Part shown: positions 1-64,000 of the stretch, piece by piece | How positions within the stretch are numbered: the first letter of the stretch is position 1 | Layout: every line of letters begins with the position of its first letter | Source of the DNA: Xanthomarina sp. | GTDB taxonomy: Bacteria > Bacteroidota > Bacteroidia > Flavobacteriales > Flavobacteriaceae | Reading direction: 5' to 3' (one strand) | Assembly (NCBI GenBank): GCA_035306605.1 | Contig: DATGNR010000033.1 | Length of the DNA stretch: 64,000 nt | Notes under the pieces: model-generated | Seen by the model: only the letters and a program-made list of their open reading frames with translations | Databases searched by the model: none | Told to the model about the DNA's origin: nothing | Made by a program: the position numbers and the translations under genes

Positions 1-213
1 GCTCATTTCATTGTTTATGAAAGTGTTTTGGTCATTAGGAGGGTGGGCTATTTGCCGTTTACTATCCCAGTCATCAGGTTTAATAAATAATCCTGTGGCA
101 AATTGTTTTCTTTTACTCATAAATGTCAATCTACAAAATAATGGAACTAATCCTTTTTTGTTTATTCTGCTTGGTGAAATGACAAATAAAATTTTTAACA
201 TATATGTATTCAT
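1..213 (-). CDS. Site-specific tyrosine integrase, N-terminal arm DNA-binding domain (partial, runs off the window start)
   Basis: Manual translation from ATG at 213 is open to base 1: MNTYMLKILFVISPSRINKKGLVPLFCRLTFMSKRKQFATGLFIKPDDWDSKRQ. This fits the Bacteroidota integrase N-terminal pattern (NKxGxxPxxxRxT...RKxFxTG...WD). It lies just 3' of a tRNA. Confidence 0.85.
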   Translation of the reverse strand, partial: MNTYMLKILFVISPSRINKKGLVPLFCRLTFMSKRKQFATGLFIKPDDWDSKRQIAHPPNDQNTFINNEMS

Positions 214-248
214 AATTTTATATTGTATTGATTTATAGTTATTTAATA

Positions 249-279
249 TGCAACCCAAGAAATTTATGTTGCAACCCAA
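249..279. repeat. Direct repeat TGCAACCCAA x2, 21 bp apart (candidate integrase arm-type sites)
   Basis: Exact 10-mer at 249-258 and 270-279, between the integrase and the tRNA. Confidence 0.5.
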
Positions 280-370
280 ATTGTGTGCCTTTTTTTAATG
301 AATTTCATGAAAGGATATAGAAAAGTGTAAAGTGCAGGTAGTGCAAGGAATGCAGTTATAATGGGGCATA

Positions 371-410
371 AAACAAAAAAAGCCTCTACATTTCTGTAAA
401 GGCTTTGTTT
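371..410 (-). terminator. Hairpin/terminator downstream of tRNA-Asn
   Basis: AAAGCCTcTACA-tttc-TGTAaAGGCTTT inverted repeat; the A-tract at 376-381 reads as a U-tract on the minus strand. Confidence 0.65.
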
Positions 411-416
411 AACTTG

Positions 417-490
417 CTCCTCCTCTTGGGCTCGAACCAAGGACCCTCTGATTAACAGTCAGATGCTCTAACCAACTGAGCTAAGGAGGA
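417..490 (-). tRNA. tRNA-Asn (GTT)
   Basis: Reverse complement TCCTCCTTAGCTCAGTTGGTTAGAGCATCTGACTGTTAATCAGAGGGTCCTTGGTTCGAGCCCAAGAGGAGGAG forms a cloverleaf with GTT anticodon and GGTTCGA T-loop; CCA not encoded. Confidence 0.97.
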
Positions 491-588
491 GTGTTGTTGT
501 CTTTTTAAGTCTTTTTTCTGACTTCCACATTTTCTATTTCATCTGCTTTGGCAGTTTCTTAGTCATGTGTTTTTTGCGTTAGCGAGTG

Positions 589-596
589 CAAATATA
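589..596 (-). promoter_or_regulatory. Bacteroidota primary-sigma -7 element (TATATTTG) for the tRNA
   Basis: Matches the TAnnTTTG consensus ~100 bp upstream of the tRNA. Confidence 0.65.
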
Positions 597-635
597 TATT
601 AAAATTTAGTTATTGCAAACAAATTTTAAAAAAAA

Positions 636-1979
636 TTAATTAAAAATTGCTTTAAAGATATCATTCCCGTTTGCAAACAAAACTAAAGTAATTAATAACA
701 CGAATCCTACCAATTGTGCGTACTCTAAAAACTTGTCGCTAGGCTTTCTCCCTGAGACCATTTCATACAATAAAAACATTACATGTCCACCATCTAATGC
801 TGGAATTGGCAATAGGTTTAAAAAACCTAACATAATAGATAAAAAGGCTGTAATGCTCCAAAATACTTGCCAGCTCCAATAGTTTGGAAATATATCGTAA
901 ATAGCTTTAAATCCACCTACACCCTTATAAGCACCTGTACTTGGAGTGAAAATAGCCTTAACCTGTTTTATATACGAACTCAATTTATCTTTAGACTTTA
1001 CAAATCCAATTGGAATAGCTTCTAAGAAACCGTATTTTTGAGTTTCAAATTTATAATAACCCAATCTCTCAAGGTTATCTAATGTAATCCCTCCGTAAAC
1101 AACACCAATTTTCCCTTCGTTGCTAATACTTAATGGGATTTGTAATTTTTCTTGATCTCTAACAATTGTAGCTTCCACTTCTTGTCCTTTAAAAGTTTCA
1201 AGAGCCGGAATTACCTCATCTATATATTTTGTTGGTTGTCCATTAAAGGCTGTAATGATATCGCCTTTCATAATTCCACTTCCTTTATTAAAAGATGAAT
1301 CTGGAACATCGGCAACTACAAATGGCATTCTTAAATCTATAAATGATTTCTCTTTAGAATCTATTAATTGCGCTAAAAAATCTTCTGGCAAGGTGATGGT
1401 TTCTTGTTGTCCACCTCTTTCAATAACAACACTTTTTCCGAATAACACTTTTTCAGAAATCTGTGAAAAACGGTCTATCTTTTCACCATCTACGGAAATA
1501 ATTTTATCGCCTGTTAAAAGTCCTGCTTTCTGTGCTACCGTACTTTCTATTAAAAGTCCATCCGTAATATTTTCATTTGGAAGAATTTTATCGCCATAAT
1601 ACCAACTCATTCCTATATATATAAGAATGGCTAATACAAAATTTACAGTAACTCCACCTAACATAATAATTAAACGTTGCCAAGCTGGTTTTGAACGGAA
1701 TTCCCAAGGCTGTGGTGGTAGGGCCATTTGTTCTTTATCCATGCTTTCGTCTATCATTCCTGATATTTTAACATAGCCTCCAAGTGGCAACCAACCTATT
1801 CCGTATACTGTATCTCCAATTTTCTTTTTGAATAATGAAAACTTGACATCGAAAAACAAATAAAATTTTTCAACTCTAGTTTTAAAAAGTTTGGCAGGAA
1901 CAAAATGCCCTAATTCGTGCAAAACAATTAATAAGGAAAGACTCAATAAGAATTGAGATATTTTTATAAAAAACTCCAT
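636..1979 (-). CDS. rseP: RIP (site-2) zinc metalloprotease RseP, peptidase M50 with PDZ domains
   Basis: HELGH, GGYVKISGM and NLLPIPALDGGH motifs. Confidence 0.95.
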   Translation of the reverse strand: MEFFIKISQFLLSLSLLIVLHELGHFVPAKLFKTRVEKFYLFFDVKFSLFKKKIGDTVYGIGWLPLGGYVKISGMIDESMDKEQMALPPQPWEFRSKPAWQRLIIMLGGVTVNFVLAILIYIGMSWYYGDKILPNENITDGLLIESTVAQKAGLLTGDKIISVDGEKIDRFSQISEKVLFGKSVVIERGGQQETITLPEDFLAQLIDSKEKSFIDLRMPFVVADVPDSSFNKGSGIMKGDIITAFNGQPTKYIDEVIPALETFKGQEVEATIVRDQEKLQIPLSISNEGKIGVVYGGITLDNLERLGYYKFETQKYGFLEAIPIGFVKSKDKLSSYIKQVKAIFTPSTGAYKGVGGFKAIYDIFPNYWSWQVFWSITAFLSIMLGFLNLLPIPALDGGHVMFLLYEMVSGRKPSDKFLEYAQLVGFVLLITLVLFANGNDIFKAIFN

Positions 1980-2058
1980 GTATCTTTTTCTCTAGTATAA
2001 ATTAATCTGCAAAAGTAGTGTTTTAACAGCATTTAGAAAACATTTACTTAGCTATTAC

Positions 2059-3996
<1,938 letters not shown>

Positions 3997-4089
3997 AGTT
4001 ATATATTTAAGATGTTAAATTTACCGAAAAAACACTTATCTGTCGTATTTTTGCAAATAAATCTCCCAAAAAATTCAAATTAAATAGAA

Positions 4090-4761
4090 ATGCTCTCATT
4101 TTTTAAAGATTATAAATACTTCGCTATTGTATTTGCTTGTCTATGTTTGATTATAATTACCATAATCTATAATATATTCGATGTATACAAACCTTTACCT
4201 ATTTATCAACCAGCCATGGTTAACACTGAAATGGTAGATAGTACGATTCAATACAAAAAGAAATATCACAAAATTGCCGATTTCAGCCTGATTAACCAAA
4301 ATGGCGAAACCATAACGGCAGACTCATACAAGGATAAAATATATGTTGCCGATTTCTTTTTTACAACCTGCCAAACTATTTGCCCGATTATGACCGATCA
4401 CATGGTTCTAATTCAAAAAGAAATTAAGGACGATCAGGATGTTATGCTACTCTCGCATACAGTTACTCCAGATATTGACAGTGTAGCACAACTCAAAAAA
4501 TACGCCCTAGAAAAAGGAGTTATTGATGCTAAATGGAACTTAGTGACTGGAAATAAAAAAGAAATTTACGAATTAGCAAGGAAAAGCTACTTAGCCGTGA
4601 AAACAGATGGCCTTGGAGATGCATACGATATGATCCATACCGAAAACTTCATGTTAATTGACAAAAAACGTCAAATTAGAGGGTATTATGACGGTACCAA
4701 CCCTGAAGATATTTCTAGATTACTTGAGGAGATTGCAATCTTAAAAGAAGAATATAAGTAG
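4090..4761 (+). CDS. SCO1/SenC family copper chaperone
   Basis: FFFTTCQTICP (CxxxC) and conserved downstream His (IHTENF). Confidence 0.92.
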   Translation: MLSFFKDYKYFAIVFACLCLIIITIIYNIFDVYKPLPIYQPAMVNTEMVDSTIQYKKKYHKIADFSLINQNGETITADSYKDKIYVADFFFTTCQTICPIMTDHMVLIQKEIKDDQDVMLLSHTVTPDIDSVAQLKKYALEKGVIDAKWNLVTGNKKEIYELARKSYLAVKTDGLGDAYDMIHTENFMLIDKKRQIRGYYDGTNPEDISRLLEEIAILKEEYK

Positions 4762-4812
4762 TTTTATAGGTTACAATTTTTTTAGAGAAAATTTTTATTC
4801 TACTTTTGCTTC

Positions 4813-4832
4813 TTTAAAATCAATCTAAATAA
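4813..4832. promoter_or_regulatory. Putative iron-repressor (Fur-like) operator upstream of feoA
   Basis: TTTAAA-N5-TCTAAATAA directly before the feoA start; resembles the palindromes at 8528 and 27221. Confidence 0.5.
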
Positions 4833-4834
4833 GC

Positions 4835-5068
4835 TTGCAAGTTACACTAGCACATCTAAAAAAAGGAGAGAAAGCCATTATAACTGATGTTTCTTCCATT
4901 TATATTCCTTTAAAGCTCCTCGAAATGGGTTGTTTACCAGGGAACGAAGTCGAGCTTCTTCAAGTGGCTCCATTTTCAGATCCTCTGTACCTTAATATAA
5001 ACGGAACACATTTGGCTATAAGAAAAGAAACTGCCATGCATGTTTTAATAGAAATCTGTAATGAGTAA
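4835..5068 (+). CDS. feoA: Ferrous iron transport protein A
   Basis: LLEMGCLPG..APFSDP..LAIRK; overlaps the feoB start. Confidence 0.93.
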   Translation: MQVTLAHLKKGEKAIITDVSSIYIPLKLLEMGCLPGNEVELLQVAPFSDPLYLNINGTHLAIRKETAMHVLIEICNE

Positions 5069-7160
5069 GCAACTAAACGTAGCCCTAATAGGAAACCCAA
5101 ATACTGGAAAAACTTCAGTTTTTAACGCCCTAACAGGCATGAACCAAAAGGTTGGAAACTATCCAGGAATTACCGTAGAAAAGAAAGAAGGAATCTGCAA
5201 ACTCCCTCGTGGTGTAAAAGCTCACGTTATAGATTTACCTGGAACTTATAGTCTAAACGCATCTTCATTAGACGAAAATGTGGTTATTGAGTTGTTATTA
5301 AACAAAAACGACAAAGATTTCCCAGATGTAGCTGTGGTAATTAGCGACGTTGAGAATTTAAAAAGAAACCTACTTTTATTCACCCAAATAAAAGACTTAG
5401 AAATACCTGTTATTCTTGCTATAAACATGGCGGATAGAATGAAATACAAAGGTATTTCGTTAGATATTCCTTATTTAGAAAAGCAGCTTAACACTAAGAT
5501 TGCTCTAATAAGCACCAGAAAAAATGAGGGTATTGACAAGTTGAAAGAATTGATTTTTAACTACAGAGAGTTATCTGTTTCACCTTGTTTAAATGCTTCC
5601 GAAATTGACAAAAAATATTTTGAAGATCTACAAAAAGCATTTCCAAACCAATTATTATACAAACTTTGGTTGGTAATTACACAGGATGTTAACTTTGGAA
5701 AAACAGATAGAAATGACTTTGATTTGGTGGCAGATTTTAAAACAAAATCAAAAGCCGATTTAAAACGATTACAGCAAAAAGAAACTGTAAAACGTTACCA
5801 ATTTATAAACCATGTTCTTAAAAAAGGACAAACCATAGATCTGAGTACAGCTAAGGATTTACGTATAAAATTAGATAGAATATTAACTCACAAAGTTTGG
5901 GGTTATGCTATTTTTATCCTTATACTTTTACTTATTTTCCAAGCCATTTACGACTGGTCTGAGATTCCTATGAATTTTATTGATGCTAGCTTTGCCTCTC
6001 TAAGCGATTGGACAAAAAATGCGTTACCAGCCGGTACCTTCACCAATTTATTAGCCGAAGGAATTATTCCAGGACTTGGAGGGATAGTTATTTTTATTCC
6101 ACAAATTGCTTTCCTTTTCTTATTTATTTCTGTCTTGGAGGAGAGCGGTTATATGAGTCGTGTGGTCTTTTTAATGGACCGCGGTATGAGACGTTTTGGA
6201 CTAAGTGGAAAAAGTGTTGTACCCTTGGTTTCAGGAACAGCATGTGCCATTCCAGCTATTATGGCCACAAGAAACATTGAAAGTTGGAAAGAACGTTTAA
6301 TCACTATTTTAGTTACTCCATTTACTACCTGTTCCGCACGGCTACCGGTTTACTTAATTATTATCTCGTTGGTTATTCCTGATGGTCGTTTTCTAGGATT
6401 AAGTTATCAGGCTTTAACTTTAATGTTACTTTATTTAATTGGTTTTGGAGCTGCTTTAATATCAGCTATGATATTAAATAAAATATTGAAAATTAAAAGC
6501 AAATCTTTTTTTGTAGTAGAAATGCCCAACTACAAATTGCCATTAATTAAAAACGTGTTTTTAACTGTAGTTGAAAAAACAAAGTCCTTTGTATTTGGAG
6601 CTGGAAAAATAATTCTAGCCATTTCTATAGTACTGTGGTTCCTGGCGTCTTATGGTCCTGGAGAAGAATTTAATAATGCAGAAGAACTTATAACCGAAAG
6701 ATTCGCAGATCAAAATTTATCAGAAGCAGAACTTGATAACGAAATAGCCTCTCAAAAACTAGAGTATTCCTTTATTGGATTAACAGGTCGTGCCATAGAA
6801 CCTGTAATTAGACCTTTAGGATACGATTGGAAAATAGGGATAGCTTTAATTAGCTCGTTTGCTGCTAGAGAAGTATTTGTTGGAACTTTAGCCACTATTT
6901 ACAGTGTTGGCAGCGATGAGGAAGAAACCATTAAAAACAGAATGGCTGGAGAAGTAAACCCTATTCTAGGTGGCCCCTTATTTAATTTTGCCTCAGGAAT
7001 TTCTTTATTGCTATTCTACGCCTTTGCTATGCAATGTATGAGTACACTCGCTATTGTAAAACGAGAAACTAACAGTTGGAAATGGCCTGTTTTACAATTG
7101 GTTTTAATGACCCTTTTCGCCTATATAGTTGCATTAATTGCCTACCAATTATTAATTTAA
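5061..7160 (+). CDS. feoB: Ferrous iron transport protein B
   Basis: GNPNTGKT, VGNYPGITVE, DLPGTYSL GTPase motifs plus gate/membrane domains. Confidence 0.97.
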   Translation: MSKQLNVALIGNPNTGKTSVFNALTGMNQKVGNYPGITVEKKEGICKLPRGVKAHVIDLPGTYSLNASSLDENVVIELLLNKNDKDFPDVAVVISDVENLKRNLLLFTQIKDLEIPVILAINMADRMKYKGISLDIPYLEKQLNTKIALISTRKNEGIDKLKELIFNYRELSVSPCLNASEIDKKYFEDLQKAFPNQLLYKLWLVITQDVNFGKTDRNDFDLVADFKTKSKADLKRLQQKETVKRYQFINHVLKKGQTIDLSTAKDLRIKLDRILTHKVWGYAIFILILLLIFQAIYDWSEIPMNFIDASFASLSDWTKNALPAGTFTNLLAEGIIPGLGGIVIFIPQIAFLFLFISVLEESGYMSRVVFLMDRGMRRFGLSGKSVVPLVSGTACAIPAIMATRNIESWKERLITILVTPFTTCSARLPVYLIIISLVIPDGRFLGLSYQALTLMLLYLIGFGAALISAMILNKILKIKSKSFFVVEMPNYKLPLIKNVFLTVVEKTKSFVFGAGKIILAISIVLWFLASYGPGEEFNNAEELITERFADQNLSEAELDNEIASQKLEYSFIGLTGRAIEPVIRPLGYDWKIGIALISSFAAREVFVGTLATIYSVGSDEEETIKNRMAGEVNPILGGPLFNFASGISLLLFYAFAMQCMSTLAIVKRETNSWKWPVLQLVLMTLFAYIVALIAYQLLI

Positions 7161-7190
7161 GGTTTTAATAAACATTACGACTAAAACATT

Positions 7191-7328
7191 ATGAATGAAC
7201 TTTTCCAAAATATCTTAGCCTTTACAGCCCTTTTTATGGCTCTAGCTTTTTTAGTGAAGAAATTCTTTTGGAAAAAATCGAAGGCAAAAAAAGGAATAAA
7301 AGCGCACGATTGCGATAATTGCCATTAA
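7191..7328 (+). CDS. FeoB-associated Cys-rich small membrane protein (45 aa, not in ORF track)
   Basis: MNELFQNILAFTALFMALAFLVKKFFWKKSKAKKGIKAHDCDNCH*: one TM segment, basic linker, terminal CxxCH; 30 bp after feoB. Confidence 0.8.
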   Translation: MNELFQNILAFTALFMALAFLVKKFFWKKSKAKKGIKAHDCDNCH

Positions 7329-7354
7329 AAAATTCGGTTTAAAATCTATTTTAC

Positions 7355-7780
7355 CTAATTAGAAATTTCTAACTGGAGGTAATACTCTTCTTTTTTAAGG
7401 TTTCTGTTTGTATTTAAATTAGGTAAAATACCTAGGGCCATTATTGTAGATTTTTCAGAAGAAAATAAAGTGACTAATTTTTTGTTTATCCTTTTTCCTG
7501 GTTGAAATAATAACTTTTTCTGATCTATAACAACATCGTCTTTAATAATATCCACCAATACAGAAGCTTCTCCAGCCCAAACACATGTAACATCCTCTGG
7601 ACAACGAGAATCAGATAAAACTTCGGAAAATTTTATCTGAACATCTTCCACATGATAGGATTTTCCGAAAAATAATTTCGCTACAATTTTTGGTGCTTCA
7701 ACCTTTACATTTACCGAATCTTGAGAAAAGCCGAATAAAAAACAAAAAAAACACCCGAGAAAAAGAACTTGCTTCATCAT
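7355..7780 (-). CDS. Hypothetical exported protein (DSRCPxxxxCVWAG motif)
   Basis: 141-aa ORF with signal peptide and Cys pair. Confidence 0.75.
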   Translation of the reverse strand: MMKQVLFLGCFFCFLFGFSQDSVNVKVEAPKIVAKLFFGKSYHVEDVQIKFSEVLSDSRCPEDVTCVWAGEASVLVDIIKDDVVIDQKKLLFQPGKRINKKLVTLFSSEKSTIMALGILPNLNTNRNLKKEEYYLQLEISN

Positions 7781-7820
7781 AATATTATGTATAAATTAGT
7801 TTCAATATACCTCCTACCAA

Positions 7821-8477
7821 TTATACTTTCTGAAGATATAAATTTTGTGCTACACTGTTAGAAACTGTCATCTCAAGTCCGTTAACTTTAATTTTTATCG
7901 AACTATCAAAAACTTCCTTATACAGCACTTCAATTTTTGTTCCAAGTTCTATTTTATTATTATTTAAATACTGCAAAAACTCCGAAGAACTATCGTTCAC
8001 CCCAACACAACTATAGGTTTCTCCAATTTGGGCTTGAGCCAACATAATTTTATCTACTAGGGTAAAGTCCCCATGTTTATCTGGAATAGGATCTCCATGT
8101 GGATCATGGGTTGGGTAGCCTAAAAATGCATCTAGCTTGTCTATTAGTTTTTGAGATTTAATATGCTCTAACTGCTCTGCTAGCTCATGAACCTCATCCC
8201 AAGAAAAACACAACTTATCCACTAAAAAAACTTCCCAAAGTCTATGTTTCCTAATTACATTGATTGCTATTTTATTTCCAGCATCCGTAAGAATGGCTCC
8301 TTGGTATTTTTTATAGTCCACATAGGATTTATCAGCCAACTTCTTAACCATGTCTGTCGCAGATGACGCTTTTGTACTCATAGCTTCTGCTAAAGCATTG
8401 GTGCTAACCATCTCCTTTCCGTGTTTACTTAAGTGGTAAATGGTTTTTATATAATTTTCTTCTGTAAGCGTTATCAT
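7821..8477 (-). CDS. mntR: DtxR/MntR-family metal-dependent repressor with C-terminal FeoA-like domain
   Basis: EENYIKTIY, RKHRLWEVFL, AEQLEH, DPHGDPIP. ATG at 8477 preferred because a TATATTTG promoter element overlaps the 8498 start. Confidence 0.92.
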   Translation of the reverse strand: MITLTEENYIKTIYHLSKHGKEMVSTNALAEAMSTKASSATDMVKKLADKSYVDYKKYQGAILTDAGNKIAINVIRKHRLWEVFLVDKLCFSWDEVHELAEQLEHIKSQKLIDKLDAFLGYPTHDPHGDPIPDKHGDFTLVDKIMLAQAQIGETYSCVGVNDSSSEFLQYLNNNKIELGTKIEVLYKEVFDSSIKIKVNGLEMTVSNSVAQNLYLQKV

Positions 8478-8527
8478 CTTAAATTTTATTACACACAAAT
8501 ATAAAACAATTAAATAACAAATATATT

Positions 8528-8543
8528 TTTAGACTAATCTAAA
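8528..8543. promoter_or_regulatory. Palindromic operator TTTAGA-CTAA-TCTAAA, candidate MntR/DtxR site
   Basis: Perfect 6-4-6 palindrome between mntR and the divergent uptake genes. Confidence 0.65.
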
Positions 8544-8580
8544 TAGATATTTATATTTACTGAATTTTATTTAAAATAAA

Positions 8581-9494
8581 ACTAATTTACCTGGTTGAGG
8601 AGAACTAAATGTAGACGCCGGATTTAAAGCTAATATTGGAAACACGTTTTATGTAGCACAACAACGTATTGCATTTGGGCAATTTATCTGAGACAAAGAA
8701 CTTAACAACCACGATCTTTTATTTGGTACTGCCTTAGATATAATTATTATAATGACAACACCACAGCAACCCCAATAGCTAACGAACTAACAATTCCCTC
8801 TCTTTTTGTTCAAGATGAGATTAAGTTTAATTTAAAACAAAGTTTATTACTTGGTTTGCATTACGATTACGACACCCGCCATGGAAATATATTTACACCA
8901 CGTATCGCTTATAAGTTTAAACCACCCGACAACGATATTTTTCGTTTAAATGCAGGAACAGGTTTTAGAGTTGTTCATTTATATACTGAAGAGCGCGCAG
9001 CCATAATTGGTGCTCAAGATGTAATTATTGAAGAAGAGTTAAAACAAGAAGAGTCTTATAACGTAAATATCAATTATCTAAAAAACTATATACTAGGAGC
9101 GGCATGCATTTTACTTTTGATACATCTGCATGGTTAACCTATTTTACTAATGCTATTATTCCTGATTATGATACCCATCCCAACCAAATTATTTATTCAA
9201 ACCTAGAAGGCTATTCAATTCCAAAGGGATTGGTTTTAATGCAGATGCTATTTTTTAAGCTGGTATTAGAGCCTCTATAGGGGCCACTTTACAAGATGTT
9301 TCACAAACAAAGGAAATCCTTTTATCATAGCTAGAGCAGACGATCCGTTTGACGAAAATGTTATTTTCGATACTAGTGGAAATCTAGTTCCAACAGCAGA
9401 CAATCCGTACACCTTAACCTTTAGTCCAGATTATGCATCTGGCCAAAACCAAGGCATTCGCTTATTCTTTGGACTTAGATACCAACTTCATTAA
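8581..9494 (+). pseudogene. Degraded TonB-dependent outer-membrane receptor
   Basis: Fragments FVQDEIKF, HGNIFTPRIAYK, RLNAGTGFRVV, EESYNVNINY and C-terminal GIRLFFGLRYQLH*. In-frame TGA at 8596 and 8689, frameshifts (~8733, ~9085 and later); no N-terminal plug or signal peptide. Confidence 0.85.
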
Positions 9495-9539
9495 AAAATA
9501 AATAGTTTTTTAGTAACTTCGCAATAAATATTTAGACGG

Positions 9540-10451
9540 ATGAAAAGATTTATTTTTTCCTTTATAATTCTTGGTGTTTTATTTAGTTGTAAAAACACCC
9601 AGGAGACCAATGGCAAACTAAACATAGTAACCACCACCACGATGATTACGGATTTAGTAAAAAACATTGGGGGAGAAAAAATCAACCTTCAAGGATTAAT
9701 GGGAAGTGGTGTAGACCCCCATCTTTATAAAGCCAGTGAAGGTGATGTTTCCAAACTAGCAAACGCCGACCTCATATTTTATGGCGGCTTACATTTAGAA
9801 GGAAAATTAGTTGAAGTATTTGAAAAAATGGGACGTCAAAATATTAAAGCCATTGCCATTTCCGATGCCTTAAATCAGAACACGCTAATTTCTTCAAACA
9901 ATTTTGCTGGCAATTACGATCCACATATCTGGTTTGATATAGATTATTGGATAGAAATCACCCAGTATGTAGCGAAGCAACTATCCAAAGTTGACCCAAA
10001 AAACAACGAATTCTATGAAGCTAATGCCTTAACCTATATAGAAAAACTTAAAGTTTTAAAAGAAGAATTGTATACAACTATAGCAGCTCTTCCGGAAGAT
10101 AAACGTATTTTAGTAACAGCTCACGATGCTTTTAGTTACTTTGGAAAAGCTTTTAATTTTGAAGTCGTTGGCTTGCAAGGGCTATCTACCGCAACTGAGG
10201 CTGGGGTTCAAGATGTTCAAAAACTAGCAGTATTTATTATTGATAAAAAAATTAAAGCTATTTTTATTGAAAGCTCCGTTCCTAAACGAACTATTGAAGC
10301 TTTACAAGCTGCAGTAGTGTCTACCGGGCATCAAGTAGCTATTGGTGGCACACTGTATTCAGACGCACTTGGAAACGCAGGAACCGCCGAAGGCACTTAC
10401 ATTGGTATGTTTGAATACAACGTAAACACCATAGTAACTGCTTTAAAGTAA
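9540..10451 (+). CDS. Mn/Zn ABC transporter substrate-binding lipoprotein (TroA/MntA-like)
   Basis: Lipobox LFSC; DPHLY, DPHIWF, VTAHDAFSYF, YSDALG. Confidence 0.93.
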   Translation: MKRFIFSFIILGVLFSCKNTQETNGKLNIVTTTTMITDLVKNIGGEKINLQGLMGSGVDPHLYKASEGDVSKLANADLIFYGGLHLEGKLVEVFEKMGRQNIKAIAISDALNQNTLISSNNFAGNYDPHIWFDIDYWIEITQYVAKQLSKVDPKNNEFYEANALTYIEKLKVLKEELYTTIAALPEDKRILVTAHDAFSYFGKAFNFEVVGLQGLSTATEAGVQDVQKLAVFIIDKKIKAIFIESSVPKRTIEALQAAVVSTGHQVAIGGTLYSDALGNAGTAEGTYIGMFEYNVNTIVTALK

Positions 10452-10531
10452 ACCTTAAAAAGTGTCCGTTAGGACGAAGAAGTGACTTACACTTAATTCT
10501 TCAGCATCTATATAAACTAAAAATACCATAG

Positions 10532-11305
10532 GTGAACGAAATAAAAACAAATAAAGAGACTCCGGCTTTTACAGGTAAAATGGCGGTACAAGTAGATGAT
10601 TTAACTGTTGCTTACAACTACAAGCCAGTACTTTGGGATATTGATTTAGAAATTCCAGAAGGTATCCTTATGGCAATTGTTGGCCCAAATGGAGCAGGAA
10701 AATCCACTTTAATAAAAGCAATTTTAGGGATATTAAAACCCATAGCTGGAAGCGTTAGCATCTACGGAAAACCTTACGACAAGCAACGTAAGTTAGTTGC
10801 TTATGTTCCACAGAAAGGAAGTGTTGATTGGGACTTCCCTACTACAGCGCTAGACGTCGTATTAATGGGAACTTATGGTAGCTTAGGATGGATTAAACGT
10901 CCTAAATTAAAAGAGAAAAAAGCCGCATTAGAAGCTTTAGAAAAAGTAGGGATGTTAGCCTTTCAATCCAGACAAATCAGTCAGCTTTCAGGAGGTCAAC
11001 AACAACGGATATTCTTAGCTCGCGCCTTAGTTCAAGATGCATCAATTTATTTTATGGATGAGCCTTTTCAAGGTGTAGACGTCACTACAGAAATTGCCAT
11101 CATAAATATTCTTAAAGAACTACGAAAAGCAGGAAAAACGGTAATTGTAGTACATCACGACTTACAGACTGTTCCTGAATATTTCGATTGGGTAACCTTT
11201 TTAAATGTGAAAAAAATTGCCACAGGACCAGTTAGGGATATTTTTAATGATGACAACTTAACAAAAACCTACGGCATTAATTATAAAGTAAGTATTCAAA
11301 AATAA
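10532..11305 (+). CDS. Mn/Zn ABC transporter ATP-binding protein (TroB-like)
   Basis: [27 protein letters not shown]; alternative ATG at 10580. Confidence 0.95.
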
Positions 11306-12432
11306 TGGACATCCAAGAGTATTTTTCTTTAGTTTTCAGCGACTATACCCTGCGTACTATTACCTTAGGCACAGCCATTCTTGGGGCTGTAACGGGTATG
11401 CTTGGAAGTTTTGCTGTACTACGAAAACAGAGTTTGCTAGGAGACGCTATTTCTCATGCCGCACTACCCGGAATTGCAATAACCTTTTTAATTACCGGAG
11501 CTAAGGATACCAACACCTTACTTATTGGAGCTTTGGTAAGTGGCCTAATAGGAACCTTTTGGATTAGAGGGATTATAAAAAAAACCCATTTAAAATCTGA
11601 TACCGCCTTAGGTTTAATTCTTTCTTTATTTTTTGGATTTGGAATGCTGTTACTAACCTTCATTCAAAAACAACCCAACGCAAACCAAGCCGGCTTAGAC
11701 AAGTATTTGTTTGGGCAAGCTGCAACTTTAGTGGAAAGCGATGTGTGGCTTATGGCTATTATTACCGGACTATGCTTACTAGTTTTACTGCTTTTTTGGA
11801 AAGAATTCAAACTCTTTCTTTTTGATTCAGATTATACAAAAACCCTTGGTTTTAACACCAATTTTATAGATGTCCTAATTACAAGTTTTATTGTTCTAGC
11901 TATCGTTTTAGGCTTACAAACAGTTGGAGTCGTTTTAATGAGCGCTATGCTTTTAGCCCCTGCTGCGGCTGCAAGACAATGGACAAACAGCTTATCAAAA
12001 ATGGTGCTTTTGGCAGCTATTATTGGTGCATTTTCAGGAGTATTTGGAACAGCCATCAGTGCCAGCCAAAACAACTTACCTACAGGTCCCGTAATTGTAA
12101 TTGTAGCTTCTGTGTTTGTGGTTTTTTCATTTATATTTTCGCCAAGTCGAGGTTTGCTATTTCGTCAAATTAGATTTATTGCTAACAGACGTGATTTACA
12201 GTTACAAAAAACCTTAGCCTTCATGTATCATATTGCCGAAACTCATGATAATATTTCGCATCCACATACCATTAAAATCTTAAATAATTTTCAAGGTTAT
12301 ACACGCAAAACCCTTCAAAAATTAGTTGATAAAAACTATGTTACTTTAGATGGAACCATGTGGAGTTTAACCGAAAAAGGGTTTGAAACGGCTGCTAATT
12401 TATATAACCAACAAGCTATAAAAGATGAGTAA
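11305..12432 (+). CDS. Mn/Zn ABC transporter permease (TroC-like)
   Basis: GDAISHAALPG ABC-3 motif; multiple TM helices. Confidence 0.93.
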   Translation: MDIQEYFSLVFSDYTLRTITLGTAILGAVTGMLGSFAVLRKQSLLGDAISHAALPGIAITFLITGAKDTNTLLIGALVSGLIGTFWIRGIIKKTHLKSDTALGLILSLFFGFGMLLLTFIQKQPNANQAGLDKYLFGQAATLVESDVWLMAIITGLCLLVLLLFWKEFKLFLFDSDYTKTLGFNTNFIDVLITSFIVLAIVLGLQTVGVVLMSAMLLAPAAAARQWTNSLSKMVLLAAIIGAFSGVFGTAISASQNNLPTGPVIVIVASVFVVFSFIFSPSRGLLFRQIRFIANRRDLQLQKTLAFMYHIAETHDNISHPHTIKILNNFQGYTRKTLQKLVDKNYVTLDGTMWSLTEKGFETAANLYNQQAIKDE

Positions 12433-13585
12433 CGCACAATTAGAAATACAGATAATTGCTAGCTTGGTAGCTATAGCCTGTGCTATTCCTGGAACCTTTT
12501 TGGTATTAAGAAAAATGGCTATGATTAGCGATGCTATTAGCCATTCTATATTACCTGGGCTCGTGATTGGTTTTTTTATTACCCAAGACCTCAACTCTCC
12601 ATTATTAATTTTACTTGCCACATTAACCGGGGTAATAACAGTTATTTTGGTAGAGCGCATTCAAAAAACAGGGTTAGTAAAAGAAGACACAGCTATTGGA
12701 TTGGTATTTCCAGCACTTTTTAGTATTGGGGTGATATTAATTTCAAAAAACGCCAACGATATCCATTTAGATGTCGACGCTGTTCTGTTAGGCGAATTGG
12801 CTTTTGCGCCCTTTGATAGAATTTTTATAGGAGATGTAGATTTTGGACCAAAATCCTTATGGATTATTGGAATTATTTTATCCATTACTATAGGTTTATT
12901 GTTAGCCTTTTTTAAAGAATTAAAAATAAGCACCTTCGATGTTGGTTTAGCTGCATCATTAGGGTTTTCGCCAACTATAATCCACTACGGGTTAATGACA
13001 GTAGCTTCCGTAACCACTGTTGGCGCCTTCGATGCTGTAGGAGCCATCCTTGTTGTAGCCTTAATGATTGCTCCCGCCGCTAGTGCTTATTTACTTACCA
13101 CAGACTTAAAGTACATGCTTGGGTTAGCCATTACATTTGGTGTGTTTGGTGCTATTTCAGGTTATTGGTTAGCCCATTGGTTAGACGCTTCAATTGCTGG
13201 TTCGATAACCACCATGTTAGGACTGTTGTTTTTATGTGTTTATTTATTTGCTCCTAGCAAAGGCCTTATTGCTGTCATGTATCGCGAAAAGCAACAACGA
13301 ACAGAAGTTTCTTTATTGACTTTTTTACTTCATTTAAAAAATCATTCTGAAGTACGAGAGCGCCATGTAAATCATTTACAAGAACATATTAATTGGCAAC
13401 GGGTAAGAGCCAAAACCGTATTAGAACTCGCATTAAAAAATAATATGATAATAATTGATGATAAGGTGGTATCCTTAACCCAAAAGGGGGACGAGTTTAC
13501 ATCCAAGGCCATCAATTATATTATTACTAATGAAGATGCACAAATAGAAGATATGAAAGATGACTTCTTCTTGTTTAGAGGGTAA
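12425..13585 (+). CDS. Mn/Zn ABC transporter permease (TroD-like)
   Basis: SDAISHSILPG, DAVLLGE; multiple TM helices. Confidence 0.93.
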   Translation: MSNAQLEIQIIASLVAIACAIPGTFLVLRKMAMISDAISHSILPGLVIGFFITQDLNSPLLILLATLTGVITVILVERIQKTGLVKEDTAIGLVFPALFSIGVILISKNANDIHLDVDAVLLGELAFAPFDRIFIGDVDFGPKSLWIIGIILSITIGLLLAFFKELKISTFDVGLAASLGFSPTIIHYGLMTVASVTTVGAFDAVGAILVVALMIAPAASAYLLTTDLKYMLGLAITFGVFGAISGYWLAHWLDASIAGSITTMLGLLFLCVYLFAPSKGLIAVMYREKQQRTEVSLLTFLLHLKNHSEVRERHVNHLQEHINWQRVRAKTVLELALKNNMIIIDDKVVSLTQKGDEFTSKAINYIITNEDAQIEDMKDDFFLFRG

Positions 13586-13631
13586 AACATCACCCTTTAT
13601 TAATCTATTCTTTCTAAGAATTCAAAATAAC

Positions 13632-14054
13632 TCATTGCTTCTTTAACTCTCTCCCAACTAGCCAAGATATATCAGACTTAATAATCTTTATAGAGGTAGG
13701 AATGTCACGATTGGATTTATCACGAGGTGATTTTGAATTAAACCGTGCTTGCGTATTATTCAAATTTAATGTGAATTTTGAATCGAAATCGCTTTTATGA
13801 GCTATAAAGTGAATATTTTTTTTATTCATCTCCCACTTTCCTTTTCCGTAAGCATTTGATTCAGGAGGGTTTGTGCCATCCAGCTTTCTCATGGTGTGAA
13901 TGTTGAAGCTCCCATCTGGATTTAATATTATTGTTTCGCTAAAACTTCCATTAGAACCCTCAAAATTGAATTGATAGGTTCCATTAATAACTTTTGTTTG
14001 CGAAAAGACAGCCGTTTGAAGCATGATTAAACCAAAGAAAAGCATCTGTTTCAT
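13632..14054 (-). CDS. Hypothetical exported protein
   Basis: 140-aa ORF with signal peptide. Confidence 0.7.
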   Translation of the reverse strand: MKQMLFFGLIMLQTAVFSQTKVINGTYQFNFEGSNGSFSETIILNPDGSFNIHTMRKLDGTNPPESNAYGKGKWEMNKKNIHFIAHKSDFDSKFTLNLNNTQARFNSKSPRDKSNRDIPTSIKIIKSDISWLVGRELKKQ

Positions 14055-14112
14055 AAGGAATTGATTTTGTTTAGATTCATATCAAAAAATATTCCATAGC
14101 AACATGCTTTTA

Positions 14113-14850
14113 CTAGAATCCTCGTTCTTTCTGTAAGTGCTCGTAAGCTTCTTGAACCTGACGAAATTTTTCCTCAGCCCCTTTTTGATGTTCTTCACCT
14201 AAATGAATAACTTTATCTGGATGGTACTTTTTTGCCATCTTTCTATAAGCTGCTTTAATTTCAGCAACGGTAGCATCTTTAGTTATTTCAAGAATTTTAT
14301 AAGAATTATCGCTACTACTATAAAACATTGCTTTAATACTTTCAAAATCTTGATGGCTGATTCCTAAATAATTTGCAATGGTTTCAATGGTCTTAACTTC
14401 TTGTTCAACTACCACCCCATCGGCTTTCGCTATACCAAATAAAAAATGAAGGAGTTGTAAACGTGATGGATGATCCATCATTTGACGAATTTGTAAGCAA
14501 ACCTGACGAATCGGAATCTCTTGTTTATTAAGTTCTTTAAACAATTTAAAGGCATGATTTGCTCGGTCCTTTCCATACATACCAACAAATTGTTGGCGTA
14601 CAAAATCCAATTCTCGCTGATCCTGTTTTCCATCCGCCTTTATTACTATAGACGCTAGAATTAACAGGCTAACTTCAAAATCGCCAGGTTGGGTTTGATT
14701 GGTTCTTTGGTAAGTTTGTTGCGTATCTACTTTTATAGTTCCTTTGGAAAAGCCATCCACAACGCTTCCTAAAACCATACCTAAAATAGCGCCAATTGGT
14801 CCTCCTAAAGACCATCCTATTGCCGCACCAATCCATTTTGAAAAATTCAT
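14113..14850 (-). CDS. DjlA-like co-chaperone (TerB domain + DnaJ domain)
   Basis: Gly-rich N-terminal TM, two KADG motifs, C-terminal J-domain with YHPD. Confidence 0.9.
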
Positions 14851-15137
14851 GTATTCCTTTTTATTTTTACTGATTCAAATCTTGATTTGATTCGCAGGTT
14901 TCAGAAAAAACAATAAATTCTAAAACAGCTTCACAAAATACAAATTACTCGATTTTAAATTTTGGGTAAATATACTATTGTTAGTTGTTTTTTCAGAAGA
15001 AATATCCCTTAAAGACCATAAAGTTAATGTTCTGTTTAAATTTAGAGTGACGTTAAAAGTGTGCTAACAACCACATTCATCTGAATACTTTTTCCGTATC
15101 TTTACGGTTTAAAATAATAATCTTAAAATTAAAAGAT

Positions 15138-15548
15138 ATGTATCCAGCAGAATTAGTAAAACCAATGCGCGAAGATTTAACAAAAGTTGGGTTTGAAGAA
15201 TTACATACTGCCGAAGCTGTTGAAAATGCTTTAGCAAAAACAGGGACCACTTTAGTTGTAGTTAACTCCGTTTGTGGTTGTGCTGCAGCCAACGCTCGTC
15301 CAGGAGCTCGTATGAGTATCCAAAATGAAAAACACCCTGATCATTTAGTTACTGTTTTTGCAGGTGTAGACAAAGAAGCTGTTGATAAGGCTAGAGAGCA
15401 CATGATTCCGTTTCCTCCAAGCTCACCATGTATTGCTTTATTTAAGGATGGTGAATTGGTTCACATGTTAGAGCGTCATCATATTGAAGGTCGTCCAGCA
15501 GAAGTAATTGCTGAAAATTTAGTGGATGCTTTCAATACGCATTGTTAA
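15138..15548 (+). CDS. BrxA/BrxB (YphP/YqiW) family bacilliredoxin
   Basis: NSVCGCAA (CGC), VFAGVD, PPSSP, RHHIEG. Confidence 0.92.
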   Translation: MYPAELVKPMREDLTKVGFEELHTAEAVENALAKTGTTLVVVNSVCGCAAANARPGARMSIQNEKHPDHLVTVFAGVDKEAVDKAREHMIPFPPSSPCIALFKDGELVHMLERHHIEGRPAEVIAENLVDAFNTHC

Positions 15549-15586
15549 TATTTTCAAAGTAATTTCTCTATAAATATAAGAGATAT

Positions 15587-15615
15587 AAAACCACGGCCAT
15601 GTCGTGGTTTTTTTT
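15587..15615 (+). terminator. Intrinsic terminator
   Basis: AAAACCACGGC-cat-GTCGTGGTTTT followed by T-tract. Confidence 0.75.
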
Positions 15616-15651
15616 ATACTTTTACTCAAGATTTTATTAAAATAACACCCT

Positions 15652-16053
15652 ATGAAACTATCGTTTATAACCAGCTTAATAGTCTCGCAACTTGTATTTT
15701 TAAGTATTTCAAACTGTTCGAATGCTGACGACAAACAAAATACCTGTACCGAAAAGCAAGCACTTTTAAATGAAAAAAGAGCACGAATTAGGAGTTTTGC
15801 CGAAGCATCCATCTGTAATGAAACTTATGAATGTCGTTTTATTGCCTTCGGAAACAAGCCTTGTGGTGGTCCGTGGGAATATTTAGTTTACACTACTTCA
15901 ATAGATACTTTAGAGTTTGAAAACCTAGTTTCTAACTTCAATATTCTGGAAGCCAAATACAACCAAGAATGTGGTGCTATTTCAGACTGTATGATGGTCA
16001 TGCCTCCAAGCGGTTTAGAATGTGAAAACAATAAGTGCATTCCCATATATTAA
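15652..16053 (+). CDS. Hypothetical Cys-rich exported protein, probable lipoprotein
   Basis: Signal-like N-terminus ending at Cys; GxKPCGGP and SDC motifs. Confidence 0.75.
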   Translation: MKLSFITSLIVSQLVFLSISNCSNADDKQNTCTEKQALLNEKRARIRSFAEASICNETYECRFIAFGNKPCGGPWEYLVYTTSIDTLEFENLVSNFNILEAKYNQECGAISDCMMVMPPSGLECENNKCIPIY

Positions 16054-16089
16054 TGCTTATAAGCCTTTAAATTTTCTTAATTTTGTACC

Positions 16090-16827
16090 ATGCAGAAATT
16101 ATTAGCCTATATTTTAACATCTATTTACGCAGTAATATTTTTACTGACTTTAGTTATATTTCATCCCATTCAATGGTTTTGTTTTAATGTATTTGGATAC
16201 CAAGCCCATAAAAAAAGTGTGGATATCCTCCAGTTTTTTATTATGCGTTGCACCAATATTTTAGGAACTCGATACAGCTTTCATAATCCTCATAAAATTG
16301 CAACCGATCAACCACTTATTATTGTAGCAAATCATCAAAGTATGTACGATATTTCACCCATTATATGGTACATGCGAAAACACCACCCTAAATTTATCAG
16401 TAAAAAAGAGTTAGAAAAAGGGATTCCAAGTGTCTCTTACAACCTGCGTCATGGCGGCTCCGTTTTAATAGATAGAAAAAACCCAAGACAAGCCTTACCT
16501 GCTATCATGAAATTTGGCGAATATATAGAAACCACCAAGCGTGCTGCTGTTATTTTCCCTGAAGGCACACGAAGTAAAAATGGACAACCAAAACCTTTTC
16601 AAATAAAAGGTTTGGAAATGCTATTTAAAAAAATTCCATCGGCCACTATTGTTCCTATAAGCATCAATAATTCCTGGAAAATGTTAAAATATGGTAATTT
16701 TCCAATGGGGATTGGAAATCATATACAATTAACCGTTCACGAACCTCTAAAATTATCTAACTTTGAGGATAATCTAGAGCTAATTAAGCAAATTGAAACT
16801 ACAATCAGCTCAAGTATTAAACCTTAA
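16090..16827 (+). CDS. Lysophospholipid (PlsC-type) acyltransferase
   Basis: NHQSMYD and FPEGTRS motifs. Confidence 0.92.
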   Translation: MQKLLAYILTSIYAVIFLLTLVIFHPIQWFCFNVFGYQAHKKSVDILQFFIMRCTNILGTRYSFHNPHKIATDQPLIIVANHQSMYDISPIIWYMRKHHPKFISKKELEKGIPSVSYNLRHGGSVLIDRKNPRQALPAIMKFGEYIETTKRAAVIFPEGTRSKNGQPKPFQIKGLEMLFKKIPSATIVPISINNSWKMLKYGNFPMGIGNHIQLTVHEPLKLSNFEDNLELIKQIETTISSSIKP

Positions 16828-16838
16828 AACTCTACATT

Positions 16839-17822
16839 ATGTCATTGAAAAATATAAGATTGGAAGTAATGAACCATTTAGAAAAAGATGTAGATTCATT
16901 AATTGAAAAATATTTAATTCCTGCCGATAGCATTTGGCAACCAACAGATTTCCTTCCAAATTCTGAAGGTGAAAACTTTTTGGAAGAGGTTAAAGAAATT
17001 AGAGAGCTTTCCAAGGAACTTCCCTACGATTTCTGGGTAGTTTTAGTTGGAGACATGATTACTGAAGAAGCTTTACCAACTTATGAATCTTGGTTAATGG
17101 ACGTAGAAGGTGTCGATCAAGTGGGAAGAAACTCATGGGGAAAATGGGTAAGGCATTGGACTGCTGAAGAAAACCGTCACGGTGATGTATTAAACAAATA
17201 CCTCTACCTTTCGGGACGTGTTAATATGAAAGAAATTGAAAAAACCACACATCATCTAATTGCTGATGGATTTGATATAGGCACAGATCAAGATCCTTAT
17301 AAAAACTTTCTATATACTAGTTTTCAAGAGCTAGCCACTTATATTTCTCACAATCGTGTAGCAAAACTTGCTAAAGAGAAGGGAAATAAACAATTAAGCA
17401 AAATGTGTAAGATTATTTCTGGAGATGAAATGAGACACCATCATGCATACTGCGAATTTGTAGAACGAATTTTTGCTGTAGATCCAAACCAAATGATGAT
17501 GGCCTTTCAACACATGATGAAATTAAAAATTACTATGCCTGCCCATTTTTTAAGAGAATCTGGTGGTAAAATCGGATCGGCTTTCGAAGAATTTTCCAAC
17601 ACAGCACAGCGTATTGGCGTATATACATCTAACGATTATGTGGCTATTTTAGAAAAGCTTATTAAGCGTTGGGAAATTGATAAAATTACCAACCTATCTG
17701 ATGATGCTGAAAGAGCACGCGATTACCTAATGAAACTTCCTGCTCGTTTATCACGATTATCTGAACGTATGAAAATTCCAGAAAACTCCTATCAGTTTAA
17801 ATGGGTTGAACCTATCAGATAA
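16839..17822 (+). CDS. Soluble acyl-ACP desaturase (di-iron, ferritin-like)
   Basis: WQPTDFLP, ITEEALPTY, WTAEENRHG, DEMRH. Confidence 0.93.
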   Translation: MSLKNIRLEVMNHLEKDVDSLIEKYLIPADSIWQPTDFLPNSEGENFLEEVKEIRELSKELPYDFWVVLVGDMITEEALPTYESWLMDVEGVDQVGRNSWGKWVRHWTAEENRHGDVLNKYLYLSGRVNMKEIEKTTHHLIADGFDIGTDQDPYKNFLYTSFQELATYISHNRVAKLAKEKGNKQLSKMCKIISGDEMRHHHAYCEFVERIFAVDPNQMMMAFQHMMKLKITMPAHFLRESGGKIGSAFEEFSNTAQRIGVYTSNDYVAILEKLIKRWEIDKITNLSDDAERARDYLMKLPARLSRLSERMKIPENSYQFKWVEPIR

Positions 17823-17829
17823 ATTCTAA

Positions 17830-18483
17830 ATGACACAGGAAAAACAGATTGAAAAAACTCAGTTTTTTGTAAAAGAAACACTTAAAAATGCTGAGGGTGG
17901 ACACGATTGGTTTCACATTCTAAGGGTATTTAATAATGCCAAGCTCATTTCTAAAAATGAAGAAGTAGATGAATTTGTTGTTTCCCTTGGGTCCTTACTA
18001 CATGATATTGCAGATAGTAAATTCACTGAAGGAGACGAAACCGTTGGTCCTAGAATAGCACGAGAATTTTTAGAAAGCATTCAAGTTGATGAAACCGTTA
18101 TCCATCATGTAATTCTAATAATTGAAAACATCTCGTTTAAAGGAGGTAACGAGGCTCAAAAGTTTAAATCGCCCGAACTAGATGTCATTCAAGACGCAGA
18201 TAGATTAGATGCTCTTGGCGCTATTGGTATAGCTAGAACCTTTAATTACGGAGGCTTTAAAAACAGAGCACTTTACAATCCAGAAATTAAGCCCCAGCTT
18301 CAAATGAGCAAAGAGGAGTATAAAACCTCAACAGCTCCTACCCTGAATCATTTCTACGAAAAACTGCTCTTGTTAAAAGATCGGATGAACACTAAAACAG
18401 GCAAACAAATTGCCGAAAAGCGACATGAGTTCATGGTTCAATATCTGGATCAATTTTATGCCGAATGGGAAGGTTTAAAATAA
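17830..18483 (+). CDS. HD-domain phosphohydrolase
   Basis: HDWFH, LLHD, QDADRLDALG, HFYEKLL. Confidence 0.9.
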   Translation: MTQEKQIEKTQFFVKETLKNAEGGHDWFHILRVFNNAKLISKNEEVDEFVVSLGSLLHDIADSKFTEGDETVGPRIAREFLESIQVDETVIHHVILIIENISFKGGNEAQKFKSPELDVIQDADRLDALGAIGIARTFNYGGFKNRALYNPEIKPQLQMSKEEYKTSTAPTLNHFYEKLLLLKDRMNTKTGKQIAEKRHEFMVQYLDQFYAEWEGLK

Positions 18484-18635
18484 ACGAATCTTCCTTATTG
18501 AAACTATTAGTCACTACTAACTTTTAAGTTCAAGAGGTTATTGCTTAGAAATTATAACACCATTTTAACACCCATCAACCAGGCAAACCATAGATATTTT
18601 CAATATTTTTGGGCTTTATCACTAAACTTGAGAAT

Positions 18636-20792
18636 ATGAAAAAATTTATTTTATCGTTAACCATTCTTTCAATGACATTTTTGTCGCCATTATTGGCAAA
18701 TGAAGGTATGTGGTTTTTAATGCATATAGAGCGTTTGAATTATCGCGATATGCAAAAAATGGGACTTCAATTAACTCCCGAAGAAATTTACAGCATCAAC
18801 AACCAAAGCTTAAAAGATGCCATAGTACAATTTAATGGAGGCTGTACTGCAAGTATTATTTCAGATAATGGTTTAGTGCTTACTAACCACCACTGTGGGT
18901 ACTCTGCTATTGCAGAACTTTCTACAGCAGAACAAAACCATTTAAAAAATGGATATTGGGCTGGTTCTTTAGCTGAAGAATTAAAACCAGAAAGCTTATA
19001 CGTTCGCTTTTTTGTAAGAATGGACGATGTTTCAAAACGTATCTTATCTCAAGTAAATGATAGCATGAGTGAAAAAGAACGTGAAGCCGCTATTAACAAA
19101 GAAGTTGCAAAAATAGAACAAGAAAACAACGAAGGTGGAAAATACACTGTTTCAGTACGTTCTTTCTACCAAGGAAACGAGTTTTACTATTTTGTATATG
19201 AAGATTATAAAGATGTTCGTTTAGTAGGAACTCCTCCTGAAAGTGTTGGGAAATATGGTGGAGACACAGATAACTGGGAGTGGCCAAGACACACAGGCGA
19301 TTTCTCATTATTTAGAGTTTATACAGATGCAGAAGGAAATGCAGCTGATTACGCGACTACAAACGTACCAATGAAAGCTAAATACCATCTACCTGTAAGT
19401 ATTGATGGTGTTAAAGAAGACGATTTTGCTATGATTTTAGGATATCCTGGAAGAACCAATCGTTGGATGCCAGCTCAAGGTGTAGAGCAAAACGTAAAAT
19501 ATGCATATCCTGCATGGGTTGAAGGCTCTAAATTAAGCATGGATGTAATGAAAAAATACATGAATAAAGACGAAGCTGTAAATTTAATGTACGCTTCATC
19601 TTATGCTAGTATCGCTAACTATTGGAAAAATAGAGGTGGTATGATTGATGCTTTAACTGAACATAATACCGTTAAAACAAAAGCTAAAATTGAAAAGAAA
19701 TTTAACAAATGGGCCAATAAAAAGGCTAACAAAGCTAAATACGGTCAAGTTATTTCTGATATCAACAAATACTACACACTTACCAACGAGAAAGCAAAAC
19801 ACGATAACTACTTAGTTGGCATGTTACGTTCTAGTACTTTTGCTGCTTTACCATACAGATTAGGTAGCGCATTCGAGCAATACGCAGATGCTAACGAAGC
19901 TAAACGCGAAGAAATACTTCCAAGATTACAAGGTTTCGCAGAGAACTCTTACAAAGACATTTACCTACCTTTAGAGAAAGAAGTATTGGCTAAACAACTA
20001 GGTTTATATGCTTCAAAATCTAATTATCCGCTACCAGAATTAATTACTGAAGTTGGAAGTAAAAACAATAACGATTTTACAGCATACGTAAACTCTCTTT
20101 TCGAATCGAGTATATTTTCTTCAAAAGAAAAAGTAGAAGCTTTCTTAAAGTCTCCAGATAAAGCTCTAATCGAAAATGATGAACTTTACAAGTTATCGTC
20201 TACTTTACTTACAAAATACCGTGAAAAACCAGAGCATTTGGTTCAACCAGAAAACGATTACCAAAAATCATTTAGATTATTGGTTGAAGGATTACGTGAG
20301 TCTGGATTAAGTAGTATTCAGTATCCGGATGCAAACTCTACTTTGCGTTTATCATATGGAAAAGTAAGAGCTCTTCCTGAAAATAAAGACAAACCAAACG
20401 ATGCTGCAGAAAACAACTACACAACCTTAAAAGGAATGGTAGCTAAGTACAAGGCTAATGACCCGGAGTTCGATTTACCTCAAGACATGTTAGACATCTA
20501 CGCTAAGAAAGATTACGGACGTTATGCTAACGAAAAAGGCGAACTTCCTGTTAACTTCCTATCCGATAACGACATTACTGGTGGAAACTCTGGTTCTCCT
20601 GTAATTAATGGAAAAGGTGAATTAATTGGCTTAGCTTTCGATGGTAATATTGAAGCTATGGCTGGTGATGTTATTTTTGATTCGAACTTACAACGTACCA
20701 TTAGCGTAGATATTAGATACGTACTATGGTTGATAGACAAGTATTCTAATGCACAATCTATCATTGATGAGTTAACTATTATAGAAAAATAA
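18636..20792 (+). CDS. S46 dipeptidyl peptidase (DPP7-like)
   Basis: EGMW, TNHHC, DNWEWPRHTGDF, TGGNSGSP. FDGN carries Gly at the S1 position, as in DPP7 (DPP11 has Arg). ATG at 18636 gives a signal peptide. Confidence 0.92.
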   Translation: MKKFILSLTILSMTFLSPLLANEGMWFLMHIERLNYRDMQKMGLQLTPEEIYSINNQSLKDAIVQFNGGCTASIISDNGLVLTNHHCGYSAIAELSTAEQNHLKNGYWAGSLAEELKPESLYVRFFVRMDDVSKRILSQVNDSMSEKEREAAINKEVAKIEQENNEGGKYTVSVRSFYQGNEFYYFVYEDYKDVRLVGTPPESVGKYGGDTDNWEWPRHTGDFSLFRVYTDAEGNAADYATTNVPMKAKYHLPVSIDGVKEDDFAMILGYPGRTNRWMPAQGVEQNVKYAYPAWVEGSKLSMDVMKKYMNKDEAVNLMYASSYASIANYWKNRGGMIDALTEHNTVKTKAKIEKKFNKWANKKANKAKYGQVISDINKYYTLTNEKAKHDNYLVGMLRSSTFAALPYRLGSAFEQYADANEAKREEILPRLQGFAENSYKDIYLPLEKEVLAKQLGLYASKSNYPLPELITEVGSKNNNDFTAYVNSLFESSIFSSKEKVEAFLKSPDKALIENDELYKLSSTLLTKYREKPEHLVQPENDYQKSFRLLVEGLRESGLSSIQYPDANSTLRLSYGKVRALPENKDKPNDAAENNYTTLKGMVAKYKANDPEFDLPQDMLDIYAKKDYGRYANEKGELPVNFLSDNDITGGNSGSPVINGKGELIGLAFDGNIEAMAGDVIFDSNLQRTISVDIRYVLWLIDKYSNAQSIIDELTIIEK

Positions 20793-20808
20793 TTTTATCT
20801 ATATATTC

Positions 20809-20853
20809 AAACAAAAAAAGCGATCTCAAAATTTGAGATCGCTTTTTTTGTTT
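20809..20853. terminator. Bidirectional intrinsic terminator
   Basis: ACAAAAAAAGCGATCTCAAA / TTTGAGATCGCTTTTTTTGT perfect inverted repeat between convergent genes. Confidence 0.85.
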
Positions 20854-20875
20854 TTTAAGTATTTTAAAACAGAGG

Positions 20876-21658
20876 TTATTTTCCAGGGAAATCTGCTTTA
20901 CGCTTTTCTAAGAAAGCCGTAGTACCTTCAGTAAAATCTTCGGTACCGAAACAGTTTCCAAATTCTTCAATTTCTACTTCATATCCATTTACACCATCTT
21001 TAAAATTGGCGTTAACAGCTTTAATTGCACCTTTAATAGCCACAGATGAATTTCTCATAATCTTAGTAGCTATTTTTTCTGCAAGTGGTAATAATTCCTC
21101 TTGAGATGTAACATGATTCACTAAACCATAAGCTAAAGCTTGATTTGCGTCAATCATTCCTGCTGTCATAACCATTTCCATAGCACGACCTTTTCCAACC
21201 AATTGTGGTAAACGTTGCGTTCCACCATACCCTGGAATAACTCCTAGAGAGGTTTCCGGAAGTCCCATTTTGGCATTATCGCTAGCCAATCTAAAATGAC
21301 AAGCCATAGCCAATTCTAATCCCCCACCAAGTGCAAAACCATTAACAGCAGCAATAACCGGCGTCGATAAATTTTCAACAAAATCGAATAATAACTCTTG
21401 ACCTTTAGCTGCCAATTTTCCTCCATTAGAAACGTCGAAATGGGCAAACTCGCTTATATCTGCTCCAGCAACAAATGCTTTTTCACCACTACCAGTAATA
21501 ATAATTACTTTAGTATTAGCATCTTTGTCTGCTGCAGATAAAGCATCGTGCAATTCTTGAATAGTTGCTTTGTTTAACGCATTCAATTTACTTAGTCTGT
21601 TAATAGTAAGGGTTGAAATTCCATCTTGGAAATCGACTAAAATATTTTCAAAACTCAT
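20876..21658 (-). CDS. Enoyl-CoA hydratase/isomerase family protein
   Basis: AFVAGADI, GFALGGGLELA, PGYGGTQRL. Confidence 0.93.
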   Translation of the reverse strand: MSFENILVDFQDGISTLTINRLSKLNALNKATIQELHDALSAADKDANTKVIIITGSGEKAFVAGADISEFAHFDVSNGGKLAAKGQELLFDFVENLSTPVIAAVNGFALGGGLELAMACHFRLASDNAKMGLPETSLGVIPGYGGTQRLPQLVGKGRAMEMVMTAGMIDANQALAYGLVNHVTSQEELLPLAEKIATKIMRNSSVAIKGAIKAVNANFKDGVNGYEVEIEEFGNCFGTEDFTEGTTAFLEKRKADFPGK

Positions 21659-21688
21659 GGTATATTTTTTTATGTTAATTACTTGATA

Positions 21689-23143
21689 TTATCCTTTAGG
21701 GAAAGTTACTTTAAAAGTAGTGCCCACATCTTTTTCCGATGTAAAAGTAATACTTCCATTATAAGTTTCAACTATGTTTTTCACCATAGCAAGTCCAAGT
21801 CCCATTCCGCTTGACTTAGTAGTAAATTTAGGTTCGAAAACCTTTTGAGAGTTTACTTCTGAAATTCCTATACCATTATCGGAAATAGTAATATTTATAG
21901 AATCCGGATCTTCATAAACCCTAACTATAATTTTTTTATCCTCTCGATCATCGGGAATAGCCTGAATCCCATTTTTAACTAGGTTGTTAATTACACGAAT
22001 GAGTTGCGCCTTATCAAACCGAGCAGTAATTCTGTCGCTCTCCGAAATAAACTCGATGTAATCTTCACTAAAAATATCTAAAGCCAACCTCGTAATTTCT
22101 ACCAAATTTAAGGTTTCATTTTGTTGAGCTGGCATTTTGGCAAAATTGGAAAATGCTGAAGCTATCGAGCTCATGGTGTCAATTTGCTGGATAAGTGTTT
22201 TAGAATATTCATCTACTTTTTGATAGATATTTTCATCATTTGGATCGAACTTACGCTGAAAACTCTGAACTGTTAAACGCATAGGGGTTAAGGGGTTTTT
22301 TATCTCATGCGCCACTTGTTTTGCCATTTCCCTCCAAGCTTGTTCCCTTTCACTTTTTGCTAATTTAACAGCACTTTCTTCAAGTTCGTCTATCATGCTG
22401 TTATACGCTCTAACCAAGGTAGCTATTTCTTGGCTGGTTGCTCCAATTTCTATCTTTTTGTTATGCTTTTCAAGTCTGGTTTCATTAATCTTATCGCTAA
22501 TGGTTTTAAGAGTTTTTGTTATGTATTTGGAAAGAAAATATGCCAAGGTTATGGCTACAATCAACATAAGCATATAAGCATAACCTAAGCGCAATAAAAA
22601 CTCATTCAATTCCTTATTTAAAAAATCATCATTCTCTAAATATGGAATGTTTAAAATAGCCAAAGGCTTAAACTGATGATCTGTTATGTAGGAATAAGAA
22701 GATAAAAACACCTCATTATTTTCAATGTTTTTACTTACATGTCTATGCTCTATGGTATTGGCTAAAATATTTAAAACCTCAGCATTTAAACATTGTGTTA
22801 GAGAGTCTGTTTCAAAAGTAGCTTTGGAGGATTTAATTAGACCTCCGTCCAAATCGTATAAATTAATTTGTAGTTTGTGGATGGCTGCAATTTCGTAGAT
22901 CTCATTCTTAAAAATCAAGGACATCGTTTCGGTTGAAACCGGATAAGTGGTTTTTCTTATGGCGTAATTAATACTTTCCTTAATATTTTCTTCTTTACGT
23001 TCTAGTCGTTCGTTGTGGTAATCTCTAGCTTCTTCGTTGTATTGATAAATTGCTACGGAAGCAATTAAAATAGATGCCAACAAAACCAATAGAATCATGG
23101 CTATGAATATGCGAATTCGTAATGAAAATCTTCCTAAATACAT
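21689..23143 (-). CDS. Membrane sensor histidine kinase (HAMP, HisKA, HATPase)
   Basis: AHEIKNPLTP H-box, DNGIG, GMGLGL. Confidence 0.93.
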   Translation of the reverse strand: MYLGRFSLRIRIFIAMILLVLLASILIASVAIYQYNEEARDYHNERLERKEENIKESINYAIRKTTYPVSTETMSLIFKNEIYEIAAIHKLQINLYDLDGGLIKSSKATFETDSLTQCLNAEVLNILANTIEHRHVSKNIENNEVFLSSYSYITDHQFKPLAILNIPYLENDDFLNKELNEFLLRLGYAYMLMLIVAITLAYFLSKYITKTLKTISDKINETRLEKHNKKIEIGATSQEIATLVRAYNSMIDELEESAVKLAKSEREQAWREMAKQVAHEIKNPLTPMRLTVQSFQRKFDPNDENIYQKVDEYSKTLIQQIDTMSSIASAFSNFAKMPAQQNETLNLVEITRLALDIFSEDYIEFISESDRITARFDKAQLIRVINNLVKNGIQAIPDDREDKKIIVRVYEDPDSINITISDNGIGISEVNSQKVFEPKFTTKSSGMGLGLAMVKNIVETYNGSITFTSEKDVGTTFKVTFPKG

Positions 23144-23272
23144 GGTTAAAATTGAGCTGTGTTAAATATAACAATAATCAAACCAATTAGACTTTAACAG
23201 CGCCTAAATTTAATCTAGACTTAAGTATGATGAGTCTAAAATATTAGAGAATAGGTGTCCGGGATTAAACCG

Positions 23273-23821
23273 TTAGGCATCTGGATTCTTAGCGCGAATA
23301 TTTTTGTAGATTTTAAATCCTAACATCAATAAAATGCCTAAAACAAAAATTCCTACAACACCGAAAACCCAATGAATTGCATTTTTAAGAATTACCAAAA
23401 ACACCACTGCAAAAAGGATAAACGTGGCTCCCTCATTCCAAAGCCTCATAAAATTAGATGACTTTTTAACCACATCCTGTTGCAACTGCTTATAATAAAT
23501 GTGCGTTTTATAATGATAGATATACAATAGCAATACAAAGGTTAGTTTAACGTGCATCCAAGGTTGTTGTAGCCAAATTGGTTGCAAAATCAATAACCAA
23601 ACAGCAAAAATACTAGCTAATATAGCTGAAGGCCAAGTAATAATATTCCATAACCTTTTTGCCATTAGTTTGAGTTGTTTTCCAAGTATTTCTTTTTCTG
23701 GGGAAGGCTTGTGATAAGCTTCTATTTGATAAACAAAAAGTCTTGGAATATAGAACAAACCAGCAAACCAAGTGATGACAAAAATTAAGTGAAGTGACTT
23801 TATGTAATTGTAATATTCCAC
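23273..23821 (-). CDS. hemJ: HemJ-type protoporphyrinogen oxidase (CopD family)
   Basis: KSLHLIFVITWFAGLFYIPRLF, WMHVKL, WNE; located in the heme cluster. Confidence 0.85.
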   Translation of the reverse strand: MEYYNYIKSLHLIFVITWFAGLFYIPRLFVYQIEAYHKPSPEKEILGKQLKLMAKRLWNIITWPSAILASIFAVWLLILQPIWLQQPWMHVKLTFVLLLYIYHYKTHIYYKQLQQDVVKKSSNFMRLWNEGATFILFAVVFLVILKNAIHWVFGVVGIFVLGILLMLGFKIYKNIRAKNPDA

Positions 23822-23834
23822 AGTTTAAAAGTGC

Positions 23835-25196
23835 TTATTGATTTTCTTCCATTGTAACGATTAGGGTGGATTTCACTTCTTTGTTCAAGTAATATGCTGT
23901 TACCAAGGTGGACAATAAATCCGAAATTGGAAAAGACATCCACACACCTAATTCACCGTAAAAATAAGGTAAAATTAAAATTAAAGGGATAAAAAAGAAC
24001 CCTTGTCTAGTTAAAGTTAAGAAAAGTGCAGGAACAGCTTTTCCTATCGCTTGAAAATAAGCTGCTCCAATAAGTTGAAACGCAATAATTGGTGTTGCTG
24101 CAAAAACCCATCTCATGGCACTTGGAGTTTCTTTTAACACCTCTGGATCTTGAGTAAATAATCTAGTAATATTCTCAGGGAACACCATGAGTAATACAAA
24201 TATAATACTGGCTAAAATAACTGCGTATTTTAAGGCTGTGTTTATAACCTCTCTAACTCTTGAAAATTGCGATGCCCCGTAATTATAACCTGCAATTGGC
24301 AAGAATCCTTGAGTAATTCCAAAAACCGGAAATAAGGCAAACATGAGCATTCTTCCTACAATTGCATAGGCTGTAACAGAAGTTTCTCCCCCCAAGTCGA
24401 AAAGAATATTATTCATAAACAAGTAGGTAATACTAACAATGGCCTGTCTTGCAAGCGTAACAGCACCTAAAGAAGCTATTTCTGCAACCACTTTTTTATG
24501 AAGAAAAAGATCTGAAATTTTAATTTTTAACTCTGAATTTTTAGAGACAAAAAACCACAACACGAAACCAAAACACAGTAAATAAGAAATGGTTGTTGCC
24601 CACGCTGCTCCGGCCATTCCATGATCCAACAAATTGATAAATACGTAGTCCAGGATTAAATTCCCAACGGATGGAATCATCATGGCGTACATAGCAAATT
24701 TAGGCTTCCCTTCTGCTCTAATAACGGTGTTACCCATCATGCAAAGCCCTAGAAAGGGTACGCCATAAAGCACAATAACATAATAGATTTTAGCCGGTTC
24801 AAAAAGTGCTCCTTTACCTCCAAATGCCGGAATAATAGAATCTACATAATACAAACCTAAACCAACCATGGTAATGGTAAACAGCAAGGTTAGAGTTATC
24901 TGATTCCCAAAAGTTTTAAAGGCCTTTTCTGTTTTAGCCCCTCCAAGCGCTCGTGAAATAATAGAAGAACCTCCAATTCCAATAGCCATCCCCAAGGCAG
25001 CAATAAAAAAAGAAACAGGTAAAACGACATTAATAGCAGCAATAGCTGTAGGCCCAATCCAGTTCCCTACAAAAATGGTGTCCACAAGAATATTAAGCGA
25101 CATGACCAAAATTCCTATAGATGCCGGAACAGCCTGTCTAATTAACAGTTTTCCTATGGGTTGGGTCCCTAAATCGTTTGAAGATATTTTTGCCAT
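23835..25196 (-). CDS. MATE family efflux transporter
   Basis: DTIFVG, NLILDYVFI..GMAGAAWAT, GYNYGA; ~12 TM helices. Confidence 0.92.
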   Translation of the reverse strand: MAKISSNDLGTQPIGKLLIRQAVPASIGILVMSLNILVDTIFVGNWIGPTAIAAINVVLPVSFFIAALGMAIGIGGSSIISRALGGAKTEKAFKTFGNQITLTLLFTITMVGLGLYYVDSIIPAFGGKGALFEPAKIYYVIVLYGVPFLGLCMMGNTVIRAEGKPKFAMYAMMIPSVGNLILDYVFINLLDHGMAGAAWATTISYLLCFGFVLWFFVSKNSELKIKISDLFLHKKVVAEIASLGAVTLARQAIVSITYLFMNNILFDLGGETSVTAYAIVGRMLMFALFPVFGITQGFLPIAGYNYGASQFSRVREVINTALKYAVILASIIFVLLMVFPENITRLFTQDPEVLKETPSAMRWVFAATPIIAFQLIGAAYFQAIGKAVPALFLTLTRQGFFFIPLILILPYFYGELGVWMSFPISDLLSTLVTAYYLNKEVKSTLIVTMEENQ

Positions 25197-25205
25197 TAAA
25201 CTAAA

Positions 25206-26234
25206 TTATGCAATACTAGGTTCTGCCCAGTTTTTAATCCATTTTGCTAAAAGATTTACCCAAGGTTCATCGACATTTAAACAAGGAACGGTAGTAAATT
25301 CCTTTCCACCTATTTCGTGGAAAATTTCCTGTCCCTCCATAGCTATTTCTTCTAGGGTTTCTAAACAGTCACTAACAAAAGCAGGGGTAACAACAGCCAT
25401 ATTTTTAATCCCTTCCTTTCCTAAACGCTCAATAGTTCTATCTGTAGGTGGCTTTAACCATGGGTCGAAGCCTAAACGTGATTGAAAACTAGTAGAATAG
25501 GTTCCTGGTTTTAAATCTAGTTTTTCAGCTACTAATCTAGTCACTTCTAAACATTGATGTCTGTAGCAATACTCGTGTGCACTTGATGGAGTAACACAGC
25601 AACTTTTATCTATTTTACAATGAGATTTAGTTACATCCCTCTTATAAATATGTCGCTCTGGGACTCCGTGGTATGAAAACAATAAATGTTCGATTGATTT
25701 TCCTTCCAAGTTCTTTGAAATACTATCGCTCAAAACTTCAATGTAGTCAGGATCTTTATAGAAAGGTGGGAAATCTGTAATTTTTAAATTTGGGAAATGT
25801 TCTTTTCGAAGTTTTTCGGCAAGCACTAAAATAGTTTCCGTGGTTGCCATAGCAAATTGAGGATACAAAGGAACCAACAAAACCTCATCCACACCTTTGT
25901 CAACTAGCTCTTGCAAGCCTTTCTTAATGGTCATACTACCATAACGCATGGCTAAGGCAATTGGGTAGTTTTCTACCTTTTGTTGCACTTTTTCTTGTAA
26001 TCTTTCAGAAATAACAATGAGAGGAGAACCTTCTTCCCACCAAATCTTTTTATAAGCTTCGGCCGATGCCTTTGGTCTTGTATTCAGAATAATTCCTCTA
26101 ACTATAAGAACTCTAGCCCAATAAGGAACATCTATAACACGCTCGTCCATTAAAAACTCATCTAAATATGGTTTTAAATCTTTAGCCGTTGGACTTTCTG
26201 GTGATCCTAGATTTACAAATAATACGCCTTTCAT
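25206..26234 (-). CDS. hemH: Ferrochelatase
   Basis: NLGSP, PLYPQ, FSYHG, FQSR, FVSDCLETLEEI. Confidence 0.95.
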   Translation of the reverse strand: MKGVLFVNLGSPESPTAKDLKPYLDEFLMDERVIDVPYWARVLIVRGIILNTRPKASAEAYKKIWWEEGSPLIVISERLQEKVQQKVENYPIALAMRYGSMTIKKGLQELVDKGVDEVLLVPLYPQFAMATTETILVLAEKLRKEHFPNLKITDFPPFYKDPDYIEVLSDSISKNLEGKSIEHLLFSYHGVPERHIYKRDVTKSHCKIDKSCCVTPSSAHEYCYRHQCLEVTRLVAEKLDLKPGTYSTSFQSRLGFDPWLKPPTDRTIERLGKEGIKNMAVVTPAFVSDCLETLEEIAMEGQEIFHEIGGKEFTTVPCLNVDEPWVNLLAKWIKNWAEPSIA

Positions 26235-26302
26235 ACTTTTTCTTTTGTTTAGCGGTTAAGGGACAGAAAAATGGAATTTCCATTTTTTAAAAACATCATA
26301 TA

Positions 26303-27211
26303 TTAAGTCTGCGAAGATACCGACATTAAATATTTTTTTGGGGTGGTTCCATATTTCTTTTTAAAAGCCGAAATAAAATGGCTAGAAGTACTATAACCTA
26401 CTTTTAAACCCACCTCATTAACATTGTGATTTCCAGATTCTAACAATTTTCTTGACACTTCCATTTTATAATCAAACAAGAAACTAAACACAGAATCTCC
26501 ATAAATCTCTTTAAATCCTTCTTTCAATTTTTTTAAACTTAGTTGAATTTCATCTGCCAATTCTTGTAATGTAGGGGGCTCAGCCATTCTTGCTATAATA
26601 ATATCTTTAGCTTTTCTAATTTTAATCACATTCGTTTCATCAACCAAAAATGGACATTGCTCAATATTAGCATCTTCATTCCTATTAAAATATAAACTTA
26701 ATAACTCGTACGCTTTTCCTTTATAGTATAAGCTTTTAATAGAAGCATTTAAGTTAAAATTAATAAGTTGGTTTAACACAATGGCCATAGACGGAGTAAT
26801 CTTTCCATCCTTATAATATTTTTTATCCTTATTATCCTCGCTTAAAAAGGTTATATAATCGGCTTCTTGTGAAAATAAGCTGTGAAATTTCTTAATGGAT
26901 ATCAGCACAGAAACCAACCAAGAATTTGGCTGTGCTACTAAATGAATAGGCAGGTCGCGTTGTGGATTATATAGCAATAAGGAGTTTTCATCTTGAATAT
27001 CTAAGGCATATCTTCCTTCGTTGAAAACAAACTTACTTGAACCCTTCACGCAATAGTGAAATTGAATAAAACTACTATCTATCTCACGTTCAAGACTTTC
27101 TAAAACACCGCTTTCGTTACGATAGGTTAATACAAAGAAATCCTTTTCAATTTCTAGTTCTTCAAAAGAACCTCGAGCGATATTTTTATCATTATTAAAA
27201 CTTGTACTCAT
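26303..27211 (-). CDS. AraC-family transcriptional regulator
   Basis: C-terminal double HTH: VGLKVGYSTSSHFISAFKKKYGTTP. Confidence 0.93.
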   Translation of the reverse strand: MSTSFNNDKNIARGSFEELEIEKDFFVLTYRNESGVLESLEREIDSSFIQFHYCVKGSSKFVFNEGRYALDIQDENSLLLYNPQRDLPIHLVAQPNSWLVSVLISIKKFHSLFSQEADYITFLSEDNKDKKYYKDGKITPSMAIVLNQLINFNLNASIKSLYYKGKAYELLSLYFNRNEDANIEQCPFLVDETNVIKIRKAKDIIIARMAEPPTLQELADEIQLSLKKLKEGFKEIYGDSVFSFLFDYKMEVSRKLLESGNHNVNEVGLKVGYSTSSHFISAFKKKYGTTPKKYLMSVSSQT

Positions 27212-27220
27212 CTTTATTTA

Positions 27221-27237
27221 TTTAGATTGGTTCTAAA
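27221..27237. promoter_or_regulatory. Palindromic operator TTTAGA-TTGGT-TCTAAA (Fur-like) before the AraC gene
   Basis: Perfect 6-5-6 palindrome 10 bp upstream of the AraC ATG, in the region shared with the divergent hemA. Confidence 0.6.
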
Positions 27238-27400
27238 CTAAATAGTCTAAAAGCATTGATACGAGTGCAAAAATATGACATTTATCAGGTTTTATATAAA
27301 ATTAAAGTTAAAAAACCCGTAACGACACTTAAAGTTCTTTTAGCGTTACTTTTTGTCTAAACATAGATATACATTTGTTCCGAAAATTTCCCTATCAGGT

Positions 27401-28663
27401 ATGGAATACATGAACACATCAAAATCTACCTATTTTTACGCCATTGGCTTAAGCTATAAAAAGGCAGACGCTGAAATTAGAGGTCATTTTAGTTTGGACG
27501 ATCAAGCTAAAATTAATTTATTAAAACAAGCTAAGGAAACCGGATTAGAGAGTTTAATTGTAACATCTACTTGTAACAGAACCGAATTATACGGATTTGC
27601 AGAACATCCATATCAACTTATTAAATTACTTTGCGAAAACACTAAAGGAACCATAGAGGAGTTTCAAGATGTAGCCTATGTATACAAGGGCAAAGAAGCT
27701 GTTTCGCATATGTTTAAAGTAGGATCAGGGTTAGATAGTCAGATTCTTGGAGACTTTGAAATTATTAGTCAACTACGTTCTAGTGCAAGAGTTTCCAAAA
27801 AAGAACAACTTTTAAATGCCTTCTTAGAGCGTTTAATAAATGCCGTAATACAAGCTAGCAAACGCATTAAAACAGAAACCAACATTTCATCTGGTGCCAC
27901 CTCCGTTTCTTTTGCTTCTGTACAATACATCATGAACCATGTAGCCGATGTAAGTCATAAAAATATTTTGCTTTTTGGTACTGGAAAAATTGGAAGAAAC
28001 ACCTGTGAAAATCTTGTAAAACACACAAAAAACGAGCATATAACCTTAATAAACAGAACAAAAACTAAAGCAGAAGAAGTTGCAGGCAAATTCAATGTTT
28101 TGGTTAAGGATTATGCCAATTTACAAGAAGAAATAAATCAGTCGGATGTTTTAATTGTAGCCACTGGAGCTCAAAACCCAACGGTTGACAAGCATCTTAT
28201 TCAATCTAAAAAACCTTTATTAATTTTAGATTTATCTATTCCGAAAAATGTAAATAGCAACGTAAGGGAATTGGACCACGTAACCTTGATACATTTAGAT
28301 GATTTGTCTCAAATAACTGACGAAACCCTAGAAAAACGCAAGGAGCAAATTCCTTTGGCACAACAAATTATTTCGGAAGTTGAAACTGAATTTAACGGAT
28401 GGTTAGAAACTAGAAAATTTGCGCCAACAATTAAAGCATTAAAGCTAAAATTAAACGATTTCAAGATTGCTGAATTAGATACTCAACGTAAAAAACTACC
28501 TGATTTTAACGAAGAGCAAGCCGAAATAATCAGCAACAACATCATACAGAAAATTACTAATCACTTTGCGCATCATTTAAGGGATGACGCTAGTACCATA
28601 GACGAAAACCTAGAACTTATAAAAAAGGTTTTTCAATTAGAAGCCACTACAAACCATGTCTAA
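27401..28663 (+). CDS. hemA: Glutamyl-tRNA reductase
   Basis: STCNRTE, GLDSQILGD, GTGKIG, DLSIP. ATG at 27401 preferred because a TACATTTG promoter element lies at ~27370, inside the longer ORF. Confidence 0.95.
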   Translation: MEYMNTSKSTYFYAIGLSYKKADAEIRGHFSLDDQAKINLLKQAKETGLESLIVTSTCNRTELYGFAEHPYQLIKLLCENTKGTIEEFQDVAYVYKGKEAVSHMFKVGSGLDSQILGDFEIISQLRSSARVSKKEQLLNAFLERLINAVIQASKRIKTETNISSGATSVSFASVQYIMNHVADVSHKNILLFGTGKIGRNTCENLVKHTKNEHITLINRTKTKAEEVAGKFNVLVKDYANLQEEINQSDVLIVATGAQNPTVDKHLIQSKKPLLILDLSIPKNVNSNVRELDHVTLIHLDDLSQITDETLEKRKEQIPLAQQIISEVETEFNGWLETRKFAPTIKALKLKLNDFKIAELDTQRKKLPDFNEEQAEIISNNIIQKITNHFAHHLRDDASTIDENLELIKKVFQLEATTNHV

Positions 28664-30233
28664 AATAATTAGAATTGGAACACGCGATAGCCAGTTAGCG
28701 CTATGGCAAGCCAAAACCGTACAACAACAATTAGAACATTTAGGTCATAAAACAGAACTCGTTCCAGTAAAATCTACTGGCGATTTAGTTTTAGATAGAC
28801 CGCTATACGAATTAGGAATAACCGGTGTTTTTACTAAAACCCTAGATATAGCCATGCTAAATGGAGATATTGACATTGCGGTTCATTCTTTTAAAGATGT
28901 TCCAACTATTTTACCAATTGGTATTGTTCAAGCCGCTGTTCTTAAACGAGGAAATATTAAAGACACGTTAGTATTTAAAAATAACGAAGAGTTTTTAGCA
29001 CAAAAAGACGCCATAGTAGCTACCGGAAGTTTACGCCGACGTGCCCAATGGCTCAACAGATTCCCTACTCACACGGTTGTAGGTTTAAGAGGAAATGTTC
29101 AATTAAGGCTACAAAAACTTCAGGATAACGAAGATTGGAATGGAGCTATTTTTGCAGCAGCAGGTTTAGGCCGACTAAACATTAAACCTGAAAATATTGA
29201 AAATTTGGACTGGATGATTCCAGCTCCAGCACAAGGTGCTATTGTAATAACTGCATTAGAAGAAGATGAAGAAGTTCGAGCTATTTGTGCTGAATTAAAC
29301 CACGAAGAAACCGAAATTTGCACCACTATAGAACGTAAATTCTTAAACATACTTGAAGGAGGTTGCTCAGCACCAATTGGTGCTTTGGCCTATATTAAAG
29401 ATGAAGAAGTTACCTTTAAAGGTGTTTTATTGAGTCCGAATGGTGAGAAGAAAATTGAAGTTACTAGAACTGAAAAATTAGGCAACCACCAAAACATAGC
29501 CCAATACTGTGCAGACTACGTTATAAGTAGAGGAGGAAAAGTTATAATGAATGGTATTAAATCGGGAAATAAAAAGACTAATATCTATTCTACCAAGTCA
29601 CTAACCGAAGGGCAAATGCAACTTTTAAACACTGATATTGTAGCAACAAGTAACGATGCCATTAAAATTAGTATAAATAGAATTTCTCCGGCAGTTTTAA
29701 AAGCTCCTATGAAAAACGTGATCATCACCAGTCAAAATACTGTGGATGCTATTTTAACCAATTGCCCCAAAGAGGATTTGAAATTCGAAAATATTTATTG
29801 TGTTGGTCGTAGAACCAAACGCATGGTAGAAAAACGAATTGGAAAAGTCGTGTATTCCGAAAATTACGGAAAAGATTTAGCCGAGTATTTAGCTAAAAAC
29901 TTAAAAGAAAGAGAGGTAACTTACTTCTGCAGCAATTTAAGACTAGACTATATTCCTAGTATTTTAACTAAAAACAACATCAAAATAAACGAAATAGAAG
30001 CTTATCAAACTAAATACGATTCTTTTGAAGTTGAACAAGATATTGAAGGGGTGATGTTTTATAGCCCATCAACTGTTCAAAGTTTTATGCAGAAAAACCA
30101 CGCCAACGGCATTGCATTCTGTATTGGAGATTCCACAGCTTTAGAAGCTAGCAAACATTTTAAAGATGTTCGAGTAGCAAAAATTCCAACGGTTGAAAGT
30201 GTCATTGAATTAGTAAACGAACATTACAACTAA
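28656..30233 (+). CDS. hemC: Hydroxymethylbilane synthase fused to uroporphyrinogen-III synthase (HemC-HemD)
   Basis: GTRDSQLALWQ, AVHSFKD, GSLRR, GGCSAP, then a ~220-aa HemD-like domain (IITSQN, YCVG, FYSPSTV, CIG). Confidence 0.93.
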   Translation: MSKIIRIGTRDSQLALWQAKTVQQQLEHLGHKTELVPVKSTGDLVLDRPLYELGITGVFTKTLDIAMLNGDIDIAVHSFKDVPTILPIGIVQAAVLKRGNIKDTLVFKNNEEFLAQKDAIVATGSLRRRAQWLNRFPTHTVVGLRGNVQLRLQKLQDNEDWNGAIFAAAGLGRLNIKPENIENLDWMIPAPAQGAIVITALEEDEEVRAICAELNHEETEICTTIERKFLNILEGGCSAPIGALAYIKDEEVTFKGVLLSPNGEKKIEVTRTEKLGNHQNIAQYCADYVISRGGKVIMNGIKSGNKKTNIYSTKSLTEGQMQLLNTDIVATSNDAIKISINRISPAVLKAPMKNVIITSQNTVDAILTNCPKEDLKFENIYCVGRRTKRMVEKRIGKVVYSENYGKDLAEYLAKNLKEREVTYFCSNLRLDYIPSILTKNNIKINEIEAYQTKYDSFEVEQDIEGVMFYSPSTVQSFMQKNHANGIAFCIGDSTALEASKHFKDVRVAKIPTVESVIELVNEHYN

Positions 30234-30348
30234 AATTTCAGCCAAGGAATAAAGCACCTTGAAAAAATAAAAAGGTCATAGCAAACACAATTGTTTTTAT
30301 TGACTAAAAGAATTAAAGTACAATTAAAAAAATTCCTGAATTAAAGGG

Positions 30349-31389
30349 ATGTCAGAAAATATGAGCATAAAAAACGATTTATTTTTAAGAGCATTAAAAG
30401 GTGAAACTGTTGAACGCCCACCTGTTTGGATGATGCGTCAAGCCGGACGATATTTACCGGAATTTATGGCAATAAAAGAAAAGTACGATTTCTTTACACG
30501 TTGTCAAAAACCTGAATTAGCCAGCGAAATTACAGTTCAACCCATCCGTAGATACGGGATGGATGCCGCCATTTTATTTAGCGATATCCTAGTAATTCCT
30601 CAAGCTATGAATATTGAGGTTCAAATGAAACCCAATTTTGGTCCTTATTTACCAAATCCTATTCGCACACAAAAAGATGTTGATAACGTCATAGTTCCAG
30701 ATGTGAAAGTTGAATTGGATTACGTGTACCAAGCAGTAAAAGCTACAAAAGAACTTCTTAATGACGAGGTTCCTTTAATTGGTTTTGCTGGCTCTCCATG
30801 GACTATTTTATGCTATTGCGTACAAGGTCAAGGCAGCAAGAATTTCGACAAAGCTAAAGAGTTTTGTTTTACCAACCCTGTTGCGGCACACCAATTATTA
30901 CAGAAAATAACAGACACGACCATTGCTTATTTAAAAGAAAAAGTAAAAGCTGGTGTGAATGCCGTTCAAGTTTTCGATTCTTGGGGAGGAATGCTTTCTC
31001 CTGTAGATTATCAAGAATTCTCTTGGCAATATATTCAACAAATCATCGATGCATTAAAGGATGAAACTCCAGTAATTGCTTTTGGAAAAGGATGTTGGTT
31101 TGCACTAGACACAATGGCTAAATCGGGAGCTTCTGCTTTAGGAATAGATTGGACTTGTTCCGCTAAAAACGCACGATATTTAACTGGTGGAAACATCACA
31201 TTACAAGGGAATTTCGATCCAACAAGATTATTTTCGCCGCCAGCCGAAATCAAAAAAATGGTTCATCAAATGATTAACGAATTCGGAAAAGATAAATATA
31301 TCGTGAATTTAGGACATGGAATCCTACCTAACATTCCTTTAGATAATGCCAAAGCATTTATTGATGCTGTAAAAGAATATCGCGTTTAA
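30349..31389 (+). CDS. hemE: Uroporphyrinogen decarboxylase
   Basis: [24 protein letters not shown]. Confidence 0.97.
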
Positions 31390-31392
31390 AAA

Positions 31393-31923
31393 ATGACTTT
31401 TTCAACAGAAACATTTACACTTGAAGCGCTTAAACCAAAAGACGCTTCAAGTTTAAGTGCATTAATGATTTCTAATGGAAGAAAGTTTCAGAAGTATTTA
31501 CCCAATACTCTAGAACAAAATCTGTCTGAAAAAGATTCTAAAATCTATATATCAAAGCAAAATAAAGCTAGAAAGAATAAAACAGAATTCACTTTTGCCG
31601 TTAAGGATAAAGAAACAAAAGAGGTAGCTGGGTTAATCATTCTAAAAAACATAAATTATCAGTTAAAACAAGGGGAATTTGCGTACTGCATTGGTGCAGC
31701 GTATTCTGGCAAAGGATGGATTACTCAAAGCATTAAAGCTGCAACCAAATTTGCTCATGAAGAACTAGGATTAAAAAACTTACAAATCATTATTCATAAA
31801 ACAAATACGCGTAGCATTCACGTAGCCCAACGTTGTGGATATACTTGGACTAAAACTCTAAACCAAGAACACACTTCAGGAGAAGTAAATTTAGATATGG
31901 AGCTTTATGAATTGCATTATTAA
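31393..31923 (+). CDS. GNAT N-acetyltransferase (RimJ/RimL-like)
   Basis: EFAYCIG..YSGKGW..NTRSIHVAQRCGY. Confidence 0.88.
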   Translation: MTFSTETFTLEALKPKDASSLSALMISNGRKFQKYLPNTLEQNLSEKDSKIYISKQNKARKNKTEFTFAVKDKETKEVAGLIILKNINYQLKQGEFAYCIGAAYSGKGWITQSIKAATKFAHEELGLKNLQIIIHKTNTRSIHVAQRCGYTWTKTLNQEHTSGEVNLDMELYELHY

Positions 31924-31973
31924 AAACCCTAAATGGTCGTAGAAAGCTTTATGCTCTATTTAATCATACCAAA

Positions 31974-32876
31974 ATGAAAGATAAATTTTACCAATACATA
32001 CAAGACTTACAAAACAGAATTACTTCAAAACTTGAATCTGTAGATGGCAAAGCCAAATTTCAAGAAGACCTTTGGGAACGCCCGGAAGGTGGTGGAGGAA
32101 GAACCCGTGTTATTGAAAATGGGAATGTTTTTGAAAAAGGTGGTGTTAATATTTCTGCAGTCCATGGAGAACTTCCTGAAACCATGCGCAACCATTTTGG
32201 AGTAAAAGATGCCGATTTTTTTGCCTGTGGTTTAAGCTTGGTATTACACCCTAAAAACCCAATGGTTCCTACTGTTCATGCAAATTGGCGTTATTTTGAG
32301 ATGTACGATCAAAACGGAGATATTGTAGATAGTTGGTTTGGTGGCGGACAAGATTTAACCCCTTATTATTTATTTGAAGAAGATGCCCAACATTTTCATC
32401 AAACCTGTAAAACGGCTTGCGATAAACACCATCCTGAATTTTACCCAAATTATAAAAAACGTTGCGACGAATATTTCTATAACTCACACAGAAATGAAGG
32501 TCGCGGAGTTGGAGGTTTATTTTTCGATTATTGCAAAGCTACAGAAGACATGTCCATGGAAAACTGGTACAATTTCGTAACAGAAGTTGGTAATAGTTTC
32601 CTTGAAGCTTATGTTCCTATTGTTGAAAAACGCAAAGAGTTATCATATACTGACGCGCAAAGAACTTGGCAAGAAATCAGACGTGGACGTTATGTAGAAT
32701 TCAATTTAGTTCATGATAAAGGAACTCTTTTCGGACTTAAAACAAACGGGAGGATTGAAAGTATTTTAATGAGTCTACCTCCACATGTACAATGGGTTTA
32801 CGATCATCATCCAGTAGCTGGAAGCCCAGAGGAAAAATTAATCAATGTCTTACAAAACCCTATAGATTGGGCATAA
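31974..32876 (+). CDS. hemF: Oxygen-dependent coproporphyrinogen III oxidase
   Basis: FEKGGVN, WFGGGQDLTP, RGVGGLFFD, RRGRYVEFNL. Confidence 0.97.
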   Translation: MKDKFYQYIQDLQNRITSKLESVDGKAKFQEDLWERPEGGGGRTRVIENGNVFEKGGVNISAVHGELPETMRNHFGVKDADFFACGLSLVLHPKNPMVPTVHANWRYFEMYDQNGDIVDSWFGGGQDLTPYYLFEEDAQHFHQTCKTACDKHHPEFYPNYKKRCDEYFYNSHRNEGRGVGGLFFDYCKATEDMSMENWYNFVTEVGNSFLEAYVPIVEKRKELSYTDAQRTWQEIRRGRYVEFNLVHDKGTLFGLKTNGRIESILMSLPPHVQWVYDHHPVAGSPEEKLINVLQNPIDWA

Positions 32877-32877
32877 G

Positions 32878-33270
32878 ATGAATTGTTACTGCGGAAATAA
32901 TAAAACCTATAAAGCGTGTTGTGAGGTTTTTCATTTAAATAATGGAAAAACAGAAACTGCGGAACAACTTATGCGCTCTCGATATAGCGCCTTTGTTCTA
33001 GCTAATGGCGATTATTTAATGCAAACCCATCATCGTTCTACCAGACCAAATTCAGAGAAAAAAGCTATTGAAAATTGGGCCAAATCTGTTGAGTGGATAA
33101 AACTAGAAGTATTAGAAACCACCCATGGTTTAAATAACGACAAAGATGGAACCGTAACGTTTAACGCTTATTTTTATGAAAACGGTCATGTTGATGTAAT
33201 TCATGAAAAATCAACTTTTATTAAAGAAAATGAAACATGGTATTACTTAGGTTATGCCAAAAATCAATAA
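32878..33270 (+). CDS. YchJ family (SEC-C motif) protein
   Basis: CYCG..YKACC, AEQLMRSRYSAF, HEKSTF. Confidence 0.9.
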   Translation: MNCYCGNNKTYKACCEVFHLNNGKTETAEQLMRSRYSAFVLANGDYLMQTHHRSTRPNSEKKAIENWAKSVEWIKLEVLETTHGLNNDKDGTVTFNAYFYENGHVDVIHEKSTFIKENETWYYLGYAKNQ

Positions 33271-33273
33271 AAT

Positions 33274-34266
33274 ATGTATCCAATAAAAAGAAATAGAAGA
33301 TTAAGAACAAACGAAGCTATTAGAAGCTTGGTTCGTGAAACTATTATCTCTCCAAACGATTTTTTAGTGCCACTATTTGTAGTGGAAGGAAAAGGAGTAA
33401 AAGAAGAAATTGCTTCCATGCCTAATTATTATCGTTATAGCCTAGACTTGCTAGAAAAAGAAGTAAAAGAGCTTTGGAAACTTGGTTTAAAATCGGTGTT
33501 ACTTTTTGTAAAAGTTCCTGATAATTTAAAAGACAATGTCGGAAAAGAAGCTGTAAATCCAAAAGGTTTAATGCAACGAGCCATTAAAACGGTAAAAAAC
33601 GCGTGCCCTGACATGCTGGTAATGACAGATGTAGCCATGGACCCTTATTCTATGTACGGACATGATGGCATTATAGAAAACGGGGTGATTCTAAACGATG
33701 AGAGTGTCGATTTATTAACAGAAATGAGTTTATCCCACGCTCGTGCGGGAGCCGACTTTGTAGCTCCAAGCGATATGATGGATGGTAGGATATTAAGCAT
33801 TCGTGAAGCTTTTGAAGATGAAGGTTTTTTAAACACCGGTATCATGAGCTACTCGGCTAAATACGCTTCGGCTTTTTACGGTCCTTTTCGTGATGCTCTA
33901 GACTCAGCACCTGTAGATTTAAAGGATATTCCAAAAGACAAAAAAACCTATCAAATGGATTATGCCAATCGTTTTGAGGCACTTCGTGAAACCGAAATGG
34001 ATATTGATGAAGGTGCGGATATTGTTATGATAAAACCCGGATTATGCTACCTAGATATTGTTCGTGATATTAAAAACGAAGTAGACGTACCTGTTGCTGT
34101 GTATCAAGTTTCAGGAGAATACGCGATGCTGAAAGCAGCAGCTGAAAAAGGATGGTTAGACCATGACGCAGTTATGATGGAACAAATTACAGCCATGAAG
34201 CGTGCTGGCGCAGATATTATTGCCTCCTACTTTGCGAAGGATGTTGTGAAATTATTAAATTCATAA
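33274..34266 (+). CDS. hemB: Porphobilinogen synthase
   Basis: APSDMMDG, YSAKYASAFYGPFR, AVYQVSGEY; Asp-rich metal site without Cys (DVAMDPYSMYGHDG). Confidence 0.97.
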   Translation: MYPIKRNRRLRTNEAIRSLVRETIISPNDFLVPLFVVEGKGVKEEIASMPNYYRYSLDLLEKEVKELWKLGLKSVLLFVKVPDNLKDNVGKEAVNPKGLMQRAIKTVKNACPDMLVMTDVAMDPYSMYGHDGIIENGVILNDESVDLLTEMSLSHARAGADFVAPSDMMDGRILSIREAFEDEGFLNTGIMSYSAKYASAFYGPFRDALDSAPVDLKDIPKDKKTYQMDYANRFEALRETEMDIDEGADIVMIKPGLCYLDIVRDIKNEVDVPVAVYQVSGEYAMLKAAAEKGWLDHDAVMMEQITAMKRAGADIIASYFAKDVVKLLNS

Positions 34267-34291
34267 AAATTTCAAAAACCATAAGTCCAAG

Positions 34292-34326
34292 AAGACCTCA
34301 TGCCTTTAAAAGCAATGAGGTCTTTT
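34292..34326 (+). terminator. Intrinsic terminator after hemB
   Basis: AAGACCTCATGC...GCAATGAGGTCTT followed by Ts. Confidence 0.7.
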
Positions 34327-34380
34327 GATTTTATTATAAAATGGATTTTGTAAATTAGCCTGAATCAAAAAAACACATTA

Positions 34381-35466
34381 ATGACCACACTCATCCTTTG
34401 GGCAACAATTTCTATTTTCTTTTCATTTTTATGTTCCATCTTGGAAGCCGTTTTACTAAGTGTAACGCCAACATTTATTAATGTTAAAAAGCAAGAAGGC
34501 AAAGACTATGCTTTTAAATTAGAAGCACTTAAAGCTGATGTAGATGAATCACTAATAGCCATTCTTACCCTAAATACAATTGCGCATACTTTAGGTGCTA
34601 TGATGGTTGGTATTGAAGCTGAAAAATTACCATTTAAAATAGAAGTCTTCGGAATAAATACAGTTGGAGTTATTTCGGCCATCATGACTTTGCTAATATT
34701 AATCGTTTCAGAAATTATTCCAAAAACAATTGGAGCTTCCTATTGGAAATCCTTAGTAAGTTTTACAGCAACTGTCCTTAATATTTTAATATTTCCTCTA
34801 AAATATACGGGTATTTTATGGCTTTTGCGCCTTACAACCAAGCTTATTGGCGGCAATGGACACGGCAGTGTTTTAAGTAGAGAAGATTTTCAAGCCATGA
34901 CGAACATCGCAGAAGAAGAGGGTGTTTTCCAAGAATCTGAAAGTAAAGTCATTAAAAACATGCTGACCCTTAAAGAGGTTCAAGCAAAGGATGTAATGAC
35001 GCCACGAACCGTAATGACCATTGAGAATGAAAACCAAAGTATTGAGAATTTTTTTAAAAACAATGCCAACATAAAATTTTCTAGAATTCCAGTTTTCACG
35101 AATAACCTGGATAATATAACCGGACTCGTTTTAAAAGACGAAGTGTTTAAGGAAATGGCCTTTGGAAATGGTGATAAATTACTGTCTGACATAAAGAGAA
35201 ACATTATTATAGTTAATAGAAGTGTGCCAATTCCTCGCTTATTTGAGCAATTAATTGAAAGCAAAAACCACATGGCTTTAGTCGTTGATGAATACGGCTC
35301 TATAAGCGGACTAGTAACCATGGAAGATCTTATTGAAACCCTATTAGGGCTAGAGATTATGGATGAAAGCGATGATGTTCCAGACTTACAACTTTTAGCT
35401 AGACGCAGCTGGGAAGCTAGAGCAAAACGACTTGGAATAATAGACGACTTCAAACCTGAAGATTAA
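34381..35466 (+). CDS. CNNM/DUF21 + CBS domain membrane protein
   Basis: SEIIPK, VMTPR, FSRIPV, VVDEYG, EDLIE. Confidence 0.9.
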   Translation: MTTLILWATISIFFSFLCSILEAVLLSVTPTFINVKKQEGKDYAFKLEALKADVDESLIAILTLNTIAHTLGAMMVGIEAEKLPFKIEVFGINTVGVISAIMTLLILIVSEIIPKTIGASYWKSLVSFTATVLNILIFPLKYTGILWLLRLTTKLIGGNGHGSVLSREDFQAMTNIAEEEGVFQESESKVIKNMLTLKEVQAKDVMTPRTVMTIENENQSIENFFKNNANIKFSRIPVFTNNLDNITGLVLKDEVFKEMAFGNGDKLLSDIKRNIIIVNRSVPIPRLFEQLIESKNHMALVVDEYGSISGLVTMEDLIETLLGLEIMDESDDVPDLQLLARRSWEARAKRLGIIDDFKPED

Positions 35467-35939
35467 TGGAAGAATGTATTATACATACGCCATTAGGTTA
35501 TACCAAAATTACTGGAGATGAAAATGGTATTTCATCTATTATCATATTAAATTCAGAGGAGAAAATCACGGAGATTCTTCCGACAGAACTAGAAGATTGC
35601 GCACAGCAACTAAAGGAGTATTTTGAAGGTAAGCGCACACATTTCGATTTACATTTAAATCCAGAAGGAACGACTTTCCAAAAGCAAGTTTGGAATGAAT
35701 TAAAAACCATTCCCTATGGCAAAACCATTTCTTATCTTGAGCTTTCAAAACAACTAAACGATGTTAAAGCTATTCGAGCTGTAGCTAATGCCAATGGCAA
35801 AAACCCTTTATGGATTGTTATTCCTTGTCATCGTGTTATGGGTAGCGATGGGAGTTTAACTGGATACGCCGGAGGTTTGCATAGAAAAAAATGGTTGTTG
35901 GACCACGAAAGCCCTAATAAGCAACAATCCTTATTTTAA
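35466..35939 (+). CDS. ogt: Methylated-DNA--protein-cysteine S-methyltransferase
   Basis: IPCHRV active site, GTTFQ, GYAGG. Confidence 0.93.
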   Translation: MEECIIHTPLGYTKITGDENGISSIIILNSEEKITEILPTELEDCAQQLKEYFEGKRTHFDLHLNPEGTTFQKQVWNELKTIPYGKTISYLELSKQLNDVKAIRAVANANGKNPLWIVIPCHRVMGSDGSLTGYAGGLHRKKWLLDHESPNKQQSLF

Positions 35940-36014
35940 TTTTAGGTTGTAATTTACTTTGAAACCTAAAATGCGTCCAAAATATTTCTATCTTTATTAT
36001 TAAAATTTACTTAA

Positions 36015-38426
36015 ATGAAATACTTCAAGTTTCTAGTTTCCTTAGTGGTGCTTATTGGCGTTTTTTTCGGCTTAAACACAAAATTTGGGTCGCTACCTGC
36101 CCTTGGTGATTTTTTAAATCCAGCCCAAGGAATTTGGCAAAATGAACAAACCGAATCTACCACTGGAAATATTAAAATAGAAGGACTTTCAGATAAGGTT
36201 ACCGTGCATTACGATGAAAATCTAGTCCCACATATTTTTGCACAAAACGACACGGATTTATACAAAGCACAAGGCTACATTACAGCCAAACATCGGCTTT
36301 GGCAAATGGATTTCCAAACCTTTGCAGCAGCCGGGAGGCTTTCGGAGATTATAGGTAGTAAGGCTCTGGACTACGACAGGGCTCAACGTAGAAAAGGCAT
36401 GGGCTTTGGAGCAGAAAATGCCCTTGCAAAAATGAAAGCAGATGATCCGGAAATATTAGAATTACTTAAAGCCTATAGTGATGGTGTCAATAGCTACATA
36501 CAATCTTTAAATCCAAAAGATTATCCAGTAGAATATAAATTACTAGGCTACAAGCCAGAATTCTGGTCGGTGGATAAAACAGCTTATCTACTCATGTACA
36601 TGACGGATATGCTATGTAGCCGAGAAAACGATCTAGAATTCACGAATGCGTTAAGGTTATTGGGAGCTGAAAGATTTGATCTGTTATATCCCGATTTTTT
36701 TGATGTAAACGATCCTATTATTCCAAAAGATACCGATTGGAGTTATATAGATACCTTCATCACCGAAACGCCGCTAAGCGAAATCCCATTGGATACTATT
36801 TCAGAAACCATGGACAAACCTCATCCTAACAATGGAAGTAATAACTGGGCTGTGTCTGGAAAGAAATCTTATTCAGGACATGCCATTCTTGCCAACGACC
36901 CTCATTTAGGGATTAATTTGCCTTCAATTTGGTTTGTGATGCAATTGGCTACCCCAGAACACAACTCTTATGGAGCAACTCTACCTGGAGCTATGGGAGT
37001 AGTTTCAGGCTTTAACACAGATATTGCTTGGGCCGAAACTAATGCTACAAGAGATGTAAAAGATTGGTATAAAATTGAATTTAAAGATAAGAATAGAACC
37101 CAGTACAAATACAATAACACTTGGAAAGATGCTAGGTTAAGAGTTGAAGAAATTAAAATTCGTGGGAAAGAAACCTTTTTAGATTCAGTAATTTACACCC
37201 ATCACGGTCCTGTAAGTTACGATCATACTTTTAAAGGTAATAGTCAAAAAGAAGGTTATGCCATGAAATGGATTGGACACATTGGCGGTAACAATCAAAG
37301 AACTTTAATCGACCTAAACTCCTCTAAAAATTACGATGATTATTTAGCTGCGCTTCAACATTGGGTAGCTCCCGCACAAAATTTTGCCTTTGCTTCTACC
37401 TCAGGAGATATTGCTATTTGGATTCAAGGTTTATTTCCTAATAAATGGCAAGGTCAAGGTAAATTCTTAATGGATGGAAGTAATCCAAATCACGACTGGC
37501 AAAGCTTTATTCCAAAAAAGCACAATGCTTTTTCAAAAAATCCAGAACGAGGATTTATTAGTTCTGCCAATCAACATCCTGTAGATTCATCGTATCCATT
37601 TTATGTATTTAACGATGGTTATGAAACATATAGAAACCGCGTGATTAACGATTTTTTCAATTCAAAAGAAACCTTTAGCATCCAAGATTTTAAAGATTTA
37701 CAGAACAATAATTACAATTTGAAAGCTTCAGAATTATTGCCATATATGCTAGAACACATGGATACTTCTAGCTTAAACCAGGAAGAGCAAAATGTTTTAA
37801 AATTAATTAAAGACTGGGATTATAATAGTGATATTGACAAAATAGCACCAAGTATCTGGGATTTATGGTGGAAAAAACTATACCCAATAACTTGGGACGA
37901 ATTTGAAGATGAAAACGTGGCCTATACCAAACCATTTATTTATCAAACCATATACATGCTTAAAAACCACCCTGAGGATGACTTTATGGATATTCTGGCA
38001 ACCCCTGAAAAAGAAACTTCTAAAGATTTATTTTTAATAACTTTTAAAGAAACTGTTAAAGAGCTTAGTGCGTGGAAAAAAACCCATGGAGATTATAATT
38101 GGCAAGCTTATAAAGGTGCCTATGTTGGGCATTTATTACAAGGATTACCGGCCTTTTCAAGATTTGACTTACCCATTGGTGGCGACAGAAACACCGTAAA
38201 TGCAGCAGATACAAATCATGGTCCATCTTGGCGAATGATTGTTGAAATGAGCACACCTCCAAAAGCCTATGGTATTTATCCCGGTGGACAATCTGGAAAT
38301 CCAGGCAGTAAATATTACGATAATTTTATAGATCGTTGGGCCGTTGGCGAGTATTTTGAAGCGCTTTTTATTCAAGACCAAAATACTACGGAAGGTATTA
38401 TTTCTACCCAAACTTTAACTCCATAA
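36015..38426 (+). CDS. Penicillin acylase family (S45) Ntn hydrolase
   Basis: G/SNNWAV autoprocessing site, ANDPHL, GGQSGNP. Confidence 0.92.
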   Translation: MKYFKFLVSLVVLIGVFFGLNTKFGSLPALGDFLNPAQGIWQNEQTESTTGNIKIEGLSDKVTVHYDENLVPHIFAQNDTDLYKAQGYITAKHRLWQMDFQTFAAAGRLSEIIGSKALDYDRAQRRKGMGFGAENALAKMKADDPEILELLKAYSDGVNSYIQSLNPKDYPVEYKLLGYKPEFWSVDKTAYLLMYMTDMLCSRENDLEFTNALRLLGAERFDLLYPDFFDVNDPIIPKDTDWSYIDTFITETPLSEIPLDTISETMDKPHPNNGSNNWAVSGKKSYSGHAILANDPHLGINLPSIWFVMQLATPEHNSYGATLPGAMGVVSGFNTDIAWAETNATRDVKDWYKIEFKDKNRTQYKYNNTWKDARLRVEEIKIRGKETFLDSVIYTHHGPVSYDHTFKGNSQKEGYAMKWIGHIGGNNQRTLIDLNSSKNYDDYLAALQHWVAPAQNFAFASTSGDIAIWIQGLFPNKWQGQGKFLMDGSNPNHDWQSFIPKKHNAFSKNPERGFISSANQHPVDSSYPFYVFNDGYETYRNRVINDFFNSKETFSIQDFKDLQNNNYNLKASELLPYMLEHMDTSSLNQEEQNVLKLIKDWDYNSDIDKIAPSIWDLWWKKLYPITWDEFEDENVAYTKPFIYQTIYMLKNHPEDDFMDILATPEKETSKDLFLITFKETVKELSAWKKTHGDYNWQAYKGAYVGHLLQGLPAFSRFDLPIGGDRNTVNAADTNHGPSWRMIVEMSTPPKAYGIYPGGQSGNPGSKYYDNFIDRWAVGEYFEALFIQDQNTTEGIISTQTLTP

Positions 38427-38428
38427 TT

Positions 38429-38785
38429 ATGACTAAAAACATCATTAATTTTATAGCCACCATTTTAATTGCACTTGTTCTTTCCCAGTTTTTACCTTGG
38501 TGGTCCGTTATGGTAACTGCATTTGCAACAAGTATGTTTTTTAGTTTAAAACGAGCTTCTGTTTTTGTAGTTCCCTTTTTGGCAATCACTCTTTTTTGGA
38601 TAAGCTATAGCTTTTGGCTCAGTAGTGCCAACGATTTTATTTTAGCTAAAAAGATGGCCATATTATTGCCTTTAAACGGAAATGCCTATTTACTCATATT
38701 CATTACCGGAATTATTGGAGGCTTTGCAGCAGGAATTGCTGGAATATTTGGAAAACAATGTGTAGCTTTATTAACAAAGTCTTAA
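38429..38785 (+). CDS. Hypothetical membrane protein
   Basis: Hydrophobic 118-aa ORF, 2 bp after the acylase gene. Confidence 0.75.
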   Translation: MTKNIINFIATILIALVLSQFLPWWSVMVTAFATSMFFSLKRASVFVVPFLAITLFWISYSFWLSSANDFILAKKMAILLPLNGNAYLLIFITGIIGGFAAGIAGIFGKQCVALLTKS

Positions 38786-38796
38786 ATTCTAATTAG

Positions 38797-39510
38797 ATGA
38801 TTGATAAATTAAATCTCGAAAACATTCTCTTTTTGGATATAGAAACAGTTCCAGAAACTCAATATTTTTCAGATTTAGATGAAACCAAACAAGGTCTTTG
38901 GGAGCATAAAACTCAATACCAAAGAAAAGATGAATTCACTGCTGAAGAATTTTATGACCGAGCAGGTATTTGGGCGGAATTTGGAAAAATAGTTTGTATT
39001 TCTGTCGGTTATTTTAAAAATCAAGGAGACCTTAGAAATTTTAGGGTAACATCCTTTTATGGCGAAGAACCTGAAATTCTAAAAAACTTCAAAAACCTTC
39101 TAAATTCACATTTCAATCAGACCAAACATTTGTTATGCGCTCATAATGGCAAGGAATTCGACTTTCCTTATATAGCTAGACGCATGATTATTCACAATAT
39201 TGAATTGCCTTATAAATTAAATCTCTTTGGAAAAAAACCATGGGAAGTTCCACATTTAGACACCTTGGAATTATGGAAATTTGGCGATTACAAGCACTAC
39301 ACTTCCTTAAAATTACTTACCAATATTTTAGGCATTCCTTCACCAAAAGACGATATCGATGGCAGTGAAGTTTATCGTGTGTATTACGAAGAAAAAGAAA
39401 TAGATAGAATTATAACTTACTGCGAAAAAGACACCATTGCTGTGGCTCAAATATTCTTAAGACTTAGAGGTGATGAGTTACTTCATGACAATGAAATTAT
39501 TCATATTTAA
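38797..39510 (+). CDS. PolB-like 3'-5' exonuclease
   Basis: FLDIET, HNGKEFDFPY, YCEKD (DEDDy). Confidence 0.88.
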   Translation: MIDKLNLENILFLDIETVPETQYFSDLDETKQGLWEHKTQYQRKDEFTAEEFYDRAGIWAEFGKIVCISVGYFKNQGDLRNFRVTSFYGEEPEILKNFKNLLNSHFNQTKHLLCAHNGKEFDFPYIARRMIIHNIELPYKLNLFGKKPWEVPHLDTLELWKFGDYKHYTSLKLLTNILGIPSPKDDIDGSEVYRVYYEEKEIDRIITYCEKDTIAVAQIFLRLRGDELLHDNEIIHI

Positions 39511-39547
39511 TACTTTATAAAGTCTTCTTTCTTGAGTTTTAATAATT

Positions 39548-39580
39548 AAAAAAGTCCAGAGTTTTCACTCTGGACTTCTT
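39548..39580. terminator. Terminator between convergent genes
   Basis: AAGTCCAGAGT-tttc-ACTCTGGACTT. Confidence 0.75.
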
Positions 39581-39601
39581 ATTTTCAATAGATTGTTTCA
39601 A

Positions 39602-41824
39602 CTATTGTTTAATAAATTTCTTAGTCATAATTTCTTCACCATCATTTACTTCTATAAAGTACATGCCAGTTTTTAAGCTGCTCACGTTTATTTCTTTAAT
39701 AGAATTTCCGGTAAGTACTACCTGACCAATCATATTAATAATTCTAAAAGTTCCTGCCGTATTTCCTGGTAATTTCACATTCAATACAGTTCCTTTAACT
39801 GGGTTTGGGTATAAAAGGAAATCTTCTTCAGAAGTAAAACCATCATTTGTATCTACAGTTTTAATAGCTTCTATGGAATTTCCTAATCCTTTAGATCCAG
39901 AACCAATACCTCTAATAATTACTTTATCTATATAAATATAGTCGCTATTATTACTTGCATCGCATTGAAATCTAAATTGAGAATTGCTACCAAAATTATA
40001 TTGAGAAGCATCTAGCGTGACAGTTGCCGTATAGAAGGTGTTGTTATTAAAATTAACTCCACTTGCATAGCTTGCCACTGTAGACCAACTAGAACCATTA
40101 TAGAAACGTAACCAGAAATCTTCGTTAGTTTCCATACTGTAAGCATAAAAATAAAACTCAACTTCCACTTGGTTATAAGCTGATAAGTTAAAAGATGGAG
40201 AGGTCATTGCTGAAGCTGTTCCAGAATTATCTCTTAATTGAATAGAATAATTTCCTTCATAAGAACGAGAACCTGAGTAACGAGCACAATCGCTTCCTCC
40301 ATCAGACCATCCATCCCAACCAGACTCAAAGTAACCTTCGTGAAGCACATCCGTACCACCAGTTGAACAAGGTGAACATGACGAACCACCACAATCTATT
40401 CCTGTTTCATCTCCATTTTGAATACCATCAGAACATGTTGGTGTTGGCGCACTTCCTACACAGAAATTAGTCGCTTCCGATTTACCAAATGATCCTCCTG
40501 AAGCCAGAACTCCAGTTGCTCCTGTTACGGAATAGTTACCATTACCATAAGAACAGCAAATACCATCTCCATAGGTATCGGTAATTGTAAATGTATAGCA
40601 TCCATCAGCTAAACATAAGGTTTCCGAAATAGTAGACCCACCAGATTGAGAACCATAAGTTCCACCCGAGGCCACTGTGGTACCACTTGCATTTTTAAGA
40701 GACCAAGCCGTTTCTGCTGGATAATTATCGAATTTTATAGAAAGAATTACTTCGTTTTCTGAACATGATGTTTGACAAGGTTCGCAAGAAGAACCACCAC
40801 AGTCAACACCTGTTTCGTCGCCGTTTTGTACGCCATCAGAACAAGTAGGAGTACTACCTCCTCCATCGCATTTTGTTGAAGCTCCCAAACTAGCTCTTGC
40901 ACCGCCCGGTAGCAAAACTGCGCGCATTCTGTTTTTTTGTCCTACAGTATACAAATTCATACAGGCATCATCACTATAATCCATATAGTTTTGAACCATA
41001 TCAGTAGTTCCGCAAGATACATGTCCTGTAGCACAACCGTAGTTTGCTGCATCTGATGTTGGTGTATCACTTACAAAATCATCCACTGAGCATCCACCAT
41101 CACCCCAAATATGACGTAGGTTTAAAAAGTGACCTACCTCATGGGTTGTTGTTCTACCTAAATTGAAAGGTGAGGATAAATAAAATCCTGAGCCACCATT
41201 TTTACTTCCAAAATAATTTGGGCCAATAACCACGCCATCAGTTGCTGCACTACCTCCAGGAAATTGAGCATAACCTAAAATTCCACCCCCAATATTACAT
41301 ACCCACATATTTAAATACTGCGACGTATTCCATGGGTCAACTCCACCTTGCGAAGATTTTTTCATGGCATCATTGGTTCCCCAAGATGTTTTAGACGAAG
41401 ATTTTCTTGTAATTCCATTAGTAGGATTCCCATTAGGATCTACTGTTGCCATACAAAACTGGATTTGCGTATCCGCAGCCTGAGACCAGGTATTATTAGC
41501 ATCCGAATTCATTCTTCTGAAATCGTCATTCAACACTTGGATTTGAGATAAGATTTGTGCATCACTAATATTCTCATTAGAATTGCTGTAAATAACATGA
41601 ACAACTACAGGAATTGTAATGATAGAACCATCAATTCTTGATTGCTCCATGTTTTCAATCTTGTTTTGTGTGTAAGACTCAATTTGGGCCATTCGTTGTG
41701 CAAGACCTGGGTCTTGTTGCATTCGGTACTCTAGGTTTTCCATGGAGGCACAATTTCGCTCTTGAGCAAAACTGCTTCCAATTACAAGAAAACAAACAAT
41801 TAATAATAAAATAATGTTTTTCAT
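39602..41824 (-). CDS. M43 (pappalysin/ulilysin-like) zinc metalloprotease with Cys-rich repeats and T9SS sorting domain
   Basis: IPVVVHV, HEVGHFLNLRH, NYMDY Met-turn; C-terminal YPNPV...GMYFI..KKFIKQ. Confidence 0.92.
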   Translation of the reverse strand: MKNIILLLIVCFLVIGSSFAQERNCASMENLEYRMQQDPGLAQRMAQIESYTQNKIENMEQSRIDGSIITIPVVVHVIYSNSNENISDAQILSQIQVLNDDFRRMNSDANNTWSQAADTQIQFCMATVDPNGNPTNGITRKSSSKTSWGTNDAMKKSSQGGVDPWNTSQYLNMWVCNIGGGILGYAQFPGGSAATDGVVIGPNYFGSKNGGSGFYLSSPFNLGRTTTHEVGHFLNLRHIWGDGGCSVDDFVSDTPTSDAANYGCATGHVSCGTTDMVQNYMDYSDDACMNLYTVGQKNRMRAVLLPGGARASLGASTKCDGGGSTPTCSDGVQNGDETGVDCGGSSCEPCQTSCSENEVILSIKFDNYPAETAWSLKNASGTTVASGGTYGSQSGGSTISETLCLADGCYTFTITDTYGDGICCSYGNGNYSVTGATGVLASGGSFGKSEATNFCVGSAPTPTCSDGIQNGDETGIDCGGSSCSPCSTGGTDVLHEGYFESGWDGWSDGGSDCARYSGSRSYEGNYSIQLRDNSGTASAMTSPSFNLSAYNQVEVEFYFYAYSMETNEDFWLRFYNGSSWSTVASYASGVNFNNNTFYTATVTLDASQYNFGSNSQFRFQCDASNNSDYIYIDKVIIRGIGSGSKGLGNSIEAIKTVDTNDGFTSEEDFLLYPNPVKGTVLNVKLPGNTAGTFRIINMIGQVVLTGNSIKEINVSSLKTGMYFIEVNDGEEIMTKKFIKQ

Positions 41825-41944
41825 GAGTTTTGTTTAATTATTTTGGTGTTTATTTATAAAAATCTCATGAATGTAGATTTTTTTTGCGAATCTGTGAATG
41901 TTTATTTTTCTTTTTCGATTAAAAACACTTCAAAAGGAATATAA

Positions 41945-41961
41945 TTACGGTAAAACCGTAA
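41945..41961. promoter_or_regulatory. Palindrome TTACGGT-AAA-ACCGTAA, candidate dimeric regulator site
   Basis: Perfect 7-3-7 inverted repeat between divergent genes. Confidence 0.45.
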
Positions 41962-41990
41962 ATGAAAATAGAAAATAGTTAATTTTACAT

Positions 41991-43682
41991 ATGCCGAAAT
42001 CTCATTTACTTAGCATTAAAAATATTTCTATTTCTTTCCTATCTAATAAGATAGAGAAAGAAATAATCCGTGATATTTCCTTTCATCTAAATTCCAATGA
42101 AATACTTGGCATAGTTGGGGAGTCTGGATCAGGAAAATCAGTATCTTCCCTAGCCATACTTGGCTTGCTTCCTAAACGTATTTCAAAAATAACCCAAGGA
42201 AGCATTTTGTTTGAAGGCCAGGATTTAACCAAAATAACATCCAAAGAATTTCAGAACATTAGAGGTAACGAGATTGCCATGATATTTCAAGAACCTATGA
42301 GTTCTTTAAACCCTTCCATGACTTGTGGCAAACAGGTACAGGAAATTATATTACAACACATAAATCTTTCTAAAAAACAAGCTCAAACAGAAACTTTAGA
42401 GCTTTTTGAAAAAGTAAAACTCCCAAACCCTAATCGGGTTTATAAGGCCTATCCGCATGAAATTTCAGGAGGACAAAAGCAACGGGTAATGATTGCCATG
42501 GCTATAGCTTGTAAACCTAAAATACTAATTGCAGATGAACCTACCACTGCTTTAGATGTAACTGTTCAAAAAGAAATTATTCTTCTTTTAAAGCAGTTGC
42601 AAGCTGAACAGAATATGAGCATTATTTTCATTTCCCATGATTTATCTATCGTATCTGAAATTTCAGATAGAATTTTGGTGATGTACCAAGGAGATATCGT
42701 GGAACAGGGGCCCGTGGAACAAATTTTTAAAAATCCGGAACACACGTATACAAAAGCTTTGATCAACTCTAAACCCTCTTTAGACGTAAGATTAAAAAGA
42801 CTGCCCACTATCAAGGATTTTATGAATAAAACGACGGATAGAAGCATTGTTTCCAATGAAGATAGAAAAGAGTTTCACGATAATATTTATTCTAAAGCAC
42901 CATTATTAGAAGTTATTAATTTAGAAAAAACCTATATCTCAAAATCTGGTTGGTTTTCTAAAGCAGAAAGCTTTAAAGCTGTAAATCAAGTAAGTTTTAA
43001 GTTATATGAAGGAGAAACCCTAGGTTTAGTTGGCGAATCTGGTTGCGGAAAATCGACACTAGCAAATGCCATTCTACTTCTTGACCAAGCTACCTCTGGC
43101 TCCATTTTATATGAAGGAAAGGATATCACCAAACTATCTAAAAGCGACACCAGGAAGCTACGTAAAGACATTCAAATTATTTTTCAAGATCCTTACGCTT
43201 CTTTAAACCCGCGCATTCCAGTTGGAAGAGCTATTATGGAACCTATGAAAGTTCACGGAATTGGAGCTTCCGATAAAGAAAGAAAAGAATTGGTTTTAGA
43301 TTTACTAGAAAAAGTTGGCCTAGACAACTCGTTTTTTAACAGGTATCCACATGAGTTTTCTGGGGGTCAAAGACAACGAATTGGAATTGCAAGGGCTATT
43401 TCTTTACAGCCTAAATTAATTATTTGCGATGAATCCGTTTCAGCTTTAGATATTTCGGTGCAAGCACAAGTACTTAATCTACTAAATGATTTAAAAGAGA
43501 ATTTTGAATTTACTTATATTTTTATTTCACACGACTTAGCTGTTGTAAAATATATGTCCGATCAATTGATTGTAATGAATCAAGGACAAATTGAAGAAAT
43601 GGATGATGCAGATATTATCTATAATAGTCCGAAGAAAGACTATACTAAAAAATTAATTCATGCTATCCCAAAGGGATTATAG
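41991..43682 (+). CDS. Peptide/nickel-type ABC transporter ATP-binding protein, two fused NBDs
   Basis: GESGSGKS and GESGCGKS; YPHEISGGQ and YPHEFSGGQ. Confidence 0.93.
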
Positions 43683-43805
43683 CATGAATATCTTTTTAGT
43701 TAAATACATTAAACTTTTAATAAAGCGTCCAGTATTTTGCACACTAGAGTAAAGTTTACTCTCGTAATTTGTAGGTTGTTCAGGTAGATTTGGGGCAAAA
43801 TTCAT
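43677..43805 (-). CDS. Putative small protein, 42 aa (not in ORF track)
   Basis: [42 protein letters not shown]; A/T-rich leader before ATG; stop codon lies within the last codons of the ABC ATPase gene. Confidence 0.5.
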   Translation of the reverse strand: MNFAPNLPEQPTNYESKLYSSVQNTGRFIKSLMYLTKKIFML

Positions 43806-43930
43806 AATAATTAAATTTTTGGTAGATTTGGGATCTACTCTCTTTTAATCTTGAATTTATAATAGATTTGGGGCAAATTATAAATTCAAGATTTCCAAGA
43901 GTTAGGTTAATTAGTTACTTTGATTTGGTT
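43783..43930 (-). ncRNA. Putative structured RNA or leader with repeated CCCAAAUCUA motif in hairpins
   Basis: TAGATTTGGG at 43785, 43823 and 43863; 17-bp perfect stem 43847-43863/43877-43893; 6-bp stem 43822-43838. Strand inferred. Confidence 0.4.
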
Positions 43931-44065
43931 TCGCTAATATCATAAAATTTTTAACATATTTAGTCTAAATGCATAATAAATCGTTGAAATGCACTAAATT
44001 TTAACATTTTAAATATAATAATGCGTTTTTACCTACAAAAACTAAAAAGCAGTCTATAACATAAA

Positions 44066-44123
44066 AACCAAAAAGCCACAATTCTACAAATATTTGAATT
44101 TAAATATTTATCGAATTGCGGCT
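44066..44123 (-). terminator. Long hairpin, probable terminator for scoB
   Basis: AGCCaCAATTC..AAATATTT..AAATATTT..GAATTGcGGCT with flanking A-tract. Confidence 0.55.
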
Positions 44124-44165
44124 CATTTTTTATGTAAAAAAATCCTGATGCTACACTTGAATCTT

Positions 44166-44819
44166 TTAAATGCTCATTTCTGGGATCTCTCCTTCAACAA
44201 TTAAATTTCCCTCTGTCGCTTTTTGAATATCTTCTACAGAAATACCTGGAGCTCGTTCTAATAACTTAAAGCCTTTATCGGTTACTTCAAGAACAGCTAA
44301 ATTAGTTACAATCTTTTTAACACAACCCACTCCTGTTAATGGCAGACTACATTTTTTGAGTAATTTAGACTCACCTGCTTTATTGGTATGCATCATGGCT
44401 ACTATAATATTTTCGGCACTAGAAACCAAATCCATAGCACCTCCCATACCTTTTACCATTTTTCCTGGAATTTTCCAGTTAGCAATATCTCCATTCTCTG
44501 AAACCTCCATCGCTCCTAGAATGGTTAGGTGGACATGTTGTCCACGAATCATAGAAAAACTCATAGCCGAATCGAAAAAACTAGCTCCTGGTAAAGCGGT
44601 AATGGTTTGTTTTCCAGCATTAATAAGATCAGCATCTTCCTCACCTTCAAACGGAAAAGGTCCCATACCTAAAATTCCATTTTCACTTTGAAATTCAACT
44701 TCAATATCTTCTCTTACGTAATTCGCTACCAAAGTTGGAATACCAATTCCTAGGTTAACGTAATAGCCATCCTTTACTTCTTTTGCTATGCGTTTAGCAA
44801 TTCCTATTTTATCTAACAT
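44166..44819 (-). CDS. scoB: 3-oxoacid CoA-transferase subunit B
   Basis: [23 protein letters not shown]. Confidence 0.93.
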
Positions 44820-44931
44820 TTTTTTTTGGTTTAAAGTGTCTAGAGTTATGACTGCCTAGAGTATCATTTTAATACATGCAAAAACCTCAACTTTAGTTCA
44901 GCTTAAGTATTCATAACTTTTAACTTAGTTT

Positions 44932-45633
44932 TTAATCTCGAGTTCTTACTGTAAGTTGTTCTATACGTTTTTCATAAGCTTCCCCTTGAAAAATACGTTG
45001 CACAAAAATACCTGGAATATGAATTTGATTTGGATCTAAACTTCCAGCTGGAACTAATTCCTCTACCTCAGCAACCGTAATTTTTGCAGAACCACACATA
45101 GCAGGGTTAAAATTCCTAGCGGTTCCTTTAAAAATTAAATTTCCTGCGGTATCGCCTTTCCATGCTTTTACAAAAGCAAAATCAGCTTTAAAAGCATGTT
45201 CCAAAATGTACATTTTCCCATTAAATTCACGAACTTCTTTGCCCTCAGCTACTTCAGTTCCATAACCTGCTGGTGTATAAAACGCCGGAAAACCGGATTG
45301 CGCAGCACGACAACGTTCCACTAAAGTTCCTTGAGGCACAAGCTCTACGTCCAATTCACCACTTAGCATTTGGCGTTCAAACTCTGCGTTTTCGCCTACA
45401 TAAGACGAGATCATTTTTTTTATTTGTTTTTTATGAAGTAGTAAGCCCAAACCAAAATCGTCTACACCTGCATTATTTGAAATACAGGTCAAGCCTTTTA
45501 AGTTTAATTTTACAAGCTCGCTAATGCTATTTTCTGGGATTCCACATAGCCCGAAGCCACCAAGCATAAAGGTCATATTATCTGAAACACCCTTAAGTGC
45601 TTCTTGAACATTTGCTACTTTTTTATTAATCAT
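44932..45633 (-). CDS. scoA: 3-oxoacid CoA-transferase subunit A
   Basis: [25 protein letters not shown]. Confidence 0.93.
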
Positions 45634-45669
45634 GTTACTGTAATTTTTTGTAGTGGAAAAATACGAAAT

Positions 45670-45696
45670 AAAAAAGCCATTCTAAAAAGAATGGCT
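45670..45696 (-). terminator. Terminator after PBP1A
   Basis: AGCCATTCT-aaaa-AGAATGGCT with A-tract on the left. Confidence 0.65.
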
Positions 45697-45727
45697 AAAT
45701 TAATATGCTACGGATTTTTGAAAAAAT

Positions 45728-48064
45728 CTAAAAATCCAATTCATCAGGTATTTCATTCTCTGGTGTAGAACCACCTGAATTTCCATCAGGATTATATTTT
45801 GAACAATCTACTTCTATTGAAAGGTCTACTGGTCTTTCAAAATCTGAAGTCGACACATCTAAATTTTTATCTTCGATACAGCTTTTCATATAAACTCCCC
45901 AAATTGGTAATGCCATAGATGCTCCTTGACCATAAGTTATGCTTCTAAAATGTGCTGCTCTATCTTCGGCTCCAACCCAAACTCCAGTTACTAAATTTGG
46001 TACCATTCCCATGAACCAACCATCACTTTGGTTTTGTGTTGTACCGGTTTTACCTGCTATAGGGTTTGTAAAAGCATACGGGTAACCTGTCATTATTTCT
46101 TTGTAAACCCCACTACTTGGCATCCAAGTACGTCTTAGTCTAGCTCCAGAACCTCCTTCGGTTACACCTTCCATTAACTTAACAGTAACGAAAGCCGCTT
46201 CTGCGCTTAAAACATCTCTAGTTTCTGGGGTGAATTGATATAAAATAGTCCCATTTTTATCTTCTATATGTGTTACCATAACTGGTTTGGTATAAACACC
46301 TTGATTAGCAAAGGCAGAATAAGCACCAACCATTTCATACACGCTTAAATCGGCCGATCCTAAAGCAATAGAAGGCACAACAGGAATATCTGCTTCCACA
46401 CCTAACTTTTTAACTAAATCGACAACAGGTTGTGGGCCAACTTTATCCATTAACCTAGCTGTAATGGTATTTATAGAATTTGCCAATGCGCTTTTTAAAG
46501 TTCGTGAACCACCATAAGAACCATCAGAATTTTTAGGAGTCCACGGTTCTGGATTTCCAAATTTTCCAGCCTCTATGGTTATTTGTGTATTTGGAAGCTC
46601 ATCGCAAGGAGATAAATGCAATTGATCTATAGCTGTTGCGTAAACAAAAGGTTTAAATGTAGATCCAACTTGTCGCCTAGCTTGCTTAACGTGATCGTAT
46701 TGAAAATGTCTGTAATTCATTCCACCAACCCAAGCTTTTACATGTCCGGTTTGCGGATCCATAGACATCATTCCTGGGTGTAAGAACGACTTGTAGTAAC
46801 GCATGGAGTCCATAGGTTTCATTATGGTATCTATTTCACCTTTCCATGAAAAAATACTCATTTGCGTTGGTTCGTTAAAAGAGGCGATAATTTCATCGTC
46901 ACTTTTATCTAAATCGTACTTCATATGTCTCCAACGCTCGCTTTGTCTCATAGAACGATTCATAAGTGCATCAATATCACTTTTGCTCAATTCTAAAAAT
47001 GGTGCCGTTGGATTTCTATCTGGTGTATTTTGTTTATCAAATTCTGCTTGAAGTCTAGGCATATGTTGAGCTACCGCATCTTCAGCATATTTTTGCATTC
47101 TAGAATCAATGGTCGTATAAACCTTCAAGCCATCGCCATATAGGTTGTATTTTTCACCATCTGGTTTTGGATTGTTTCTTATCCAATCCTTCATAAAACC
47201 ATCAAGATACGCTCTAAAGTAAGTAGCAATTCCATCGCGATGTGATTGTGGTGTATAACGTAAATCCAATTCTGTTTTTTGAAGTGAATCCTTCACAGCT
47301 TCAGAAATATAATTATACTTCTCCATTTGACTTAAAACCACATTTCGTCTGTTTCGGGTACCAACTGGATTTCGGTGTTCTCTCGGGTTGTAAAGTGAGG
47401 AGTTTTTAAACATTCCTACTAACATAGCCGATTCTTTAATATCTAAATCTTTAGGTTCTTTATCGAAATAAATACTAGCTGCAGAACGGATACCGTCTCC
47501 ATTATTACCAAAATCGTAGATATTAAAATACATGGCAATAATTTCTTCTTTGGTATATTGACGTTCTAAACGAGTTGCAATAACCCACTCCTTTATTTTT
47601 TGGGTATACTTATCCCAACCTTTAGATCTAACTCCAACAAATAATTGACGTGCTAACTGTTGAGAGATGGTACTAGCACCTCCTTTTTTTCCCATGAAAA
47701 AGATAGCTCTTAAAGTTCCTCGTGCATCAATACCAGAGTGGTCGTGAAAACGGGCATCTTCTGTTGCTATAAGAGCATCTACCAAGTGTTTTGGTAAATC
47801 ATCGTAATCTACAGGTGTTCTATTATCGTTAAAATAAAATTTACCTAAAGTCTTTCCGTCGGAAGAAATGATTTCAGTTGCTAAATTTGTTTTAGGGTTT
47901 TCTAATTGAGTATAATCTGGAAGCTCACCAAACACGCCCCAAGACGCTAATAAAAATACTAGTACAACAAATAAAATACCTGCAATAAAAAGTTTCCAAA
48001 ACCAGCGAACATAGCTTGAAAAATCTTGAGTTTTTTCTGATTGTTTCTTTTTTTCTTTAGCCAT
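45728..48064 (-). CDS. Class A penicillin-binding protein 1A (transglycosylase-transpeptidase)
   Basis: EDARF, GASTISQQL, GSTFKP (SxxK), SIN, GKTGT. Confidence 0.95.
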   Translation of the reverse strand: MAKEKKKQSEKTQDFSSYVRWFWKLFIAGILFVVLVFLLASWGVFGELPDYTQLENPKTNLATEIISSDGKTLGKFYFNDNRTPVDYDDLPKHLVDALIATEDARFHDHSGIDARGTLRAIFFMGKKGGASTISQQLARQLFVGVRSKGWDKYTQKIKEWVIATRLERQYTKEEIIAMYFNIYDFGNNGDGIRSAASIYFDKEPKDLDIKESAMLVGMFKNSSLYNPREHRNPVGTRNRRNVVLSQMEKYNYISEAVKDSLQKTELDLRYTPQSHRDGIATYFRAYLDGFMKDWIRNNPKPDGEKYNLYGDGLKVYTTIDSRMQKYAEDAVAQHMPRLQAEFDKQNTPDRNPTAPFLELSKSDIDALMNRSMRQSERWRHMKYDLDKSDDEIIASFNEPTQMSIFSWKGEIDTIMKPMDSMRYYKSFLHPGMMSMDPQTGHVKAWVGGMNYRHFQYDHVKQARRQVGSTFKPFVYATAIDQLHLSPCDELPNTQITIEAGKFGNPEPWTPKNSDGSYGGSRTLKSALANSINTITARLMDKVGPQPVVDLVKKLGVEADIPVVPSIALGSADLSVYEMVGAYSAFANQGVYTKPVMVTHIEDKNGTILYQFTPETRDVLSAEAAFVTVKLMEGVTEGGSGARLRRTWMPSSGVYKEIMTGYPYAFTNPIAGKTGTTQNQSDGWFMGMVPNLVTGVWVGAEDRAAHFRSITYGQGASMALPIWGVYMKSCIEDKNLDVSTSDFERPVDLSIEVDCSKYNPDGNSGGSTPENEIPDELDF

Positions 48065-48117
48065 ATATATTAAATAACTTAAGATTAAACGTCCTTAAGT
48101 TTAAAAAATTATCTTAA

Positions 48118-48600
48118 TTACTTTTGAATTCTTTCAATACGAAATCCAACATCTGTGATTCCCTCTAAATTAACAACGCCTTTTTCTTTTCCATTTTCTC
48201 TCATGGCTTGTTGAATGTTCACAATATAATCTCCAGATTCATTAAAAATCACTTGCTCCTTATACCACAACTTATTTTCTTTTATATCGGCAAATCCTGT
48301 ACCTAAAAACTCACCACTTGGCTTTGCCATTTTATACTCTAAGGTATCTTTTAAAGTTTTTCCATGTGGGAATTTCATCTCCACAATTAAAAAGAGATTG
48401 TTGTATTTATATTCGTTATTGTTTCTAAGGTTTACAAATAGATTATACGGATTTAAAGTGTCTGGCGGATTGATCTTAAAGCTTACTATAGAATCTTTAT
48501 GCCATTTATTGGGCACCGATTTATAAGTATCGTAAACACTTTTAGAATCGCAAGATGCAATAAGTAAGGCCACAAGAATGAACAAGGCACTATTTCGCAT
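48118..48600 (-). CDS. gldH: Gliding motility lipoprotein GldH
   Basis: Lipobox IASC; YxYNNLFL, DTLEY, GxFLGxG, QAMR, DVGFRIE. Confidence 0.88.
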   Translation of the reverse strand: MRNSALFILVALLIASCDSKSVYDTYKSVPNKWHKDSIVSFKINPPDTLNPYNLFVNLRNNNEYKYNNLFLIVEMKFPHGKTLKDTLEYKMAKPSGEFLGTGFADIKENKLWYKEQVIFNESGDYIVNIQQAMRENGKEKGVVNLEGITDVGFRIERIQK

Positions 48601-49768
48601 TTTTACTATTATTTTGAGGTTTTCTCCTTTTTTTAGATTTATTTCTATTGTTTCTTTTGTTTTTCTTAGCAGGTCCTTTCGTATCGAAACGAGTTAAACT
48701 ATCTTGTCCTACTACGTTTTCAAATTCATTTTTAGTTTCTTGAATAAGTTCTGAAGCATATTCCTCCAAACTAGCTACTTTCACTTTCTTCTTATTCAGC
48801 TCTAATATTTCTTTGGCTTGATCTTTTGTAATTACATGCCAATTACTCCATTCGCCTTCATAAGCATACCATAAATGGCCTTTAAAAATATCGGATTTTT
48901 GATAAACTGCAACACCTTTTTCTGTTATTAGCTTAACATCGGTTCTAGGGAAATCTTTAAGTGCATCTAAATAGGTATCCAATTCGTAATTTAAACAACA
49001 TTTTAATTTTCCACATTGTCCGGCCAATTTTTGAGGATTCAAAGATAGTTGTTGATAACGCGCGGCAGATGTACTAACCGAACGGAAATCTGTTAACCAA
49101 GTGGAACAACATAATTCTCTTCCGCATGATCCAATTCCTCCAAGTCTAGAAGCTTCTTGACGAAAGCCAACTTGCTTCATTTCGATTCGGGTTTTAAATT
49201 CTTTAGCAAACATTTTAATAAGCTCTCTAAAATCTACACGATCTTCAGCTGTATAGTAAAATGTGGCTTTACTACCATCACCTTGAAATTCGATATCAGA
49301 AATTTTCATTTGCAATTTAATCTCAATTGCAAATTGGCGAGCTTTCACCTTCATTGGTTCTTCTTTGTCTCTATATTCAGACCAAATATCAATGTCTTTT
49401 TGTGATGCTTTTCGATATATTTTGAAGACTTCGTCACCTGTTTCAGAAACCTTTTTACGCTTCATTTGGATTCTAACCAATTCTCCCGTAAGGGTTACAA
49501 CACCAACATCATGACCAAATTGTGCTTGTGTAGCAACTACATCTCCAATGCTTAGAGTTAGTTTTTCTGTATTTTTATAATAATGTTTTCTGCCGTTTTT
49601 AAAACGTACTTCTACCCAGTCAAAAGGTTCTTGACCATCTGGAAGTGACATATTGGCCAACCAATCGAATACGGTTAGTTTATTGCAGCTATCTGTGCCA
49701 CAAGTGCCATTGTTCTTACATCCTTTGGGTTGACCGTCTTTTCCAGTTGAACAACTGTTACAAACCAT
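48590..49768 (-). CDS. ricT: PSP1-domain / RicT (YaaT) family Fe-S protein
   Basis: RVDFRELIK, GSCGRELCC, GQCGKLKCCLNYE; ATG at 49768 preferred over 49801. Confidence 0.88.
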   Translation of the reverse strand: MVCNSCSTGKDGQPKGCKNNGTCGTDSCNKLTVFDWLANMSLPDGQEPFDWVEVRFKNGRKHYYKNTEKLTLSIGDVVATQAQFGHDVGVVTLTGELVRIQMKRKKVSETGDEVFKIYRKASQKDIDIWSEYRDKEEPMKVKARQFAIEIKLQMKISDIEFQGDGSKATFYYTAEDRVDFRELIKMFAKEFKTRIEMKQVGFRQEASRLGGIGSCGRELCCSTWLTDFRSVSTSAARYQQLSLNPQKLAGQCGKLKCCLNYELDTYLDALKDFPRTDVKLITEKGVAVYQKSDIFKGHLWYAYEGEWSNWHVITKDQAKEILELNKKKVKVASLEEYASELIQETKNEFENVVGQDSLTRFDTKGPAKKNKRNNRNKSKKRRKPQNNSKNAK

Positions 49769-50043
49769 AAAATTTTTGTATATATTGATTCTGAAAACCA
49801 AAAGTTTTTCAGAAGGAGATTAATAATCCTTTTCAAGATGTAAAGATAAGATTATTTATTAAGTTTAAATACATATCGTTTCGCTTGCTTTTGCAAAACA
49901 ACACTTAGCACAAGTTGTTGCCTTACAGTATTTTAAATAATTTATTTTGAAATTTACTGGTTTTAAATTGAAAATTTTATCATTTCAATGCTCACATTTT
50001 TATGTTTTTACGATTATCAATTAAATCACTAAAACAAATAATT

Positions 50044-51459
50044 ATGAGACCCTACTTTACATTAGCTCTTTTTGTTGTTGCAATTATAGCACCCTCAGTG
50101 TTTGCTCGAGCTCAAGATTTCAACTCAGTAATGACAAGTGCTGAATACAAATTTAATGAAGAAAAAATACCCTGTTTAACCGAAGAACACAGGGAGAGCA
50201 TTAAGATTGAAACAACTAATAATATAGAAAAATTAAGGCTTCAAAATAAATTAGCTTTTAACAACAGTCATTGGCGTGACAGTCACCCTGAATTTATTTG
50301 GCCAGTACAACAAGCTGCCGGTTTTAACTACAACAATACTTGGTCCATTTCTGGCTATGTCGATCATAATTCAGCCTATCCTAACCAGTTAACAGATTAT
50401 AATTGCGGCAATAGAACGTACGATTCATCAAGTGGATACAACCATCAAGGTGTTGATATCTATTTATGGCCTTTTATATGGAAACAAATGGACGAGGGTC
50501 AAACTGAAATTATTGCGGCTGCTCCTGGCCAAATAATTGCTAAACACGACGGGGAATTTGATAGAAGCTGTAGCTTTAATAATAATATTTGGAATGCTGT
50601 TTATATTCAGCACAATGATGGTAGTATAGCTTGGTATGGACATATGAAAAATGGCTCTGTAACCACTAAAAATGTAGGAGACATGGTAACTTTAGGCGAG
50701 GTAATAGGAACGGTTGGGAGTTCAGGAAATTCAACAGGACCACATTTACATTTTGAAGTTTACACCGATAACTCCTACACGCAATTAGTAGATCCATTTT
50801 CAGGCACTTGTAATAATATGAATACAGTTAGTTGGTGGGAATCCCAAATTCCATATAACGATTCTGGAATTAGCGCCATGTTAACACATCATAGTCCACC
50901 AGATATTTTTCCTACCTGTCCAACTACTGAAACTCCAAACACAAGTGATGTTTTTGGTACCGACGATACCATCTATTTTGCTGCTTACTTTAAAGATCAA
51001 GTAGCGGGTGATAATATACATTTATCTATTATTAAGCCTGACAATTCTTATCTTTACGATTGGGATATTACTGTTCAAACTACTGCTTCTTCATGGTATT
51101 ATTACTGGTATTTTTATGGGGTATACGATCAAGAAGGCGAATGGAAATGGCAGGCAACTTATGCTGGTGAAACTGTAACCCACACCTTTCATGTAGGTGC
51201 TTTAAGTGTTAATGAAGAGGTGTTAAATACAACAGCCATTTATCCAAATCCTACAACAGATAATGTTTCTATAAGAACTACAACAAATTTAGAGTCCGCT
51301 TCTCTTTATGACCTTAGTGGGAAATTGATAAAATTTATACGATTTAACGAAGCGAGCTCCTATAATGTAGATCTTTTCAATATTTCAAAAGGCATGTATT
51401 TTCTAAAGATTACATCAGCTGATGGGGAACAAGAGAGTTTTAAACTAGTCAAACAATAA
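50044..51459 (+). CDS. M23 peptidase domain protein with T9SS sorting domain
   Basis: HQGVD, YGHM, GNSTGPHLHFEV; C-terminal YPNP..GMYFLK; ATG at 50044 gives a signal peptide. Confidence 0.9.
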   Translation: MRPYFTLALFVVAIIAPSVFARAQDFNSVMTSAEYKFNEEKIPCLTEEHRESIKIETTNNIEKLRLQNKLAFNNSHWRDSHPEFIWPVQQAAGFNYNNTWSISGYVDHNSAYPNQLTDYNCGNRTYDSSSGYNHQGVDIYLWPFIWKQMDEGQTEIIAAAPGQIIAKHDGEFDRSCSFNNNIWNAVYIQHNDGSIAWYGHMKNGSVTTKNVGDMVTLGEVIGTVGSSGNSTGPHLHFEVYTDNSYTQLVDPFSGTCNNMNTVSWWESQIPYNDSGISAMLTHHSPPDIFPTCPTTETPNTSDVFGTDDTIYFAAYFKDQVAGDNIHLSIIKPDNSYLYDWDITVQTTASSWYYYWYFYGVYDQEGEWKWQATYAGETVTHTFHVGALSVNEEVLNTTAIYPNPTTDNVSIRTTTNLESASLYDLSGKLIKFIRFNEASSYNVDLFNISKGMYFLKITSADGEQESFKLVKQ

Positions 51460-51462
51460 CAT

Positions 51463-52467
51463 TTAATTAAATTCAATCTCGTAATTAAGTCTGTTTGCTA
51501 AAGAGTTTAGCTCTTTTTCAGATTTAAAAATATTAGACCATAACAACTTGCTCCACCCTATTTTACTAGAGTACGTATTAAAACTTTCGTTTTTCCAATC
51601 AAAACCATCGCGCCAGAATTTTTGAGGAGAAATATAACAAAAGGTATAATCAAAAATTAAACTGGAAGCATTGGCGCTTTTATTTTTAGGAATGGCATTA
51701 GGAGCCATTAAAATGATATGATTTTCTTTACACTGACTCCTAATCCCTTCTATTAATTGTGGATAATCATCTCGAATACTATCTAAATCAAAATCGTTGT
51801 ACTCGGTATTTCCAATTTTTTGAATCGGTCGAATTTGAAGAATGTCGAAGCTTTTACCATTAAAATGCTTAAAAAAGTCAGCTAACTCATAGAAGTTATC
51901 CTTATTAAAGGTGTAGTTAATCCTTACCTTAAAATGGTATTTCTCTTTTAATTTTTCGAATGCATTAAAAGCATTATGAAATTTTTCATAACTAGCCTTT
52001 TGCATAAAACTTTCATAGCTTTCTTTATGTACCCCATGAAGGGAAATGGTAAACTCGTCTAGTCCTGCTTTTAAAAGCGCTTCAATTTTTTCTTCATCCA
52101 ACAAATTAGCATTGGTTGTAATAGAAATATATGGCACGTCGTAGGCTTTTCCTAATTCTACAACTTTTACTAAATCTTTATATAGAGTTGGCTCGGTTCC
52201 ACAACCAATTTGAAGTTTTAAAGCACGCTTAAAAATGGTTTTTGCTACCTTCTCTAATTCCTCGTCTTTAAATTGTCCTTTTAAAGTTTTTACATAATCG
52301 GCATCGGTAAAATAACACATTTTACAGCGTAAATTACAGGCCATAACAGGATCTAAATTGACTGCTAAATACCGTTGATTAAACTTATGCAACAAATAGA
52401 GCCCCAGGAATTTAATCCTATGGCTTTTTATTTTTCTATTTAGTTGCAAAAGTTTATATATGTTCAT
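51463..52467 (-). CDS. Radical SAM protein
   Basis: CNLRCKMC (CxxxCxxC), GTEPTL, TTNA. Confidence 0.88.
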   Translation of the reverse strand: MNIYKLLQLNRKIKSHRIKFLGLYLLHKFNQRYLAVNLDPVMACNLRCKMCYFTDADYVKTLKGQFKDEELEKVAKTIFKRALKLQIGCGTEPTLYKDLVKVVELGKAYDVPYISITTNANLLDEEKIEALLKAGLDEFTISLHGVHKESYESFMQKASYEKFHNAFNAFEKLKEKYHFKVRINYTFNKDNFYELADFFKHFNGKSFDILQIRPIQKIGNTEYNDFDLDSIRDDYPQLIEGIRSQCKENHIILMAPNAIPKNKSANASSLIFDYTFCYISPQKFWRDGFDWKNESFNTYSSKIGWSKLLWSNIFKSEKELNSLANRLNYEIEFN

Positions 52468-53538
52468 TTAATCTGCCTTTTTGAAATTCTCGAAAATGTT
52501 GCGTAAATCCTTTTTATAAGGCAAATGGTCTGCGCGCCCTTTTTTAAAGATATCGTTGCTATTCCCTTGACCTCTGCGAAGTGCTTTCTGCTCTTCATAA
52601 GGCAATTGAATTATTTCTTGACAAGTTGAAGAACAACAGTTTTCCATTTTTTCTTTACAAGCATCGCACTGTATAAACAATAAGTGACAAGCATCATTGG
52701 CGCAATTGGTATGTAAATCGGCCGGCTCACCACATTGATGGCATTGCGCAATAACATCATCTGAAATACGCTCAGAACGACGTTCATCAAACACAAAATT
52801 TTTACCTATAAATTTATTTTCTAAGCCTTTAGCCTGTACTTGTCTAACATAATTGATAATTCCACCTTCTAGCTGATAAACATTTTTAAATCCTTTATGC
52901 TTGTAATATGCACTTGCTTTTTCGCAACGAATTCCACCCGTGCAATACATAACTAATTTTTTATCTTCTTTATAGTCTCTTAAGTCTGCTTCAATAATGT
53001 CTAAAGATTCGCGAAACGTATCCACATCAGGAGTCACAGCGTTTTTAAAATGGCCGATTTCACTTTCGTAGTGATTTCTCATATCTACCAAAACTACGTT
53101 TGGGTCGTCTATAAGTTTATTGAATTCTTCTGCTTCAACATGAATTCCTTTGTTTGTTACATCAAAGGTTTCATCGTTTAATCCGTCTGCCACAATTTTA
53201 TCGCGCACCTTCACTTTCAATTTTAAAAATGAGAAGTTGTCGTGTTCAATAGCAATATTCAGTCGGACGTTTTCTAAAAACGAAATAGAATCTAAATGTT
53301 CTTTAAACAGATTGAAGTTATCTGCAGGAACTGAAAGTTGGGCATTTATGCCTTCATGAGCCACATAAATTCTACCTAGAACATCAAGTTTGTCCCAAGT
53401 TAAAAATAAATGATCTCTAAAAATTACTGGATTTTCAATTTTGGCGTATTTGTAGAAAGAGATAGTCAAGCGTTCTTTTCCAGCTTGCTCAATAAGGTCT
53501 GCTCTTTCTTTAGCGCTTAACGTATTGTACAGTTGCAT
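52468..53538 (-). CDS. trhO: Rhodanese-domain tRNA U34 hydroxylase (YceA/TrhO)
   Basis: GRIYVAHEGINA, DMRNHYE..GHF, YCTGGIRCEK, FVFDER. Confidence 0.9.
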   Translation of the reverse strand: MQLYNTLSAKERADLIEQAGKERLTISFYKYAKIENPVIFRDHLFLTWDKLDVLGRIYVAHEGINAQLSVPADNFNLFKEHLDSISFLENVRLNIAIEHDNFSFLKLKVKVRDKIVADGLNDETFDVTNKGIHVEAEEFNKLIDDPNVVLVDMRNHYESEIGHFKNAVTPDVDTFRESLDIIEADLRDYKEDKKLVMYCTGGIRCEKASAYYKHKGFKNVYQLEGGIINYVRQVQAKGLENKFIGKNFVFDERRSERISDDVIAQCHQCGEPADLHTNCANDACHLLFIQCDACKEKMENCCSSTCQEIIQLPYEEQKALRRGQGNSNDIFKKGRADHLPYKKDLRNIFENFKKAD

Positions 53539-53608
53539 GCTATACTAATTTTTTAAGGTTAAAGTAAATATTTTTCATTTTGGCTTAAGCCTCCATGTAT
53601 TTTAGGTG

Positions 53609-53616
53609 CAAATGTA
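53609..53616 (-). promoter_or_regulatory. Primary-sigma -7 element (TACATTTG) for trhO
   Basis: TAnnTTTG consensus ~70 bp upstream of the trhO ATG. Confidence 0.6.
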
Positions 53617-53644
53617 GTGTTTTTTATTTTTTATGGATTTACTT

Positions 53645-53682
53645 AAACCAAAAAGCACTTTATAAAATTTATAAAGTGCTTT
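53645..53682 (-). terminator. 15-bp perfect palindrome with U-tract, terminating a minus-strand transcript
   Basis: AAAGCACTTTATAAA-a-TTTATAAAGTGCTTT; the minus strand ends ...GCTTTTTGGTTT. Confidence 0.7.
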
Positions 53683-53975
53683 AAGTAGACTAACTCGTTA
53701 TTAATATTTTTTAATTTATTTTCTAAATCGAAAAAATATTTTACGAGTTAACCCCCGTCGGCTTTACAGTTGCTATTTAAAAAGACAACAACTGTAAAAC
53801 CTAAGGACAAAATACATTTTTTAAAAAATTTCATTTGCTTAAAATTTTAATAGTTTTTTAAAATTGAATAAAAATTAAAATGCTTTTTAAAATCCTTCAT
53901 AATTAAATTTAAAACTATGATGTATTGTAAGTGAGCTTGTTTTTTTCTTTTTCACAGTTAAAATTTTCCCACTTT
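53650..53975 (-). ncRNA. Putative ECF-sigma-dependent small RNA or small-peptide transcript
   Basis: Bounded by an ECF-like promoter (53981-54010) and a terminator; internal hairpins at 53691-53750 and 53763-53798. Confidence 0.45.
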
Positions 53976-53980
53976 ATATA

Positions 53981-54010
53981 GTAGATGCAGAAAGTATAAA
54001 AAGGTTGCGT
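53981..54010 (-). promoter_or_regulatory. ECF-sigma-type promoter (GCAACC-N15-CATCT), copy 1
   Basis: Reverse complement ACGCAACCTTTTTATACTTTCTGCATCTAC; 27/30 identical to 55128-55157. Confidence 0.7.
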
Positions 54011-54078
54011 GATAAAATTGTAAAGTGAAAAAAGAAGTAGTATTTTAGCATTACTTTTACAAGATAAAAACAAGAGAA

Positions 54079-55086
54079 ATGAGCAGCGAAAAAGAAGCAA
54101 AATTAAAAGCCCTTAAACTTACTTTAGATAAATTAGATAAAGCTTACGGTAAAGGAACCGTTATGAAGATGAGCGACCAAGCGGTTGTGGATGTAGAGTC
54201 TATTTCTTCAGGTTCTTTAGGCTTAGACATTGCCTTGGGAGTTGGAGGATATCCAAGAGGTCGTGTTATTGAAATTTACGGTCCAGAATCTTCTGGTAAA
54301 ACAACCCTAACCTTGCATGCTATTGCCGAAGCGCAAAAAACTGGAGGTATTGCTGCCTTTATTGATGCGGAACATGCATTTGATAGAACTTACGCAGAAA
54401 ACCTAGGTATAGATATAGATAACTTAATTATTTCGCAACCAGACAATGGAGAACAAGCTTTAGAGATTGCCGATAACTTAATTCGATCTGGGGCTATAGA
54501 TATTGTTGTTATTGACTCAGTTGCGGCATTAACACCAAAAAGTGAGATTGAAGGTGAAATGGGAGACTCTAAAATGGGCCTTCACGCACGATTGATGTCT
54601 CAAGCACTTAGAAAATTAACAGCCTCGATAAGCAAAACTAATTGTACGGTAATTTTTATTAACCAATTACGTGAGAAAATTGGGGTAATGTTTGGAAACC
54701 CAGAAACAACCACTGGTGGAAACGCTTTAAAATTCTATGCTTCTGTAAGATTGGACATTAGACGATCAACACAGATAAAAGAAACAGATGGAAATGTTAC
54801 TGGAAACAAAACCAGAGTTAAGGTGGTTAAAAATAAAGTAGCTCCTCCATTTAAAATGGCAGAATTTGACATTATGTATGGGGAAGGAATCTCAAAAGTT
54901 GGTGAGATTTTAGATATAGCAGTCGAGTTTGAAATAGTTAAGAAAAGTGGTTCTTGGTTTAGTTACGGAGACACCAAATTAGGACAAGGTAGAGATGCCG
55001 TGAAATCTTTAATAAAAGACAATCCAGAACTCCAAGACGAACTGGAACAGAAAATTAAAGAACTTCTAAAAACAAATAAAGAGTAA
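54079..55086 (+). CDS. recA: Recombinase A
   Basis: [32 protein letters not shown]. Confidence 0.99.
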
Positions 55087-55090
55087 CGTT

Positions 55091-55119
55091 AAAAATCCCG
55101 AAATAATTCGGGATTTTTT
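55091..55119 (+). terminator. recA terminator
   Basis: AAAAATCCCGAA-ataa-TTCGGGATTTTT followed by T. Confidence 0.85.
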
Positions 55120-55127
55120 AATTTATA

Positions 55128-55157
55128 ACGCAACCATTTAATACTTTTTGCATCTAC
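55128..55157 (+). promoter_or_regulatory. ECF-sigma-type promoter, copy 2 (probably autoregulatory)
   Basis: ACGCAACCATTTAATACTTTTTGCATCTAC, directly upstream of the lipoprotein-ECF sigma operon. Confidence 0.7.
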
Positions 55158-55177
55158 AAGATAAATATGTATTAATA

Positions 55178-55573
55178 ATGAAGAATTTTGTAGCCTACTG
55201 CTTATTAGCCCTTTTCATTTTTTCATGTAGTCCTGAAAATGATGACATTCAGAATGTTTCTTATGAAATACTACCTGTAGAAAGCGCCATTTTGCCAGAT
55301 GAATTCCATTTAGGCGATAGCTATCAAATTACATTAACTTATATTAGACCTTCCACCTGTTATGCTTTTAATAATATTTATTATTTACAAGAAGCTAACG
55401 AACGTACGGTAGCAATTGTTGCAGCCAAGGTTTCGAGTAATAATTGCGAAACATTGAATGAAGAAACAGCAATTACATTTAATTTTAAAGCAAGCCAAAG
55501 CGGAACTTATATTTTTAAATTTTGGCAAGGAGGTGACGATTACGAAGTTGTTCATGTTCCCGTAGTAGACTAA
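55178..55573 (+). CDS. Hypothetical lipoprotein
   Basis: MKNFVAYCLLALFIFSC lipobox; GTYIFKFWQG. The ORF-track start at 55148 falls inside the promoter. Confidence 0.8.
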   Translation: MKNFVAYCLLALFIFSCSPENDDIQNVSYEILPVESAILPDEFHLGDSYQITLTYIRPSTCYAFNNIYYLQEANERTVAIVAAKVSSNNCETLNEETAITFNFKASQSGTYIFKFWQGGDDYEVVHVPVVD

Positions 55574-55599
55574 ACTTTGTTAAATTAATACGCAATCAT

Positions 55600-56145
55600 T
55601 TGGGTTTAAAACAACTCATACAAAAATGTAGTAATAATGATACAAAAGCACAAGCAGAATTATACCAGCTCTTTTCAGCTAAATTATTTTCTGTATGCTT
55701 AAAGTATTGTAAAAATTATGCAGAAGCGGAAGATAATCTGCAGGATGCTTTTGTGACTATTTTTGAGAAAATATCGCAATATAAACACAAAGGTTCATTT
55801 GAAGGTTGGTTAAAACGAATTACCATAAATACAGCATTACAGCGCTATAGAAATCAAAATGTTTTTGAGATTATAGACGACAAAAATATTGAAGATGTAG
55901 AGGTAACGATTGAAGAAGATGAGGATATTTCTTTGGAATTTCTTTTAAAGATCATTCAAGAGTTGCCTGATCGATACAGATTGGTTTTTAACCTCTATGT
56001 GCTAGACGATTATTCTCATAATGAAATAGCAACAATGTTAGATATAACTACAGGTACCTCAAAATCGAATTTGGCTAGAGCCAGGAAGATTTTAAAAGAC
56101 AAAATTGAAGATAACAAAACAAGTTTTAAGAAGCATATCTTGTAA
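55600..56145 (+). CDS. ECF RNA polymerase sigma factor
   Basis: AEDNLQDAF, FEGWLKRITIN, YSHNEIA..GTSKSNLARAR; TTG start. Confidence 0.95.
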   Translation: MGLKQLIQKCSNNDTKAQAELYQLFSAKLFSVCLKYCKNYAEAEDNLQDAFVTIFEKISQYKHKGSFEGWLKRITINTALQRYRNQNVFEIIDDKNIEDVEVTIEEDEDISLEFLLKIIQELPDRYRLVFNLYVLDDYSHNEIATMLDITTGTSKSNLARARKILKDKIEDNKTSFKKHIL

Positions 56146-57749
56146 TGGGCGATAAAAAACATATAGATAGAGTTTTTCAAGAAAAATTCAAGGACTTTGA
56201 AGCTACTCCAAACCCAGAAGTTTGGGCCAACCTTCAAAAGAAATTAAACAAACAGGAAAAAGACAGAAAGAAGGCATTCCCTTTTTGGTATAAACTAGCT
56301 GGAGTGGCTGCACTTTTACTTTTACTATTAACTATTGGCGGTTTGCTAAACACTGAGAATCCCATCATTGAATCTAATAAAACAAAGGTTGTGGATACGG
56401 AAAACACTTTAAAAGTGAAAGACAGCAACAAATCTTCTACTAAACCCAATACAAACTCAATTATTGAAAATACCTCTAACGAAAAGAATAGTGCTTCTTC
56501 TGATGACTATAGCAACACTCAAATTAGCAACAAAAATTCAAATAGGTCACAAATAGCTTCAGATGAAGAAGCAAAAACAAAATCTTTCAACCAGAGAAAT
56601 AAGCTCCTCAATAACGAATATTTAAACAAAAATATAACGAATCCTTCATCTAAAACTCATACAAAGGATACGCGTATTACAAAAAACACCAACAGTAACA
56701 ATCAGGTAAATTCAAAAGAAAGTCCAGATAATATTACGAACCAAATCACCGATAAAAACCCGATTGAAAACAAAAATAATATTGCTTTAAACCAAACAAA
56801 CCGTAAGGACAGTAAATCAGGTTCTGATGTAAAATTTGACCAAACAAAAACGGATAAGCAATTACATAACCTAAACAATAAGCCGGTTGACAATCAAATT
56901 GTTTTAGATAAAAACATAGAATCGGAAATAGAAAAACCTAAAACAGAAGAACTGATTAATACCGATTTAACGATAGAAGAAGCCATTGCCGCCAATGAAG
57001 ATTTAATTAAAAAGGAGAGTGATGAAATACTGAATAGATGGCAAGTTTATGCCAATATTGCCCCTGTTTATTATAACTCGATGGGAAAAGGCTCGCATAT
57101 TGACCAACAATTCACAAGCAATTCTAAAAGTGGAGAAGTGAACACAAGTTATGGTGTAAATGTTAGTTACAATTTAAATGAAAAGCTATCGGTACGTACC
57201 GGATTAAGTTCACTTAATTTAAGTTATGATACTAACGACGTGGTTCTATATAAAACCTTAGCAAGTGTTAATTCGGCTTCAAACTCATTAAAAAACATAA
57301 ATCTATCCAATGGCAACGAAGGCCTTACAGCTTTAAGTGCAGATAATTTTAGTGTTAGCCAAGTGGACAATCTACTAAGTCCAAAATCAAATGCTGCAAT
57401 AAGTCAAAGAATTAGTTATTACGAAATTCCAATGGAATTAAATTATAGAATTGGAAGCAAGAAATTGGGTTTAAATATCATTGCGGGATTTAGCTCATTT
57501 ATTTTAGATGACAATAATGTTTATTCCGAATTACAAGGAGAGAAAACCTATATAGGCGAGGCTAATAATATCAAGAACTTGAGTTTTAGCACCAACCTAG
57601 GAGTTGGGATAGACTATAAGTTTTCTGAAAAATTCAAGTTCAATTTAGAGCCTACTTTTAAATACCAATTAAATGCATTCGAAAACACTGCTGGAAATTT
57701 CAACCCATATATTATAGGGATTTACACCGGTTTTAGCTATAAATTTTAG
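56145..57749 (+). CDS. Putative anti-sigma / PorT-like outer-membrane beta-barrel protein
   Basis: Coupled to the sigma gene. N-terminal IDRVFQEKF..P.PEVW, one TM, long Asn/Lys-rich linker, beta-strand C-terminus ending GFSYKF. Confidence 0.75.
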   Translation: MGDKKHIDRVFQEKFKDFEATPNPEVWANLQKKLNKQEKDRKKAFPFWYKLAGVAALLLLLLTIGGLLNTENPIIESNKTKVVDTENTLKVKDSNKSSTKPNTNSIIENTSNEKNSASSDDYSNTQISNKNSNRSQIASDEEAKTKSFNQRNKLLNNEYLNKNITNPSSKTHTKDTRITKNTNSNNQVNSKESPDNITNQITDKNPIENKNNIALNQTNRKDSKSGSDVKFDQTKTDKQLHNLNNKPVDNQIVLDKNIESEIEKPKTEELINTDLTIEEAIAANEDLIKKESDEILNRWQVYANIAPVYYNSMGKGSHIDQQFTSNSKSGEVNTSYGVNVSYNLNEKLSVRTGLSSLNLSYDTNDVVLYKTLASVNSASNSLKNINLSNGNEGLTALSADNFSVSQVDNLLSPKSNAAISQRISYYEIPMELNYRIGSKKLGLNIIAGFSSFILDDNNVYSELQGEKTYIGEANNIKNLSFSTNLGVGIDYKFSEKFKFNLEPTFKYQLNAFENTAGNFNPYIIGIYTGFSYKF

Positions 57750-57796
57750 TTAGATTAGATTTGTATTTCCTAGAATTAGGAATGAATGATGGTCTC

Positions 57797-57830
57797 AAAA
57801 AAGCTGCTCCGTGCCAAGAGCGGCTTTTTT
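57797..57830. terminator. Bidirectional terminator
   Basis: AAAAAAGCTGCTC...GAGCGGCTTTTTT between convergent genes. Confidence 0.75.
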
Positions 57831-58563
57831 ATTTATGTGCCTCCAAGGTTCTTAAAATAATGTTTCGGGCTTTATTGTTTACTTCCTTTGTTTCTTTAAT
57901 AGTTAATCCTTCTGTTTCAATAAATGGATGTATCTGAACACGCATTTTACCCGGACGTCCACTAAAAAACGTATAAGAAAAAAGTCTTTTATTGTCTAAA
58001 AAAGTTATTGGAACCACTGGAATTTGATGATTAATAGCCAATCTAAAAGCACCGTCTTTAAAGGAGTCTAATATAATATGTTCGTCTGGTACTCCTCCTT
58101 CAGGAAAAATACAAATACTTGCTCCTTGTTTCAACCGTTTTTGAGCTCTTAAAAACACAGCCTTCCTACTACTTTCAGAACTTCTATCGACTAAAATACA
58201 AGTACGTTTATAGAAAAATCCAAAAAGTGGAATTCTTGCCAACTCCTTTTTACCCACAAACACGAAAGGATTCTTTACTGAAACCAACATGAGCATAATA
58301 TCCGCCATAGAGGTATGATTAGCAACAAACATGTAGCTTTTATCAGGGTCTGGTGTTTGTTCACGTTTAACATTCCAAACAAACCCCATTCCAACTAAAA
58401 TAAACTTAGCCCATAAGCGTGCTAATTTAAAAAAGTAAGGATACCAAGACTCTTTAAGTATTGATATGACCAAAAATGGAAATAAAATTATAATTGGGAT
58501 GGCCACAAGTATGTAAAACCAAATCCGATATAAAATCCAAAATAAATACTTAAATATTCTCAT
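57829..58563 (-). CDS. Lysophospholipid (PlsC-type) acyltransferase
   Basis: NHTSMAD, FPEG, FKDGAF. Confidence 0.92.
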   Translation of the reverse strand: MRIFKYLFWILYRIWFYILVAIPIIILFPFLVISILKESWYPYFFKLARLWAKFILVGMGFVWNVKREQTPDPDKSYMFVANHTSMADIMLMLVSVKNPFVFVGKKELARIPLFGFFYKRTCILVDRSSESSRKAVFLRAQKRLKQGASICIFPEGGVPDEHIILDSFKDGAFRLAINHQIPVVPITFLDNKRLFSYTFFSGRPGKMRVQIHPFIETEGLTIKETKEVNNKARNIILRTLEAHK

Positions 58564-58678
58564 CGAAGCCAAAACTAATTAAATTTATTGAGCTATTGCA
58601 TCAAAAAAATTACCTTTGTATGATCAAAATAAGATTAAGTTTAATTTAAAGAAATTCCCACCATTGTGGGAAAAAACT

Positions 58679-59647
58679 ATGGCAAGAATACTAACAGGCA
58701 TTCAAAGTACGGGAACACCACATTTAGGAAATATCTTAGGTGCATTAATGCCAGCTATTAAAATGGCGAATGATCCTAAAAACGATTCGTTTTTGTTTAT
58801 AGCAAACCTACACACCTTAACCCAAATAAAAGATGCTGAACTTTTACGAAGCAACACTTATTCTACTGCTGCTACTTGGTTGGCTTTTGGATTGGATGTA
58901 GAGAAAACCGTATTTTATAGACAAAGTGATATTCCTCAAGTAACAGAATTAACTTGGTATTTAACATGTTTTTTTCCGTATCAAAGATTAACTCTTGCAC
59001 ATGGCTTTAAAGATAAAGCAGACAGATTAGAAGATGTTAATTCCGGTTTGTTTTTCTACCCAATGCTTATGGCTGCCGATATTTTATTATACGACGCCAA
59101 CATCATTCCTGTAGGGAAAGACCAATTGCAACATATAGAAATGACCCGTGATGTAGCTTCTCGTTTCCATACAAGAATGGGAGAAACCTTTGTAATTCCT
59201 GAAGGGAAAATTCAAGAAAACATCATGCTTGTTCCCGGAACCGATGGTGGAAAAATGAGTAAAAGTAGAGGAAATATCATCAATATATTTCTAGACGATA
59301 AAAAGCTCCGCAAACAAATTATGTCTATTGAAACAGACAGTACGGCGCTTGAAGATCCTAAAGATTGGAGCACTTGTAACTGCTTTGCAATTTATAGTTT
59401 ATTGGCTTCTGAAGATCAAATAGAAACCATGAAAGCCAATTACGAAAAAGGAGGTTATGGCTACGGACATGCTAAACAAGCTCTTTTTGAATTGATAGTT
59501 GAAAAATTTGCAATCGAGCGCGCACGTTACCATTATTACATGAATAATCTAGACGAAATAGACAGATTACTAGCCATTGGAGCAGAGAAAGCCAAAGTTG
59601 TAGCTAACGACGTATTAAAACGAGTTCGTGAAAAAGTAGGGTACTAA
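58679..59647 (+). CDS. trpS: Tryptophan--tRNA ligase
   Basis: HLGN, YPMLMAADIL, VGKDQLQH, KMSKS. ATG at 58679 preferred because TACCTTTG lies at 58611. Confidence 0.96.
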   Translation: MARILTGIQSTGTPHLGNILGALMPAIKMANDPKNDSFLFIANLHTLTQIKDAELLRSNTYSTAATWLAFGLDVEKTVFYRQSDIPQVTELTWYLTCFFPYQRLTLAHGFKDKADRLEDVNSGLFFYPMLMAADILLYDANIIPVGKDQLQHIEMTRDVASRFHTRMGETFVIPEGKIQENIMLVPGTDGGKMSKSRGNIINIFLDDKKLRKQIMSIETDSTALEDPKDWSTCNCFAIYSLLASEDQIETMKANYEKGGYGYGHAKQALFELIVEKFAIERARYHYYMNNLDEIDRLLAIGAEKAKVVANDVLKRVREKVGY

Positions 59648-59738
59648 ACCTATTTAAATTATGAAATCCCTGTCTACTTGCTAGGCAGAAAATATTTATA
59701 AGGGAAAATCTTTTCTGAAATCCTTTGTAAAGAATTGC

Positions 59739-59805
59739 ATAGCTGCCTAAATTCATTTAAAAGAGAGATTAGCTCCATTTTTAAGGAATTTAGGCAGCTA
59801 TTTTT
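59739..59805. terminator. Long hairpin between convergent trpS and dprA
   Basis: ATAGCTGCCTAAATTC (59739-59754) / GAATTTAGGCAGCTAT (59786-59801), followed by Ts. Confidence 0.65.
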
Positions 59806-59889
59806 ATACTTTATAATGGTTAAAATAACAAAGCTGTTTTCTAATAAATAAAGTGTTTGTAATAGGATTATTTCTAAGATATCTGAGTT

Positions 59890-60993
59890 TTAAATAATCT
59901 CGAATAACTTTCCAGGCAAAGGCCTTACCACGCCCTTAAGCTCCAAATTCAATAATATACTTGCTGTTTTATAAGTAGGTAAATTACACTCTAAGGCAAT
60001 AACATCTAAAAGTTGTTTATCCTTTTCCTTCAGATAATTATAAATTATTTTTTCTTCATCGGTAAGTTCTACAAACAACTGTTTCTGTACAGGTGCTTTT
60101 TTAAGTTCTTCCAATTCCCAATTCAACATATATGGAATATCTAATGGGTTTGTCAAAACATGTGCTTTTTGGAATTTAATTAAATTATTACATCCCAAGC
60201 TTTGACTATCAGTAATTCTACCAGGCACCGCAAACACATCTCTGTTATAAGAATTCGCAATATCTGCAGTTACCAAACTACCGCCTCTTTCGGCAGATTC
60301 TATAACGATTGTTGCTTCACTTAAACCGGCAATTACACGATTTCTCTTTAAAAAGTTATTTCTTTCAAAAGGAGAAGTACTCCAAAAATCTGTAAAAAAC
60401 CCTCCATTTTTTTCAACATCAGCCACATATTTTTTATGAGATTTCGGATAAATTTGATTCAAACCATGAGCTAAACAACCTATGGTTTGCAAATTATTAT
60501 TTATTGCGGCTTTTTGGGCAGTAATATCTGTTCCGTAGGCAAATCCAGATACAATAACTGGATTATAAATAGCTAATTCCTCAATTAATCTATTGCAAAA
60601 TGCCATTCCGTAAGTTGTAATTTTCCTAGTTCCAACCACGCTTATAATTCGTTGTTTTTTTAAATTGATGTTACCCGATTGGAATAATAAAATAGGACTA
60701 TCAATGCAATGTTTTAATTTTTCCGGATAATCCGGATCTGCAAAATACAACGTGGTGATGTTGTTCTCCTTGATGTACTTCAACTCCTCTTCCGCAGCTT
60801 CAAAATTAAGTTTGTTAAACAAATCCTTAATCACTAAACTGCCAATACCATCAATTTTAACTAAGTTCTGTTTTTTCTCTTTAAAAATTGCTTCCACAGA
60901 GCCACAATGAGAGATCAACTTTTTAGCAGTAATATCGCCAATATTAGGTACGTGCTGCAAGGCCAAAATATATATTAAACTAGTCTCGTTCAT
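59890..60993 (-). CDS. dprA: DNA-processing protein DprA
   Basis: VVGTR, VSGFAYGTD, FLKRNRVIAGLS, GGSLVTA, FAVPG. Confidence 0.95.
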   Translation of the reverse strand: MNETSLIYILALQHVPNIGDITAKKLISHCGSVEAIFKEKKQNLVKIDGIGSLVIKDLFNKLNFEAAEEELKYIKENNITTLYFADPDYPEKLKHCIDSPILLFQSGNINLKKQRIISVVGTRKITTYGMAFCNRLIEELAIYNPVIVSGFAYGTDITAQKAAINNNLQTIGCLAHGLNQIYPKSHKKYVADVEKNGGFFTDFWSTSPFERNNFLKRNRVIAGLSEATIVIESAERGGSLVTADIANSYNRDVFAVPGRITDSQSLGCNNLIKFQKAHVLTNPLDIPYMLNWELEELKKAPVQKQLFVELTDEEKIIYNYLKEKDKQLLDVIALECNLPTYKTASILLNLELKGVVRPLPGKLFEII

Positions 60994-61097
60994 TTTAATG
61001 TTTTGACAATGAAACTACAAGTAAAGAAATTTTATGATGTTAATAAATAGTTCAATCGAATTTTTGTTCGCAGTCAAAATTTGCTAACTTTGTTTTT

Positions 61098-62036
61098 ATG
61101 CAATTAGAATCATACATAAGCGACTTATTATATAGATATGAATGTGTTACAGTTCCTGAGTTTGGAGCTTTTTTAACACAACGTGTTTCAGCAACTATTC
61201 ACGAATCTACCAATGCCTTTTATCCTCCGAAAAAGAAACTATCTTTTAACGAGCAAATTCAGGCAAACGATGGTATTTTAACCCATTATATAGCTGATGT
61301 AGAAAAAATTCCTTTTGAAGAAGCTTCAAGAAAGATTGAAAAACGCGTCAAAGCTTTAAAATCTTATTTAACTGAAGGCGAAACTATTTCTTTTGATAAT
61401 ATTGGAGAACTTTCATTAAATAACGAGGGAAAAATACTTTTTGAACCTTCGTACCATTTAAACTATTTAACCGATGCATTTGGCTTATCGCAATTTGTGT
61501 CTCCTTCAGTAAATAGAGAGGTTTACAAAGAAGAAGTTCAGGAACTTGAGAAAGTTATTCCTATTGCAGTTTCCCCAGAAAGACGCAAATCTAAAGGCTA
61601 TTTAAAATATGCTGCTATTGCTGTAATTACATTAACATTGGGCGGATTAGTTGCTTCCAATTATTATGTTGAAAATATAAACACGCAAAATCAAATAGCT
61701 CAAGAAGAAGCCAATCAGCAACTTGAAAGCAAAATTCAAGAAGCTACTTTTGTGATTGAAAATCCACTTCCAGCCGTTACTTTAAATGTGAAAAAGGAAA
61801 TTGGGAATTACCATATCATTGCCGGTGCTTTTAGAGTAGAAGAAAATAGCGATAAAAAAGTAGAAGAACTTAGAAGCTTAGGATTTGACGCTAGAAAAAT
61901 TGGGGTAAACAAATACGGTTTACACGAAGTAGTTTATGCTAGTTACCAAGATCGTTTAGAGGCTTTAAACGCTTTAAGAGAAGTAAAACGCTCTCATAAT
62001 GCTGCTGCTTGGTTATTGGTGAAAGAATTGGATTAA
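61098..62036 (+). CDS. HU-like N-terminal domains + TM + C-terminal SPOR domain protein
   Basis: CVTVPEFGAFL N-terminus; YHIIAGAFR...AWLL SPOR domain. Confidence 0.82.
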   Translation: MQLESYISDLLYRYECVTVPEFGAFLTQRVSATIHESTNAFYPPKKKLSFNEQIQANDGILTHYIADVEKIPFEEASRKIEKRVKALKSYLTEGETISFDNIGELSLNNEGKILFEPSYHLNYLTDAFGLSQFVSPSVNREVYKEEVQELEKVIPIAVSPERRKSKGYLKYAAIAVITLTLGGLVASNYYVENINTQNQIAQEEANQQLESKIQEATFVIENPLPAVTLNVKKEIGNYHIIAGAFRVEENSDKKVEELRSLGFDARKIGVNKYGLHEVVYASYQDRLEALNALREVKRSHNAAAWLLVKELD

Positions 62037-62263
62037 TTTACTGTCATTCAAAACAAAGGGAAGAAGCATTATTTTTAGAATTAACTCTACTTTAAAATTA
62101 TAGATTCCTCTCATTGTTGCATTGGCAAGTTACTACCAATAAAACTAGCGATTGTTCGTTCCATATTAAATTTCAACTTCAATAACAAAAACATCATAAT
62201 TCATAAGCCCAAAAATCCTAAATGGGCTTACCTTTACATTTCCATTTAATAAATTTTCAATCC

Positions 62264-62773
62264 ATGTCTATAAAAACGCCTGAACAATCTAGAACCATCA
62301 TGACAGACTTAGTGCTGCCAAGTGAAACAAACCCTTTAAACAATTTGTTTGGTGGCGAATTGCTTGCCAGAATGGATCGTGCGGCCAGTATTGCTGCTAG
62401 AAGACATAGCAGACGTATTGTGGTAACAGCATCGGTAAACCATGTGGAATTTAATCGTGCCGTGCCTGTAGGATCTGTGGTAACGGTTGAAGCCAAAGTA
62501 TCTCGTGCTTTTAGAAGCTCGATGGAAATTTACTTAGATGTTTGGATAGAAGATAGAGAGTCTGGATTAAAAACCAAAGCCAACGAAGCTATTTACACCT
62601 TTGTGGCTGTAGATGAAACAGGACGACCTGTGGAAGTACCAGAATTGACTCCTGAAACCGACTTAGAAAAAGAACGCTATAAAGGCGCTTTAAGACGTAA
62701 GCAATTGAGTTTGGTGATTGCTGGGAAAATGAACCCTAAGGAAGCTACTGAGTTGAAGGCTTTGTTTGTTTAA
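62264..62773 (+). CDS. Acyl-CoA thioesterase (hotdog fold)
   Basis: NLFGGELLARMD, VTASV, SSMEI, FVAVD. Confidence 0.92.
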   Translation: MSIKTPEQSRTIMTDLVLPSETNPLNNLFGGELLARMDRAASIAARRHSRRIVVTASVNHVEFNRAVPVGSVVTVEAKVSRAFRSSMEIYLDVWIEDRESGLKTKANEAIYTFVAVDETGRPVEVPELTPETDLEKERYKGALRRKQLSLVIAGKMNPKEATELKALFV

Positions 62774-62783
62774 ATTATAAGAA

Positions 62784-62815
62784 AAGCATCTCTTCTTAAA
62801 TTTAAAGAGATGCTT
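62784..62815. terminator. Hairpin between convergent genes
   Basis: AAGCATCTCTT...AAGAGATGCTT. Confidence 0.65.
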
Positions 62816-62838
62816 AATTAAGAATTATAACTGAAAAA

Positions 62839-63408
62839 TTAAGTAACAGAAAGTCTTCTTCTTTTTATAATTTTCCAAGTCTTTTTATTCTTTTTTAATA
62901 AATATAAATAAGTTGAACTTGATGACTTACCATTTGTATATCCAATTATTACCAACGCTTTATTATTTTTATCATTATATTTTATCGTTGATAAAAACAA
63001 AACACCATCATAAACTTTTAACTTACTGTTAAAATCTGAAATATCTTCCTCAAGAACTTTGAATTCCAAACTTTTTCTACCCTTAATATCCTCTCTCTTT
63101 ACTTTTAAATTTGAGATAAAATAATCAACTTTAATATCATCAATATTATTAAATAATTTAGTGTCATCATTTTTAAAGTCAAGTAAAAAAGGATTGACTG
63201 CAATTTTTAATGGCACTTTATTTAATGAATCGATAACACTTTTACTTAAAGTACTAATTGTATCTCCTTTAATAGGAGGTGGAGGTGGAGGCAATGGTTT
63301 TATCTTTGAATTAATAACTACGTTATAAATATCCTTGTCCGAATTATTTGAACAAGAAAAAACAGTAATAAAAAACACTAATATTATATAATTTATTCTT
63401 AGTTGCAT
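62839..63408 (-). CDS. Hypothetical lipoprotein with poly-Pro tract
   Basis: Lipobox VFSC; PLPPPPPP; start overlaps the end of the upstream gene. Confidence 0.7.
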   Translation of the reverse strand: MQLRINYIILVFFITVFSCSNNSDKDIYNVVINSKIKPLPPPPPPIKGDTISTLSKSVIDSLNKVPLKIAVNPFLLDFKNDDTKLFNNIDDIKVDYFISNLKVKREDIKGRKSLEFKVLEEDISDFNSKLKVYDGVLFLSTIKYNDKNNKALVIIGYTNGKSSSSTYLYLLKKNKKTWKIIKRRRLSVT

Positions 63409-64000
63409 ATAGTTGTGTTTTGATTAACAATTACTCTATAATCATCATACTCGTCTGCTAAAGGACCCATATCTAATAAATTTCCAGCATCCCATTTTCT
63501 TAATCCATCCCAAGCAAATGATTTATAATAATCTAAGGGATAACTGTTATTATCAAATTCTCTCAATGCTTGGGTAATAGGATTAATATAATTTTTGGTC
63601 ATGAAAATATGATCGATAGCATCATCATACTCACCATATAGATCAGCATAATAAGTGTAATATTGAAAAAGTTGAGGTCTATTATTAACATCTACACCAT
63701 TCAAATATTGCTCAACAAATCTTGCAAGTTCAGCATGTATAGCTTCATGTAAAATTGCTTGGGCCATTTCAACTGGGCTTGTATTAACATCTTCAAAAGT
63801 AATAACAATGTAATTAGGATCACTATCATTTGTACATTGGTCGTCTGTTAATGTAAATTCTCCTACTCTAAATGTTAAATTAAAATTTGGATCATTAACA
63901 AAAGCTCCTACTGTATTTTTAAATAATGTATTGTTATCAGCAGTAAGTTTATCATATACACATTTTAACTGTACATTATTCACAAACGTAGAATCTAATA
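63399..64000 (-). CDS. C-terminal part of a hypothetical protein with a HExxH zincin-like motif (partial)
   Basis: Frame stays open to the window end; AQAILHEAIHAEL, downstream H (DHIFM) and AWDGL. Confidence 0.75.
   Translation of the reverse strand, partial: LDSTFVNNVQLKCVYDKLTADNNTLFKNTVGAFVNDPNFNLTFRVGEFTLTDDQCTNDSDPNYIVITFEDVNTSPVEMAQAILHEAIHAELARFVEQYLNGVDVNNRPQLFQYYTYYADLYGEYDDAIDHIFMTKNYINPITQALREFDNNSYPLDYYKSFAWDGLRKWDAGNLLDMGPLADEYDDYRVIVNQNTTICN

Follow-up and report, generated by a model that had tools for sequence, protein, structure and literature searches.

The minus strand of positions 43783-43930 probably encodes the 5' leader and first codons of an mRNA for a 42-residue protein, with tandem sites complementary to the small RNA Rfp13, which would block translation of this mRNA. 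These positions are part of a window of 64,000 nucleotides from Xanthomarina sp. (the whole stretch of DNA that was analysed), and the locus constitutes the first strong candidate target, or decoy, of Rfp13, with two to four predicted docking sites placed around the start codon. The initial annotation had read the same positions as an undescribed flavobacterial RNA-protein or RNA-RNA regulatory element, in which a motif is under selection while the stems that display it drift. As an RNA-RNA element this was right in kind: the motif is conserved, and the region matches neither a mobile-element end nor an Rfam family. "Undescribed" holds for the predicted target mRNA and its small protein, neither of which had been described previously; it does not hold for the partner, given that Rfp13 is a published small RNA, and the system is therefore not entirely undescribed.

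On the plus strand, TAGATTTGGG is found at 43785, 43823 and 43863, as the initial annotation had it; 0.19 matches are expected in the window, and three were reached in 0 of 100 shuffles. The surrounding architecture that it described was likewise recovered. Copies 1 and 3 have the 15-mer TAGATTTGGGGCAAA in common, a partial GATTTGG is present at 43922-43928, copy 3 occupies a 13-nt loop closed by a stem of 17 uninterrupted base pairs (43847-43863 / 43877-43893, by inverted repeat and fold), copy 2 is enclosed by a 6-bp hairpin (GTAGAT/ATCTAC, in sequence and fold), and copy 1 overlaps codons 3-8 of the minus-strand ORF. Comparison with nine genomes of the same genus and one of another genus agreed that the motif is kept and the outer stem of hairpin 3 is not; within the genus, the loop and inner stem of this hairpin are invariant and the outer stem varies. 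No Rfam family matches the window region at permissive E-values, and searches of this region and of the Rfp13 locus on contig C35 returned sub-threshold chance matches only (mir-83 for the long hairpin, OrzO-P for the terminator of Rfp13). The end of an insertion sequence or MITE, or a dispersed repeat, was considered and rejected: the 10-mer occurs only nine times in the genome (about 5.4 expected), five of these copies belong to two described loci (three in the window, two in the Rfp13 genes on C35; the other four are scattered), and 96 of 99 loci are syntenic.

The two copies on contig C35 identify the partner. They are located 232 nt apart between purF and sodA, each directly upstream of an intrinsic terminator, and belong to two tandem Rfp13-family genes on the minus strand (5381-5460 and 5612-5692; L170 and L171). 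A covariance model trained on 56 members of the family gives these elements 102.6 and 93.8 bits, their core is identical to the published Rfp13 sequence (PMC9723704, supplementary file 9), and each forms a promoter-to-terminator unit in a sodA/purF neighbourhood. According to Guérin 2021 (ISME Commun, PMC9723704, supplementary files 3 and 9), the Rfp13 of Flavobacterium psychrophilum (THC0290_N_0129) is a 73-nt RNA with a mapped start site, is encoded beside sodA and carries the remark 'induced under iron depletion'. The link to iron comes from this one species, and for Xanthomarina we infer it. The RNA is about 75 nt long; it starts with a 5' hairpin, continues through the single-stranded linker AGAUUUGGGGC and ends in a terminator. 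Its core carries GGUAGAUUUGGGGC, and the predicted fold leaves the linker unpaired. Both C35 genes have a -7-like box (TACATTTG / TACATTAG) 4-5 nt before ACCAU and a terminator of their own, and most members of the family have a conserved word, (A/G)TTTnnTCTAA, some 38 nt ahead of the -7 box.

Rfp13 is widespread in the family. The covariance model detects it in 123 of 151 family genomes, leaving 28 negative, and BLAST finds Rfp13 units in 48 of 61. The genes are usually arranged in tandem, in arrays of two to six. Their 41-nt core is almost invariant, and the terminator stems co-vary, with G.U pairs that form solely on the motif strand. The literature searched, later papers included, reports no target or function for Rfp13. 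The target lists available from the F. psychrophilum study are computational and offer no standout candidate, and ranks 1-31 of its predicted-target list contain no obvious relative (PMC9723704). Complement words such as CCAAATCTACC, which might have revealed a mapped start or transcript of the target in F. psychrophilum, are absent from the supplementary files of that study, which cover promoter stretches, sRNA sequences and target lists, as distinct from the genome.

Strand and partner of the element, which the initial annotation had left open, can now be assigned. The motif stands on the plus strand of the window and the minus-strand RNA (CCCCAAAUCUACC) is therefore the complement of Rfp13, matching its single-stranded core GGUAGAUUUGGGGC exactly; the RNA concerned is the leader and first codons of the small-protein mRNA. 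In an anti-Rfp13 short-word BLAST of the whole genome, the three best non-self matches are sites 1 to 3, all on the same strand, with site 1 as the best non-self antisense match of the genome (Table 1). Site 1 contains a perfect stretch of 17-18 nt inside about 30 nt of near-continuous complementarity, and its duplex with the genome's own Rfp13 reaches -43 to -46 kcal/mol; the extended duplex at site 2 reaches -29 to -31 kcal/mol, site 3 (at about -66; a 15-nt perfect complement) -29.4 kcal/mol, and site 4 (at about -123) -19.8 kcal/mol, where all energies leave out the cost of opening the Rfp13 5' hairpin and mRNA hairpin 2. Over 6000 random tiles the mean was -14.2 kcal/mol (sd 3.6, minimum -31.8, 0.1-percentile -27.6), which places site 4 within background; complementarity to the accessible region of Rfp13 as such is well beyond the background of the genome. 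The place equivalent to site 4 holds a CCCCAAA word in most genera.

Table 1. Features of the Rfp13-complementary locus and its surroundings in the window.
Feature	Position	Strand	Details
Bidirectional terminator hairpin	43648..43697	both	inverted repeat I3 and fold; U-run after it on either strand
Gene, conserved unnamed 42-aa protein	43677..43805	-	consensus MNxAxNLPEQPT..ESKFKET..
Rfp13 site 1 (copy 1)	43770..43800	-	mRNA +6 to +36, codons 3-12
Rfp13 site 2 (copy 2)	43820..43832	-	mRNA -27 to -15; 13-nt perfect complement
Hairpin displaying Rfp13 site 3 (copy 3, 43863-43877) in 13-nt loop	43847..43893	-	stem, fold
Weak/partial Rfp13 site 4 (AACCAAAUC ... UUAACCUAA)	43902..43928	-	partial match to Rfp13 linker and loop
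Conserved upstream block, candidate promoter/operator of small-protein gene	43935..44040	-	conserved in 30 genera
Terminator-like hairpin after CoA-transferase B gene	44074..44123		inverted repeat I1, A-/T-runs at flanks; Pfam assignment of neighbour

The leader is structured (fold z = -7.3). The predicted mRNA fold leaves site 1 unpaired, and part of site 2 is held in a small hairpin, GUAGAU-CCCAA-AUCUAC (43817-43833). Related loci show a counterpart of the latter: at about -35 to -15 from the ATG, AUAGAUUU precedes site 2 in most genera (L056-L084). The resulting hairpin, UAGAUUU-CCCC-AAAUCUA, masks site 2 with an Rfp13-like word, and the Xanthomarina hairpin is its local form.

Given that hairpins form on either strand and that the copies share the linker word of Rfp13 (GGUAGAUUUGGGGC, complete in copies 1 and 3 and partial in copy 2), the plus strand could instead be the functional one, specifying either an RNA related to Rfp13 but longer and with several G-rich seeds, or a protein sponge displaying UAGAUUUGGGG in its loops. 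We regard this as very improbable, and as much less likely than an Rfp13-regulated mRNA on the minus strand. The plus-strand copies score 15.7 and 13.2 bits against 94-103 for real Rfp13 genes, with only the linker aligning, and they have neither the 5' hairpin (ACCAUAAC...GUUCAUGGU) nor the terminator of the family, nor a -7 box at the distance seen in Rfp13. Moreover, the sites keep one fixed orientation to the ORF across 99 loci, and the opposite strand is a selected protein-coding gene whose frame explains the indel-free block described below. The comparison with protein sponges of the CsrB/RsmZ type drawn in the initial annotation is not supported: no CsrA gene was matched in this 87.8%-complete genome, although it was detected in control genomes, the motif does not correspond to a GGA loop, and the plus-strand copies do not pass the Rfp13 covariance model. 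A plus-strand promoter was also tried and rejected, as TAGATTTG fits the -7 consensus but has no -33 partner at 19-21 nt; in Rfp13 genes the word is located inside the transcript, right before the terminator.

The ORF that the sites overlap is a small-protein gene by comparative criteria. It occupies an intergenic gap of 483 nt between the 3' end of an ABC ATPase gene (plus strand, 43682) and the 3' end of a CoA-transferase B-subunit gene (minus strand, 44166), and in 96 of 99 loci it lies tail-to-tail with the ABC gene, adjoining or overlapping its 3' end. The two frames share 6 nt in the window, and the hairpin at their junction terminates both convergent genes; the last residues of the ABC ATPase (..IHAI..) and of the small protein (..FML) are encoded in its two arms. 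The ABC ATPase gene at this locus is duplicated. Full-length, open copies of the ORF were found in 49 of 151 family genomes, a public genome collection yielded 196 confirmed loci, and a protein collection holds at least 300 clusters, which are named 'hypothetical protein' wherever the source gives a name. Pfam assigns no family to the protein, and a search of a protein atlas returned no usable match.

Among 11 orthologues from the genus, the block 43683-43805 is free of indels, which do occur in the remainder of the gap; all 11 keep the 42-codon frame open, and none of the other five frames has a pN/pS as low. Over 79 loci, pS is 0.69 and pN/pS 0.34 for codons 14-35, the corresponding values are 0.88 and 0.04 for codons 36-41, and the other frames that were scored have pN/pS above 1. 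The substitution pattern thus indicates that the minus-strand ORF is a genuine small-protein gene, with protein-level selection clear on codons 14-41. A structure model predicts a disordered segment for the N-terminal 13 residues and one long amphipathic helix for residues 14-41, charged and rich in Lys, Glu and Thr.

A small peptide with a long helix, a structured leader (z as above) and 20-30 nt of sRNA complementarity over the start region would also suit a type I toxin-antitoxin pair, in which the 42-residue peptide would be a toxin held off by an antisense-like Rfp13. We consider this improbable, and much less likely than regulation of a small-protein gene by Rfp13. The helix is amphipathic rather than a hydrophobic membrane helix, and the gene is single-copy and syntenic beside the same ABC ATPase across dozens of genera, whereas type I toxin-antitoxin systems are patchy and mobile. 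Rfp13, for its part, is encoded on another contig, in several copies, is present in 74 genomes without the ORF, and is reported as stress-induced in F. psychrophilum rather than constitutive. The locus therefore has neither a hydrophobic membrane toxin nor an antitoxin RNA of its own.

Predicted regulation of the small-protein mRNA by Rfp13 draws support from the conservation of the sites and of their position. With one mismatch allowed, 94 of 99 unique loci contain CCAAATCTA two or more times in ORF sense; a site at +12 occurs in 90 loci and one at -23 to -30 in about 92. Opposite-orientation matches number eight in total over the same loci. Subsets of genera, including Xanthomarina, have extra sites near -57 to -66 and at about -120, and four sites are present in Xanthomarina and in 22 of the 99 loci. 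The complementary sites therefore overlap the start region and keep their position across species. Both genes were fetched from 14 genomes; with one exception, pairing of each genome's Rfp13 with its two core sites there reaches energies of -26 to -50 kcal/mol. The leader duplex in typical other genera runs almost unbroken from about -29 to +3, including the AUG in several, and a second image of Rfp13 covers +6 to +36.

The coding site carries a further signature. Codons 1-13 have a pS of 0.17, four to five times below the remainder of the ORF (0.69-0.88; 79 loci). Leu7 is encoded by CTA in 90 of 90 loci, a codon that accounts for 11.6% of Leu codons in this genome, while 89 of the 90 use AAT for Asn6 and 85 use CCT for Pro8. 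As judged from these alignments, synonymous change is suppressed in this segment, pointing to RNA-level constraint on top of coding.

Rfp13 and the ORF also co-occur: Rfp13 is present in all 49 ORF-bearing genomes, and the ORF in none of the 28 Rfp13-negative ones, a pattern that is supportive only because the genomes are related. In 74 sampled genomes Rfp13 is present without a detectable ORF, and the 42-residue protein mRNA therefore cannot be its sole target. Given that the Rfp13 core is almost invariant, compensatory changes between sRNA and sites cannot be shown, and part of the similarity could stem from common descent instead of selection for pairing. One candidate for compensation, an Rfp13 variant with an extra A (GGUAAGAUUUGGGG), was examined in two genomes of other genera and set aside. 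In the alignment, the extra A is present in the single Rfp13 copy of G025 and absent from the two copies of G015, and the case is not clean because the ORF is shorter in both genomes and pairing is split, with CCCAA(A)UC plus AACCUACUUAUG over the AUG. These two loci (L085 on G025:C20 and L086 on G015:C5) encode a shorter homologue of about 29 residues (M..NTFRLL(R/K)SVMYVAKKVF..) that does not contain NLPEQPT, and their AUG falls within AACCUACUUAUG, which is exactly complementary to the loop of the Rfp13 hairpin, CAUAAGUAGGUU; from the sequences, a different part of Rfp13 would cover the start codon here.

We propose that Rfp13, which is reported as induced under iron depletion in F. psychrophilum, seeds pairing with the C-rich sites of the mRNA through its G-rich linker once it accumulates. 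Site 1, predicted to be unpaired, and site 3, displayed in a loop, would be accessible for this initial contact, from which the duplex could extend into the Rfp13 hairpin. Pairing at about -27 to -15 (through the AUG in other genera) and over codons 3-12 would cover the ribosome landing zone, and in Xanthomarina two further sites upstream, one of them predicted in a hairpin loop, might contribute. High levels of Rfp13 would then switch translation of the small protein off, and the long duplexes would probably expose both RNAs to double-strand RNase. Transcription of the minus strand in Xanthomarina, and repression as the direction of control, are what we infer from this arrangement. No Hfq was found in this 87.8%-complete genome, which fits the long complementarity. 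To our knowledge, Bacteroidota lack Hfq, and their post-transcriptional control is little understood.

Given that each transcript offers two to four sites, the mRNA could also titrate Rfp13. Taken to its end, this would make the transcript mainly a decoy or sponge that sets a threshold for other Rfp13 targets, with the small protein as a secondary passenger or second function. A transcript with multiple high-affinity sites (four of them in Xanthomarina and in the same 22 of 99 loci), complementarity of 17-22 nt in excess of what translational control needs, amplification of the Rfp13 genes to two to six copies, and the many Rfp13-encoding genomes that do not have the ORF, where there must be other targets to buffer, would all suit such a role. 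However, the two universal sites fall exactly on the translation start region, as control of the ORF would require, and the protein is under strong purifying selection; we consequently think it unlikely, if well worth keeping in mind, that sponging is the main function. The two functions are not mutually exclusive.

A more speculative idea, which we doubt but find worth stating, concerns the origin of the pairing. The leader and N-terminal codons might be tandem antisense images of nearly the whole 5' 45 nt of Rfp13, loop and stem included and with indels in a matching pattern, which would give regulator and target a common origin by inverted duplication; the conserved NLPEQPT peptide would then be a by-product of the docking site, and the leader could act as a tunable sponge that sets the threshold of the iron-limitation response in Flavobacteriaceae independently of Hfq. 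Inverted duplication of this kind is a route proposed for young plant microRNAs, and we know of few if any documented cases among bacterial trans-acting sRNAs.

Control of the small-protein gene at the level of transcription is less clear-cut. Upstream of the sites, a block conserved in 30 genera is a candidate promoter or operator, and within the genus conservation extends up to about 44040; the terminator-like hairpin stands between this block and the CoA-transferase B gene. Inspection by eye of the 30 genera for a canonical Bacteroidetes -33/-7 pair (TTTG / TAnnTTTG) did not fix one in the block, and the minus-strand candidates TATGTTTTT and nATATTAG were discarded for wrong or ambiguous spacing. 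In minus-strand sense, positions 43955-44000 and 30 related loci contain the word ATTTCA(A/T)CGATTT, and near-identical words (TTTCATCGATTT, ATTCAACGGTTT) are found at the far upstream end of the F. psychrophilum Rfp13 and Rfp15 promoter stretches (PMC9723704). This word could be the site of a shared regulator, in which case sRNA and target might be co-regulated. Other Xanthomarina genomes (L006-L013) have a plus-strand ORF of 21 codons (MKLFLSCSAK...) in the block at 43935-44000; it has no ATG in this genome and is thus probably not a gene. The neighbours (ABC ATPase, CoA transferase, M43 peptidase and PBP) show no evident link to iron. Of these, the M43 metallopeptidase (39602-41824, minus strand) carries a C-terminal sorting domain for type IX secretion, and the penicillin-binding protein (45728-48064, minus strand) belongs to class A; nothing evident connects either of them with the element.

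Few sRNAs of the Flavobacteriaceae are as conserved as Rfp13, and the locus described here provides a concrete, sequence-defined candidate partner through which its function becomes testable. At the same time, it adds an unnamed small-protein family, widespread in marine Flavobacteriaceae, as an example of a coding sequence that appears to be shaped by an sRNA docking site.

How does this system compare with known ones? The partner sRNA has the same core, hairpin-linker-terminator layout and sodA/purF neighbourhood as Rfp13 of F. psychrophilum (PMC9723704), whereas the element in the window is not an Rfp13 gene but the complement of Rfp13 within an mRNA. With the iron-sparing sRNAs RyhB, PrrF, FsrA and IsrR, Rfp13 shares its reported induction by iron limitation and a predicted pairing over the start region of an mRNA; its tandem duplication is reminiscent of PrrF1/F2, and like IsrR it would act with no Hfq involved, given that none was found in this genome. 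However, Rfp13 has no sequence relation to these four sRNAs, and their targets are iron-containing enzymes, while the predicted target here encodes a small protein and has several long sites per mRNA. The initial annotation had pointed to S. aureus RNAIII. This is a fair analogy insofar as an RNA of the pair also encodes a peptide, and the multi-site contacts of RNAIII with the rot and coa mRNAs likewise join a repeated short C/G-rich motif to its complement, partly in hairpin loops, and thereby shut the translation start. The roles are reversed, however: here the C-rich repeats belong to the mRNA and the G-rich seed to a short sRNA, and the peptide is encoded by the target instead of the regulator. 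Finally, chbBC-ChiX, SroC-GcvB and 3'ETS-leuZ-RyhB provide precedents for an RNA made for another purpose with sites that could capture an sRNA. In contrast to these sRNA traps, the putative capture sites described here coincide with the translation start of the ORF that hosts them.
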